Positions 1 to 64,000 of a stretch of 64,000 nucleotides of DNA are shown here, in pieces. Position 1 is the stretch's first letter, and every line of letters starts with the position of its first letter. The position numbers were made by a program, and so were the translations under genes. This stretch comes from Schizochytrium sp. TIO01 (Eukaryota; Protista; Bigyra: Labyrinthulomycetes). The DNA is taken from positions 1,488,001 through 1,552,000 of the forward strand of contig SMSO01000005.1 of NCBI GenBank assembly GCA_004764695.1, read 5' to 3'. The notes under the pieces are model-generated. The model had not been told where the DNA came from, ran no database searches, and saw only the letters and a program-made list of their open reading frames with translations.

Positions 1-1
1 G

Positions 2-1966
2 GGCTGCCTAGGAGCAGTCGCCGCAGTGCTACTCACTGCTTACGATGCTACTGCAGCTTCTGGCAATGCATTTACTTGCAATCCCCGCGACATCGTTATG
101 CTGGTTGATGAGACTGGCATGACGAATAGTGAGTTCAAGAAGGTAGAAATCCTTGCGAAGGCTGTAATTTCAGACTTCAACGTTGGAATTGGCAGCGATG
201 ATGACCGTTTTGCTCTATACGGCTTCACAAATGAAATCACGCACGAATTCAACTTTGGCTCTATCAAGAATGCCAACAAGCTGAAGAAATTCATCAAGAA
301 GCTCTCTCCAATCAGCTACGGCGTCGCTAGTCTTCCTACGGCATTGGAGCATGCCCTGGAAAAGTTGAACAAATTTGGACGCGATTCGGCCCAGAAGGTT
401 ATCATCGTCGTCTCAGGAAGCTTCTATGAGATTCCCTCTGACCAAGCATCTGTCGTCGGTGTTTGTGATAACATTGCCGCCATTGGCGATCTGACGGAAG
501 ATTCTTTGGCTGAGTGCGTGGAAAACTTCTTGGACGAGGCTATGGATGACGAGGTTATCATGATTCATGTCCCTACATCGGCTCCAGCAGGTGACGACAG
601 TGTCCAAGAAGTTACCACTTCCGCTGAAGCCAACTACGCGACTTGCCCCGGTCACCCTACGGCTAGCCCTACCACCAGCTCGCCCACTGTAAGCCCTACC
701 ACCAGCTCGCCCACTGTAAGCCCTACCACCAGCTCGCCCACTGCGAGCCCTACCACCAGCTCGCCCACTGCGAGCCCTACCACCAGCTCGCCCACTGCGA
801 GCCCTACATCTGCGCCCACTCTAGACACCAGTTGCTACGTTTGGGGAAAGAAGTACACTAGCACGATCGGCATTACAGGTGTTAAGAACCCGACCAAGAA
901 AATCAGATCTTCTACAGCATGTGGCGAGTTGTGCTTTGAGACAGATGGGTGCGAGTTCTTCACTTACCAGGTCAAAGGCAAGAAATGCTACATGTACTCA
1001 GCTGCAGGATCTTCGGCAAACAAGAAGGTGACTAGCTACGTCTCAGGTACCAAATCCTGCGAGACCCGCTCTGTTGAGGGCACTACTGCTGCGCCAACTA
1101 CTGCTGCGCCAACTACTGCTGCGCCAACTACTGCTGCGCCAACTACTGCTGCGCCAACTACTGCTGCGCCAACTACTGCTGCGCCAACTACTGCTGCCCC
1201 AACTACTGCTGCGCCAACTACTGCTGCGCCAACTACTGCTGCGCCAACAATCTATTCACTGGAAAACGCGCTCATTGCAGATGAAATCACTCTGTCTTCG
1301 CCGTACTCCGTGAGTTTCAAATTTACTCTCAACGCCATTAACGATGTAAGCCCTCAGGCTATCATTCATCGCGGTAAAGCCAAGACCAGCAAGAACTTAT
1401 ATCATCGTCAGCCAGCGGTCTTTGTTTCCAAGGGTAAGCAAACCCTTTTGTTACGCAGCAATGTAAATGGCGGCAAAAATAATGGAGAAGGTTGCGAAAC
1501 AACCATTGCGCTAGACTTTGGAGTGGAGTACCAAATCAAGGTCTTTGTGGAAGAAGGCAATGTAATGCAGCTCTGGATCAACGATGACCTTGGTTGCCAA
1601 GTTGAAACCTCAGGATCGCTAAATGACATGGATACTGCCTACCCGCTCTATACTGGAGGCTTTGATGGCTTCCCAACCGCACATGGTACTGTCTCCGATG
1701 TGTCTTGGGATATTGTTTCCGATGAAGACTCTGAAGATAGCACCGGAGACGAGGACTCTGAAGATAGCGCCGGAGACGAGGACTCTGAAGATAGCACCGG
1801 AGACGAGGACTCTGAAGATAGCACCGGAGACGAGGACTCTGAAGAGAGCACCGGAGACGAGGACGCTGAAGAGGGCACCGGAGACGAGGACTCTGAAGAT
1901 AGCATCGGAGAAGAGGACGCCGAAGGCGAAAACCTTCTTCGTAGATTTCTTCGTAGATTTCATTGA
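2..1966 (+). CDS. Secreted adhesin-like protein (5'-partial): vWA domain, S/P/T mucin stalk, PAN/apple domain, TTAAP stalk, LamG/ConA-like domain, acidic repeat tail
   Basis: Frame is open from base 2 ([13 protein letters not shown], end of a signal-like peptide), so the start lies upstream. [17 protein letters not shown] and KVIIVVSG fit v[24 protein letters not shown] fits PAN/apple. YSVSFKF and LWINDDL suggest a LamG-like fold. Confidence 0.75.
665..820 (+). repeat. Coding tandem repeat, 27-nt unit ([10 protein letters not shown]), 5 full copies plus a partial
   Basis: agccctaccaccagctcgcccactg(ta/cg) starts at 665, 692, 719, 746 and 773. Confidence 0.95.
1082..1246 (+). repeat. Coding tandem repeat, 15-nt unit (TTAAP) x11
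   Basis: actactgctgcgcca repeated, nearly perfect. Confidence 0.95.
1721..1925 (+). repeat. Coding tandem repeat, 27-nt unit (GDEDSEDST), about 7 copies
   Basis: ggagacgaggactctgaagatagcacc and variants. Confidence 0.9.
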
Positions 1967-3499
1967 GAGGCTTGACAGATGCGGTCTTTGCGATTAGCGT
2001 TTTGATCCATTTGCTTCTCAGTTTGTGTCAACATGCGGGATAGACTAGAAACTTAAGTTTGCTCTAAAGCGAGCATACAATTTGGCCATTCCTGTGCCAT
2101 ATGTTTGTAGCGGGTCCCACGGCTTACACATAGTTCGTCTTAGATTTCGTTGTGTTTCTAAGTTCCTAAAACGATAATAAATTTGGAAATTGTCTTTAAC
2201 TTGTACCGAAAAGCAGATTCCAGCAAACTGTAAACACTGACTTACAGCGAGTTCATTTGTATGTATGTACATTAACTTTCAAATTTATTTTTTCAAAGAA
2301 AGGAAAATAGAATAAATATAAGAACCTATTTTGATGAATAGAGATCCTGCTCTTAAATAATCAAGTTTATCAAAGTGATTTTTTTCAAGGCGGTATTCCT
2401 CAAAGGTCCCATGAAGTTTGATGTGACCGTTAGATACTTATCTAACATATTACGATATCATCTCTTATAAAGAAGAAATTGATGGTCTATCACTTAATTG
2501 TTGGTGAGCTCTTGCGCAGGATATTAGGTGAACATTCTCGGGGGGTATGGTCGCATGCGTGAGCATGCCTGTGGAGCTTTTGCTGAATTGATGTAATTAT
2601 ATACACCTATTTCTTCATCTCTTTTGATACATTTAAAGTCGGGTCAAATATATCATCTAACTTAAGGAAGCTACCCTATGTACTGTTGGACAATTGTAAA
2701 AAACACCCTTTAATGTCTGTTTTGATTCTGTAGGTCTCGCAGGGTATAACTATTTATGTGTGTAACATCTATGGAATTACAGGGAATACAGTGGTACCCG
2801 TCTCTGGACCTTCGTGCCAACAAGATACTTGACACTAGATTCTATGAAATCGACAATGCCGTCACGGTATAGTCTGGTCTAGGAGCGAACTTGAAGAGAG
2901 TTAACCTGGGAAGGAGAAGTATTAGAGATAAAGAGGAATAGCCTATTATCTGTCGCCAATGTGGTGAGAAGCAAGTTGATTTATTGACATAAACTGATTA
3001 AATGTTCTTTGTGCAGGCAGAGACAATAGCTAGAAGTCCATGATAAAAGGCCGCCATGTCTTCTAGTTTTCATTCGTGAGAGCAACGCGGCAATTCGATG
3101 ACATTTTCTCCATCCCAACAAACTCGCGTGAGTCAAGAACTCACTATGTAGATTAATGTGTTGTTGCTGTATGCGAACATATGTAGATCCGATTGTCTAA
3201 CTCAAGAACTGCTGACAAAGCAGTAAGGTCTTGGCTGCCCCGTTCCCTCAGACAGACTGTTTAAGAAATGATCGTTATAGGTTTTCTTTACTCAACGATT
3301 CTAGAAGTGAAGTGCTTGAGCAGCGCATTTCTGATACAATTAAAATTTTAATTATAAATATATATGAATATATATAATATCTACATATAGATAAACAGAA
3401 TTGTAAAGTACAGCTTTTCCATTCTGCTTGCTTGCTTTCTTGTGCTTGCACAGGTTGTCAGACTCATCTAGGCGGCAACTCCTACCCAAGAGCGGTACG

Positions 3500-6163
3500 A
3501 TGTACCAGGAGGCTTTCGCTGAGGCTCTTCAGAGCTTCCACGAGCACCTCATTGCTGGTGCCCTTTCGGATGCCTTTGCAGCTCTACTCCAAATTGCCAA
3601 TATCGACGCTCGATTTGCTCACGAATCAGACTCTGGTTTAGACAAAAGCAGTCCCTCCGTCGCTTCACAAGACTCACCCCACATTCGTGGAGCTCTCTCT
3701 AGTCCCTCTGCGTCTCGTCGTGGTCTAAGCTCTGCTGCAGAGAGAGGCTCTAGCCATCGTGAAGGAGACCCAGGAAACCAGCTGGACCATCCCGAACACT
3801 ATCATAAGCGCGACGAAGAAGCTCGAACTGCGCTCGGAGAGGTCGTGATCGCGAGCGGTGTGAAGCTTTGCGGCGCTGTGGAGAAGGAACTTGAAGCCCT
3901 GGTGGAGTCTAGAGTGAACGCCGCAGAACTTCTTAAAAAACGACGTCAAAATGCTCGGGAGGAGGCCTTGAGGCTACAGAGATCTAGACAAAGATCTCGA
4001 AGACAATTTAGCGCAGGTATGTCTTCGACATCAGTGCCGACGTCTTCGCAAGCCGAAGCAAGAGCTAAACTTGTTGAGCAGAGCAGACGACACAAACTGA
4101 GAGAGCAGCGCAAAGCAGAAGCCTCCAGAGAACAACAAGATATGGCCATGCGAAGGCAAATACAACGTGAAGAAGAAGACTTGCCCAGGTTGAAAAGAGC
4201 AGCCGAGTTGTGCAGACTTGCAGAATCACTACGCGTGGTCATGGTAGGTATCGAAAGTCAAGGAATTGTGGGCACCCAACCGCGGAAAGACACTGTGACC
4301 CAAGATCAAAACTGTGCAGACAAGAGTGGAGCCAGTCGAGCCCTAGAGCTGTATTCAGTTTTAGTCTGTGCAGGGCTAGACGAGCGATGCGAAGCCGTGC
4401 TTGAGGAGCTCAAAGTGCACAGAAACCTAGCTAGTCGCACGACAAGCTTTGCAACGCAGGTGGACTCGTCGGAGGACGACCCTTATCTTGGCGCTTTGTC
4501 AAATATTCTCTTGTACGCCGACAGTTTAATCGAGAAACTCATTTTGGGTGAGTATGCGGTGGCTTCCTCGGAAACAGCTCATGAACTTGCCACAAAGCCT
4601 ATAGCAGAGCGTGTTGAAGCCAAGACAAGCGAAACTCTTGTTTTTGTGCTCAATGCATTCTTCAAGGATCGACGCATCGATACCTGGGTGAAGCTCGCAT
4701 GTGAGAGTCGCCAACCCCTCTCTGAAGTTCAGGTTGCAGACCTTGATCAGCTTCTTCATGACCTCATGCAAGCACAACAGTACTGCGGACACTTCACACG
4801 AATGTTGTCATCACTAGGTGTTCTAGATCCTGCCCGTTTGGCTGAGGGTGGCATTGCTGAGAAGCAAGTCGACCTTGCCTCAGCCTACATCCGACTCGAA
4901 GAGGCATGGCTCTCAGCATGCTTGTCCAAGGCACGTGCAATAGCAGACGTGACTGGCGAAGGCCAAGACTGCGTCAACTCACTTGTCAAAGACACCTTCT
5001 ACATTGTGAGAAAAGGATTTGCCCGATCAGTGTATACGGAAAATAGCCAGTCATGCTCTGCCATGGCCAATCATATATTTCGCCTAATTGAAGATGAATA
5101 CTCAACAGCTATTAAAGCTATCCTTAGCGGTGCAGAACAGCACGCTGGTACTGCCGTCTCATCAGGCGTATCGCCTGCGCATCATGGTAGCAATGGTAGT
5201 AAAGTTGAAGGTGCGAATGGCAATGACGAAGAAAACAATGTACACGTGGATTTATTCGCTGCTGCGCTTGACGGTGATATCCACGGTACAACAGCCCTCG
5301 ACTCGCCTTTATTGATTGCAATTAACACTATTGAACTCAGCAGCATTTTCATGAATGATCTTGTAAACGAAATGCAGCACGAAATTGCGGCGCGCTTTCC
5401 TGATCAGCTCATTCTAGTTGATATGGCATTACAAGGATTGCGCGAAACTGCTAATGAGCATAAGGCTTTGCGCACACAAGCCTTAGAGGAAGTTGTAACC
5501 ACTTGTTTTCAATCTATGTTTTTGTCTGCTGCGGATGTAGGTGTTAATACCATGACCTATGTAGTGAATAACCAAACCTATGAGCTTTATGAGCGCGAGG
5601 ACCCATTTGTATCCAAGTTTGTTGAAAACGAGATCGAGCAATCACGCATCTTCAAGAAATGCCGTACGTATTTATCACGGCCTAACTTTATAGCCCTCCT
5701 GGGTCTGGTGGCCAGGGAAGTCGCTAAGGCCTGGGAAGCTGCGCTGGTGAAGCACCAGGAATTCAATGATCTAGGTGCACTACGGCTTGCTGATGAGATC
5801 CGCGCGATGATGTCTTTACTTAGAGATCTTTATCTTTCACATGACGAGCGCGAACAAGCCGAGTTTCATCCTGAACTCCTTGAGCATTTCGCAGAGGAGC
5901 GCGACCAGTACACGCAACAGATTCGTAAGCATTTTGCTCGTCTGCTGCAAATGTCTTTCCTTTTAAGCCTCGAACTCACATCACACGTTGAGCTTGTTGC
6001 GTGCCCATTTACACCTGTGCTCTCTGAGGATCAGGTTCGAAGGGTTCTTCGCCGGCGGGTCCCCCCTGAACCAGGAGTTGATATTCGACAGCTCGACGTT
6101 TCTGCACACGTGGCGTCAAACGGAGAGCATATGCCTACTATAGCATTACCGCCCATGTCTTGA
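3500..6163 (+). CDS. COG4: Conserved oligomeric Golgi complex subunit 4-like
   Basis: LVKDTFYIVRKGFARS..SQSCSAMANHI, YELYEREDPFV and FNDLGALRLADEIRAM match COG4 conserved blocks. First ATG is at 3500. The N-terminal part is divergent and coiled-coil-like. Confidence 0.8.
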   Translation: MYQEAFAEALQSFHEHLIAGALSDAFAALLQIANIDARFAHESDSGLDKSSPSVASQDSPHIRGALSSPSASRRGLSSAAERGSSHREGDPGNQLDHPEHYHKRDEEARTALGEVVIASGVKLCGAVEKELEALVESRVNAAELLKKRRQNAREEALRLQRSRQRSRRQFSAGMSSTSVPTSSQAEARAKLVEQSRRHKLREQRKAEASREQQDMAMRRQIQREEEDLPRLKRAAELCRLAESLRVVMVGIESQGIVGTQPRKDTVTQDQNCADKSGASRALELYSVLVCAGLDERCEAVLEELKVHRNLASRTTSFATQVDSSEDDPYLGALSNILLYADSLIEKLILGEYAVASSETAHELATKPIAERVEAKTSETLVFVLNAFFKDRRIDTWVKLACESRQPLSEVQVADLDQLLHDLMQAQQYCGHFTRMLSSLGVLDPARLAEGGIAEKQVDLASAYIRLEEAWLSACLSKARAIADVTGEGQDCVNSLVKDTFYIVRKGFARSVYTENSQSCSAMANHIFRLIEDEYSTAIKAILSGAEQHAGTAVSSGVSPAHHGSNGSKVEGANGNDEENNVHVDLFAAALDGDIHGTTALDSPLLIAINTIELSSIFMNDLVNEMQHEIAARFPDQLILVDMALQGLRETANEHKALRTQALEEVVTTCFQSMFLSAADVGVNTMTYVVNNQTYELYEREDPFVSKFVENEIEQSRIFKKCRTYLSRPNFIALLGLVAREVAKAWEAALVKHQEFNDLGALRLADEIRAMMSLLRDLYLSHDEREQAEFHPELLEHFAEERDQYTQQIRKHFARLLQMSFLLSLELTSHVELVACPFTPVLSEDQVRRVLRRRVPPEPGVDIRQLDVSAHVASNGEHMPTIALPPMS

Positions 6164-6388
6164 ATAATACGTTAAAAGTTACCCATGGAAAACTAGCAAC
6201 CTTGCCTAGTTATATCCAGATAATTCTATGGAACAAGTGCAACCCCTATTAGCTATCAGATATATGTCCCACTACTTCATAACGCTGGAACCTCGGCCCT
6301 ATCTAGAAAAGCAGATTTCAATCAGTATTTAAAGTTCCTTTTTTTCAAATTGCAAGTTTGTACCCAATTCAGCAAATTGCCTTTTTTT

Positions 6389-6407
6389 GGGGGGGGGGGG
6401 GGGGGGG
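6389..6407 (+). repeat. Poly-G tract (19 G) between convergent genes
   Basis: Direct reading. Confidence 0.9.
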
Positions 6408-6765
6408 ATTTCGATGTCTAGTCATTGAAGCAAAAATGACTCCATCCTAATTTTTCAAAGTTGATTTCTTTACAAGGTTCAAAAAAATGCTAGAATTGGA
6501 GAATTACACTAAAATCTACGAAACCCGAAATTTCTAGTGAATTGCATTATACAAACAGATTGGGATAGAGTGGTGTCACGAATAGAATAGATGTCGACAC
6601 TAACATACAGGCGCATGGTATGCGCATGCTGCAATCTCGGTGCAAGCGAAGCATCGCTATATTTCCTAGTGATCGAAGAAGATATTACCATACCAGCAAA
6701 ACCAATACAAAATACAAAATACAAAACAGACAACCATTTCAACACAGTGGCTTTAGGTCCAATCT

Positions 6766-7914
6766 TTACTTGGGCAGAGTTGGACGCAAGGCATCTTGAG
6801 ACAGTTTAGTGAACTCCGCTTGGCCATCCAGAAGACGCTCAACAAAGCTCACGAGTATGGCTGCTGAGTCCGTACTAAGTGGGGCACGCAATCTTGCGAG
6901 ACTTTTGTGCGAAGGCCTAAGGGCAAAGACAGCATCAACATCATTTCTGATATCAGTACTAGAGTGTCCGTCTGCCCAAGGGATTTGTGAACATAGAAAG
7001 TCCTTCCAGGCCTTATATCCAGTCTCACCAAGTACTGGCCTAGATAATGCCCTGAACATGACCTTATCAGCACGATACTTCGCATTCAAATCAGCTACCC
7101 ACCTCGCCACGGGTGCTGCAAGTCCTTGGCCATCCACCATAGGTTTTTGCGTGAGCACGACAACAATGAAGGGTTTTGAGGGTCTATCTAAGTCAATTTC
7201 ACGTAGGTGCCATGCAGATACCGAAACGTGTGCGCCATTGGGCCTATCCTGAGTTCTGTTTTGCTGGTGTTGCTGCCCCTGCTCTCGCCTTTGACGACGC
7301 TCCTCGTGCGCTGCACGCATGGCCTCAGGATTGGTAAGGTATTGCACAAAATAATATACTGCGAAACTGATGAAACCGGCTAGAGGCAAATTCCCAACCA
7401 GCATAGCCAGAAATTGTGCGTAGAGTGGCATGCTCTCAAACCTCTGCTGATACTGTTGTTGCTGTTGCTGCCTATACGCATTATACTCTTTAAAGTTCTT
7501 AAAGTTGGCCTGGTACCTCGCATCGTGGTGGTAATATTGCTGTCTCCCATGTGAGAAACTAGCGTCATTTGCACGGTATCTTGCGCCCCCAGAGCTGTAG
7601 AACCCGCGAGAATAGCCTCCTTCGTCCTGTAGAGCTGCTTGGCGTCGCTTTGCTGGGTCCGAAAGTACCTCATGAGCCTCGGACACACGAAGAAACTTTT
7701 CTTGCGCAGACGGGTCTTTGTTGCGGTCTGGGTGGTATATTTTAGCCAACTTTTTATAGGCGTTTCGAACATCTTCTTCAGATGCTGTCGGAGCCAAACC
7801 TAGAGTTTTATAGTGGCCCGAGAGGCCTGCTTCTACTGCAGAAAAGCTCAAGAGTAGCACCAAAATTGCAGACACTGACAGCACGCTCTGACGCCATGAC
7901 ACGAAACGGACCAT
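6766..7914 (-). CDS. DnaJ (Hsp40) family protein with signal peptide and a transmembrane segment, ER-type
   Basis: HYKTLGL..YKKLAKIYHPDRN..AQEKF..AHEVLSDP is a J-domain with HPD. Hydrophobic N-terminus; TM segment FLAMLVGNLPLAGFISFAVYYFV. Confidence 0.85.
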   Translation of the reverse strand: MVRFVSWRQSVLSVSAILVLLLSFSAVEAGLSGHYKTLGLAPTASEEDVRNAYKKLAKIYHPDRNKDPSAQEKFLRVSEAHEVLSDPAKRRQAALQDEGGYSRGFYSSGGARYRANDASFSHGRQQYYHHDARYQANFKNFKEYNAYRQQQQQQYQQRFESMPLYAQFLAMLVGNLPLAGFISFAVYYFVQYLTNPEAMRAAHEERRQRREQGQQHQQNRTQDRPNGAHVSVSAWHLREIDLDRPSKPFIVVVLTQKPMVDGQGLAAPVARWVADLNAKYRADKVMFRALSRPVLGETGYKAWKDFLCSQIPWADGHSSTDIRNDVDAVFALRPSHKSLARLRAPLSTDSAAILVSFVERLLDGQAEFTKLSQDALRPTLPK

Positions 7915-7944
7915 CCCCAGCAAACAAAGGTTCTATTCTGTCGT

Positions 7945-8078
7945 CACAGCAGCAGCAGCAGCAGCAGCCCTTGAGCACCCGCCCAATTAATATGCTAGAC
8001 TCTGTTGCAGTGGAGGTGGAAATAGAAATAGAAATAGAAATGGAAAGGGAAAGGGAAATAGAAATAGAGATGGAAATG
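7945..8078 (+). repeat. (CAG)n and (GAAATA/GAAAGG/GAAATG)n simple repeats upstream of the DnaJ gene
   Basis: Direct reading. Confidence 0.8.
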
Positions 8079-9553
8079 GGTGTGGCGATGCATTTGTACA
8101 CTAGGTATAGTAGTTTTCTAAGAAGGCTTCAGTACATCACGAGGTAGAATCAGCTAGTAGCTAAAGGTAATTCGCCTCTTCAACGCGACAGACAGTCTGT
8201 CTGTCTCTAGAAGAGAGTACACAAAACGCCTATGCACCTGCTACGCTAGGCGCCTTAGAGCTTGCCTTAATAGCAGATACCTCTAGAGGTGGTCTGAGGT
8301 GTAGTACCATTACTTTTCAAGAGTGCACACGGAGCAGACCTCCCATTGCCTGACTTCTCTGCGGATATACACAATCACGTTGCGGCATGCGATGAATGCT
8401 ATGGGCATTGCTTGTTCAATTCACGAAGAAGAAGTTCTCCTAAGCTTGCTCATGCTCTTCGGGGCTGCGATGGGCTAGCAGCACTGGCAAACTCGTGTCG
8501 CTTACGAGTCTCGCATATCACCACAAATTGCTCTCACGTGGCAGAAGCTTCACAAGTTGGGCAGGGACTCAAGCCCAAGCAAGAGAAGCCATCGCTTTGG
8601 TGGCATTTTGGACCACCACAAAGACGTGGAGAGCGAATAGTCATGGCGAGGGTGTCGTCTGTTACTGTTGCGGAGGTCAGGTTGATCAGAACGCAGGTAC
8701 TGAAATGGTTTAGAAAAAGGGAATTGCGTGAAGGCTTGGTGTGGTTCTGTTTGTCTATTGGAAATAATAATGGTTTGAGGGTTTGTCGTGCACATACGTT
8801 CGAAATAGTACCTAAACAACAATGCATTTCGATAGATCCTTGAATGTGACCTGATGTTTCGGGGTCGATACAATTAAGATTGACATTATTTTTTATCTTA
8901 AAAAAAGAAAAAGAAAAAAAAAGAGTCATATCATGGGTGATTGATTTGGCTTGAGCTTCCATCCAAGCTAGAAGATTCTATCCCATTACCTCTGGCTGGT
9001 GAGAGAGAAAATTCGCTGCGAGGAAGACCCAAAATTGTTTTTTCTATTGGATTAACAAGAAACAAGAGTTTTGTGTATTTAATTTCATATCTTTTGTTTA
9101 CCTTCTTTTTTTAGAGCTTCATTCCATTTCATAAACACTGAAGCCCTTGCTCTCAGGTCCTCGGTAGTGCAAAACAGACTTGACCTGGCGAGAAGCACAA
9201 TCTACGAACTGGTTGCGCTTGGGAGACGTGGCTCCGAACTTTGCAGAGTAAATTATGCTCAATACCAAATGCCACCCCAAGCCATCGTCCGTATCGAAGA
9301 GGAATTCTGCGCAGTCCTTGCGGAGTCACTTCTGACCGCAACGCAAAATCGCAAACTATGGCGAACGAACTAAGTCACCAACTCAACAACGTCTCGGTCG
9401 GTCTCTGGTGCGTGCAGCAAACTCGGCGCAGTTTCTTTCGGGAGCACTCGTGATGGTTTCACAGGTGGCCACGAGACTATGGAGCTTCAGCCGTGCCTTC
9501 GATCGATGGCACACCTGCGTCTTCGGCCGGCATCGCTAACCTTTGGCTTCGTG

Positions 9554-9680
9554 ATGAATGAATGAATGAATGAATGAATGAATGAATGAATGAATGAATG
9601 AGTCAATGAATGAATGAATGAATGAATGAATGAATGAATGAATGAATGAATGAATGAATGAATGAATGAATGAATGAATG

Positions 9681-9751
<71 letters not shown>

Positions 9752-9832
9752 GAATAAATGAATGAATGAATGAATGAATGAATGAATGAATGAATGAATG
9801 AATGAATGAATGAATGAATGAATGAATGAATG

Positions 9833-9865
<33 letters not shown>

Positions 9866-9945
9866 ATCAATCAATCAATGAAGGAACGAATGAATGAATG
9901 TATGTATGAGTGTATGTATGTATGAATGAATTTATGTATGAGTGT
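9554..9945 (+). repeat. Compound microsatellite of alternating (GAAT)n and (CAAT)n blocks, decaying to (GTAT)n
   Basis: Direct reading. Confidence 0.95.
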
Positions 9946-10256
9946 ACGTATGCATAGGTCCACACTAGTGGGCACCTAGGCACGATTAGCCATCTCCACA
10001 TCAAAATGAACGATTCTAAGCAGTCGTAGCAATTGCTTCGATAGTTTACTTACCTGGCATTCACTTGGACGAGGAACTCCAGCGTCCGGGGAGGACTCAC
10101 CTTTCACGAGCAATCGCACAAGCAAGAGTCATCACTTACCCCTGCTGCTCGCAAGGAGCTTTGCTAGCTTGATACGCAGCACTTTGTGCAGACCTTGGTG
10201 TCTGCTGTCGATTCCTCTCCACCGACAAGTTCCCACGTTCAACTCAGGCGTCCCCG

Positions 10257-13112
10257 ATGGGCGGCACAGAGGCCGGCGCGGAGTCCGCAGCCTCTGCTCT
10301 CTGCGAAGTTCTGTCAGCGCTGGCACCTTCAAAACTCCCTTTATCACCAGGTTTGTCACGCTCCGTTGAGCAGCTTGGTTATGGAGCTGCCGTCGCAGAG
10401 GATAGCACAGGTGATGCGATGCCTGTCTCGGAAATTGCTGAAAAGAATGATGCAGAGCCGTTCGTTGAGTCTGTTCCGGGCGTACCGGGAGCTCGCGTCG
10501 TTCGAGGCCTTTTAAGCTCTGCGGAATGTCAAGCTCTTGAGTCTGTGATTAGAAGCGTACATGGATCTTTGCGTCAACGTCACCGCCTCGAAGGTCATCG
10601 TGAACGTCGGGAGTCCCAACATCACGTGGCTCTGGAGGTAGGCTCCAAGCCTCTTGAGACTCTCGCAGCGAGACTCAGGCCATTCTTGGACGAATTTGCG
10701 GGTCCGAAGTCCAAGAAGCCACTTGAGGCCGCAGGCAAAGAACTCTCCAGTTTTTTGAGAACGTATTGCTACGAAGAGGGGGACTTTTCAGCGCCACATT
10801 TTGACAAAGCATTCACGGAGCACACTGGAGATGATCACGACACTACAGAAGGTGATAAAGATGAGGACGTTGACAAGGCCAAAAATAGTGGTTCCAAGAA
10901 TAATAAGAAAAAACCCAACGAGAAGGGTGGCGTACTGGCGCGTGAGCTCGTAAGGTTCTCAGCATTCTCTGTAGTAATGTACTTGAACGAAGGCTTTGAG
11001 GGCGGTGCAACGACCTTCTTCAAGGAAGATGAGAGAATTAAACCTTCAAGGAGAGGTAACACTCCGATAATCGAAGATATGAGCATCTTGGAGGTAGCGG
11101 GAGCCAATGTACCACGCATGGGAGACGTTTTGGTCTTCCCTCATGGCAATATGCCTGGATCATTCCCAAACCCTCTTCACGAAGGTTCAGTGCTTAAGAA
11201 AGGATCCAAGTGTATCATTAGGACAGATGTCTTTTATCTCGCAAAAACACAGAAGTCCAAGAACAAGCCTAAGAACAAGAAAACCAAGAAGAATTCAAAA
11301 GACCCGGAGGACAACAACAGTAGCAACAAAACCGACAAAAATCACGACAAGCGCGATGCAAGCCGTAGTAACGACGACCGCTTCAGTAGTGACGACAAGA
11401 ACCCAGAAGATGTTAGCAGCAAGAAAGACAACGCTCACAGCGACCAAACGCCACACCAAAATTACAGCAGTGTTGACAGTATCAACTCGGAGCCTGTGGC
11501 AGAGCAGGAGCACATAGTCATAACCAACGAGAACAGTTTCGATAGCGCCATTGACAGAAGCGAAGAACAAAACCATGCTGACGTAATGCTGGACGATAAT
11601 ACCAATAATATTAGACCTCCGCAGAGACTAGCTAAGCAACCTCGTCTCGCCTCACCAGAGCCCCGTGAGGGCGACCCTATGGCAAATGCCATTGAAACAT
11701 TGTTAGAAGCACGACTCGCCATGTTATGTCCAATTTCCACGCATCTTGCGAGAGGCTCCGTTCGCCGCCTCAACGAACCAAGCAAACCAGAGTTCGAGTC
11801 CAAACTCCCCTCAACAATCTTTTGGACTCTCTTTAGGGATCAGCGCGCAGATCCAAATCTGAGTAATCTTGTGGCCAAAAACAAGGTCTTGCTCACCTCT
11901 GACATGGGCGTATCTCGTGAACTCACAAGGGACGGCTTGGCCCGAGCTCTTATTGATGAACTCCCAAGTGAGCACCCACTAGCCTTCATTTGTGCCAGCG
12001 ATGATGGTTCAGGTCGCCTTTCTTTTTCATCCAAAGTTTACGTTGCCGAGAAGAGTCTCCATGGCCAAATTATGTGCATCAAATGCGGCGCCTTCGTTAA
12101 AGCCGCTACGGGAGGCCTTGAGTGGCACATGAAAAACGCACATAGTGTAGAGACTCATCAGATTGCCTTCGAGGCAGTGCAGCGCCAATCAGATGCACTT
12201 TTCGTAATTAAGTCGATACCGGGAGCAGATATTTTCGCTAACAGCAAAGTTGACGAAAACCTTAAGAAATCTATTCTTGGCTCCGTAAGACTCGACCCAA
12301 GCGAGGTGGCTCGTGCAATGAGAGATCGAGATACGCTCCATGATGCAGTTGAGGCGGGGCGCATCAAATCACTTGGCCCCGAACTTGATGCATGCCGTAG
12401 CGGAGATATTGAAGCTTTGCGGAAAGCAGTGGCAAACGGATGGAATCCACGGACATCGACTGATAAAAATGGAGCCAATGGTTTGCTTTGGGCCGCCGGA
12501 TTTGGTAATCTTGAGGTCTGCAAGTTCCTTGTGCGCGAATGTAAACTCGACCCGGTTCGTGATGCTCAAAATGCACGTCGCGGATACAGTGGACGAACAG
12601 CGTTACATTGGGCAGCTCGCAATGGACACCTTAGAGTTGTTCGATGGCTTATCGAGGAAGAAAATAGTCCTGTTGACGCAAGCACAGGCGACGGCACGAC
12701 GCCACTCTGCCTAGCTGCTTGGCAGGGTCACGTGGACATGTGTAAGTATCTTGTAGAAGAGGCCAAGGCTGATCCCCAAACCGTCAATTCATTTGGGTGC
12801 AATATGGCCATGTGGGTATCCCAGAGCCCTCAACACGAAAGCGCCATGCAACTATGCAAGTACTTCGCCCAGCTTGGCGTAAACTTCACTCTCATCAATC
12901 ATAATGGACAGGGCTGTTTACACAAGGCCGCGCAGCGCGGAAACCGTCCTGTTTGCGAGTGGCTCCTTAAACAAATCAAGCTGGGGGCTGAACATTTTGC
13001 TCCCAATGAAAATGAGAAGTCTCGCCCATTTGAACTCGCCAAGTTTGCAGGACATGACGAATTGGCCAAGTATCTCGAACAACCTAAAGTTGCCGAGGCT
13101 TTGGCAGCCTGA
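10257..13112 (+). CDS. 2OG-Fe(II) oxygenase (P4H-like) fused to a C2H2 zinc finger and ankyrin repeats
   Basis: APHFD (HxD at 10797), FSVVMYLNEGFEGGATTF, GDVLVFPH, LHEG and IIRTD; CIKC..LEWHMKNAH; ankyrin repeats GRTALHWAARNGH, GTTPLCLAAWQGH and GQGCLHKAAQRGN. Confidence 0.85.
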   Translation: MGGTEAGAESAASALCEVLSALAPSKLPLSPGLSRSVEQLGYGAAVAEDSTGDAMPVSEIAEKNDAEPFVESVPGVPGARVVRGLLSSAECQALESVIRSVHGSLRQRHRLEGHRERRESQHHVALEVGSKPLETLAARLRPFLDEFAGPKSKKPLEAAGKELSSFLRTYCYEEGDFSAPHFDKAFTEHTGDDHDTTEGDKDEDVDKAKNSGSKNNKKKPNEKGGVLARELVRFSAFSVVMYLNEGFEGGATTFFKEDERIKPSRRGNTPIIEDMSILEVAGANVPRMGDVLVFPHGNMPGSFPNPLHEGSVLKKGSKCIIRTDVFYLAKTQKSKNKPKNKKTKKNSKDPEDNNSSNKTDKNHDKRDASRSNDDRFSSDDKNPEDVSSKKDNAHSDQTPHQNYSSVDSINSEPVAEQEHIVITNENSFDSAIDRSEEQNHADVMLDDNTNNIRPPQRLAKQPRLASPEPREGDPMANAIETLLEARLAMLCPISTHLARGSVRRLNEPSKPEFESKLPSTIFWTLFRDQRADPNLSNLVAKNKVLLTSDMGVSRELTRDGLARALIDELPSEHPLAFICASDDGSGRLSFSSKVYVAEKSLHGQIMCIKCGAFVKAATGGLEWHMKNAHSVETHQIAFEAVQRQSDALFVIKSIPGADIFANSKVDENLKKSILGSVRLDPSEVARAMRDRDTLHDAVEAGRIKSLGPELDACRSGDIEALRKAVANGWNPRTSTDKNGANGLLWAAGFGNLEVCKFLVRECKLDPVRDAQNARRGYSGRTALHWAARNGHLRVVRWLIEEENSPVDASTGDGTTPLCLAAWQGHVDMCKYLVEEAKADPQTVNSFGCNMAMWVSQSPQHESAMQLCKYFAQLGVNFTLINHNGQGCLHKAAQRGNRPVCEWLLKQIKLGAEHFAPNENEKSRPFELAKFAGHDELAKYLEQPKVAEALAA

Positions 13113-13585
13113 TAGAACTCAGAGTTCTCATAGTTGTCATTGTCACAATCGACCGAACAAGTCAAGATGCAGGTGGCATTGAATGCCTAAAGAGGATGTT
13201 CTTGTCCTTTCCATGGGAGTTTTGCTAGAAGTCATAAACTGCCACTGACTCTCCCATACCTATTATTGCTTTACCTATTTCGCATCATGATCATTGATTT
13301 GAAATATTAAAAGAAGCCCAAACACGAATCACATGAATAAGAAGTAATAAACAATCGCTTCTACATTTTTATTATAATGAGGCAAGTGTGCGCCCAATAC
13401 GTTGTAGTGCTTTTTTCTTGCCCCTATTTTCTCAATGTAAGTAGTGCTTCAGATCGTTTGGAGATTTAATTTATTTTAGGTTTAGTTTGTTCAGGTTTAT
13501 CATCACTCTGCTATATACACCCATCATGGTCAAACCGAGCAAAAAACTTTGGAATTATCTTTATCATCACAGCCGTTCGAAAATA

Positions 13586-14888
13586 TTACTGAGGATACAT
13601 TTTGGCTGTGGCAAGGTAAAACTCGCGATAGCGAGCTTTATAGAGCTTGTCGCCTTTCACTGTTGGGTGAAGGAACAGGTGGTTCTTGAGAGCCTGGAAG
13701 AAACCAAATTCCACCTGTGCACTGTTAATCAAGCTAACATGTACAGATGACAACTTGGAAATAAGAAGTCCAAGCGCTTCATAGATTGAGTTTTCAGCCT
13801 TCTCATACTGCTCATTAATAGTGTGCAGCTCAAACAGCTGCATCCGCTTTTTCTCGCTGAGTTTGGATCTGTCCAGCTGGCCCCGGCGGGCAGCCTCATA
13901 GTCTGCGTGAAGCTTTCGCGATTTACGGAACTTGCGGTCCAACACGAGGCGCATATGGCGAAGCGCCTTGCGGTCTCTGTCCAGAGAATCAATCACACGA
14001 ACCGCACGCTCAAAAAATGATATTTGTTCACAAGTCTGGACATACCTGCGTAAGGCCTCGAGGTCAACGTCTAAAGCTCTTGAACTGTCATGTCCATCCA
14101 AGTATACATCCACAGACCTGATGGTCTCGTTTGCACGTTTTACGAAGCTATGCAAAATCTCCCCTTCGCGCATAATACGTTTACGAAGTCCTGGAAGGTC
14201 ATCATACCGCTCACGAATATGTTCTGGCTCAATAGAGCAGGTATGCATAAACTTCTGCTTCGCCACGGACCAGCGCTCCTCGCGAGAAGGCTGGCCGCAA
14301 ATCTACTGTTTGCAATTGATCTCCCGTTGTGAAAAATGTGTCAAGGCCTTCACGATAGACACCTTGAAGCCACTGTAGAGTACGGCCGAGGTCAGAGCTG
14401 GAATGAACAGCCTCTCGGCGAGATCTCTTTTTCTGTGGCCTTCTCGAATGATGAGGATGTGACTCCCGTGAATACCCTTCGACATCTCGATTTCCCTGAA
14501 TGTGCTCACCAGAGAGCGATGAGGATGCTGATGAGTCCGAACCAAACGGAGTAGATAGCGAGGACTGCGAAAGGTAATCATCGTCTGAGTCGTTAGAGAA
14601 CTCAGGCTCATCGAAGGTTGCCGCTGTCGGAATAGCCACTGTGTACTCTTGGTGGCGGCGGTGTTGATGGTTGTGGTGATTGTGATGATTTTGACGACCA
14701 TGCGGCGGTGGTGGCGGAGCTCTTCTCTGCTGCTCTTTTGGTTGGGGTTGAGCACAATTGGGATTATAGGACGTAGTCGAATTATCTTGGGGGTTTTGTT
14801 CTTGTGGTTTAATATAATTCTCAATTATCCAGTCCGTCGCAGCAGCGCGTACATGCGGGGCAAGCGCCTCTGCAATGTAACCGAGCAT
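13586..14888 (-). CDS. BAR-domain-like protein with a low-complexity N-terminus; one +1 frame break between 14229 and 14302
   Basis: Two overlapping ORFs (14229-14888 and 13586-14266). The second reads ERWSVAKQKF.. RKSRKLHADYEAARR.. AQVEFGFFQAL, a helical pattern typical of BAR domains. Confidence 0.5.
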
Positions 14889-15978
14889 GCTATTCTTGTT
14901 TTAATTATACTTTCTGCCAGCTTTTGTGCTTTGGAGTGGAGTGGTCTGCTTCTTTACTTGTCCGAACAATCTTCTTCACTGAGGGTGTTTTGAATGCTTG
15001 AGGGAGGTTACGGGTTTGCAAACTAGTGCCGGTGAGCAGTTACTCTGTACTTTGTTACGTTGACTCGATATTTTAATAGAAAGTAAAGTGTGAGTGAGAG
15101 AAGTCCAGCTCGCAGATGTTCTCCGGAGAACGTACAACCGTGGCAGCGAGTCTCGCTGAAGCGCCGATGCTTGCTTGCTTCGGCTGCCTCCTGTTTACTA
15201 CGACCGCAAGGTCTGGCCACCCTGTTGGCACCTGGTGGGACGCTTGCTTTCTTGCAAGGTTTCCAGAGCCTCGAACTCTCAGTTATCTATCTAGCTAGCT
15301 AACTAGATAGGCAGTGTAATTCAAGCCAACACCCTCACGTCGCTACTAGCGGCCTTCGAGCTGGCCCAGGATGTGTTAGTTCTCCGTTGGGAGTCTCCAC
15401 GTTCTTGTGCTCTTTAAGAAAGTTCGTAAAAGAAGTCAAACGAAAATTCGTAGCTCTGGTCGTTCAATTCTTAAGAGTCCAGGGTAGCCAATTAGGCGCC
15501 CAGCTCGCGCTGTCCCCTGTTATCAAGTTCTTCGTCCGTTCTTCCGCGCTTAACTTCTGCGAGGCCTCGCTCACTGAAAGGAGCGACACAGGATTCTGGC
15601 GCAGCAGAATGGAATCTTCTCCACTTCAGCACTATCCTCTGTACGTTCGGTCTACTCGGCAGAGTCTGCCCTAAGCTTGGAGTGCTAGACCTCTCAGAGG
15701 CAAGAACTCACAATAGCCTAATGCTCTCTTTCTTTCTTCAAGAGCTCCAACTTTCAGTTCTTCCTGAAAAGGAGCCACACAGACCTCCTGTCTTCTACCT
15801 TCGCAAAGAAGGCTCCAGGAAACGCAACCGAGCAGGCTTCCCTGCTGAAGTGGTCTATCTTCTCTGACCTGTTCACACTCTTGAGTTCTGACACCACGCA
15901 ATGATCCTTGCTGTCGTCGAGTCGCTGCGAGCGAAGAAGAACTCCTCAAACGAAATCAACGAGATCGATGGGAAAACA

Positions 15979-16032
15979 GAACAGAAAACAGAACAGAACA
16001 GAAGATAGAGAACAGAGAACAGAGAACAGAAC
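15979..16032 (+). repeat. (GAACA)n-like purine-rich simple repeat
   Basis: Direct reading. Confidence 0.7.
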
Positions 16033-17615
16033 AAGGAAAAGGTCAAAGAGGCGTCCGAAAGGGAGAGAGAGAAAACAAGCAAGCGAGCAGAGGCTCTGTT
16101 CTCGCGTTGCGGTGCTGCAGGTCTTGACGATGGTCGAGAGCTTACTCTCTTTCTCCTCTTCTCCAGTCAGCTTCTTCTCCCCGAGCAACCCCAGTGCGCA
16201 AGGCAAGCGAGCGGTTTGGAGGACTGACTTTCAAGAAAAGGAATGCGGGAACGGAGCAAACACGATGATGATGATGATGATGGAGTGAAACTCAGCCAGA
16301 GCACGCTCGCTCGCTGCAAAGACCCTTCTTGCAGCCGGGGTACCTGTGGAACTGAGCAGGGCTCGTGCCCAGTTCTGCCGGTGGCCGCCTGTCAGCAGCT
16401 TCTTCAAGCGACAGAGAGCTCAGGAGCGGCGCTGCGCCCTGCGCTTTCAAATCGATGCTCGCTTTCTGGTTCTCGCTTTGCCGCCGGCAGCAGAAGCGAA
16501 CGCGACTACGGGTTCCCCTCACAAAGCTACCGTCGTTGACTGTGGTGTCAACCCCAATAAACCCTCGCATCTTGCCTGCTTTTCGCTTCCCGCCCTTGGG
16601 GTACCCGCGCCCATATAAATAAAGTGGGAGATCTCCTGCTGTGGGACTGCGGGGGAGCTGGATATCGCGCTGGTGGAGCTGAACGTGGAGACGAAAGAGT
16701 AGAGCTTTGAATCGCTGCGGGGGAACCCGCACTTCATGGGCGTTGGTTGGGAAAGTTAAGTTCGAGTAATTTGCAAAATGATTTCTCTATATCCTGGTTC
16801 TCTGCGATGCTTGGGCTGCTGCACTTCATGCTGCTGAGGCGCTCTGGAGACGGTCTGGCGTGTCCCCCATTCCAATATTGGGTGCGTGGATCGAAGTCTT
16901 CTCTCGGATTCGTGGCGCCACGTCTACCTCGCTTTTCCAGTCCTCCAGGTTTCTCCTGCCAGGAGACAGCAAGGGGGGTCTTTTTTCTTTTTCTTTTTCT
17001 TTTTTTATCAATGATTGATAAATAAAATGTTTACTTTCCTTTTTCTTTCATCTCTTTCTCCTGTTTCAAGTTCGATTTTGAAGGGAATTTACGCTGTTTC
17101 AAGTTCCCCCCCCCCCTGTTACAGTATATAGTAAGTAGGTGCCTAGCAGGGCCTAGGGTCTATTCTCCTCTTCTTAGTTTACTCTCCACTATGGTTTCGC
17201 CTATGTGAAGCCGTACCATACTATCGTGTTTTAGTTTACTTTCTTTCTTTCTTTCTTTTCTTTCTCTAAGACGCGAAGATAAGAGTGTCTCACCTCACTA
17301 AGTACGTATCTCCAATGAGTTGAGTTGACAGAGAGTATCTGAGTACGAGGGTCGATATTGAGGTTGTTTCATCTCTGTTTCAGTCAGCTTGAAGGTCTCT
17401 TTCTTTCCCTTTTGGTTTCCCTCTCTCTTTCTTTCTTTCCGCCTTCATTCAGCGGCGTACTTGGCGTCTCCTAGGCTTTTCCTTGAGAGGGCGCATAGCA
17501 CCCCCTCCTGGTTCTTCCGGAGCGGCGTTCTGTTCCCCCATGCTCGCCGTTCTCTTCTGTTTGTAACAATGCTTATGTGAGTCCTAGCAGGCGGTGTTCT
17601 GACTGACTGAATGCA

Positions 17616-17645
17616 TGAATGAATGAATGAATGAATGAATGAATG
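17616..17645 (+). repeat. (GAAT)n microsatellite
   Basis: Direct reading. Confidence 0.85.
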
Positions 17646-19501
17646 TCTGTTTGATCGAAGTAGTAAAGAAATTCATTGGTGGTTCTTTCTTTCATCGCAG
17701 ACCCCGATTTCCAGCCTGAGGAAGGGCCCAACTCGAGCAAATTATCGCTACAAGGAGAAGAAAGTTGGTGCTATTGCGTGCTCTTTCGCTGTTTCTGCTG
17801 AGGTTACTGTCGCAGAGCTTAGCTTAGATCGAGCTGCTTCGAGTGTGAGACTCAGAGTTGCGGAATTCGCTGACTCCAGCTAGCGAGCTACCTCAATAGC
17901 ACTTACCTAGGGCCTACTAGGCCGCTCGCCTCTAAAGCATGGACATGTGAAAATCTCTTCAGAAGCTCCAAAGGTTTGTTCTTCTGAATGGTTCCAATGG
18001 TTATCGCGGTGCTTCGACATGGTCATAAGGGCAGAGCAGGCGTATGTGCTGAGTCGATAGCGAAAACAGCCGTGTTGTATTGGGCCTATAACAATGATGA
18101 TTGCAGTTGCTGTTATTCCCTGTTTCATGATAAATGTGCATATTGCTAGCTTTGCGAGGCACTACAGCGCAGTAGGCTACTGCTACTGAGAGCAGCTGAC
18201 TTTGAGCATTTATTTATTTGCTTCTTTTTTTATTTTATATATTAAAAAAAAATAAAGTTAACTAAAGTTATTTATTTTGGTATTGTAATTGTAATTTTGA
18301 AAGTTTAATTAAGATTGAAAAAAATAATAAAAAATAAAAAATAAAAATACGTACGGGCCTATCATAATATAGTAACTTCATCTGACTGTGTTTCTTTCTG
18401 TAGAAGGCATTTCTTCTGCTTATCAGGGCCTTCGAAGCTGACGTCGCGAGGAATTTCTGTTTCGAGGAGGCTCCAAGGCAGGGAGGATGTTGAGTAAAGA
18501 ACTGCCGCAGTTCTGAGGGATTATGGGCCGCAGTTCAATTTGTTTGACGAACGAAGCGGAAACTAACTGCAGTTCGGGTGGTTCGTTGGTTCTCAACGAA
18601 TCAGGAATTAGTCAGCTCGCCAGCTAGTAGTTATTACCCAGACACTAGCTTTAAAAGTTTTTAAGATAAAATTTTGATTGACGCATACATGTTTCACCTT
18701 CAAGTTTGCGAAAGTTTATGTGAGAGCTGGGTCCTCCAACCCGAAGGCTCAGACCTGGAGACGACTTCGCACGGAACGTGGGCTATCTGATGCAAAAGAC
18801 TTGAAGCATCATCCAAACGCAAGGCCGCTAAGAGCTCGCGCAAATATCAACGCAGATATACCGTTTCTTGCAAGACTTCGCGCCTCCGTTTTGTTTGACT
18901 GCTCGGTGTTTATGTTTGTTTCTCTAATTAGAGGTTAATCATAAATGTATATAGGTGGTACCTGTACCCAGAGACTAAAGCAAAACACAGCGGGTACATT
19001 GAAACCTTGAACCATCTTCAATTTACCCAAAATCATGGGCAATCTTAGGTGTATTTGGGAAACCATTGCAAAGCATCGGTGTCGAGAAAGTCACCCGATT
19101 CGAGTTGAGTGGACCCTTGGATGTCACATGCCACCCGGGTTTTCGAGGTCAATAACTTGCTTTAGAATTTTTTTAAATTGTTTTTTAAAATAATTAATTT
19201 AAAATGAATAATTTGATCTACAAAAATAAATAACTTTAGAAAACAAAATACAGCAGAAAACAAAACCAACAGAGCTCTCTCTGCACTACGATGGCCAAAA
19301 CCATGCATGGCCCAAGCCAAGTCTCGCTCTGCTCGCCAAACGATTCAAGAAGAAAGCAGCTTGAAGAGTGCGGGTCCGGATCCTGGCCATGCCGACGCAT
19401 GCGCTGACCAAGGTTATGCTCCGCTCGCCAGGTTTGGAAGACGAGGTTTCTACAATAATTATTTAAACGCTGAATTCACGAGCTGGTTGGGCTCGCACAT
19501 T

Positions 19502-19536
<35 letters not shown>

Positions 19537-20177
19537 CGCAGTTTTTCCCACCAAAAAGGAAAATGGAGCCCCTCTCTTGGTATCTCTTGAGCTGTCGATA
19601 TCTCTCGATACCTTTGTTTGTTTCTGAGGCGCTGCTGCAGCTCAGCTCAGGCTGCCGCAACAGCGATGGCAAACAAGTTGCACGCAACGAAGAGGTGCAA
19701 AACCGAGGACCGCCTCAACGCCACGCGAGCTTGTGCAAGAGGGCGACTTGGAGAAGGTACGAGTTCTCCATCTTTCATTTCTTGAAGATATTCAAGTCTG
19801 AAGTTCTCACCTCACCTCTCTTGAAAGAGGCAATGTAAGAAGCATTTCGTGGTGATCGCAGAACTTGGACAAAGCTATCTATATCTATCGACTTGAGGAC
19901 GTGGCGGCGAAGAAGATAGATCCGTACCCGGCTGCGCCAAAGCCGTCGCCGTCGTCACCGCCCGCATGCATGTCGCGGAAGCCGAGTCGGCCAGGCAGGT
20001 CGTCTCCACCGGGAACTAACTCCTTGTGCAATGTCGTTCGAGTTTGGAGGTCCGCAGAGCTCGCCAGCTGCTCAGTACTTGCCCGCTTCAAGACGCTTGG
20101 CCAGAGTTCTGGGGCTGCGCGGCGAGCGAGATGAAGAACGTGTACCGTTCGGGTCTCGGCGCAGAAGCTGCAAGAGA

Positions 20178-20233
20178 AAGAAGAAGAATAAAGAAGAAGA
20201 AGAAGAAGAAGAAGAAGAAGAAGATGATGATGA
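20178..20233 (+). repeat. (GAA)n/(GAT)n microsatellite
   Basis: Direct reading. Confidence 0.85.
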
Positions 20234-21472
20234 CGAAAGTACACGAATTGACAAATTCACACCAAGCATAGGAAAGAGAACGAGAGCACAGCAAGGAGCG
20301 AATGGACGCTACAGAGCAGGCACATGGAATGAAGCATGGACGATGCAGAGCTAGGCTGTCTGCGAGGAGCCCTGGACGTTCTGCAGACAAAGTCGCGTGC
20401 TTGAGGAGCGATCCCGTTGGGGTCTGCTCGAGCTCGCGAGCTTTGGTACCTGAAATGACACCAATGGTTCTGGTCCTGGCCAGCGGGAAGTTTCTTCGAT
20501 TCGAGGTCAGAACTTGGAGTCTGCGAACTTGAAGAACACGGATGTTTACTCAGAAATGCAAATGCTGAAGGCCGAAACTGCGCTGCGACCCGCAAGCGGC
20601 TTGGATGCGGACGGCAAGAGCGCGTATTCTTTCTCTTGGAGAAACGACGCCAAAGAAGACAGCTAGAGCTGGGTCCTCTTCTTCACTTCCTGCGCTTCGA
20701 GGAAGGGCACATTCACTCACATGCTTACAAATTAACACCTTCGGCGAGCGAGCCGGAGAAGGTCTTCAAGATCGTGTCGGTGTTGCAATGAAATAGCAAA
20801 CCATCAGCTGCCACCCATTCGATCACATCAACTAGATAGCTAGCTAGCTAGCTAGCTAGAGCTAGGTCTATAGCTGGCTGCTGCAACACATCTGGTTGTG
20901 CGGGGCTGTGCGGGGCTCGAGGTGAGTGTGGTGCTGGCGAGGACGCTTGCTCAGACGATCTGCACAATTTTGTGCAAGAATTTAGTCTCACAGAAAGCTG
21001 ACCAAAACATAATGATGGGAAGGAACAAGAGAAAGGCCCAGCTCGAGGCTCCGAGCATTTGTAAAATGCTGACAGGAAGAATAAGCGCGGCTGCTTGCCT
21101 ATCTATCTGTCTGCCTCAGTGATTCTCGTTTCATTTATTACGAAGTGAACAACAAGAGCACTCGGTGGACGGAGAGGGCCGAGGACCCATATAATGGGTG
21201 GTTGTCTTGGTCTGAGTTCTTACCCATGTCAAAGTCTTCGTAGGAGTTGCACAACTGCTGAGAATCAATGGTGCATACATTGACGGGACCAACTTTGCAA
21301 AGATGGAGGACAACTGAGAATAGGCCTCGAATAGCAAAGCTTGTGCGGCAAACAATTTGCTACAACGAGGATGACAATGTCCAAGTTGCCTCAGCAAAGA
21401 TGACAATGGCTAAGTTCAGGTGGAACTTGAGAAGTAAAAACTAGTGATCAAGATTACATGGGTGTGGAAAAA

Positions 21473-23245
21473 CTACTCTGGAGCTGACGAGAGGGCGGCT
21501 AGGGTTTCTCGCATGCTTTCTGATAGAAAGGAAACATTGTTCGGACTTGAGTATACCTGCGTGAATCCCCGAATGGTTGGGCTAGCATCAGAAACCGGGA
21601 AGGAAGAGAATTTTGCTGAAGTATTGCTATGCATTAATGAGCTCCCTGAATCTTTCTCTGCAACTAAGGGATTTTTGCACAACAAAGATGCTTCCAAGAC
21701 ACCACGGCCTGGAACAATGATGCCGTCAAGAACAAGATGTAACACATCACTCACAGTCCGATAGCAAATGGACTCATTAAAGGTGGCACCACATTTTGAC
21801 TGCATTAAACGGTGGCCTTCAAGGGCAGGGCCGTGGTTAACCTCCAAAATACGCAGGTTGAAATCAGCGTCATCTAGAACGATAAAATCGAAGCCAAACA
21901 CCTCGAATGCATTTGGCATTGGGAAAAACTCATGGCGCCCACCAACGTAATCTGCTGCGAGAAAAACAGCACGCACTGCATGGTGAATATTGTTTCTGAT
22001 GCGCTCTTCTGCAAAGGTCTGAAATTTACGATCCTTATTTAACCAGACTTCCAATGTGGATAGAGAAATTTGGTTCTTGCCAGGCTCATATGCATCATGT
22101 TGGCTTTGAATGACATGGTTCGTTATATGTATAAACGGATCTGACCATGCTCTGGCCTGGTATGGCTCGCTAGCAACATGGAGCACCATATCATGATGCA
22201 CGAAAACACGCAACCGGCCAAGTGCAAGCACATTTACTCGAATGTGAAACTTGCGATCCCTGTAGAGTAACGGGCAATCTACCATGGATTGCAAAAGCCA
22301 CTCCTGATGTACATTCTGCCATTGAGCTTTTTTATCCTTGTTCGCATGTTCGCTCTTGTCTTCTTGAAGATAGTTTCCGCTCTGGCTCTTGACCGAGACT
22401 TTCTAACAGCGTGATGGGCACCTGCCCTTGAAGAAAATGCACTTGCGTGGCGTTGTTTGTTTTGCTGGCTTTGAGTACCCAGGCTCGCTTTGGATCTTGG
22501 CATAGGATGCTCTCTAGTGATCCACCGGAGAACTTTAAGTTTGCGTCTAGAGTGTAGAATTCACATAGAATCTTCTGTGCAGTTAGTTTCGCCTTTCTTA
22601 TGTCCTCGTCAATATCTTTAGCTGTTCCCTGGTGCTTGTTTTTTGAAGACGATGAAGATGCAAAATCTGCAAGAATTTGCATGAGCCGAGTCTTATCTGA
22701 GATTCCGGAGTGGGCAAAGTAGCTAGAAACAATCAAGTTCCCTGCAACAGCACGCTTCCAGTTGATACGAGAGTACGGCGACCATTGAATGACGCAGTCA
22801 GCAGATCGAGCAAGCCTTGGCGCAAGACCCCACTCGTTTCTTAGCACCTGCAATATGGCAAGCCGCGTGTTCTCCACCGGATACGAGCAGAAAAATCCAA
22901 GTTGCTGGCGAGTATCTGTTTCATGCTCTAATGGAGAGGAGCTTTGGGGGAATCCCTCGAACTTTGAGTATCCATTCTCTTTGCATCACCAGTGTCGCCC
23001 TCATGGGCCTTGTCGACCGTTGAAGAATTTTCGTTGTTAAGGTTCTTTGCACTATCAAAGTTCGTCTGATCGAATACGTCCCTCCCGTCCTCGCCGCTTC
23101 TCTCAGACTGTGAATAGGCAATGTTTATAACCTCGTTTTCATCCCAAGGAGTTTGGTCGTCAGATGATACGCAACCGGTGACCTTCTGCACGTCTACTTC
23201 TTTATCTGTGCCTTCGCTCTTTGAAGAAGAAATGGCAAAATCCAT
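21473..23245 (-). CDS. Tubulin-tyrosine ligase (TTL/TTLL) family protein, split by two frame breaks (near 22946-22950 and 22332-22402)
   Basis: GISDKTRL, WVLKASKTNNA, EWLLQSMVDCPLLYRDRKFHIRVNVL, HITNHVIQ, FEVFGFDFIV and ILEVNHGP are TTL ATP-grasp motifs spread over three overlapping ORFs. Confidence 0.85.
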
Positions 23246-24259
23246 CCTTCTCCAAGACGATACTTAACTCTACTCGTTTCCCGTTCCGATGCATATATCA
23301 CAGCTACAGCTGCTGCAGCTTCTAGTTCTTAAAAGGAATATCCAGTGAAGATCCTTTTTGATCAACAACCTTGCTTGGCTGTCTGTTGTCAAGGCAGCTC
23401 CAGAAAGCTTGCACAGTGGCCCGCCAACAAGCTTTGCCGTTGCCACTGTTAACGACGCGACGACTGATGATCTAAGGTCTATTTGCATGGCAGTCTCTCT
23501 CTCAACCTCTGCTGCGGAGAAAATTTATCTGGCGCAGGGGTACAAAATTTAGCTCCTCTTCTCAGCGTTCGCGACAAGCGAGCATAGATGAGATCTATCG
23601 AGGAGACTGCAACATCGATACTTGCCTGCATGCAGTTCCACCGTGCCGAAGTAGAATGGGTGCAAGCTAGTAAGCAAATCACAAACTCAGAGCGGGCGAC
23701 TAGGAATACACACAAGGGCGACAGACGGTATATGGCCTTCTCCACTTCACGGGGCCCTTGCCCGCGTCGAGGAGGCGAAAAGGACTGTGGAGGAAGCTGA
23801 TGACGAAATAAAAAAACAAAACGAAAAAATCGATAAATACGAGGGCCTACTTGATGAAAAGATCAGCGATGAACGAGCAAAGAAATATGGGGCCTCCCTG
23901 GAACATGCTACTACATCTTCAAAAATGGCTGCGGTAGCGTGAAAAGAAGCACAAGATCTAATCAATGATTAGCAGAAGTTTTATGATGTGATGTCACCGG
24001 TCTCCGATGTCCTGGATGAAATATATCAGCGAATAAGAGATAACCTGGGTTTGTTTGTCGATCCCGTACAAGTTTTCGAGCCTTCAAATACGTCCCAGGG
24101 GCTTTTCCAACCCAATGTCGGCGTTCCGCTTCATGTCGTATTCCGTAGCACAGTCCCTGATTTCCTTACCCACAATCTTTCGGGGCGTTTTCGTGACGAT
24201 ATCCAACTCTTTGGAGATATTGTTTCTGGTCGCCACAAATCATATTATTTGACCATTTA

Positions 24260-25380
24260 CGATGGTGTTGAACATGGTAATCTCGCGCATGCTTTCTTTG
24301 GGCAACGATGATCTAATCTTATGTGCACAAACCGCGAAAGTTTTGCACGGAGGTTCTTAAAAAAAAAAGAAAGTCGAATTTGTTTTACATTTGATTTTAA
24401 GGGATGTGTTTTAGGGGCACGATCTTGGCATATTCCCCAACGTATATCGTTGTGACTAATATAATATTTTCTTTGCTTTAAACTTTAGTGTCGAAGTGGT
24501 AAGAACTTGATATGTTCGTTAGCCACTGCAACGTGTCTCTTTAAGGTCTTGGCGTGGCGATGCGTTTTAGATTCTAGAACGAACGCGCTGTCTTCAGCAG
24601 GGATTTCAATTGGTACTCTTTTCATGGGACCATCTTTAGGTGTGTGAGATAATTTCATATAACAGGTAACCCGCTTCGTGAAATCGCTCTTGGTCAACAC
24701 AAAATGTTTGTGGTCGCGGGCCGTATGTAGGCACATCAAGTTGAAATTATCCGACTCTCAAATCTCAGCGTAGTAAGATGTTTTTGTTTTCAGAAGACGA
24801 GGCATCGTCCTCGGGTCTTGGGACCATCTAATAAAAATTGGTATCGCGCTCAAAATTGAGTTCTTCAGTCATAAGACTAGACGGTACCTTTCTTGGGCAC
24901 GGCTTGGAATGTTAGACTAATGTTGAAGTGCTAACTCTTGTGATAATTTCCTCAATAAAATATAAACCTTGTTAGTGGGGGAGTAACAATACCCGACGCC
25001 ACACTTGCAGGACGACGAGACGAACTCCAACTCGTCAAGTAAGGCGGTGGTTGCTTTATCGATCGACTCTGAGAACGTGATCTTGTTGTCAAACTCGGCC
25101 TTGCGTTGATCTAAATAAGCTACCAGTTGGGCCCCGAGATCAGAGAATTGAGCGATGACATTGACGTTTTGGTCTACAAGGCAGGAAACGGATTTCCACA
25201 ATTATTCTTGTGCGATTTTTTGTGGGTATGGTTCTAAAAACTAGGTCTACTATGTATCCTCACATATCAAATCATCCGAAGATAGTCAATAAAAGATTTT
25301 ATATAGCCGAAAGCCATGTCCTTGCGGCGTTGAGTCGATCATCCAACACCTCCAGGTTGATATTCTCACGCGTGGCGATT
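24260..25380 (-). pseudogene. Relic reading frame of unknown family with multiple in-frame stops
   Basis: ORFs 24917-25201 and 24485-24739 are in the same frame. Protein-like translation continues across the intervening and flanking stops. Confidence 0.45.
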
Positions 25381-25819
25381 GATGCTTGGGAGGCCACCTT
25401 GAAAAGTTTTCTAGCCTAAGGCGAAATAGCATCAAGAGAGAGCGCTCTATCTGTGGTGTTGCTCACTGGACTTTCTTCAGAATTGTAAGACATGTGTTGG
25501 TGTAGCGAGTTCTTAAAAATAATATTAATAATCATAGTTGGGTGGGGCAAACCCATGGTCTAAAGTACGGGTTTTCATTATCGATTTTCAGCATTTGTTC
25601 TGCCATGTTCACGGTAAAACAAGTTTAATATTGAAATGAGAAATCAAGAATGTTATTCTTTTGAATGCTACTGTGGCTGTGCATTGGGTTAAGAATAGCC
25701 TTCGCTCGTGTAAATGTTATGTTAGATTTTAGAGTGCCAAAATGTTGACCTTAACGAAGAACTATGTGAGCATTAATGTCTTTTCGTAATGAGCGTAGCC
25801 TGTAAGTAGAATACCTAAT

Positions 25820-26121
25820 GTTTGAGAAGAAGAGTACGAAGAACAGTACGAAGAACAGTATGAAGAACAGTATGAAGAACAGTAAGTAAAACATAAAGTT
25901 TGAGAAGAACACTATCAATAAACACTCAATAAAGAACAGTATGAATAACATTAAGTAAATCAATAAGATAAGGTTAAGCATAGCAATTAGATAAGGTAAA
26001 GCATAAAGTTAAAGCAGAACAGTATCAATAACACTAAGTAAAGCATAAAGTTTGAGAAGAACAGTATCAAAATAATCAATAACACTAAGTAAAGCATAAA
26101 GTTTGAGAAGAACAGTATCAA
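25820..26121 (+). repeat. A-rich patchwork minisatellite (12-nt gaagaacagta(c/t) units and a 46-nt exact duplication)
   Basis: tcaataacactaagtaaagcataaagtttgagaagaacagtatcaa at 26025-26070 and 26076-26121, with degenerate copies upstream. Confidence 0.85.
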
Positions 26122-27252
26122 TACAGCGGTTTTTCTCCCTCAAAGACTAGTGGTGAAGCGCCGTGGTAGGAAGTTTCTTTTGGCGCTTAAGTTTGATTCA
26201 ATATTTTGATTTTCACTCTAGCTACAAGTTCAATTGAACAAATGTCAATTGTTGTATATCCTATATTTCTTGTATTGATTAATTGTATAAACCATGGTAG
26301 TTTAAAGTGCTGTTATAAAGTATATTCGAAGCTTTGACAATTTTATACTGATCAAATACATTAAAATATTATCTCGTAAGCTAGTGCTGATATTTATAAT
26401 GCCAAGACAGTTCAATAATATTCTTTTCTTGAGCAGTTAAAGTTAAGAATAGAGCATGGTGGAACTTAATGAAGGAAAGGTTCTGGGTATCTATGTTTTC
26501 AATCCCCTTACAAGACTTTGTGAATGCCCTCCAAGTAAATATTGGATCATTACAGAACAAACAATAACTAGTGTAAGTTAAGATTCTATGTAACACTCAA
26601 CAGTATGATGAAGTATATTAAAGTTACAGAGTAGACCACCCTGTTCCTTTTATTCTTATATTAAATAGTATGTAGGTACTTTCTACGAGTTTAAACTAAA
26701 TTTAAAAAGGTGTATTACTTGAAGACGCCCCCTTCATATATTGTTAGATATTGTTTCGTAGAGGTTTTTCTCCCTCAAAGACCAGCAGTAAAGCGCTAAG
26801 TATGCGCACTTCAGATAAGAACACACATGGAACGAATGGAACGAGTGGAACGATGTAGCATAAGAAAGTGGTTCACGATCAGAGCGCCCAAGCACCTGCC
26901 TTTTCTTGTTTGCTCGCGCACTCTCTACGCGGGAGTCTGCGAATAGAGTGAGACCGAAGGGGAGATTACTTCGTGCTTGCACTAGCAGACCTAGATCTGC
27001 TGGTGCTGTGTTGACATAGAAAGCGTGTTTCTTGATCCAGAGATTGATTCTTCGCAGTGGCGAAGAGGCTAGAAGCTTGTGCCAGAGCCGAGGTTTGCAA
27101 ACGGAGGCATTCGTGCCTGGAAGCTGAACTGAGAAGGTACCCCGGGCTGCTAGAAAACTCAGCTCAAAGGTGGAAAGGAGCTCAATTTGTCTAAAGAATT
27201 TACACGGCGAAAAGATTGATCGTTAGATTGAAAGTCAAATTAGGACCATCCA

Positions 27253-29064
27253 ATGCTGGGCATCGGTTATACCTCTGACTCAGAATCTGGGTCTGATTCA
27301 GATTCTGCATCTCCGAAGGTTGTTTCTGGAGTCCTTGAGAATTCTAAGAGCTCTTCTACAAGTGTAGATACAAATCCCTCTGCAAAGGCTTTATCATCAA
27401 GTGCAACATCTTCAAATGCAAAGTCAAGCTCAAAAAGTTTGATTGCGTACGACTATGCCCCAAATGTGGGTGCAGTGGATTTAGATTTAAGTGAAGCCTC
27501 GCGAGCTATGGCAGCACCAGTGTCTAACAATACGAAGACCGTTTCCTACAACATGAAAGCCTCTTCGATGCTAGCCAGGCCGGAAGGTCCTGCAAACCCC
27601 TTCGCGCGCCACCAAGCGCAGGTAAGCGAGGCCGCTGTGGACGAAGCAGCTTTCGACGCAGACTGCTACGCCAAACCGAAAAAGAGTTCTAGTATTTGCC
27701 GATTTGAAGGACGCGAGGGTTCCAAGGGCCCTGGTGGGGAAAAGGGTCAGATGCAGAGTCCGATTCAGCGTCGCAAGAGGCGCAAATCAGACATTAATGC
27801 ACAGATGAGTAAGCTGCTGAAGCGTGTAATATCCTCAGATGGACCTTGGGTTAGTGGAGGCCCTGATGAAGATGGAGACTCTGGTGATGGAGGGGTAGAT
27901 AATGAAGAGATCTCAGAGACCCAGAGAAAGATTCTGAAGGCTCAGGAGGGCAGACGCAATGAAGCGGCCAAGAGGGCTCAGGAGAAGGGTACTGGTACAG
28001 CCTTCGAAGAACACGTTCTTGTCCAACGCGGAGAAGACATCAAATCCTCCACTAAATTCCACGGTACCCAGGAAGTTGACTACCAAGGCCGCAGCTGGAT
28101 TAGCGTGCCACCCACACTCCGTACGTCAGAGGGACACGATGCATATTTGCCGAAACGTTTGCTCTTTCAGTTCAATGGTCATGAGAAAGGTGTCTCTAAA
28201 ATTAGCTTCTTCCCCAAATACGGTCATATGTTGCTTTCCTCGAGTCTCGACGGCACACTCAAGATGTGGGCTGTCTATGAAAGTTGCCTAGGTGGCAGGG
28301 GGCTTATGCGCACCTACAGTGGTCACAAAGACGCTGTTTGTGACCACTGCTTCAACGCAACAGGAGATAAGTTTGCCTCTTCAAGTTATGACAAAACTAT
28401 ACGTGTCTGGGATGCTGAGTCGGGTCAGACTATAATTTCGCTCAGCAATGGATCCACAGCAAACTGTGTACGCTTTTCGGCCAACGATGACAACATTGTG
28501 CTTGCTGGCTGCACCAATAACCAGATTGTACAATGGGATCTGCGTGAAGGTAAGATTGTACAGCGCTACACCAACCATGACGCCCCCGTCAACACCATTA
28601 CCATTTTCGACGAAGGCCGTCGCTTTCTCTCAAGTTCTGATGACAAAACGCTTCTTGTTTGGGATTTGAACACGCCCGTGCCTATTAAGCATATTTCTGA
28701 TCCCTCGATGCAGAGTATGCCGTTCATCACGATTTCGCCTGACCAACGCTTCTTTGCCTGTCAAAGTATGGATAATCAAATCGTTACATATGAAATGCGG
28801 GAGCGCTTCCGAAACTGCTCAAAACGGTTTTCTGGTCATAACAGCGCAGGATATGCGCTTCCAATTGATTTTTCCCCAAATAGCAAGTACTTGATGTCCG
28901 GTGACTTAAACGGAAAGTTGTTCTTTTGGTCCTGGAATTCCTGTAAAAAGGTGCGTGAGCTCAAGGTCCACAATCAGGCAACCCAGGGCGCTGTTTGGCA
29001 TCCTGTCGAACCGAGTTGGGTTGCAACATGTTCGTGGGATGGATTCATTAAGGTTTGGGGGTAA
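27253..29064 (+). CDS. CDC40: Pre-mRNA-processing factor 17 (WD40 second-step splicing factor)
   Basis: DYQGRSW, GHEKGVSKISFFPKYGHMLLSSSLDG, DPSMQSMP, CQSMDNQI, FSGHNSAGYA and WHPVEPSWVATCSWDG. Confidence 0.95.
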   Translation: MLGIGYTSDSESGSDSDSASPKVVSGVLENSKSSSTSVDTNPSAKALSSSATSSNAKSSSKSLIAYDYAPNVGAVDLDLSEASRAMAAPVSNNTKTVSYNMKASSMLARPEGPANPFARHQAQVSEAAVDEAAFDADCYAKPKKSSSICRFEGREGSKGPGGEKGQMQSPIQRRKRRKSDINAQMSKLLKRVISSDGPWVSGGPDEDGDSGDGGVDNEEISETQRKILKAQEGRRNEAAKRAQEKGTGTAFEEHVLVQRGEDIKSSTKFHGTQEVDYQGRSWISVPPTLRTSEGHDAYLPKRLLFQFNGHEKGVSKISFFPKYGHMLLSSSLDGTLKMWAVYESCLGGRGLMRTYSGHKDAVCDHCFNATGDKFASSSYDKTIRVWDAESGQTIISLSNGSTANCVRFSANDDNIVLAGCTNNQIVQWDLREGKIVQRYTNHDAPVNTITIFDEGRRFLSSSDDKTLLVWDLNTPVPIKHISDPSMQSMPFITISPDQRFFACQSMDNQIVTYEMRERFRNCSKRFSGHNSAGYALPIDFSPNSKYLMSGDLNGKLFFWSWNSCKKVRELKVHNQATQGAVWHPVEPSWVATCSWDGFIKVWG

Positions 29065-32000
29065 AGAATTGAGACCTGATCATTACGGATCATTCAGTCA
29101 TGGTCATACAAACAACTTTGGAGCGGAATGAAGATTTCCAAAGGATCTCTTATTGTCCTGTTTCCCCGCACATTTTTTTCCATTTCATAGCGAATACTGC
29201 TTTACTAAGATTGCTGCAAATTTAATTTGCTGCTTAAGAATCTATCTCTTCTACCTTATGACTATATGCTATGCAAGTCGCTCATGAGAGACTAAAACTT
29301 TCAGGGTATACACAAAATCTTGTTCATGAGTTCCAGTGCGCGGACCTTGCTGTACAACATATCTTTTTAATCTTCTAGAACTTTTGTTTTAACTTTATAA
29401 AGACATTGATGAATTTTGTTCGTCGATATATTCTTTTGAGATCGCTAGGCATATGTTTTTCTTTGCTTTAACTCTTCTGGCGTCAGTACGTACCTTCTGG
29501 ACATAAAAATATGTGGTGACACTATCTGATTTAGCTCATCATTTTGTTAGTTGTTTAGTCCTAATAATAATAATAAATAATAATAAATTACTTATTATAG
29601 CAGCCAATTTAGACAATAACCTGATTAAAACGGGTGTCTGTGTGGCGCATATTAACCAACCATGAGCCGCTCTTTAGATTATTTTGGGGCACCAACTACC
29701 ATGAGTCAACCATGCAGCTGAAGTCGGCATGTAGATCATCTCGAAATACAACGAAATAGAAATAGAGCATCAGTATTGCAGGTTGTAGCATTTTGGACTT
29801 GTACCTGCTCGCTGTTTTCTGTTTACAAGATAAGGAGTTGCAATCTTCGCCATTGAGAAAAACATGCAAACTATCCCTCTCTTATAATGCCCACCACAAC
29901 TTTAATACGTGCGCTTCTAGTAGAGCACATTGTGTCTCACTATCCTAATTACATTTGATGAAGACTCCGTTAGTCTCCACGAAATAGATTGTTTATAACA
30001 TCAAATTGCCCAGCTTTTCTCAAAAATGCTACCACTAGTATTAAATCAGATACAACTTTCTATGCGACTATGCTCCTCTACATTGATTCGGAAACGTAAT
30101 ATAATATCAATCATGTGGCATCTACCTCAAACTGAAGCATGGTCGTAAACTTCAATCATATCGTGAATGTGCACAGTGCTGCTTCTGGCTGCTGCTGCTG
30201 CTGCTGCTGCTGGTGGTGGTAGCTCTTTAATGCTCGTCCATATAAGGTGTGTACTAACTGTGGATTTTTATTAATGCTTATGTTATTGTTGTATAAAATT
30301 CAAGTTTATATGAATGCTTGCGCTCAAACATCTTCCTCATATTAAGAATGTGGTTTGCAACAGTTTGCAAGCTATCAAAGACTAACACAAATCCGGAGCA
30401 CTTCATGGGTTTCAAGCAAACAGTGCATATCAGGAACTAACCCACCATTGCATGGTCAAGTCTTGTGAACGTCTCGTGCTGCAATTAAGACTATATATAG
30501 CCTTAGCATATGTCGCTCCAGCTTCCCCGTGCGTACTAAATAGAGTTTCCATTCACTCAACAGCAGCACTCCAAAGGTGGACAAAGTGTCTTCAACGTCG
30601 CATGCATGACCCCGAAAAGCTCAACAACTAGGAGACGACGGGAGAAACGGCAGTGGGTAGAGATACATTAAAACAATATACCCACTAATATAGATGTCCG
30701 ATACTTGTCTTTCGTCCAGGAGCTAATGCACTGAGGTGCATACTATCTGCACAACAATAATTAAGAATGAATCCGTCGTTGAATTGAAGTTCCTTAGTGC
30801 AAAGAAACCCTCAGCCACCAAGCTCATGATCCCGTGGAGCCTCCAAATGTTCACACCTTGAAGCAATTAAAAAAACAAGAGACCAACACTCGCAAGCCTA
30901 CTCCTCCCAATCCTGGCCCGGCTGCAGCTTATGTCATGAGTCGTGAATAAGTGCAGCTGTATAGATTTTTGCAAATAGCGCATGTAATCCCGCCTCCAAA
31001 GTCTAGGAGGAGGAAGAATTTCGACAATCTTGAAGACGGGTTCACCAACAGTAATTTCGTACTACCCGCTAAACGTGTTGGGTTATCCTCCTTGTGTACG
31101 ATTTCGCTAACCTTTCCTTGCCAGTAGCAAACAGGGTTTCCACAACAAACTCCACCATAATGAGCGAAGTTACATGAACTTGGATGTGTGTTGAACCCGC
31201 ATGGTCCTGAGCTTTCCATTTGCGCAAAGTTTGGAGAAGCACCCGTCTGTTTTCTATTCCATCTTGATGCCCTTTGGTTACCTGCGACTTGTGTACCCTG
31301 TTGCACGCGCTAAAACTTATTCCCATGAGTTAGGTGCCAAGCCTAATAGTTCTTAGGCTATTGTTGAAGAAAGAGTGGAAAAAAAGTTTTTTATACTAAA
31401 CTTATAAAGACAATGTTTTAGTTTCTAAGAGTATTTATTCATTTGGTAGCATAAGAGCACTTCTCACCTTCGCAGGCCCGTGCCATCCCTCTTTCGAGCT
31501 CATGCAGGGTATTGGAATTCCGCACGTCGTTGCCACAGGTGTGAGACATGCTCCTCACCAGCTCCAGATCCTCAGGAGGGCAGCTTCTAACAAGAAATAT
31601 GGATTGATGAACGTGAAGAATGACTGATGACTGATTGATTGGTATTTACGATAACTTGGTTACTTCCTTTAACTTGTTCTATTTATTCGGAGAATAGGTA
31701 AAACTATTAGGAGTTTTTTTATTTTATTTTAAATAAATTAATATAAGTGATATTATGAAATGATTCAACTTTTGCTTTTAAGCAGTCATGTTCATGTAAC
31801 AAGGAGTTTCCACCACAATACTTTTCATTTTTGCAGGCATAGCCCAGGAGATCCGTGCAGTGAAATGAAGACTTTACGACGTCGTATCCACTACCCTTGC
31901 CTTTAGACGAGCTTGCCCAATTGGGTAGGTTTCTGCCGAATAACACTATTTCTGAGGTGACCAGAATGAACTTTGATTTATGAGTTTTTATCCTTCTGAC

Positions 32001-33144
32001 AAAGAGCACCATGATTGCATTCTTTAAAATGAACTGAAAGAGATGTTTGATTTGATTAAGGCCAGCTTATTCTTGTAACGTGATTATCCAGCACCGGATG
32101 TAAAAGCCGAAGTGTTGAAGCGCCCAAAGAGTACTGCAATTGCAAAGTGCATGAGCTCGCCAGGAAGTTGAAAATATATAATATGCTATAAAACTAATAA
32201 AATATTGTGTTGTTAATTATTATTCATTAAAGTGAAGATTAAATAATCACAATAAATCATAGAAGTCGGATATGTGTTTTTTGTTTTTTAAGTTTATCTT
32301 TACTATAAGAAAATTATGAATCAGAAAAACACCTTTGTGCACGCAAACCCGAACGACCCGTGCAAAGACACGTCTCTCGATCAGGCAAGCAAACCCGTAT
32401 CGCTGCAGCGTGGAGATAGTGCAGCGGTGCTCATTTTTGGAAAAGAAGAGCTAGCTTGTTTGGCCTTTAGCACCCGCTTGCTCGTTTGCCTTGCTCTCAG
32501 GCCATTCACGCGCCAAACCCAGTAAACAGAATCGAGCTCGTTTTCCTTTTCTTTCTCAAGCGAGTCCTTGATTCCTTCTGCTTGCCGGCACGCGGAGAAA
32601 GAACCTAGACAAATTGAGACAAAACCTTATCGTCTAAACTCTGAAGCAACGGAGACTACATTTGAGGACGTACTCAACATCAACGCAATTGGCTTTAAGT
32701 AGTACAGAGGACGTTGCAAGAGATCCAGGAAACGAGCGAGCGTGGGAGTGTGGCGCACGCCCATAGAATAGCTAGCTAGATTGGGAAGTGATCATAGATA
32801 GTCATAATATAAACTCGCGAGATACTCCGTGGGATTGCTAATAACAACAAAAGTCGCAGTGGACAAGCGCCGTCGAGCGTGACGAAATCTTTTGACAAAC
32901 TGAGTTATACGTAAATTTGGAACAGCGTGCAGTATATAGATAAATCTCTGATTGTTATCGCTGTTGCTCGCTTTCTTCCTGTAGGAGCGCGTGTCAACTT
33001 TGGGCAAGCAGGTAAACCTACTGACTTACAGCAGACGAACTGGCAGCTCGACAGAACCGGATTGGCCGTGTTAAGGTTCTACTTGCAAGAGCTAGACGAG
33101 AGAAGCTTGGTGACTATTCGCTTTTATCAACAGAATCAGCCAAA

Positions 33145-35204
33145 ATGCTCAAAGACATGGCGCGACAAGCTCGCAACAGCCTAGGCCGAGTGCGAAGTGG
33201 CATGTTCAAGAACCAGGAGCCACCGGTCCTCAAGGCCAAAGTCAAGAACCTCATGGTGCCACCACCTTTGCCTAAAGATCTGGCAGACGATAACATGGAC
33301 GCCTCATTCTTCATCACCGCATGGGATCTTCAAGGTCGCGGAATGGATTATGTCGCCAAAGTGGACGATCTTTTGCCAGTGGGCTTTGATGTGTACGTCA
33401 TTGGGTTGCAGAACTGCAGTGATGTGCATGAGACCGTGGAGCGCTGCCAAGACTTTCTCAGCTCGCAAGATGACTATGAAGAATTTACCCACCTAATGAT
33501 TGCCAACGAAGCACGATCTGGCCTTGGTATGGTGGTCTTGTGCCGCCGTAGTCTGGTAGACCAAAGTGCGTTTAACATGACTCTTGTTGATACTGTACGT
33601 GATCGCCGTACTTCAACAATGCCTCTTCTATACAAACGCAACGCGTTGACTATGTCTCAAACTCCAGAAACAGCGCTGGCCCAGCTTCGTGCAGCTCCGT
33701 TGCAAGAAAATGGAGGTGCTGTTTACATGCGATTTGACTTTTTCGATTCTAATTTGTTGTTTGTTCATATGAAAGAGTCGTGCCTCGGAGAGCTGAACGA
33801 GATTCTCGCTCGCGTAAGCCCTGAACAGTATGCCCATGTGTTCCTTTTTGGTGATTTTGGCAGTGATGTTCTTGATAATGCCGATGAGCTAGCCCATCGT
33901 CTTTTTCTCGAAGACTTTGACAAAGTACCAATGCGCTTCCGTGACTCTCGCCATATGTTGTTGACTCGCTCCCAAGATGAGGAGCTGAGAAAGTTGGTTC
34001 ACCCTAATCTCCATGGCCACTACACCATTGCTCGTCCTAAAAGCACCTATTCAACCTTGCCTGTGGCATTTTTCTCCACGTATCGTATTCACGGTGGCTC
34101 CGGCATTGACCGAAGTACATTACCTCCTCCCCCTGCTGCTGCCGTGCGCAATGGTGGTCCCCAAGTTCGCTTCTCCGAGGCACCACCTCCATTTGACATG
34201 GATGACTTCACTTTTGATCAGGAAGATGACCACGAGGAAAGGGCAGAAATCGATAACCAATGGAAAAACCGGAACCCTAAACTCAAATCCAACAGATACT
34301 CACAAACACCGCCCCCGCCCCCGCCTCCTCCTCCTCCGGCAGGGGAGCCGAGCCGCACAAAGTATGGTCGCACTTTACCTCGTCGGCAACGACATTCCTC
34401 CAAAGCAGATAATGAAGTGCCCCCGCCACCACACTATGCCCCGCCACCAACGGGTAAAGACAAGGGCTTCATCACTGAAGGCGACCCACTTCTCCACAAA
34501 GCAATCAACTCACTTCGTGTCACCGTAGCAGATGCAGAAGATGAAGAGAAGCCAAAGCAAAGTTTTGGCACATGCAAAGTTTGCGATCATCCAATTGAAA
34601 ATCAGGGCGAGCTCTTCCGATGCATGGGCAATGCCTACCACCGCGACTGCGTATCCTGCGACGATTGCGGGGAGCCTATTAATTCTCAATTCTACATCGT
34701 CGATGGAAAGATTCTCTGTAAGAACTCGTACAAGAAGCTCTACCTCTCTGAAAAGTGCTTTGGATGTGGCCAGGTAGCCAACCCTCGGGATCAGCTTCTT
34801 CGCGTGAACAACAAAGTCTTTCATCTCGACTGCTTTCTTGCAACGTATGTGGCGTTCAGTTGTACAGCCTCGATGGGGATGGCAATCACTCTGGGGCTGA
34901 TGAATTTGTCATTGATGAAGAGGAAGGCTTACTCTGTGCAAAACATGGTGCAAAATACGACTGTGTTGCATGTGGTGAGCCCGTTCCTAACAGCGAGGCA
35001 GTGCAAACAAGCTTTGAGGACGGCAAAACTGCTGTCTTCCACTCCAAGTGCTTTCGCTGCGCCAAGTGCAAGAAGGCAATCGCCGACCTTGGTGGGTCGT
35101 ACGTCATGTATGGCGATTCAGTACTCTGCCAGGATGACTATACCGCCTTGCGTGAAGCCGCACAACAAGCCCTTTGCCGAGAGCGTCACGGTAGCAAAGA
35201 CTAA
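33145..35204 (+). CDS. Degenerate inositol 5-phosphatase-like domain, proline-rich linker and three LIM domains; -1 frame break at 34834-34836
   Basis: FFITAWDL, DVYVIGLQN, NGGAVYMRFDFFDSNLLFVH and HVFLFGDF resemble IPPc. The LIM pattern CxxC..HxxCxxCxxC..CxxH/D occurs three times; LIM2 continues as SCNVC in ORF 34755-35204. Confidence 0.75.
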
Positions 35205-36290
35205 CTGGCATTTGCTGACTCGTCTTCTTGTCTTGCATAAAATTGCGCAGATGAGGGGTTCATTTGTTTGTTTACTTCTTGCGTTTCGCACGTTTATTAT
35301 TATTCTTCTCTGGTACCAACCACTTTCTTTCTTTCGTTCTGTTGAATATTAAAATTATAAAATACATCAACTTTTCTTCCACATACCTTTTACATATTCT
35401 TCTGCACCCCTGTAAACCTCAAGAAACCATCTTTACGAAGGCCAGGAACCAAATTCTACTGAAACGCAACAAACTACAATTACACGATCACCAAATGTCC
35501 CATACATAGCCTTATTATCACTTTGACCACTCCAGAGTCTTCCAGGGGTTTCTTCCTGGCAACCCCGTTCACTCCCTATCCCTCACCTCGGATTGCCTCG
35601 AACTGCATCAATTTGCGAGACCACCATCGTCATCATGTCCTCACCAACGAGCAACAAATGGCGCACCAAAAAGTCAGCCTTAAGATCGCACCTTACTGTA
35701 CTGCATAGCGAAGCCTCCTAGGGGCCGCGTTCCTCTTTATTATCTTCTCTTGTTCTTGTTCTTTTCCGCCCTTATTGTGTGTATGTATGCACGTACGTGT
35801 ATTCATACTTGTGTGTAGCAGCAAAGACCTAAAATTAACGTTTGTTCTCTGCTAGGCCGACGCCGTCTTCCTACGATTTCCTCTATGCAGGGGACAACTC
35901 AAAACAACTTGAATCATGTCTCAGCCTACGAACAAAGAGGAATGGATACCGATTACGATGAGAGAAAAGAGAGAAATAGACAAACCTGAAGATTAAGAAG
36001 GCCTACCCTACTTAGCAGCTACTGTTAATTGTAGTAGGCCCTATGGTTAGGCAGATAGCAAAGAAAAGAGGATGGAGTAGATTCTGAGGCGAATGAGGGA
36101 GGCGACAGTACTATGGGTTATAGAAAGTTTGTTGTACTTGTACTGGGTTTGTTTGACTTTGTGGAGCCGACTGTTTGACTTTAGGAAAGGCTTAATTACG
36201 CTGATGATGGCAATCTTTCATTTTCTTTTGATAGTTTGATTTGCTGTTGAAGTTGCAGATACGCTTCTGCGCTCGAGATTTGGTGGCGCG

Positions 36291-38479
36291 ATGCAGGAGC
36301 TTAACGTGGCGCTGGCGAAGCTGGCGAGGCACCGCGAGCACTCCGCCTCTAGGGTAGGTTCAAGCTGCACGTCCCCGCAGATGCGGCGGCGTCCAGACGA
36401 AGATGCCAGGCTGCATCTGATGGTTTTCTATTGTCAAGCAGGTAACGAGCGACAGCAAAGCGAAAGCATTACACGACTATCGCCTCGCTCCCCAACAAGC
36501 TCTTCGGTACAGACCTGCAACAATGCCATCATTGGCCTTGGGCGGATTTGGTCTTCTTATTGCAGCAGCATCTCTTTCTTCGAAGTCTTTACGTCATTCA
36601 CCGTCTTATTTAAACGACTGAACATCGAAGAAACAAATTGAAAGAGTGAAATGGGGCCACTATAAATGCATGCTTCCCATGGCATGTTCAGGTGTAGTGC
36701 TGGATGTTTTGGCGCCTTTAGCTGGTTCGTAATGAGTTGAGGGTTGTAGATAACCTTGAAAATGGAGACTAACTGGCAATCTGCATAAATGGTAATGTGT
36801 GTCTGAATTGAATTTTGGGCTGGGCATTTGCAAATTCATAACTTGTTGAAATATAAATGCTCACGTTTGTCTAAAACGCATACACTGATTGAATGGTGAT
36901 AACGGTAAACAACACAGATAAATGCTGCAGCAGAACAAGCTCGCAAATGTTTTCGTCGCGATGCAGATGCAACGGTGAAGCGCTTAAATGATTTCTTCTG
37001 GGAGCATGGCGCTGAAGGACACCTCAAGGCTTTGTACGTGCTGAATGTGGCACTCGTGGAGGACAAGAAGAAATCGGAGAAAAAAACCCGATAGCAAAAA
37101 GGATTCCAAGAGCAGTAGTAGCGCTACCGCCAGCAAAACTTCGTACATGGCCGAAATGTTCAAGACAAGGCTCGCTCGCATGATCGAAGCCTTCCGCTCA
37201 TCCAAAGAAAACGAGAAGCGCCAGGTTTCCAAGGTTCTTGGGCGTTGGCTCAAGTACGAGCTTTTCTCTGCCGCCGAACTGAGACTATGGGCTGACCGTG
37301 CTGGGTGCACTCTCGGCGTTGATGCCAGCAAACCCGCCCCCAGTTCAAAGACACCTGAAGGGGGACGAAGTTCGCTCGGCGGTCCTGGCGGCCCTCCAAT
37401 CGAAGGAAGGTCTCAAGATCTGCCGCGTCAATTTGGAAACCTTCCTCCAGTTATGCCCCCGGGCCATCCAGGATACCATCCTGGACCAGGTGCAGTCCAA
37501 GGACAGTTTTCACAGGCTCCAGCGTCTTTTGAGGGTCGTGGAAATGGACCTGGAGCTCCTGTCCCGATCTTGCCTTACGGAGGAGGAGGAGCTCCGGCCT
37601 CTGCAGGGTTTCCTCCTGGAGGTCCGCGTGATCGTGACAGAAATTCGAGTGATCGAGGTCGAGACCTGGATAATGCACGTGGAGGTCGAGACCATCGAGA
37701 CCATCGTGGAGCCCCTCCTGGATCCGGTCGAGACCGTGATTGGGGCCGGGACCGCGATAGAGACCGTGATAGAGACCGCTATCGCGACCGTGATGATTAC
37801 TCTCGCGATCGTAACTATCGAGACAGAGACTATCGCGGCGCGGATCGTCCAGGTGGGGACCGGGACCGCTTCGACCAGCAACGCGACTATAATGGTGGAA
37901 GAAATGCTCCTCATCCGCATCAAGCCCCAGGATCTTATAATGGAAGCAGCAATGGTCGAGGATCAGGATCTACAGGAGGACCAGGAGGGCTTAATCTCGG
38001 GTCTGCACAATCGCTTCTGGCCAAGGTCAATGCCAGCAAAGCATCTTCGAGACGCCACGGCGAGGAAGTTAGTCTTGGAGGACCTCCGAGACCTCCTGCC
38101 CCCCCCGCAGAATCTCGACCTTCGATTCCACAAGCTCCACCGGGCTCAAATTCCCATGCCTCCGTCGATACCAGTGCCTCCAAGAGCCCCACAACCGCCA
38201 CCGCCACCGCCTTCATTGAATCAACCCACGCGTGGTGTCCCCAAAAGTCTTACGGGGGGAAACAATGGTAAAGGATCTCCGCGTGGCGACAGCAATGGCA
38301 ATGCTCCAGGTGCAGAACCATCTAGCTCTGCCAGTGGTGCTGGCTTTGGCGCTGCCAAGGGTGGATGGGGATCTATAACTACGTCAAACAATACTGCGAA
38401 TAACTCTGCTCCAGCAGCTCCTGCTGCAACAGGCAAGGCTGCTGGAGGTGGCGGAGGCGGCTGGGGCAAGTTCAAGTGA
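36291..38479 (+). CDS. CID (RNA Pol II CTD-interacting) domain protein with RD- and Pro/Gly-rich tail; intron 36354-36917; frame breaks at 37080-37086 and about 38142
   Basis: Splicing GTAGGT..ACACAG gives HSASR|INAAAEQARK..LKALYVLN..YMAEMFKTRL..VSKVLGRWLKYELF, a CID pattern of the SCAF4/8-Nrd1-Seb1 type. Confidence 0.7.
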
Positions 38480-38975
38480 TCAAATTCTGCTCTGGAGAGT
38501 CAGGAGCACGTAGATCCTTATATGTCTTTCTTCCTCATCTCTTCCTACATGGTAAGAAAGCAAGCAAACAAGCACGCAAGCTGATCCCTCCGAAGGGGAT
38601 TCCCATCAGTCTTTTATCCTTTTAAATGAACAAACCCTTTGTGCTGAGGCCCCGCACATTTGGTAGCGATGGGCCGAAACTATAAAAAGAAAATTGTATG
38701 CGCTAGATCTATACGAAGAGAAAAGTCTCATCGAACATCATGCTCTTCTTCCCTTCTTCCCAGATTCTCATATATTTTGATTATGAAATTCATCAAAACC
38801 AACGTAATACGTACTACAACCTCAGTTGCGCATTGCTTCAAATATGTTTAATTACTGCCCTAAAAAAGCAAACAAGAATGAAGGAGAAAAAAAAAAATTA
38901 ATATCGGTCGTATCAGTCACTTCCGCAAAATAAAATACCATACAGAGTCTAGAACTGAGATATTGCTGTGCCTCT

Positions 38976-40732
38976 TCATCTTTTGCACCGATCTTCGTCC
39001 AGATTGTTACCGGGAGACTTGTAATATTTATAACCAAGTGGCCAGCGCGAGCGACATTTGAAGGTGATATCAACGCTATCCGGGTCAGAGTGCTCCACAA
39101 GCTCAATTTGGAATAGTTGTTTCCAATCCTTACCAGTAATCCATAATGACTCGTCAATGGCGCGATAAGCAATGCCCTACGAAAAGAATTCACAACCAAA
39201 ACGATTTATTGGCATGTGGAATATTATTATGAACAGCACGCCGTTGATAAGTTATAAAAGAGACCAAAACCAAACAAAAGTAAAAAAAGTGCCTCGCCAT
39301 TCATATTGCCAAGTTAGTCTACCACCCTTACTTTTTCTTTTTTTCGATATTCTCCCCCCACCCAATCCATGTCTAATACATCGCGTGAATAAGCACTTCC
39401 TTTCTCCTCCTTCTCTTTTTCTGTCTTCGAAACGGGTTGCCCATAAGTGTATTGCTTATCTGAATCGCCCAATGTGCAGTTTGTGATTTAGATATAAAAT
39501 AACCCTGCGATTACCAGAACCCGGAACCCCTGAAACCCCTATTTATGGATCCCCACATTGCTCATTTTAGCATTTGGCTTATTTCTTAAACCCAACCTTG
39601 TATTTGTTTAATGAAAACGATTTTCGAAGATTATTTCATCATACGATTCAAAGCTTTGAGGAATACAGACGTGAAAAAGTCTGCCCCCTTCAGAATTACA
39701 TTACCCTCATTTCTTCTGCATTTCTTCTGCAGGGTTTAGAAGGTCACTTACATTTGCTACTTTGTTCAGTTTGTCCCAGCCATCGTAAATGCCATCAAGC
39801 AAGAGCCACCCCTGGACGGCTCCAGAATTAGGATCTATCATTGCGACGCACATTGTGGAGATGATATTTCCCCATATTAGATCTGAAGAGGGCGCTACTT
39901 CTTTTGAGCCACGCGAAGTCTCGCTGGAGTTTGTGCTATTGGAAGCGCCTCTGTTACTATAGTTTTCATTCGTGCTCTCATCATTGTGAGTCCCATTAGT
40001 ATAAACATGTGGAGAACTTTGTGTGAATGCCCCTCGGAGACTCGCGTACATTGCAGAAGGGTGGTCAACACGCTGCCTAGTAATTTGTTCTGGGTGCGAA
40101 ATAAATCGTGGCACAAGCTCTAGCTCGTTGATGCCGAGAACTCTTGGCAATTTATTATAGCAATCGTGCACGGCTAGGTGGTCCGTGATTCGTAGATTGC
40201 GCTCAAGTACCTCAAGGCGATGAAGCATTTCAGATCCATCTCCAGTAATTAAGGCAGACCTATCTGGGGAAACAGTGAGTCCCCAGCCTTCATAGATACC
40301 CACGTCAAACGCAAATTCATCGATCGGCTCAAGTGTGTGTCTGTCAAATACGTGCATACGTTTGTTCTTCCATGTCAGCGAATATAGTTTTCCCGCAAAG
40401 AACTCGATACCTTCTCCAAAATGCCGGTCAGGCAGCATAACTTCTTTCTCTACATGAATTTCATCATCATGTATTGTGTACAATATGATCTTTGATCCAC
40501 CGCGCAGACCCGTGCTTTCCACAAGTTTGCCATCCCACTCCCTGAAGGCAAGACCTTCTGTAAATGCTGTTTCAGAGTGAGCAAGAGTTCGAACAACACG
40601 ATACGTAAATATTTTGGGCTTTGCGCTTAAGTTACTCTCTGCTGTCACAGGCACAGGCCCTACAAACAAATTTATTGCCAAAGTAGCTGCGAAGAGGAAA
40701 CTCGTGGAGCTTCGCCAGAATCGCCGGGCCAT
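38976..40732 (-). CDS. QCT: Glutaminyl-peptide cyclotransferase (plant/bacterial beta-propeller type), secreted; intron 39177-39751
   Basis: AFTEGL, ESTGLRG, FGEGI, LTWK, EGWGLT and NELE; spliced junction KVAN|GIAY..LWITGKDW; GTAAGT donor and TTTTCGTAG acceptor. Confidence 0.9.
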
Positions 40733-41147
40733 GATGGGGTCAGGGCAAAGGCAGTTGCTCCGCGGCTGTACTCCAGATCTTGAGACCCTCAATCAGCTTT
40801 CGTTTTCCTTGTTTACAAAACCTTTGTTGTCAGTACTATCGGCTTTCCCAGTGTCGGCATTCTTGCTGTTGTCGGTATTGTCGTCGAGGTTGATTAATGA
40901 AGAGACCATAGGGGGGGATATTGGTACCTAACACCATCTTTTCGTTATTAACGCTAATTTCTCACAAAAATGATTTATTTATTTTTAATTAAAGTAAATA
41001 AAATGAAAACTGCTGGTAGGTTCTACCTACTTTTATCATTTGGAGAGACAAATGAACGAGGAGCCAAAACTCATCTGCCGTGGTTTGGTTCGGTCAAATC
41101 GCAAACTGGAGCGAGCTGAGGCTTGTTTCGGATCTAGTGAGTCTGCG

Positions 41148-42407
41148 ATGGACTACGAGGCTCGGAGGTTGGCGAACATCAGACGCAATGAAGAGGCACT
41201 GAAAGCTCTCGATCTCATACCTGGGAACGATGTTGGTAAACCAGTTGCAGAAAAGCCTCCCAAAGGCCATAAAAGAGCTCGCGAAGAAGGTCACAACGTG
41301 AACGAAATTGCCGAAGACGTTGCGGGCGATGTAAGGTCACAGTCTGTATCGAGGATGCGACAAACCCTTTCATCAACGTCAATGGTATTGAGAAGACGGA
41401 GTCCCAGGTTTCTGGCTCCAGAAGATCAAGAACTGTACAAAAAAATCGAAGACGAGGATGACGAGGATTTGGGAGGACCCAAGAAGAGACGCGGTCCTGA
41501 TCGAAGAGTGGACGTATTGGGAGACCATATTGTTTCTAAGAAGAGGGAATCTGCTAAGACAAAAAGGAATCATGGCGCATTGAGGCAGGGGAAACCCAAG
41601 AAACCGCTTCAGGATGGGCGCAATTCGCTTCGTGAGAACGTGACAAGCGCAGTTAATGAACTAAGTTTTGCACCCTTTGTGCGGAGTAAAGTAGACTTGG
41701 AGAGAAACCCAGATTACAATCCTTCCACCCGAGAACTTCATGCGATTGATGTGGCTATGAGTCCATTAGAAGGATCATCATGCCCAGAGGTTGATGCCCG
41801 CATTGGCCTCCTTGAAGATGACTGGCTTGGGAAACTTGTGCTCCCCAAAGATGGTCGCTCGCCACCTAAACAGACTATCATGCACGCTCTAGGTGCGAAA
41901 AGGCCTCGTTTTAGCAAGTATGCATCGGTGCAAAACTTTCGAAACTGCTTATTGCTCTTTATTAATGCTGGTCCTGTCCGTGACCACCATTATGCAAATG
42001 TTTTTAGAAGGGGGGCAGGCGCGGAGCTTGAACTGTTTTTTAGTTGGTTTAGTCAAGAGCGGCAGAGTATGGAGACGCCTATTATTCAGAAGCTTGCTGG
42101 TGGAGATTTACCAGTGTTTCTATTTGCGCGATTGCCAGCACGGCACTACGTTTGCTTGGGCAAGGTTTCTGTGGCTCAAGTAATTCCGCATCAACGACTA
42201 GGGGTACAATTTTGGTGGCGTCTTGAGCATGCGAAAGGGGTTTTGGAAAGCTCAGGTTTTAAGGAGATCGTGCAAGCCATGGACATTGATATTGACAGTC
42301 TAATTGCACCTGGACCTATTAAAGCAGAACCATTAGAGGCACCTAAGCCTCCTGTAGATGGAAGTGTTGAAAATTCGTTGTGCAAGATAGTGAAGTCTGA
42401 GTGTTGA
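41148..42407 (+). CDS. Uncharacterised nuclear-type protein with a C-terminal DUF3427/SRA(PUA)-like domain
   Basis: N-terminal YEARRLANIRRNEEALKAL helix, basic NLS-like clusters, and C-terminal LLLFINA..YANVF..FFSWFSQ..PVFLFAR..YVCLG. Confidence 0.55.
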   Translation: MDYEARRLANIRRNEEALKALDLIPGNDVGKPVAEKPPKGHKRAREEGHNVNEIAEDVAGDVRSQSVSRMRQTLSSTSMVLRRRSPRFLAPEDQELYKKIEDEDDEDLGGPKKRRGPDRRVDVLGDHIVSKKRESAKTKRNHGALRQGKPKKPLQDGRNSLRENVTSAVNELSFAPFVRSKVDLERNPDYNPSTRELHAIDVAMSPLEGSSCPEVDARIGLLEDDWLGKLVLPKDGRSPPKQTIMHALGAKRPRFSKYASVQNFRNCLLLFINAGPVRDHHYANVFRRGAGAELELFFSWFSQERQSMETPIIQKLAGGDLPVFLFARLPARHYVCLGKVSVAQVIPHQRLGVQFWWRLEHAKGVLESSGFKEIVQAMDIDIDSLIAPGPIKAEPLEAPKPPVDGSVENSLCKIVKSEC

Positions 42408-44186
42408 TTTTGTTTGGTTAATTTTTAGCATTTAGGCTTTTCGTAAAGTATTAAATTCAGAAGGTGAAATTATTGTTTTTCTGAATACGGTTCTCTTCAT
42501 GATGTTGTTGTCTTGAAGCGCTGGCTGTCTTTGCGTACCATTCTATTCAAGCCACAAGATATTTCGAAAAGCCCAAACAACACAAACCCTGCCCCCCTCG
42601 TAACAAGTATTTTCTCTAACGAGTGTAACAGTTTTTCACAGTCGTCCATGCTATGCAGCCTATTCAATATTTGATTAAGATTGCATTGTTTTCTTCAAGA
42701 TCATCTAGGCGACGACCCAATTATGTCCTTCGCAATCATGCCAATTACAACATAAAGCCCTTTCTACATGCTTCTTTGCAAACACGTGCTATACCTCATT
42801 AGTAGTACTTGTTAAGATACCACTCATGCGGGTATTCTCTATGACTTATTAGTTTACTACATCTTAGAGATACACGAGACTCTGTGACCCCATAGTACTC
42901 ATCTATTGTAAACAATAAGAGTAATCTCTGCAGGCAGTTTTCGGTATGTTCTGCTAAAACCAACACTATACCTACCGGTCCTAGAGATATCGTATGCATC
43001 AGCATAACAATCTGTAGGTTCTATTGGTTCTACTTGTTCTTTTTGTTCTACATGAACTAAAACATTTGAGAGCACAATGTAATTAAAGACAAGTCAGGGT
43101 AAACAAGGGCGATTCCTGAGGATAAACAACGAATTCCTTACTTTGCAATCCGCAAAGACGATGAATTTTTCACTATCCAGAAATAAGACACAACGTTGAG
43201 GCAATGGCAGGTAATAGGAGGTATTGGAAAGTGGGTAGTATGAAAAGGTAATCTTTGAGGTGGCATTTTCGTTCTCCATGTGCATATGAAGATTCTGATC
43301 TTGGAGACCTCGCTCTATGACTTCGACTTCTTGATCCTTCAGCAGTAATCATAAGAAAAACTCCGAGTGTTTAACACCAAAACATCGACGTTTACCTCGA
43401 CATTTCAAGAAGCGAGTGCATCTCGCACAGATTCTTGCAGGCATAAATAGCATTCCTTCGTCACCGATTGCCTCTGCGAAATGAACAAATGCCGTGATCA
43501 CGACTCGTTCGCGCAGATCATCCCTCCGAGCTCTTGTTGATCGTTTAATTGGCACGTCAGGAATCTTCAATCCATTTCATGATCTTTGCATTCACTGCCT
43601 CATATCTATCTCCCTAATACGACAGTGTGCTACTAGTAGTGCCTACCAAGCCTTTAGGTAGGTAGGCATAGGTAGGTAGGTAGGTACTACTGCCTAGTAG
43701 TCTTTTACTTATTTATTTAGGCCTTTTCATTTATCAATCATACCTCGTCATCATGACGCAATGGCCCACTGTATCTTCTCAGAATAACCTACTTAAAGAT
43801 TCTATACTGTATTGATATTTGCTTGGTATACACAAGAGAATAAAGGAACTTACAATAGACTTTAAGCGAAGAGCGACTGCCGCAGCGACGTCAACAAACA
43901 AAAGGAAGCAAACCAAACTCTTGTTTGCTCAACGCGGACACGTTCGTAGGTAGGTTACATGGTCGGCTTGCGCGGCGCTCTTGCGATGAGCTCTTCACCC
44001 TGTAGACTCCCCACCGGCACCGGGTCCACCGTTCCTCCCTGTTGCGACGACGTGGCGCTGCTCTGGATAGATTTTGCGGCAAGGATAATATGGATTTATG
44101 AATTGATGACTAACTTTTCGATGCACATAAGCGCGCTTCGCGACGTTTGAGGGCTCATAGACAGGAAGGAAACCCGTACAGATATC

Positions 44187-44588
44187 ATGGGCCGTGTTCG
44201 TTCTCTCGTGGTAGGCTCCCTCGTGGGCGGAAGCGCATACCTGGCGATGGATGCCTACGTTATGTCGCACTTGAGCCAGATGGATGTGGGTCTGAGGAGT
44301 CTCCGCCACGACCTCAACCCCGATGGAGCTCCCCCTGCGCGTCCGGTTCGCCCCAACGGTGAGGACTCACTTTTTAGCTCCTACGTTGATCAGGCCGCCG
44401 CCAAGTTCCGCCGTGAGTGGAACTCAGCTTTGAGGAGCGGCTACGACAAGTTTGTGGAGACCCTTCGCAACCCATACCTCCACACTGCCGCAACTACGCC
44501 CGCAGTGCCTCAGGAGGGCGTCAACGAGATGGCCAAGCCCACCCTCGGAAACCCCGCAGAGGCTGTCGCTCCTGTGCCCCAGGCCTAA
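44187..44588 (+). CDS. Small membrane protein, possibly MICOS subunit Mic12/Mic13-like
   Basis: N-terminal Gly-rich TM segment (VVGSLVGGSAY) and C-terminal KFRREWNSALR (WN motif); GC-rich third positions as in a well-expressed gene. Confidence 0.45.
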   Translation: MGRVRSLVVGSLVGGSAYLAMDAYVMSHLSQMDVGLRSLRHDLNPDGAPPARPVRPNGEDSLFSSYVDQAAAKFRREWNSALRSGYDKFVETLRNPYLHTAATTPAVPQEGVNEMAKPTLGNPAEAVAPVPQA

Positions 44589-46052
44589 GCATCTCCAAAA
44601 AGTCGCGTGGATCTCGGCGATACTTACTTTGCGATTCTGGTGAAAATCAATATCTTTCTTTGACGTCTTTTCCTTTTGAAGCCTTCCTTTGAAGAGACCA
44701 AGATGTCAAAATTATCCTTTCTCAATGTGGGTCTGACTTTGAGGAGTTTGGGCTAGGAGAAGATTGGATATATCATCTTGATTTATCTTGATGGACCATT
44801 GGTTTCGGGGGGGAAAAATTGAAAAGGATACTCTCTTTGACGATCTGCACGAGTTTTTGTTCTCGGGTGAGACCGACTGTGAGATTTAAAGCTGGATTGT
44901 GGCGAGTTTGAGATGAGGTAAAACACGGCGATGGAGGCCATCCTAAGGCTGGTAATGTTTAGTTTTACATAAGGCTGGCGAGCAAGAGTCGCAGACGGGG
45001 TAATGGTCAAAAGATACAAAGTCTGTCTGGGACTTGAGCGACTGAATACGAAGAACGCGGAAGTGACATTGATGGGAACGTCAACAACACTGACGACGAT
45101 AACAATAACAATAGCAACAACTATAACGACTACGAATGTGGAAAGCGGGGCATCGCGTTGATCTTGCTCGTGATACTCGTAACAACTCCAACAACAACAC
45201 CATAACAAAATTTTAATTTGCCTGCTTTCTGCGGCTTTTGCCTTTCCAATGTTGAGGATTCTACCTTCCCTCTCCTCCTTGACATTGACTCCTCCCGAGT
45301 TCATTTGATTATGAAATTTTACCCTCCCCTCTTGACAAACAAAGAAAACTATAAATTCGGGGTATGCGCGAAAATGTGCATTTAGGCCAACAACATATAT
45401 TTACTGTGTGAAAACTTGAATGTATGGAAATTGGAATTTCTCTTTGAGTCGTGCCAATGACTTCATTTGAATAAAAAATGATATTACTTCAAGAATAGCT
45501 TCTAAGATCAAGTACATTAAAAATAAGGAGGTTTGATTGATCGAACCTAAAGTCATCATTTCATTTGATGAATTGAGCTGTCTATTATTTCCTTCCAAAG
45601 AGCGACGTCTTAATCAGCGTATGTTCATGGTTTGTTCGACACCAGTTTCGAACTCTAAGACAACGTTCTATTTGTTGTTAAATCCAATAATTTTCTCCAG
45701 TACTGCAAAAGATCATACCAGCAGAAGTTTCACTTCTCGTCAATTTTCATGACTCGTAAGATCAAACGATAGTTCCTCTACCGAATCATTTCTCATTATC
45801 CAAATCAGATCGTACCTTCATTCCCGATGTGCCATCTGTCGTTTCGTATAACTTTATTAAAAGCTGCATCCAATTCGTCTCCTCACCATCTCATATGTCT
45901 ATGATTTTAAAAAAAGATGAAAAAATTCTGATTGTTTTCAAGGTGGAAAAAGAAGCGTCCTAGGATATATAGTTTTTATAATTAATTAAAAATGCAAAGT
46001 GATTGGTCTGACGCAGTTGAGTCCTCCAAAACCGACCCAAGGTCTCACAACG

Positions 46053-47543
46053 ATGGACCTCTTTGCAGACAGTGATGATGAGGGTGGCGTCGCGACGCTC
46101 GCCCAGACATCTACAAACTTAAGCTCTTCGACGCCCAACATCGCCCCGGTGAAACGCTCTGCCCAAGATGATGTCGCTGTAGAAGGCGAGGGTGACAGCG
46201 AAGGCAGCGTGAAAAAGGCACGTGTAGACTCTGACAATGAAAAATCACCTGCAACTAAGGCTAAACTCAAAGCAGCAGGAAATGCAGTTCTTACTCGGTG
46301 CAAAATTTTCATAAAACAGCTTGCTGGAGAAACTGCAATCGAGCTCCGGAGCGAGGTTAAACGCGAAGATCTGGCCCAGAAACTGGAAGACGCTCGAGAT
46401 GCGCTGCTTAAAGGAGACATTGACGAATGTCTTGAGAAGGCAGACCAAGTACAACAAGCCTCGTGGAATGCAATGGTTTCAGATAGATCTGTAGCTCACA
46501 GATGTTGGAAAGAGGCGTACGTCTTAGCACGTACTATGATGTCAGCTGCTTATTTAGTTAATGGTGATGAAAAGCGTTCAGTAGAAAATGCGGACCTGGC
46601 CTTCATCCTTGGTGCACCAAAGCAAGAAGTCAACCTTATTTTTCGACTCGTCGCCCCGCTGGCTCCAGAGGTGGATACAACGGAAGTTAAGGGTATCATG
46701 CTGCCGAACCGGACAGCTGTTGAAGCGATGGGCTTTGACATCAAGGAACTTTGTGAGCGACTATCTCCCGGAGCAAAGATCGAACCACTCCAAGGCGATG
46801 CCGAGATTCTTGAAAACCCAAGTCTTGAGACACTTTCAAAAGCATGTCTTCCTGGTGACAACGGCCGGGGAGTCCATATTAAAGGTATGGTTGATAGCTG
46901 GCCTGCACTCGAGGAGTGGTGTAAGCTCGAGTTCTTCATGGCTAAATACGGAAACCGTCAAGTACCTGTAGAGTTTGGCTCGCGTCTGGAGACAATGAAA
47001 GAAAAGGTAGTTTCCATGTCTGAATTTCTCACAAAGTCTATCGCTCCACGTTGTAAGCCTGATGCCGGAGAGTGCGAAAATGTGGCGTATCTCGCTCAGC
47101 ACAAGCTCTTGGAGCAATTCCCTGATCTCCTCCGCATGGCACCCATGCCAAACTTTTGCACGTACCAGGGTGCCGATTGTGAAGCCTCTTCTGTCTGGTT
47201 TGGTACCGACCAGACCGTGACCCTCCTGCACTATGATTCGTACGATAACTTTCTCATCCAAGTAACTGGAGCAAAGTACGTGGTTCTTTTCAATGGAGAT
47301 CAATTTGAAGAAATCTACGTAACGAAGGGCGGGAAAGGTGGCGATGCCTTCCTCTCGCAAGGCAACACAAGTGCTGTAGATGTTGGTAATCCGGACCTTG
47401 AGAAGTTTCCCAAGTATGCTAACGCCGTAGGCAAGTGCGTTTTACTTATGCCTGGTGATAGCTTATACATTCCGCAAGGAATGTGGCATTACGTTCGCTC
47501 TCTTACACCCTCCCTCAGTGTCAACTTCTGGTTCTCAAGATAA
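46053..47543 (+). CDS. KDM8: JmjC (cupin_8) protein, JMJD5/KDM8-like
   Basis: WPALEEW, RQVPVEFG, YLAQHKLLEQFPDL, WFGTDQTVTLLHYDSYDN and PGDSLYIPQGMWHYVRSLTPSLSVNFW. Confidence 0.85.
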   Translation: MDLFADSDDEGGVATLAQTSTNLSSSTPNIAPVKRSAQDDVAVEGEGDSEGSVKKARVDSDNEKSPATKAKLKAAGNAVLTRCKIFIKQLAGETAIELRSEVKREDLAQKLEDARDALLKGDIDECLEKADQVQQASWNAMVSDRSVAHRCWKEAYVLARTMMSAAYLVNGDEKRSVENADLAFILGAPKQEVNLIFRLVAPLAPEVDTTEVKGIMLPNRTAVEAMGFDIKELCERLSPGAKIEPLQGDAEILENPSLETLSKACLPGDNGRGVHIKGMVDSWPALEEWCKLEFFMAKYGNRQVPVEFGSRLETMKEKVVSMSEFLTKSIAPRCKPDAGECENVAYLAQHKLLEQFPDLLRMAPMPNFCTYQGADCEASSVWFGTDQTVTLLHYDSYDNFLIQVTGAKYVVLFNGDQFEEIYVTKGGKGGDAFLSQGNTSAVDVGNPDLEKFPKYANAVGKCVLLMPGDSLYIPQGMWHYVRSLTPSLSVNFWFSR

Positions 47544-47778
47544 AAATGGAGCCCGCCCCTCTCCACATACATGCGGGATATACATAAGAGAGGGAAACGG
47601 AAGCTAGGAAATTGTTTTTTGAAATCAGTTTTTGCTTACTGTTTGCTTCTGCAGTTCTCCCATGTCTGAAACGCACAATGCTAGATTAGTTTAATGTTTA
47701 ATTTATAAGGGAACCAAATTACCAGCATCAGTCTCCGAGAGATGCATCCTTGTACTTTCGCTTTCGTATGCTATAAGG

Positions 47779-49017
47779 CTAATGGGATGGAGGAACAGGC
47801 GGCAGGAACGAAGAACTAGACGAAGAGGTATCAATGTGCACATTATCAAATAGATTCCGGTAGAAATTGAGGCCCTTAACTGTTTCGTCGCGACAAAGAT
47901 ATCCTAGTTTTTCGGCATTGCGGAGTTGTTCCAGTGCCAGTTGAAGAGAGAGCGAAAAGTGGGCAGCCACCGAAAGAGCATTGATGTGTGCTTTGAATGG
48001 ATCACCTTGAGCGTCCAGCATCTCAACAAATTCTTTAGCCATACTTTCCTCGTTGAGACTGACTGACTGCAAAACAGCCACACCACTCTCAAACTTTTTC
48101 AGAACATAATTGAGACCCAGAGGCTTCATCAGTGTACATGCTTGATACAAATCATTTGGAGAGATAAGTTCTGTACCTCGGGCACGGTTTACTAGGCAGT
48201 ACAAATCTGTGAGGGCGATGACGCCAGTCTTGCTGTGCCGTTTGAGATGCTTTGCAAGGAAATCGGCAAGCTCACGAGCAAGCTCCTCGTGATACCTACT
48301 TCCACAAGCACGTTTAGTTGCAGGATTGGCAATACCCATGTCATTCAGTAATGCGAAGAAGTCATCTTCTTCTTTCTTCTCGCCCGCGCCTTCTGCTTGC
48401 TTTGCCTGGTTTTGGCTAATTGCCTTCGAGAAACGATCTGCTAGAGAAACGATCTCCGAGGCAGATTGGAGCAGCTGCGTTAAATCAGAAAAGGCCTCAG
48501 ATGTGAGACTCTCAGTTTGCTCACGCTCCTGCTGCTGCCGGCGCATAACACCTCCAACACCGGCGTATTGTGTGCTAAACCCAGCCTCGCGCTGGACAAC
48601 CTTCTTCGCGGTTTCCCAACTTCGTCTCTCCAGGGCGGTTTGCAGACGCTCGAAAACCTCAGAGCATTTATTGTCTTTAAAGATAAGTCTCAACAGCGGC
48701 ACCGATGGGTCACTCACAAAGTACATTTCAATTCGCGGCTCGCGCCTAAACAAGCTGGAATGGGCCTCTGCCTTGAGGATTCTCACGAGTGGCAACTTCA
48801 CAGCAAATGTTGATGCAGGATCAGAGCCTGGCGACGGTGGAACCCACCACCATAGATTGTGCGTCGTCACGGCAACCATGCCATCTCTGCGGCCCTCAAT
48901 TTGACGCTTGTTCTTGTCTTGCAAAGATACTTTTGTTGCCGTGGCCACCTGAGTCTCCTCATCTTCGAGTGCAGGCCTCCCTGCCGAAGTTAAAGTTGCA
49001 CGCAAAAAGTTCTCCAT
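47779..49017 (-). CDS. VPS36: ESCRT-II subunit Vps36 (GLUE plus EAP30 winged helix)
   Basis: AGVGGV, EAFSDLTQL, YHEELAREL, LTDLYCLVNRARGTELISPNDL and GYLCRDETVKGLNFYRN. Confidence 0.92.
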   Translation of the reverse strand: MENFLRATLTSAGRPALEDEETQVATATKVSLQDKNKRQIEGRRDGMVAVTTHNLWWWVPPSPGSDPASTFAVKLPLVRILKAEAHSSLFRREPRIEMYFVSDPSVPLLRLIFKDNKCSEVFERLQTALERRSWETAKKVVQREAGFSTQYAGVGGVMRRQQQEREQTESLTSEAFSDLTQLLQSASEIVSLADRFSKAISQNQAKQAEGAGEKKEEDDFFALLNDMGIANPATKRACGSRYHEELARELADFLAKHLKRHSKTGVIALTDLYCLVNRARGTELISPNDLYQACTLMKPLGLNYVLKKFESGVAVLQSVSLNEESMAKEFVEMLDAQGDPFKAHINALSVAAHFSLSLQLALEQLRNAEKLGYLCRDETVKGLNFYRNLFDNVHIDTSSSSSSFLPPVPPSH

Positions 49018-49863
49018 GACGGGCCAGGTTCTTAGCCCACGCCAACGCGGGTTCGAAACCAAGGCCGAGGTCCGCTCTAGCGAGGCTTGGCCAGCGAAGG
49101 TCTCTCCAAGTCGTAAATGATTCTGCTATTGCTGACAATTGTTGAAGCAATCCGGGGTCCTACCACTACGATACTGCTGCTATCATGCTGCTAGTATATC
49201 TATTAGGAAAATAGTAAGGGTGACGAAGAAAGTTTCTGACCTTTTGAATCCCGAGCGCTGTACGTCAGAGCGATCTCAATCTTGAAAGCTGCAGAAACTC
49301 CATTCGATGCTTGCCACGAATAAGCCTTTTAGTGTACAATAGCCTGCAGCATCGAAAAGCAAACTTTTGTTTTCCTCAATTGATTTTTTTTTCTCAGTGA
49401 GATGCCTTTATCATGCTTGTTACTTCACAAATTGTTCGTGAAGAGGCATTGTGACCATTCTGCAAATTCCAAAGGGCTGCAAGTTGGAACTAATTGATTT
49501 GAGTAATCAGGGAAATACATCCTTCTAACATCACATATTATGCAATGCGGCAAATCTCTGGTAGCTTCAAAGTGCATGCATCTGAGACCACTCTGTTGGT
49601 GCAAGTAAACATTTCATCAAAGCTGCATTTACATTCGCGTTCTCAGAACGGTCCGACCGTAACCTTGCTTAGGAATGAAACGGCTTGTTTATGATTTTTA
49701 TTTTTAGGTAAGAACCGTGAAGATTGCTACTACAAGAGCGAGTTATTTCAGTATAGCTCGAAGCATGTAAAACGCGAACAGTCCATCGACCCGGGGCAAT
49801 CCATTGCGTGTACTGATCAAGGCTGCGTGAAGAAACGCCCGACGCTACGTATAGTTGTGTAGG

Positions 49864-50681
49864 ATGGCGTCACTCCGGCTTGATGTGTATCATACCGGTT
49901 TGCAAATGAACATGCCAGAACTCGTGTTTACGAGAGACAAAACAGTGCAGGAGGTGAAGGAAAACCTCTATAGACGCACCGGAACCAAGCCGGAGAGCAT
50001 GGAGCTTTGGCTTGTTGACACGTTAGACAGACGTCGTGAACTCCTAAAGCAAAACAGCCTCACGCTGGAGGCGGTGTTCCCACCTGAAGCTGAAGGCAGC
50101 GGCTGGAAATTGCATGTTATTGACACAGACGCCTCTAGCCTTAGTGCGAATTCGGATCTTTTGCAAGGCGATGTACCTAAGTATGAGGCACCGCACGGGC
50201 GCAAGGACTTTGCAGAATTTCGTCGTGCGAAACGCAACGAGCAGCAGGCAGGGTCCCCCGCACCGACATCAAAGACTGGCATGAAAGAAGCTGCGGATTA
50301 TGAGGAGGATGAAAGGGTTGTCATGTTGAAGGATGGCCTGAAAGGGACCATTCGATACATTGGGAAATGCTCAACAGCAGCTCCCGGCTTTTTTGTCGGT
50401 GTTGAGCTGGATGATGCTAAGGTAAGTTTCTGAAAAGAAGCCATTGTTACTTGTGAATAAAATGTTTGCTGTGTAGATAGAAATAAGATTAGGTAAACTC
50501 ACAATGTCTCATAACCGGCGGCTCTGGAATCTTGATTGGATTTATCCAGGGTAAGCACGATGGAACAGTAAATGGCAAAAAATTATTTGAATGTGCTCCA
50601 AACCACGGCGTTCTGGTCCGTCCATTTGCAATTCGACACATGAAACATGCTGACATGGATGACTCTCGTGAAGAACTCTGA
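49864..50681 (+). CDS. TBCB: Tubulin-folding cofactor B (Ubl plus CAP-Gly); intron 50422-50549
   Basis: TVQEVKENLYRRTGT, LHVIDTD and GTIRYIG..FVGVELDDAK|GKHDGTVNGKKLFECAPNHGVLVRP; ends EEL*. Confidence 0.9.
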
Positions 50682-52093
50682 GCATTTTCCTGAAGTTAAA
50701 AACCTCTTCAGTCAAGAAAATTTCGTCTTTATTTTGTTGTAAAAGAAGCACGCCAAGGTTTGGCAAAGGTACTAGAGATTATAGAAATTAATATTGCTTA
50801 GGTTTAAAAGGCACCAGATATGTCGAATCTGGGTAACATTCTCCCCTTTTTAGTTTTTCCTTTCCGTCATCTTCATTTTCGTTTCAGCTTGACTATGTCA
50901 TTAGTTAAAACAAAACCAAAAACAAAAGAAACATCTACCATGGTGTCATTGCAGGTTTACGCTAGTTTAGATCTCCCTGTGATTAAAAAATAAATAAAAA
51001 TCTATTTAAAAATTTAAAAAAGAAAAGAAAAAAAGTTGAGATGAGATGAGATGAAAAATAAAGATATGGCAAATGCAAATGCACTGTGTCTTATTCTTCA
51101 TTCATTTAAATCGTTAATACGAACTTAAAATTTCATTATATATCTATGTGCAAAAATTTTAAGAGTTATTAGACCTTTCCTTCTATTCATTGGAACATAG
51201 TACAGAGCGAAGTAAGCAAGAAGTACTTGTTCAGAGAGTATGATCATGATTTCAAATACGGGTCTCGGCAAATGGTCACTTTGAATGTAATAAACATGAA
51301 TTTAAAGAGGTATCTTATACCATAAAGGTTCTAAGTAAACATGGCTTCCAGCTTCTCTACTATACAAAGATCAACATGAGATTTTATTCATTCATTCATT
51401 TTTAATTAAACAAGATTACAAAACGACTAACTGTACCGCTGCTTCACAGAGAAGCGGTAATGTGAGCATTACTTTGACAGGATGAACCAGAACTAGAAAA
51501 TAAGCAACGATCGTGCCAAGGTTTCTTTCAGAGCCGTTATTGCGTTCAATATACAGGTGCCGAGTGAGAAAACTAATATTGCCCTGGTTCCATTTTTAAT
51601 TTAAAAAAGAAATTGCATGATATGGATATGTATAAAAATACTTTTTTAAATCAAAAGCTTTTCACATCAAAATCAAGTAACAAAAAAGTACCTCAACGGC
51701 TATTTCGAGCACACGCTGAAATGTTCGAGGCTATACGCATAGTCAACCGAGAATGTTTTTTGTACGTTCTCAAAATACTGAATAAAATGTTGTGTTTTCC
51801 CATTCATGTTCAGGAATGGACCAGGCGATAAACTTGTGACTTGGCAACAGTGCAACGAAAAATAAAGTGAATGGTAGGAACCACAAGGGGCGGTCTCAAG
51901 CGAAGCAAAGTTGTGTACATAGAGCATTAAAGCAGCTTGGAGCTGCATCGTACGCTGGGTATCACTCTTCACTTTGCTACATGGATTAGTCCTGAGAGGC
52001 ACTGTTCACCAAAACGTGGTACCAATCAGCGTGTGTTGGCTGTTTGGCCTTTCGAAACATTGCTGGCAGGTTACAGACGGCAAAAAAAAAAAA

Positions 52094-53668
52094 ATGCCAC
52101 GCCGCAGGCGACGAAATGGTGGTTTTCAACGAGAATGGCTTCTCATTTCTACAATCATATATCACTTGGTTCAAACATGCTCTGCGACTGATGGGTGGTC
52201 AAGCGTGCTTTCTCCAATGAATATTCGGAACCTTAATCTCACAGGCGCGTGCTATCGGCGAAGTCATTTTATTGGTGAGCAAAACTCTGGAGAAGCAAAT
52301 TTTACATACAAACGACAACTTGTTGATTCCGACTTTGAAAGAGACCTCAGCGGCTATGCAATTCCGCTTTCTGCTATTTCAGAGCTTAATGTAGACTTAG
52401 ACCAGGTATTCGCATCAAATGTCACAGCTATTCTTGCTGAAAGTTACTTTACTGATATCGATGATCCGTCGCATTATAGCATACGCCTGAAATATGCTGG
52501 GTACTCTTTCATGACGTACTCCATGGCTCCTAATAATATATACTACGATTTTTTCAAAGATGGGAAGTATAAGTATTCAGACGAAGAGAATACTCAAATT
52601 TCGACGTTGTTCGTTGCGTGCGTCTTTCCTCCCTCTTGGACGCAAGTTGATAGCAATGGAGCTCAAGATCTTATAGATGGTATTGAAATAAATATGCTTA
52701 TTGAAGAAACAGATTATGAGCGGCGTGCGTGGACTTCATTAGCTTACACAATATCGTTTCGGTACCTCTCAGCTATAAGCTGTCTATCTCCATGCGGAAT
52801 GGCACTGCATGGCCTTTGGAAATACCATCAATTTTGCTCGTGGCATGATATTCGCTACATGTATTCGATGCCAATCCTATGCCTCATTGCAACATGCCTA
52901 ACTTCAGGAAGCATGGCTTTTGTATTTCTTCTGGATGGTTGGGGAAGTACAGGCTTCCTGACTGAAGAAACCCAAAGTGTGTTTTTCACATGCACAATGT
53001 CAAGTGTTTTGAGTACTGTCTTTGCTATGTCATACCATTGGCTTAAATTGCGTGGAATGATTGCATCAGCACGTCGTGCTGGCAGATTGAAAGATAGCAA
53101 CAAATCCAAAACTAACGAAACGGAGGTAGAAAATCAAGTGTTGAAAAGAAGCTGGAGTGTTTTTCGGGCAAAAAGGGAACACAAACTAGGGTTTGTTATG
53201 AAGATTCTAGCAATAATATGTGCATGGGTTGACTGTACTTCATTTGTGTATGCAAAGTTACTTCGTCGATCTGTTGATGAGATTCGTAATCCACTTTTAT
53301 ACACAATCGCCGTGCTCGCATTATTTGCAGGCAGCTCGTTCATGTGGCAAGCATCTGGCTTTGCTCGTGATATTGCCAGCCTGATGAGTGCAAACAACCT
53401 CAACAATCAGGAAAATTTGCAATATTTACAAAAGATGGCTTTTCACATGGAGTCGTGCAGTTTCTTTCTCATTTTAGCTGTCGTTGCGGCTGTTTTCCTT
53501 GCCGCCGCCGGTGCTCCAATGAAGACTAATGTGGGAGCTTGGATTTGGCTTTGGCAATGTTGGTTCATGGTCCGATGGGGGATTTCGACAAATATTGTTC
53601 GACTCTCTTTTTTAAATGTTGCGAACAGATCAAAAAGTACCACGAGGATCTCGCCCTCGAAAACATAA
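52094..53668 (+). CDS. Orphan membrane protein: signal-like peptide, N-glycosylated ectodomain and about 7 TM helices
   Basis: Long ORF with NLT, NFT and NVT sequons and seven hydrophobic segments in the C-terminal half. Confidence 0.7.
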   Translation: MPRRRRRNGGFQREWLLISTIIYHLVQTCSATDGWSSVLSPMNIRNLNLTGACYRRSHFIGEQNSGEANFTYKRQLVDSDFERDLSGYAIPLSAISELNVDLDQVFASNVTAILAESYFTDIDDPSHYSIRLKYAGYSFMTYSMAPNNIYYDFFKDGKYKYSDEENTQISTLFVACVFPPSWTQVDSNGAQDLIDGIEINMLIEETDYERRAWTSLAYTISFRYLSAISCLSPCGMALHGLWKYHQFCSWHDIRYMYSMPILCLIATCLTSGSMAFVFLLDGWGSTGFLTEETQSVFFTCTMSSVLSTVFAMSYHWLKLRGMIASARRAGRLKDSNKSKTNETEVENQVLKRSWSVFRAKREHKLGFVMKILAIICAWVDCTSFVYAKLLRRSVDEIRNPLLYTIAVLALFAGSSFMWQASGFARDIASLMSANNLNNQENLQYLQKMAFHMESCSFFLILAVVAAVFLAAAGAPMKTNVGAWIWLWQCWFMVRWGISTNIVRLSFLNVANRSKSTTRISPSKT

Positions 53669-53745
53669 CAATTTGGTGTAGTGAACATGTGTTTGTGCTC
53701 TGTGGATCTTTGAAAACCGCGAATATCTGTTTTTGCTTTTGTCTT

Positions 53746-53778
53746 TTGTTTGTTTGTTTGTTTGTTTGTTTGTTTGTT
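53746..53778 (+). repeat. (TTTG)n microsatellite
   Basis: Direct reading. Confidence 0.85.
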
Positions 53779-54344
53779 TATGTTCTTTAGATTAATGCAA
53801 TTGATCTTTCTTATTGCTTAGAAGTAAAGGAAAATCATGTTTATATGCATATGCACCACCCAGAGAACCCCTTCAAGAGGAAGTCTCTTCAATCTTAAAA
53901 TTTAAAGAGATAAGACTGTTAATTATTTTGTTTTGGCTCCTGCAGATCTGTATATTAGTGTCATAGAAAATCCCCCAATAAAAAAGGGGGCAAGTGCAAA
54001 GTTTGGGATTTTGTTTATTGGATATCATCAAGAAGATGTCGACTGTTATTTTATCAAGCACACTGAACTATGAAAGAAAGAAAAACATTAAAATAAGAGT
54101 GAATTGTGGAAGCTAGTATTAGGAAAAAGACTTCACTAGAAAGGAGTGGAGTTCATACGCTAGTGTTTCAGGCATTTCATATTGCAAAGCGGACGAACAA
54201 AAAGAAGCTCGAAGCAGCGACTGACTCTTTCTTTTGGGTGCAAACAAACATACTTCCTGAACCCTATCTTGTGCATCTCTGTTGTAGAGATGTGTGTGAA
54301 GAACTGATATATTAGATGTGGGTAAGCCCACCGATTATTTGGGT

Positions 54345-55607
54345 CTACTTCAGGCGCTCAATGAGAACTGCCGAGGCTCCGCCACCACCGTTACAAATAG
54401 CAGCCATTCCCAAGGTTCCATCACGTTGCTCCAAAGCAGTGATTAAGGACATGATGATGCGGCAGCCAGAGGCACCAATAGGGTGGCCAAGAGCTACAGC
54501 ACCACCAAAAGTGTTAATACGGTCACGGTCAATGTTCAGGAGTTCCATACTAGCCAACGCAACAGCAGAGAAGGCCTCGTTAATCTCGAAGTAGTCAATG
54601 TCATTAACTTGCATTTCGAGGCCCTGCATAAGCTTGTTGATGGCCTTGACTGGTGCTACACCAAACTGATACGGCTCAACTTCCGTATCCTCGTAGCCGA
54701 CAATGCGAGCAAGTGGTTTCAGGCCGAGTGCTTTGGCCTGCTCTTCCTCCATCATCACAACCGCTGCAGCACCATCATTAATCTTAGATGCGTTAGCAGC
54801 AGTGATGGTGCCGTTCTTCATAAAGGCACTATTGAGCTTGCTAAACTTATCTGGCATAAAGCGCTTGCACTCCTCGTCCTCTGAGAACGTGGTGGTCTTG
54901 CCCTTCCGGTCCTTAATTTCCACCGGGGTGATCTCGTTGGCAGTGATACCATCCGACTGAGCCTGAATTGCGCGTTCATAAGAGGTGATGGCATAGGCAT
55001 CCTGGTCCTCGCGGGTGATTCCCATCTCCTCAATGAGGTACTCCGTGCACCTGCCCATAAGCTCCTGATCGTAAGCGTCAGTGAGACCATCTTGCTGAAT
55101 GGCGTCGAGGACCTTGCTATTTCCATAAGGCGTAGCATTCCGAAGGTACATGTAGTGCGGTGCATTGCTCATAGACTCCATGCCTCCTGCTACGCAGGTA
55201 TCGCGCAATCCGAGCGAAATGGCTTGAGCGGAGAGCATCACAGACTTCATGCCAGAGGCACATACCTTGTTAATGGTTGTGCACGGAGTTCCGAAGGTAA
55301 TTCCACTACCTTTGGCAACCTGACGAGCAGGGTTTTGACCAACTCCAGCTTGAAGTACATTCCCAAAGTAAACTTCATCGATTTGGTCAGGTTGAAGATC
55401 GATGGCATTCAGGGCACCAAGCACGGCGGTCTTACCCAGTTCCGGAGCACGAAGGCTCGCAAACGAGCCGTTAAAGCATGCGATCGGGGTACGTTTAGCG
55501 CTCACAATGACAACGTTGCGACCAAATGACTTGAAGGTGCTCTTGCGGCCGAGCTTGGCAACACGGTCGGCCTCTACGACCTTGCGGATCTTGTTCATGT
55601 TAGACAT
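54345..55607 (-). CDS. Acetyl-CoA C-acetyltransferase (thiolase II, ACAT1-like)
   Basis: RTPI, INKVCASGMKS, AGGMESMSNAP, EINEAFS, GHPIGASG and ICNGGGGASA. Confidence 0.95.
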   Translation of the reverse strand: MSNMNKIRKVVEADRVAKLGRKSTFKSFGRNVVIVSAKRTPIACFNGSFASLRAPELGKTAVLGALNAIDLQPDQIDEVYFGNVLQAGVGQNPARQVAKGSGITFGTPCTTINKVCASGMKSVMLSAQAISLGLRDTCVAGGMESMSNAPHYMYLRNATPYGNSKVLDAIQQDGLTDAYDQELMGRCTEYLIEEMGITREDQDAYAITSYERAIQAQSDGITANEITPVEIKDRKGKTTTFSEDEECKRFMPDKFSKLNSAFMKNGTITAANASKINDGAAAVVMMEEEQAKALGLKPLARIVGYEDTEVEPYQFGVAPVKAINKLMQGLEMQVNDIDYFEINEAFSAVALASMELLNIDRDRINTFGGAVALGHPIGASGCRIIMSLITALEQRDGTLGMAAICNGGGGASAVLIERLK

Positions 55608-58600
55608 GGTCAAGCAGACGGATCTCCGTTAAAATATATCAACACGAAACTCACACTCGCCCAAGCTTGTCTGCTGATGATTCAGTTCGTTTAGTCTGTC
55701 TCGGCTCCTCAGCTCTTGATCGCAAACGAGCAACTGCTCCAGGGAGGTCGAAATGCAGGTCTGTCCGTAGCTTGGAGAAAAGGCGATCCTTAGTTCTATG
55801 AACTCTTAGTTGAACGTAACTAAGTCATTCCCCTCTCGGCTACAATTGTGACCTCCTCAGTATTAGTGTTAGTGCTTATCAATCTGTGCGATACGCAGAT
55901 AATAAGTAGATTTCTATTCCACTCTCTCTCTCCTTTTGACGCGGTTTTCACCTACCTTTAGGTAATACTACTTCTGCGTAGTTTAGGTACTTACAGAAAT
56001 TAATAAAATCCTGCTCACAATCATAAATCGTGTGTTTACCTATAAAAGAATTTGGTTTTGTTTTCAAGGGGGTATTACATCACGTTCATTACATTCATTA
56101 CATTTATTACACTACATTGCATGCCGCATCTTTGTGATCCCAGAAAAAGAAAATAGTCTCTCTTACAGCAGCCACTGCTATTGTTTTTGTTATACTCGCA
56201 CTACTGTTCACTTTTTTTCAATGCCGGGTATTACCATATACTACCTTTCTTATAGGTTGCACAAAAAAGATTCCCCTATTTTTTTGTCTCTTTTGTTGAT
56301 CTTTCTTTTTTCTTTTCTTTTTTATAGTCTAATTATTTGTAACAGACTTTCAACTATCTTAGGACCAAGCAAATCAGATTGAGATCTATGCCCACAAGCA
56401 TGGCCAGGCGTTGAGCACATCGACGCAGCAAAGGAATGAACGAACTCGGCGGGAGAAAGCTGCCAAGGGCTACCTTCAACGGATTCCTAATTTGGCCAGA
56501 AAATGTGCCTGCAGTTTTTGTTTCAGGTAGTAGCTATTTTTTGGGGCCTCCAGGGCACAACTTTTAGAAAAGCGGACATCACGATTCGCCCAAATGAACG
56601 TTTCGTGGGTATTTGCAAATTAGTCCCAAAAAAGCAGAAGCAACAACGTCGCTGCACAGCCTGCTATGGACGGGTGTTAAGCAATATATAGACGCTGGGA
56701 AACAAGCAGTACTACCGACGCAGAGCTGACACAAGCTTTCAACATCTGAGATGAGCGTGCCGTCTGGGACAATGATGCCAAAAGAAATTATAGTGGAAAT
56801 AACACCACAATAAAAGAAGCACACGAACCAGTTTGCAACTGCGAGGTTGAAGACACCAAGCGCTTACACCGCTGCCAAGCAGTAGAGAAAACATAGCGAG
56901 ATATGTAGATCACGGCGCTTATAAGAAGAATACTTGTTTAAAGTAAAACAGAAGAGTACCAAGCATTTCTATTTGTTTAGAAATGGGGTTTTGTGAGCTA
57001 GGCGTCCTTCAGCGCACAAATTTGAGGTGCTGCTTCACGAACTATTATCTATGGAGTTTGCGCTCTACACTTTTAAATATTTGATTTATGCAAAATAACG
57101 ACAAACACTATTATTGGGACTGTACATCCCCTTGCGGGTGCACAGAACCGCCGCCCTGGTTTTGTCAAAATTGGAATAGCGTTAGATGGAATACTACGTT
57201 CATAGCTCAATCTCAAAAATTTTCTTGAGTTTGCAGTCGTATATGAAGTTATTGCTCTTTTACGTTTGGCAGCACTCTTTTTATCTTATCACAATGATCA
57301 CTGTATCCAGCTATATGAGTGAGCGCTTACAGCTCGTCATCCATATTAACACCAACAGGAGTAAATAAATTCATCACACTATATCTTAGTAAAATCAATG
57401 TCCGTAGTGTTGGATATGCTGTCTCTTACAAAAAGGCTCGTAAGGCAGTTTAGGTTCACTACTTCACTATCGATGAGACCTAGCACTGATAAACTTCTCG
57501 TAAAGAGGATAAGAGTCCCATGTGATTTGTCGCAGTTGGAACGCTGCTTTGGCATAAACTGATGTACGTACATGTATGATGTATGAAATTTCGTTCTGAA
57601 TTTCTGTTGATTGTCTCCAAGAACTGAGGCGACGAATCGGCTCGTCTTTAAGACGGGTGAAGAGTGTTAATGTGAGGTTTTTCTCAATTGAAAGCATCAG
57701 GCTGCCATCAACACACGCGCATTAAGAAAGGCATAACCAACAATGGAGGCACGTTCTGAATTCCTCTAGGCTACCTCCGAGATCTGGTTTCAAAGTAAAT
57801 GATCTCAACTGCTTGTCTAAGGGTTTGCGACGCTCATCTTGACTGAAGCAAAAAGAGTAACTGCGTCGTTTGGCGCGACTTTCTCTCTATCAAGCGATGA
57901 ATAAACGAGTATGAGTACTTCATATGTTTGAATTGACAAACTATGTCAAAGCTATTATTGCTAAGAATTAGCGTATCGAAACTTATAATAGTAGTTGGCT
58001 TTTTATCCGCATTACACCGAAACGGCATACGATTGAGACGTTGTGCTTCAATCTCAATCGACTTGGGTTGGTGAGTTGATATCTTATAAGCCTACTATAG
58101 ATGTTCGAAATTTTAACTCTTGATTTTGACAGCTTCATAAATAGACTATTGTGGACGGGCGCTTCCAGGCTTTACTCAAAGCAGTACGAGTATAGAAATT
58201 GTAGATCTTTGGAGAGAGGAGGGCGGGACGGAAAGAACTCAAAGAGATTATACCAATATAGCCGATCTACTCGAAGACACTGCCAATGTTCTAACTAGCT
58301 TAACAGCTTGCGTTCTTCACAATTGGATGTGGGTGAGAGGCATTGTCCAACCTTGATCAGTGCAAAACAACTAATTTACAAGCTGGACGCATCCTGTCTG
58401 CTCAATGCTGATGAACGCTGTGAGCGTTTCTTGAAGGCCAAACCCTGTTGACGAATCTTATATTTTGTGTCATGCTGTACCTGTGAGTTGTAAGCAATCT
58501 TCTTCTACATCCGAAGAATTCTAAAACCAAGCAACTTTACTCAACAGCTTCAGAACATGCTGTTAACCTGTGAAAGAAGCCCCCTATCTCTGTAGCAGCA

Positions 58601-59050
58601 AACTTATCGCCAAACAGTCCAACGCTGTCTTGAGACAGGAAAGGATGTCAGTCGCGGGAATCTTCCTTTCGTCTTCCGTCAGCGTCATGCAAGAGGGACA
58701 GCTCCCTTTGGTCCTGTACACAATAATGATCTATATAGTGAATACTCTTACTGTAGTGTCACCTGCGAACGATCCGTTACAACAAAAGAACTAAAAGATG
58801 GATTGAAAAAGGTGTGAAACTTTGCAAAATGGATTTTCTCGTTGGCACAGCTTTTAGAAAATGAGTACTTATATTAACGTAGAAGCGATATGACGTATCC
58901 ATGATTCTGAGGGCCGAATCGACTTGTAAGAATCAGCGACTCAGTTTGTGCTCATGTAGTTGTGGTTGTGATGGTAGTGGTGAGGTAGGGAATAGAGAAG
59001 TTGTCAACATTGCAATGAATAATAAGCAAGCCCGGGGCTCAATTCCAACC

Positions 59051-59106
59051 AAGCCGAGCCAAGCCGAGCTAAGCCGAGCCGAGCCGAGCCGAGCCGAAAG
59101 CCGAGC
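59051..59106 (+). repeat. (GCCGA)n-like pentamer repeat
   Basis: Direct reading. Confidence 0.8.
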
Positions 59107-60019
59107 AGCACATGGCGTACAATTGAAACTGGGACATAGTCTAGCCCCTAGCGCTGACTTGCTCACCGATGATGGCGAAATATGCATTTTACAATCAGTG
59201 AGTGGATTAATTGCAATTGTTTGCTCACTGTATTTCCACAGCTCAGAGGTGGCATGTTGTATGGTTGCTATGACAGAAACTAACCTATCGCTTGTTAAAC
59301 TTTGTTAGTGGAAGTTAATGGACACACACACTGGGTCTCTCTAGCGCATTTATTAGGAAGAGAACGCGATTTGGAGATATGGGAATCTGCACCGCGCAGA
59401 GAGGAAAGAGTTTCCTGGCTTGCATAAAAGTTTGGGTCACGTAGGTTATACGCTTTGGCTAAGAGAGAAACAAAAAGCAACCCGGGAGAACTCGCACCTC
59501 CCATCCAGTGGCGTGGAAAGAAGTAAGAACCCTGATAAAAGACATAGTTCGAGTCCAGGAGTACGCGTGACCGTGCGCCAGTGCTTCAAGTTTGAGTTAG
59601 GCCGACATAAGAAGAAGCTGTGGCCAGTCAATTGAACGTGGCACACGCCCGACGGGTCTTTCAGTCCACAGGGAATCAACAAGCTGCTGCCTGTCAGTGT
59701 AGGTAGTAGTAAGGTAGTCGGGCTGTCAGAGGAATATTGAATATTTAGACAATCAAGTAAAGCAAATCGCAAAACTCACAGGGGACAGTAGTAGTAACAC
59801 GAGCAAAGCGGAACAAAGGCAACCACGGTGCCTTTTCAGATTGGTTTATTCCTTCTTCGCTAGATTCACAATCAAAGATAAACCAGTAGGGAGAGAGAGC
59901 AAAACCCTAAAGAGCACCAAACATATCCCTTGAGAGCATCTTCGATTCCACGTGCAAGGACGTCAGCCCCTGAAAGGTTCAGGGGCTAGATCTCTTGTAT
60001 GGTAGACGGGAAGGACGAC

Positions 60020-63000
60020 ATGGAAAGCATCGATGACAACTTACGAAGAAGGCAGGAACAATATGAGCAACAGGACCAACAACAAGAACGTCATGAGTTT
60101 GAGAGAGAGCAGCTACCGGATTTACACTCGCGCCGTCATCGCTATCCTCTCCATCTTCGGGTGGAGTCACCACCGGAAAGCCCCAGATTCGCTGTCGTAG
60201 GTGATGAAGCTGGCGATGATGGCGACCTTAGCAACAACAAAGACGAAATTTATCGAGCTATTAACGAAGCGGGTTTCGACAGCCTACGGGGAAGTTATGA
60301 AGTACCTGGGTCAACACAAGATGTTGGATTCCAGAGAGGGTCAGGAAGCCTCGTTTATATTGGTGAAGTTGTTGCCTCGAGCATCTATCAGGGCATCGGT
60401 CTATCAACGAGCAGAAATCGTCAGGTACATGATCGCACAAAACTCTCAGTGCACCAAGGTAGTAACAAAAAACCTTTTACATTGCTTCAACTGAAAATCA
60501 TTTCCAGTGTTCCAAGTGAAGCTTTACTCGTTCACCTTTATGAGGTAGACGAAGAATGCAACTTTACCCTAAGGATGCGCTCTTCGACTTCGATTGAAAT
60601 GTACCCAGATCAAAAATGGGAAGACATTGCAGAAACCATGATTAAAACTCGCTTTCCTCGTCTTGCAAGGTTTCCAGTCAAGTTTATTAACTCAAAGACT
60701 CGTAGAGAGTCTGCCGGAAGTGTAACTAAGTTTTTTGATAGCAGTAAAAGCTTGGCAGATATAGAGGAAACCAAAGACGAAGAAGAGGACTGTCTGTCTC
60801 AATCTGCAGAAAGCGAGAGTAAAACAACAAAAATAGGTGCAATGACATCCAACTCAAGGTCTTCTGCAGCAAGTAGTGTATCAGTTGGCGTATCGGAACC
60901 GGAGGGTCTACCAAGCCCAAGACAAAGTATTCTTATCTATTCTCCCAGAGGAGCTTCCAATGAAATCATAGTTGATCTCTGCCCAGAAGCAGTTGAAGCT
61001 CTATCAGGTCCAGGGGATGTGATCAAATCTACTTTTTATTGCCCCCGCATGGAGCGTGAGCGACATTTTGTTTGGCAGTGGACAAAAGACGGTCTTGTAC
61101 GATCTCCTCTGACACATAACATCGGCGGCATACAGATGAGTAGCATACCTACCCCGATATTCCACACAAGTGAGGATAGCCTCGCTTTAATCCCCCCCCC
61201 AATGGCTGCTCTACCAGGGAGGGCACCGCCTTTGTCTTCAACATTCATTTTTGATCTCGATGCATCTACAACAAACGGCCTTATTCCTATTAATGTTCTC
61301 CGTAATGCATTATTGAACCGCTGGAAGTTTGACGCAAGGCTCGTGGAGAATGAGATTCTTTATGACGTACAAGCTTCACCAGACAGCGAAAGCGACGGTG
61401 TTGGCCCAAGCTTGATCACTAAAATCAACACTCGCTTGAGAAATCACATTCTGGAAGGAGATACAGAAAATATTGATGAAGGTACCCGGGAAGTCATTCT
61501 AGCATTGTTTCCGTTTGCGTGTAGAGTAAGCCTTGAGTCACTGAGCGGGGGTTTTAGTGGAGCAAAAGTTTACAGATGCGTCAACACAAACTGGGACGGC
61601 CTACAAGAGATCCCATCTGTTGTCAAGGTTGACGATGGCAATTCTTTGGATGATGAATATAATCGCATGGTTGAAATTACACCGTTACTAGGAGAAAATG
61701 CACCGCGTATTCTCGCAAGGTCTTCCCATGGTCCTCTGAGCGCCCTTCGAATTGAGCTTTGTGGCGCTACATGGTGTCTCCCAGGTGCAGGAGCGTATAA
61801 TACACAAATTGCAACGTTTCGAAAACTATTTACGTCAGAAATGTTGAGACTGGTTCACACAAACTCTCGTGTTAAATCATACGTGGCGCACCGCCGGGGA
61901 AGGCCGTTCCATGCATCTACTACAGAATTACCATATTACCATGGAAATGGCAGCAAGGAACTCCCAGTGGTTTCCCCCCCTCGTAGGATGATTGCACGTG
62001 CAACAAGCGATTCGGTCACCCCAAAGGATTTTGACATTACAGTTCCAGCGTTAACAGGAGGAGAACGGCGTAAGGTTATGAGACAACGTTCTTTTACATC
62101 CGAGCTCCAAGCTGGCCCAACCTCGAGCGTTTTAAAGCATCGCATCCTTCAACGTTCATCAACCATTTCAAGTGGTTCAAACGGACAATCTGCATTCGAT
62201 GATTACAGTATACTTTTTGGTGAAATTGAGACGGTTATTGGCGAGGTATTTGGAACAATCTTACATCAAGGAGCCACAGATAAGGCTCGAATCGAAGAAA
62301 AAAGCCTATTCAGTGATGACGGTTATCCTATCGCTGCTGCTATACGACAAAATATTATTGACCGTGAGAATGATCCAGTTGCTGATCTATTCATCGGCAG
62401 GGATGCTCGTGCAATGGTTAAAATATGGACAGGTGTCGACCGCATGGATGTGAAAGAGTACTTTGAGCAATTCGCCACCATCCTTCAACGCTATGAACTT
62501 GATCAATCAACGAAACATCGTCTTATGGGGCATGTTCATGGTGATTTAAATGGAGCGAACATTCTCATTGACGGTGAAAGTATCGTGTGGCTAATCGACT
62601 TTGCTTTTTCAGGGTATCGTCCAGTTCTTACTGACTTGATGAAGCTTGAGAACACTATTTTGTTCGAGTACACTCCACTCCAAACATCTAAGGATCGTGG
62701 TATTGCAATCGATGATTTCATCAAGGTCATCCGTGCTCTGATTCACACGGATTTGGTTGAGCTTCCTCCTTTGACGTCGTTACTTTCAGACAGCAAGTCA
62801 ACTGAACACCTTGCCATTGACCAGCTTTGGAGTGTACTTCAGCGCCTTCGACAGCACGTGGTGAGCTTTTGTGCAAAGGATCCCAGACCAGAATACTTAC
62901 ACGCCGGGCGTCTGTTTTATGCGCTGAAAACGCTGGCCTTTCGCGATGTTTCTATTGAGCAGAAGAAACTAGCCCTTGGAAGCGCGTTGGGCCATGCAAG

Positions 63001-64000
63001 CCGACTTGCCAGCATTCTGGCGCCCGGTTCGCTTGGGCCCGTGCGACATCTTCAAGTATTTACCTCATTTACTGAACATAACCCTATCGATGCTCGGGTG
63101 CATGCATATCAGATGAGCTTAGAGCGCGAACAGGTGAAGCATTTCACAATCGTAGGTTCCAAAGATTCAGCATTTGTAGACCCGGTTTCCCAGAATCGGT
63201 TGTCCGTCCTCAAAGAATGTGTACGCTTAGATATATGCGAACATTCTCTTGGTGTCAATGAAGAACCTCCAACAACACGCCACAAGTTGTCAGTACGCGA
63301 AATGATGGAATATTTGTGGGCAGTTCGCGAGGTTTGCGAAAACACCACTGATTGTCAACCTTTCAAGAACGAAATATGTCCTTCCGACATCCCCGCTCTA
63401 TGCGCGAATCAGCGATTACGTGAGGACTACGAGCAGCTAGGAGCAACGTCAAGCCTGCAAGAGGTACTTGAATTAACTCTCAAACCTTTGGTATCTCTTG
63501 CAGTTAATATGCAATATGTGCCTGTAGCAGAGTTTTTTCGTCGCTTTATGTTTACGCTAGTCTATCTGGAAGGAATAAACAACCCTGCTGGAGCTTCATC
63601 ACCAAATACACAGTTACTTCGACGAGCTTCTCTAGCCGTGGCATCTGAGCTGGATTCACAATTGTATGATGTTTTGGCTGAGGTTTCCAAGCTATTTCCG
63701 TCTGATGTGCGATTGACTGATGTACGACACCTCGTAATTTTAGGTGGACCTGCCAGTGGCAAGAGTGTTCTTTTACGTCAGATCCTTGTACGACTATCTA
63801 TAGCCCAGAATCATCGCTCTCCTATTGCTCTAGTTCCACTCCGTATTCGCCTTATTGACATGGCTCGCCTCATTGAAGAACACAAACTCACCGAGAACGA
63901 CGACCTCATCATGTGCTACCTTGCAAATGCGTATGGCGCAATGTCAATGAAATTATCCTACTTTCGGTCTATTTTATTCTCAGGTAGAGTTCTTTTGCTA
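60020..64000 (+). CDS. Large (at least 1327 aa, 3'-partial) protein: unknown N-terminus, APH-like/TCAD9-type kinase and NACHT-like STAND NTPase
   Basis: Hand translation from ATG 60020 is stop-free to the window end. LSGGFSGAKVY at 61541, SVVKVD, HGDLNGANIL at 62537, WLIDFA (D at 62597), Walker A LVILGGPASGKS (G at 63743), VPLRIRL, and GRVLLL at the edge. Confidence 0.85.
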   Translation, partial: MESIDDNLRRRQEQYEQQDQQQERHEFEREQLPDLHSRRHRYPLHLRVESPPESPRFAVVGDEAGDDGDLSNNKDEIYRAINEAGFDSLRGSYEVPGSTQDVGFQRGSGSLVYIGEVVASSIYQGIGLSTSRNRQVHDRTKLSVHQGSNKKPFTLLQLKIISSVPSEALLVHLYEVDEECNFTLRMRSSTSIEMYPDQKWEDIAETMIKTRFPRLARFPVKFINSKTRRESAGSVTKFFDSSKSLADIEETKDEEEDCLSQSAESESKTTKIGAMTSNSRSSAASSVSVGVSEPEGLPSPRQSILIYSPRGASNEIIVDLCPEAVEALSGPGDVIKSTFYCPRMERERHFVWQWTKDGLVRSPLTHNIGGIQMSSIPTPIFHTSEDSLALIPPPMAALPGRAPPLSSTFIFDLDASTTNGLIPINVLRNALLNRWKFDARLVENEILYDVQASPDSESDGVGPSLITKINTRLRNHILEGDTENIDEGTREVILALFPFACRVSLESLSGGFSGAKVYRCVNTNWDGLQEIPSVVKVDDGNSLDDEYNRMVEITPLLGENAPRILARSSHGPLSALRIELCGATWCLPGAGAYNTQIATFRKLFTSEMLRLVHTNSRVKSYVAHRRGRPFHASTTELPYYHGNGSKELPVVSPPRRMIARATSDSVTPKDFDITVPALTGGERRKVMRQRSFTSELQAGPTSSVLKHRILQRSSTISSGSNGQSAFDDYSILFGEIETVIGEVFGTILHQGATDKARIEEKSLFSDDGYPIAAAIRQNIIDRENDPVADLFIGRDARAMVKIWTGVDRMDVKEYFEQFATILQRYELDQSTKHRLMGHVHGDLNGANILIDGESIVWLIDFAFSGYRPVLTDLMKLENTILFEYTPLQTSKDRGIAIDDFIKVIRALIHTDLVELPPLTSLLSDSKSTEHLAIDQLWSVLQRLRQHVVSFCAKDPRPEYLHAGRLFYALKTLAFRDVSIEQKKLALGSALGHASRLASILAPGSLGPVRHLQVFTSFTEHNPIDARVHAYQMSLEREQVKHFTIVGSKDSAFVDPVSQNRLSVLKECVRLDICEHSLGVNEEPPTTRHKLSVREMMEYLWAVREVCENTTDCQPFKNEICPSDIPALCANQRLREDYEQLGATSSLQEVLELTLKPLVSLAVNMQYVPVAEFFRRFMFTLVYLEGINNPAGASSPNTQLLRRASLAVASELDSQLYDVLAEVSKLFPSDVRLTDVRHLVILGGPASGKSVLLRQILVRLSIAQNHRSPIALVPLRIRLIDMARLIEEHKLTENDDLIMCYLANAYGAMSMKLSYFRSILFSGRVLLL

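Follow-up and report, generated by a model that had tools for sequence, protein, structure and literature searches.

Our analysis of a 64,000-nucleotide stretch of DNA (the window) uncovered, at its downstream edge, what reads as an intact intronless gene of 2,139 codons from a thraustochytrid-type protist. The gene probably encodes an NLR-like STAND protein in which an N-terminal region, a TCAD9 kinase, a linker, a NACHT module and ankyrin repeats follow one another, and which would act as an ankyrin-gated kinase, likely in defence, cell death or stress surveillance. This reading draws on the order of the domains, their intact motifs, the NACHT fold, the spread of the family and the paralogs reported below, with a mechanism modelled on solved NLRs. 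It upholds the initial annotation in part: the structural predictions held, and the immune role and the bacterial ancestry of the kinase are retained as proposals.

Translation of positions 60020..64000 (+) gave 1,327 codons without a stop, as had been claimed, and extension into the genome sequence showed that the frame continues beyond the window as far as a stop codon at window-equivalent 66437-66439. The ORF (L004:1020-7439, ending at G000:C4:1554439) is a single uninterrupted frame, in agreement with the proposed intron-free reading. It encodes 2,139 aa from the ATG at 60020, with the nearest in-frame stop ~10 codons upstream, or 2,146 aa when counted from the ATG at 59999, the first after that stop, which would add a 7-codon N-terminal extension (59999..60019, +). 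The in-window portion (aa 1-1327) is collinear with the Hondaea protein P0001, and the collinearity spans the whole 2,139-aa protein at 52% identity. A frame of 2,139 codons in DNA of roughly 46% GC is not a chance occurrence, and other organisms have collinear relatives. All the motifs quoted in the initial annotation, Walker A and the kinase set alike, were located, GRVLLL (aa 1322-1327) being the last residues inside the window.

The NACHT nucleotide-binding domain starts within the window (aa 1226-1327, 63695..64000, +), with the Walker A GGPASGKS at aa 1242-1249 (63743-63766, +). A Walker B of the form hhhhDGhDE had been predicted just past 64000 as a test set in advance, and extension revealed FDGFDEAG there, with LLLFDGFDE at aa 1325-1333 and D1329-E1333 at window-equivalent 64004-64018 (+). 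Also beyond the window on the same strand are the sensor-1 R1362 and the HD1-WHD-HD2 region, which extends to ~aa 1760 (~65299 window-equivalent). In the family, G1247 and K1248 are nearly invariant and D1329, G1330, D1332, E1333 and R1362 are invariant. The Pfam NACHT model (PF05729, gathering threshold 26.7 bits) scored 21.7-25.5 bits by hmmscan (model positions 3-160 of 167) and 27.1 bits in the genome search, and the family members P0008 and P0009 scored 45 and 50 bits. The Walker A stretch had low pLDDT in the structure model, which counts against the reading. The NBD-HD1-WHD-HD2 fold was closer to solved NLRs than to other AAA+ proteins. The NACHT-like STAND NTPase that had been proposed is thus borne out by its Walker A, its NACHT-type Walker B and its NLR-like fold. 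Upstream, a conserved kinase-NACHT linker (aa 1001-1225, 63020..63694, +) was matched by a family HMM in most fusion relatives and had no match in a Pfam search.

The repeat sensor expected downstream of the NACHT was found as ankyrin repeats at ~aa 1761-2100 (65300-66319 window-equivalent, +, beyond the window), about 7-9 in number. Ankyrin Pfam families scored 66-120 bits in the full protein, with Ank_2 (PF12796) at 119.6 bits over four stretches and Ank (PF00023) at 85 bits over five, within aa 1838-2075. The full protein thus has the tripartite order kinase, NACHT, ankyrin. A PADLOC search gave ankyrin-driven matches only, plus one weak mad8 match.

Kinase-NACHT fusions were present in 38 of the best 151 relatives. 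The named fusion relatives are all eukaryotic (a labyrinthulomycete, dinoflagellates and a green alga), with unnamed metagenomic fusion proteins assigned as eukaryotic only by tree position and named cluster mates. Their C-terminal sensors vary between ANK, LRR, HEAT and RCC1, and one member carries ZU5 and TIR. A word-index search with the NACHT region retrieved only family members and one weak SIR2_2-NACHT protein, and therefore does not inform on the origin of the NACHT. In an unrooted tree, the bacterial TCAD9 kin and all the NACHT fusions fell on opposite sides of a branch with 98-100 SH-aLRT support (quick search). The eukaryotic kinase may be of bacterial ancestry. In the literature on TCAD9, protist or dinoflagellate NLR kinases, thraustochytrid NACHT and PTP-SAK/isochorismatase architectures, a description of a TCAD9-NACHT family was not found.

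Animal NLRs such as NLRC4, NLRP3 and NOD2 likewise have an effector-NACHT-repeat layout. However, the effector here is a TCAD9 kinase placed after a ~480-aa region rather than a CARD, PYD or BIR, the sensor is ankyrin rather than LRR, and sequence identity is only 10-14%. Fungal NLRs have NACHT or NB-ARC cores to which ANK, WD40 or TPR repeats and N-terminal enzymatic domains are joined, and the protein kinase PF00069 is listed among these N-terminal domains (Dyrka et al. 2014, PMC4986451). That kinase is the canonical eukaryotic one, whereas the kinase here is the APH/RIO-like TCAD9 (PF19974), and the lineages differ too, the present family being found in a stramenopile, alveolates and a green alga. 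In bacteria, bNACHT defence proteins (Kibby et al., bioRxiv 10.1101/2022.07.19.500537) and Avs-type STANDs also join a NACHT/STAND signalling hub to effector enzymes of varied kinds and to C-terminal sensors, yet a bacterial TCAD9-NACHT fusion was not found among the relatives and 80 bacterial loci. LRRK2 and other ROCO proteins are also large and carry a kinase and a nucleotide-dependent switch alongside ankyrin repeats, and the full protein studied here had a weak match to the ANK_LRRK2 Pfam model. This is an analogy only, as their switch is a ROC GTPase with COR instead of a NACHT and is followed by a canonical protein kinase.

If the protein works as solved NLRs do, its ankyrin repeats would hold the NACHT module closed in an ADP-bound state, and ligand binding would permit nucleotide exchange and oligomerisation. 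Oligomerisation would bring the kinase domains together and switch them on, and the activated kinase might then phosphorylate a protein or a small metabolite of the NAD, ADP-ribose or nucleotide type. If the likeness to other effector-NOD-repeat proteins extends to function, the protein would most likely take part in surveillance linked to defence, cell death or stress, and an immune role is proposed on that analogy.

The same architecture could also belong to a conserved STAND-gated kinase with a housekeeping or developmental function, for example in life-cycle or stress signalling, a possibility that we consider less likely than surveillance but take seriously. NPHP3, TEP1 and LRRK2 are non-immune NACHT or ROCO comparators, and NPHP3_N was the sole P-loop Pfam model above its cutoff by hmmscan (27.1 bits against 24.8). 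The protein has a one-to-one collinear relative in another genus, with an ankyrin region collinear at 47% identity, similar to the other non-catalytic regions. Counting of paralogs, which the initial annotation had suggested, gave at least seven NACHT loci and at least four TCAD9-NACHT loci in the genome, which is no large expansion, and labyrinthulomycetes and dinoflagellates have subfamilies in common. The ankyrin conservation and the low copy number are unlike the rapid diversification of an immune sensor and count against that role. On the other hand, the combinatorial swapping of sensor repeats and the ZU5-TIR member are typical of immune or death NLRs, and a SIR2-type domain is present on the weak NACHT relative. 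We continue to prefer surveillance linked to defence, cell death or stress.

The effector of this predicted receptor is a TCAD9-type kinase, as had been claimed: Pfam TCAD9 matched at 92.1 bits (E 5.6e-26; gathering threshold 40 bits), at 90.5 bits on the full protein and at 72.3 bits in a six-frame genome search. The N-lobe (aa 481-612, 61460..61855, +), covered by the second matched stretch, is 79% identical to P0001 and contains the Gly-loop GGFSG (aa 510-514, 61547-61561, +), the beta3 lysine K536 in VVKVD (61625-61627, +) and the helix-C glutamate E546 in DDEYNRM (61655-61657, +). The C-lobe (aa 736-1000, 62225..63019, +; best stretch aa 825-972) contains the catalytic loop HGDLNGANIL (aa 840-849; HGDLNGAN at 62537-62560, +), the metal-binding IDFA (aa 859-862, 62594-62605, +) and DLMKLE (aa 872-877, 62633-62650, +). 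The choline/ethanolamine kinase model Choline_kinase (PF01633) stayed below threshold (13.7 bits against 29). The APH model (PF01636) reached 27 bits against 23.2, but over a stretch of only ~53 residues at the catalytic loop, a likeness at superfamily level only.

Bacterial TCAD9 proteins have a homologous kinase domain with an identical catalytic motif set, in line with the bacterial kinase pattern invoked by the initial annotation. The ternary-system context that went with it was not recovered: the present locus is a single eukaryotic gene, and vWA or MoxR neighbours were absent from the three bacterial TCAD9 loci scanned. Association with ternary systems is the source of the TCAD9 name and is contextual rather than domain-defining. 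A NACHT was found in none of 80 bacterial TCAD9 loci, either in the ORF or within ~6 kb. The closest bacterial members are stand-alone proteins of ~790 aa in which TCAD9 is joined to an isochorismatase-like domain and a DSP/PTP phosphatase; they are not obviously defence genes, which counts against a defence role.

Solved structures close in sequence to the TCAD9 kinase were not found in single-sequence or profile searches. With phmmer, the kinase and NACHT regions gave nothing useful against PDB sequences, and a mixed bacterial alignment was swamped by phosphatase matches. A kinase-only profile picked up only GCN2, RIO2 and RNase L, weakly (E 5e-5 or weaker) and over the catalytic loop alone, and neither APH nor choline kinases were matched. 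The class of substrate can therefore not be deduced from the sequence.

The N-terminal region (aa 91-480, 60290..61459, +) may hold a degenerate alpha/beta/alpha NUDIX fold, from weak leads, followed by a small helical domain. It is conserved in eight database fusion relatives and two paralogs of the same genome. It had no match to NUDIX or any other Pfam family even at E 10, and the NUDIX box GX5EX7REUXEEXGU has no recognisable copy in the 2,139-aa protein; a box-like GEx4AAxRxVxEExG is confined to a paralogous subfamily (P0005, P0016, P0006 and C13). The AF2 model of the region (pLDDT 47.6) is too poor for a firm fold call. A relationship to the bacterial isochorismatase-like domain, as a diverged copy, was rejected (hhalign probability 0.5%). 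It is conceivable, if rather doubtful, that TCAD9-NACHT proteins form an undescribed NLR-like class that is shared by stramenopiles, dinoflagellates and green algae and that signals by phosphorylating a small NAD, ADP-ribose or nucleotide-type metabolite instead of a protein; the kinase would pair with a NUDIX-like N-domain here, and with domains of nicotinamidase-like and phosphatase type in bacteria.

A nucleotide-binding pseudo-enzyme or oligomerisation adaptor, in place of a phosphotransferase, is improbable for the TCAD9 domain. Kaur et al. (2020, PMC7159879) suggested such a role for the majority of the kinase domains of bacterial vWA ternary systems, and reported that most Ser/Thr/Tyr kinase domains there have disrupted catalytic residues. 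The kinase is also interrupted by a ~120-residue low-complexity insert between the lobes (aa 613-735, 61856..62224, +), rich in Ser, Thr and Arg and poorly conserved (39% identity to P0001, lacking or variable in other relatives); it contains RxRS/RS-type sites, and a function for it would be speculative. However, all the catalytic residues are present and family-invariant. The G, G and S of the Gly-loop, K536 and E546 were invariant across 30 eukaryotic and bacterial sequences, the full set (Gly-loop, K536, E546, H840-G-D842...N847, D860) across 26-30 such sequences, and H840, G841, D842, L843, N844, N847, D860, F861, A862, D872 and K875 are the family-invariant residues of the C-lobe. An "active APH-like kinase" was moreover singled out among the vWA-MoxR-VMAP ternary-system effectors (Kaur et al. 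2020, PMC7159879). The APH/RIO-like TCAD9 kinase is thus predicted to be catalytically competent.

That the frame is an unexpressed relic, an assembly chimera or contaminating DNA is very hard to credit: the exact 2,139-aa protein was absent from the large protein collection searched, but the 2,139 stop-free codons conserve every motif, its domain order recurs in independent genomes and transcriptomes, the gene is interior to a 1.9-Mb contig, and paralogs on contigs C13, C24 and C30 match the Logan-derived proteins P0008, P0013 and P0023.

Much is known of NLR-type receptors in animals, plants, fungi and, more recently, bacteria, but to our knowledge almost nothing of those in free-living protists. 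In the family described here an animal-like NACHT module is fused to a rare kinase of bacterial type, TCAD9, and with ~4 copies in the genome it is compact and experimentally accessible, thraustochytrids being genetically manipulable. Together with the widespread bacterial isochorismatase-TCAD9-phosphatase proteins, it opens a way to finding out what an orphan kinase family does biochemically. If metabolite phosphorylation proved true, it would stand beside the TIR and SIR2 NADases as a new kind of immune effector chemistry. A non-immune protein would still provide the first eukaryotic context for TCAD9, and an immune one would bring new effector chemistry to NLRs and a further case for an immune toolkit shared by bacteria and eukaryotes.

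Translation of window 60020-64000 on the forward strand gave 1,327 sense codons and no stop, confirming the long open frame proposed in the initial annotation, and all the motifs that it had quoted were found in place. Upstream of the ATG at 60020, the frame is closed by a stop after about 10 codons; the earliest ATG within it, at 59999, would add seven codons. The window maps onto this genome at G000:C4:1488001-1552000 (C4 being the contig that holds it), and extension along the contig added 812 codons, up to a stop at window-equivalent 66437-66439 (window numbering carried on past 64000). The gene is intact and encodes a protein of 2,139 aa (numbered here from the ATG at 60020), or 2,146 aa if counted from the first ATG (L004:1020-7439 in the extracted locus). 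The initial annotation had expected a Walker B motif just after 64000 and had staked its reading on it. The first residues past the window edge are FDGFDEAG, which, joined to the last residues of the window, form LLLFDGFDE, a NACHT-type Walker B.

In the ~4.4 kb upstream of the gene (window 55614-59998), no ORF reaches 150 aa, and the GC content is 37-43% over 56000-59000 compared to ~46% in the gene; this stretch could be intergenic DNA or a promoter, or it could contain a feature that is non-coding or rich in introns. Short tandem peptide-like repeats were observed in translation at window about 59050-59110 (AELSRAEPSRAE) and, several kb downstream of the gene, near the 3' end of locus L002 (about C4:1560700; (AAWLR)n). 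Both are probably simple-sequence DNA. Outside the window, a convergent ORF on the reverse strand (L004:7826-8998) starts ~1.4 kb past the stop.

The focal protein carries a true NACHT module, as had been proposed from the P-loop. In Pfam searches of the full protein, NACHT was matched over model positions 3-160 of 167 with 21.7-25.5 bits (cutoff 26.7), rising to 27.1 bits in a six-frame genome search, and NPHP3_N scored 27.1 bits (cutoff 24.8). In an alignment of ten family members (A1), D1329, G1330, D1332, E1333 and R1362 of the NTPase are invariant, and G1247 and K1248 nearly so. The repeat domain predicted downstream proved to consist of ankyrin repeats at aa 1838-2075, with strong Pfam matches (Ank_2, 119.6 bits; Ank, 85 bits).

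The kinase is of the TCAD9 type, with 90.5 bits for the full protein and 92 bits for the part in the window (Pfam cutoff 40). The APH match in the full protein is short and confined to the surroundings of the catalytic loop, and choline kinase fell far under threshold (13.7 bits; cutoff 29). The HGDLNGAN catalytic loop and IDF metal site resemble those of both RIO/Bud32/GCN2-type and APH-type kinases. Among the residues invariant in the ten-member alignment are H840, G841, D842, L843, N844, N847, D860, F861, A862, D872 and K875. In both alignments with bacterial TCAD9 sequences (25-29 of them), G510, G511 and S513 of the Gly-loop, K536, E546, H840, G841, D842, N847, D860, D872 and R944 do not vary; the same holds for K875 and E877 in one of the two alignments, and in the other they are nearly invariant. 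Judged by these residues, the full predicted catalytic set is present, and selection seems to maintain the domain as an enzyme. Between the kinase lobes lies a low-complexity, Ser/Thr/Arg-rich insert of ~120 residues (window 61856-62224, forward strand; aa 613-735). It holds several RxRS/RRxxS-type sites, differs in length among relatives and could be a regulatory phosphorylation loop.

No Pfam match was found for aa 1-480, even at E 10. According to a family HMM this region is conserved in 8 fusion relatives, and it also occurs in two paralogs of this genome, on contigs C13 and C30. A kinship with the isochorismatase-like N-domain of bacterial TCAD9 proteins was discarded (hhalign probability 0.5%, no detectable relation). 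A NUDIX-box-like GEx4AAxRxVxEExG is present in one paralogous subfamily (database relatives P0005, P0016 and P0006, and the C13 paralog), at a position where the focal gene's own subfamily is degenerate. The only named ESM Atlas clusters were of the NUDIX clan (0.93-0.95 for P0005, 0.87-0.90 for the focal protein). Three weak but agreeing lines thus make a degenerate NUDIX-like fold probable, as a lead rather than a finding.

A full HMMER scan of 1.84 billion cluster representatives with the kinase region recovered 515 relatives with E values no higher than 1e-3, of which 133 were at or below 1e-10. Family-built HMMs detected the kinase-NACHT fusion in 38 of the 151 best-scoring relatives, and those with a source name were eukaryotic without exception. 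They come from Hondaea fermentalgiana (P0001, P0006 and P0027; P0001 is collinear with the focal protein, with 52% identity overall), dinoflagellates (Durusdinium trenchii, Prorocentrum/Polarella and an MGD dinoflagellate transcriptome), the green alga Cymbomonas tetramitiformis and EukProt entries including Trinity transcripts. Their C-terminal regions are ankyrin, RNI-type LRR (P0005, P0134), HEAT (P0006-P0009), RCC1 (P0034) or WWE (P0016). The 2761-aa Cymbomonas protein P0134 reads TCAD9-NACHT-LRR(x8+)-ZU5-TIR_2, joining the kinase to classic death/immune signalling domains in one chain. TCAD9-NACHT proteins form a family of eukaryotes in which one kind of sensor repeat can stand in for another. 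Of at least 7 NACHT loci in this genome, at least 4 are TCAD9-NACHT (C4, C13, C24 and C30), with a further weak one on C5. The closest relatives suggest that the genome is that of a thraustochytrid-type labyrinthulomycete.

Some gene models deserve comment. Against aa 1226-1400, the public P0001 model (2132 aa) lacks 33 residues, the Walker A and next strand, while its flanks align; the gap is probably a wrongly predicted intron. The C13 paralog has a 1,268-aa frame (L013:3638-7441), directly after which a second frame, in another phase, stays open for at least 855 aa (L013:7434-9998); a frameshift, a short intron or an error of assembly could explain this. In the aligned part, the N-terminal region of the paralog shows no difference from that of the Logan-derived P0008 (3,992 aa), suggesting one long gene. 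P0008, which also matches DUF4062, and P0009 (3,765 aa) have a second P-loop STAND-like module (NPHP3_N/AAA_16) near residue 3200-3480, giving two switches per chain.

In a scan of GTDB species genomes, TCAD9 was matched at least 327 times, in Myxococcota, Leptospira, Actinomycetota, Planctomycetota, Bacteroidota, Cyanobacteria-related lineages and others. The best 80 of these loci (L017-L096) encode a conserved protein of ~790 aa, and the family NACHT was absent from the same ORF and from ~6 kb around it in all 80. Pfam and PDB-profile searches resolved an isochorismatase/nicotinamidase-like domain, TCAD9 and a DSP/PTP phosphatase (CDKN3/KAP-like at 8e-32; PTP-SAK, Tc-R-P and PTP-NADK models), as in Leptospira ainazelensis (L033:5254-7638) and Enhygromyxa salina (L025:5059-7536). 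This enzyme, widespread in at least 10 phyla with neighbourhoods that are not conserved, seems to be where TCAD9 mainly occurs in bacteria. The initial annotation was right about the domain, but its link to ternary conflict systems misfits the closest bacterial kin, as three mutually unrelated neighbourhoods scanned held no vWA or MoxR genes and active APH-like kinases are cited as ternary-system effectors in only “a few examples” (Kaur et al. 2020, PMC7159879). In a maximum-likelihood kinase tree from a quick search, one branch (SH-aLRT 98; 100 after dropping five long-branch rows) parts all bacterial-type rows from all NACHT fusions, which are joined by two kinase-only rows whose source is not named. 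This topology supports the view that the fusion clade arose once; since the tree is unrooted, it does not support a direction from bacteria to eukaryotes.

Full-text literature searches found no paper on the TCAD9-NACHT family, on any labyrinthulomycete NACHT repertoire or on the bacterial isochorismatase-TCAD9-phosphatase enzyme. Automatic database names already exist (“Ankyrin repeat domain-containing protein 17”, “APH domain-containing protein”, “Protein nlrc3” and a TCAD9-based UniRef name). The idea of a “kinase-NLR” is itself not new, because fungal NLRs can carry a kinase (PMC4986451), although theirs is the canonical PF00069 domain and not TCAD9.

The domains that partner TCAD9, NUDIX-like and WWE in eukaryotes and nicotinamidase-like isochorismatase and PTP-NADK-related DSP phosphatases in bacteria, all act on small molecules of the NAD, ADP-ribose or phosphate-ester kind. 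By guilt by association, a metabolite substrate is worth testing. In solved NLRs and STANDs, the repeats keep the switch off until a ligand binds; nucleotide is then exchanged, the protein oligomerises, and the effectors are activated by being brought close together. By analogy, the ankyrin repeats would keep the NACHT module autoinhibited until a ligand is bound, whereupon the module would exchange its nucleotide, oligomerise and, by induced proximity, switch on the TCAD9 kinase. Such a switch might be a conserved, non-immune signalling device. The low copy number would fit this, as would the ankyrin region, which is collinear with that of the Hondaea relative and 47% identical to it, no more diverged than other non-catalytic parts (kinase lobes, 68-79%). 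Both points temper an immune role. However, the mixing of sensors and the existence of a ZU5-TIR member make an immune role plausible and a non-immune switch rather unlikely. We therefore lean, with some reserve, toward an NLR-like protein that may serve in defence or stress surveillance.
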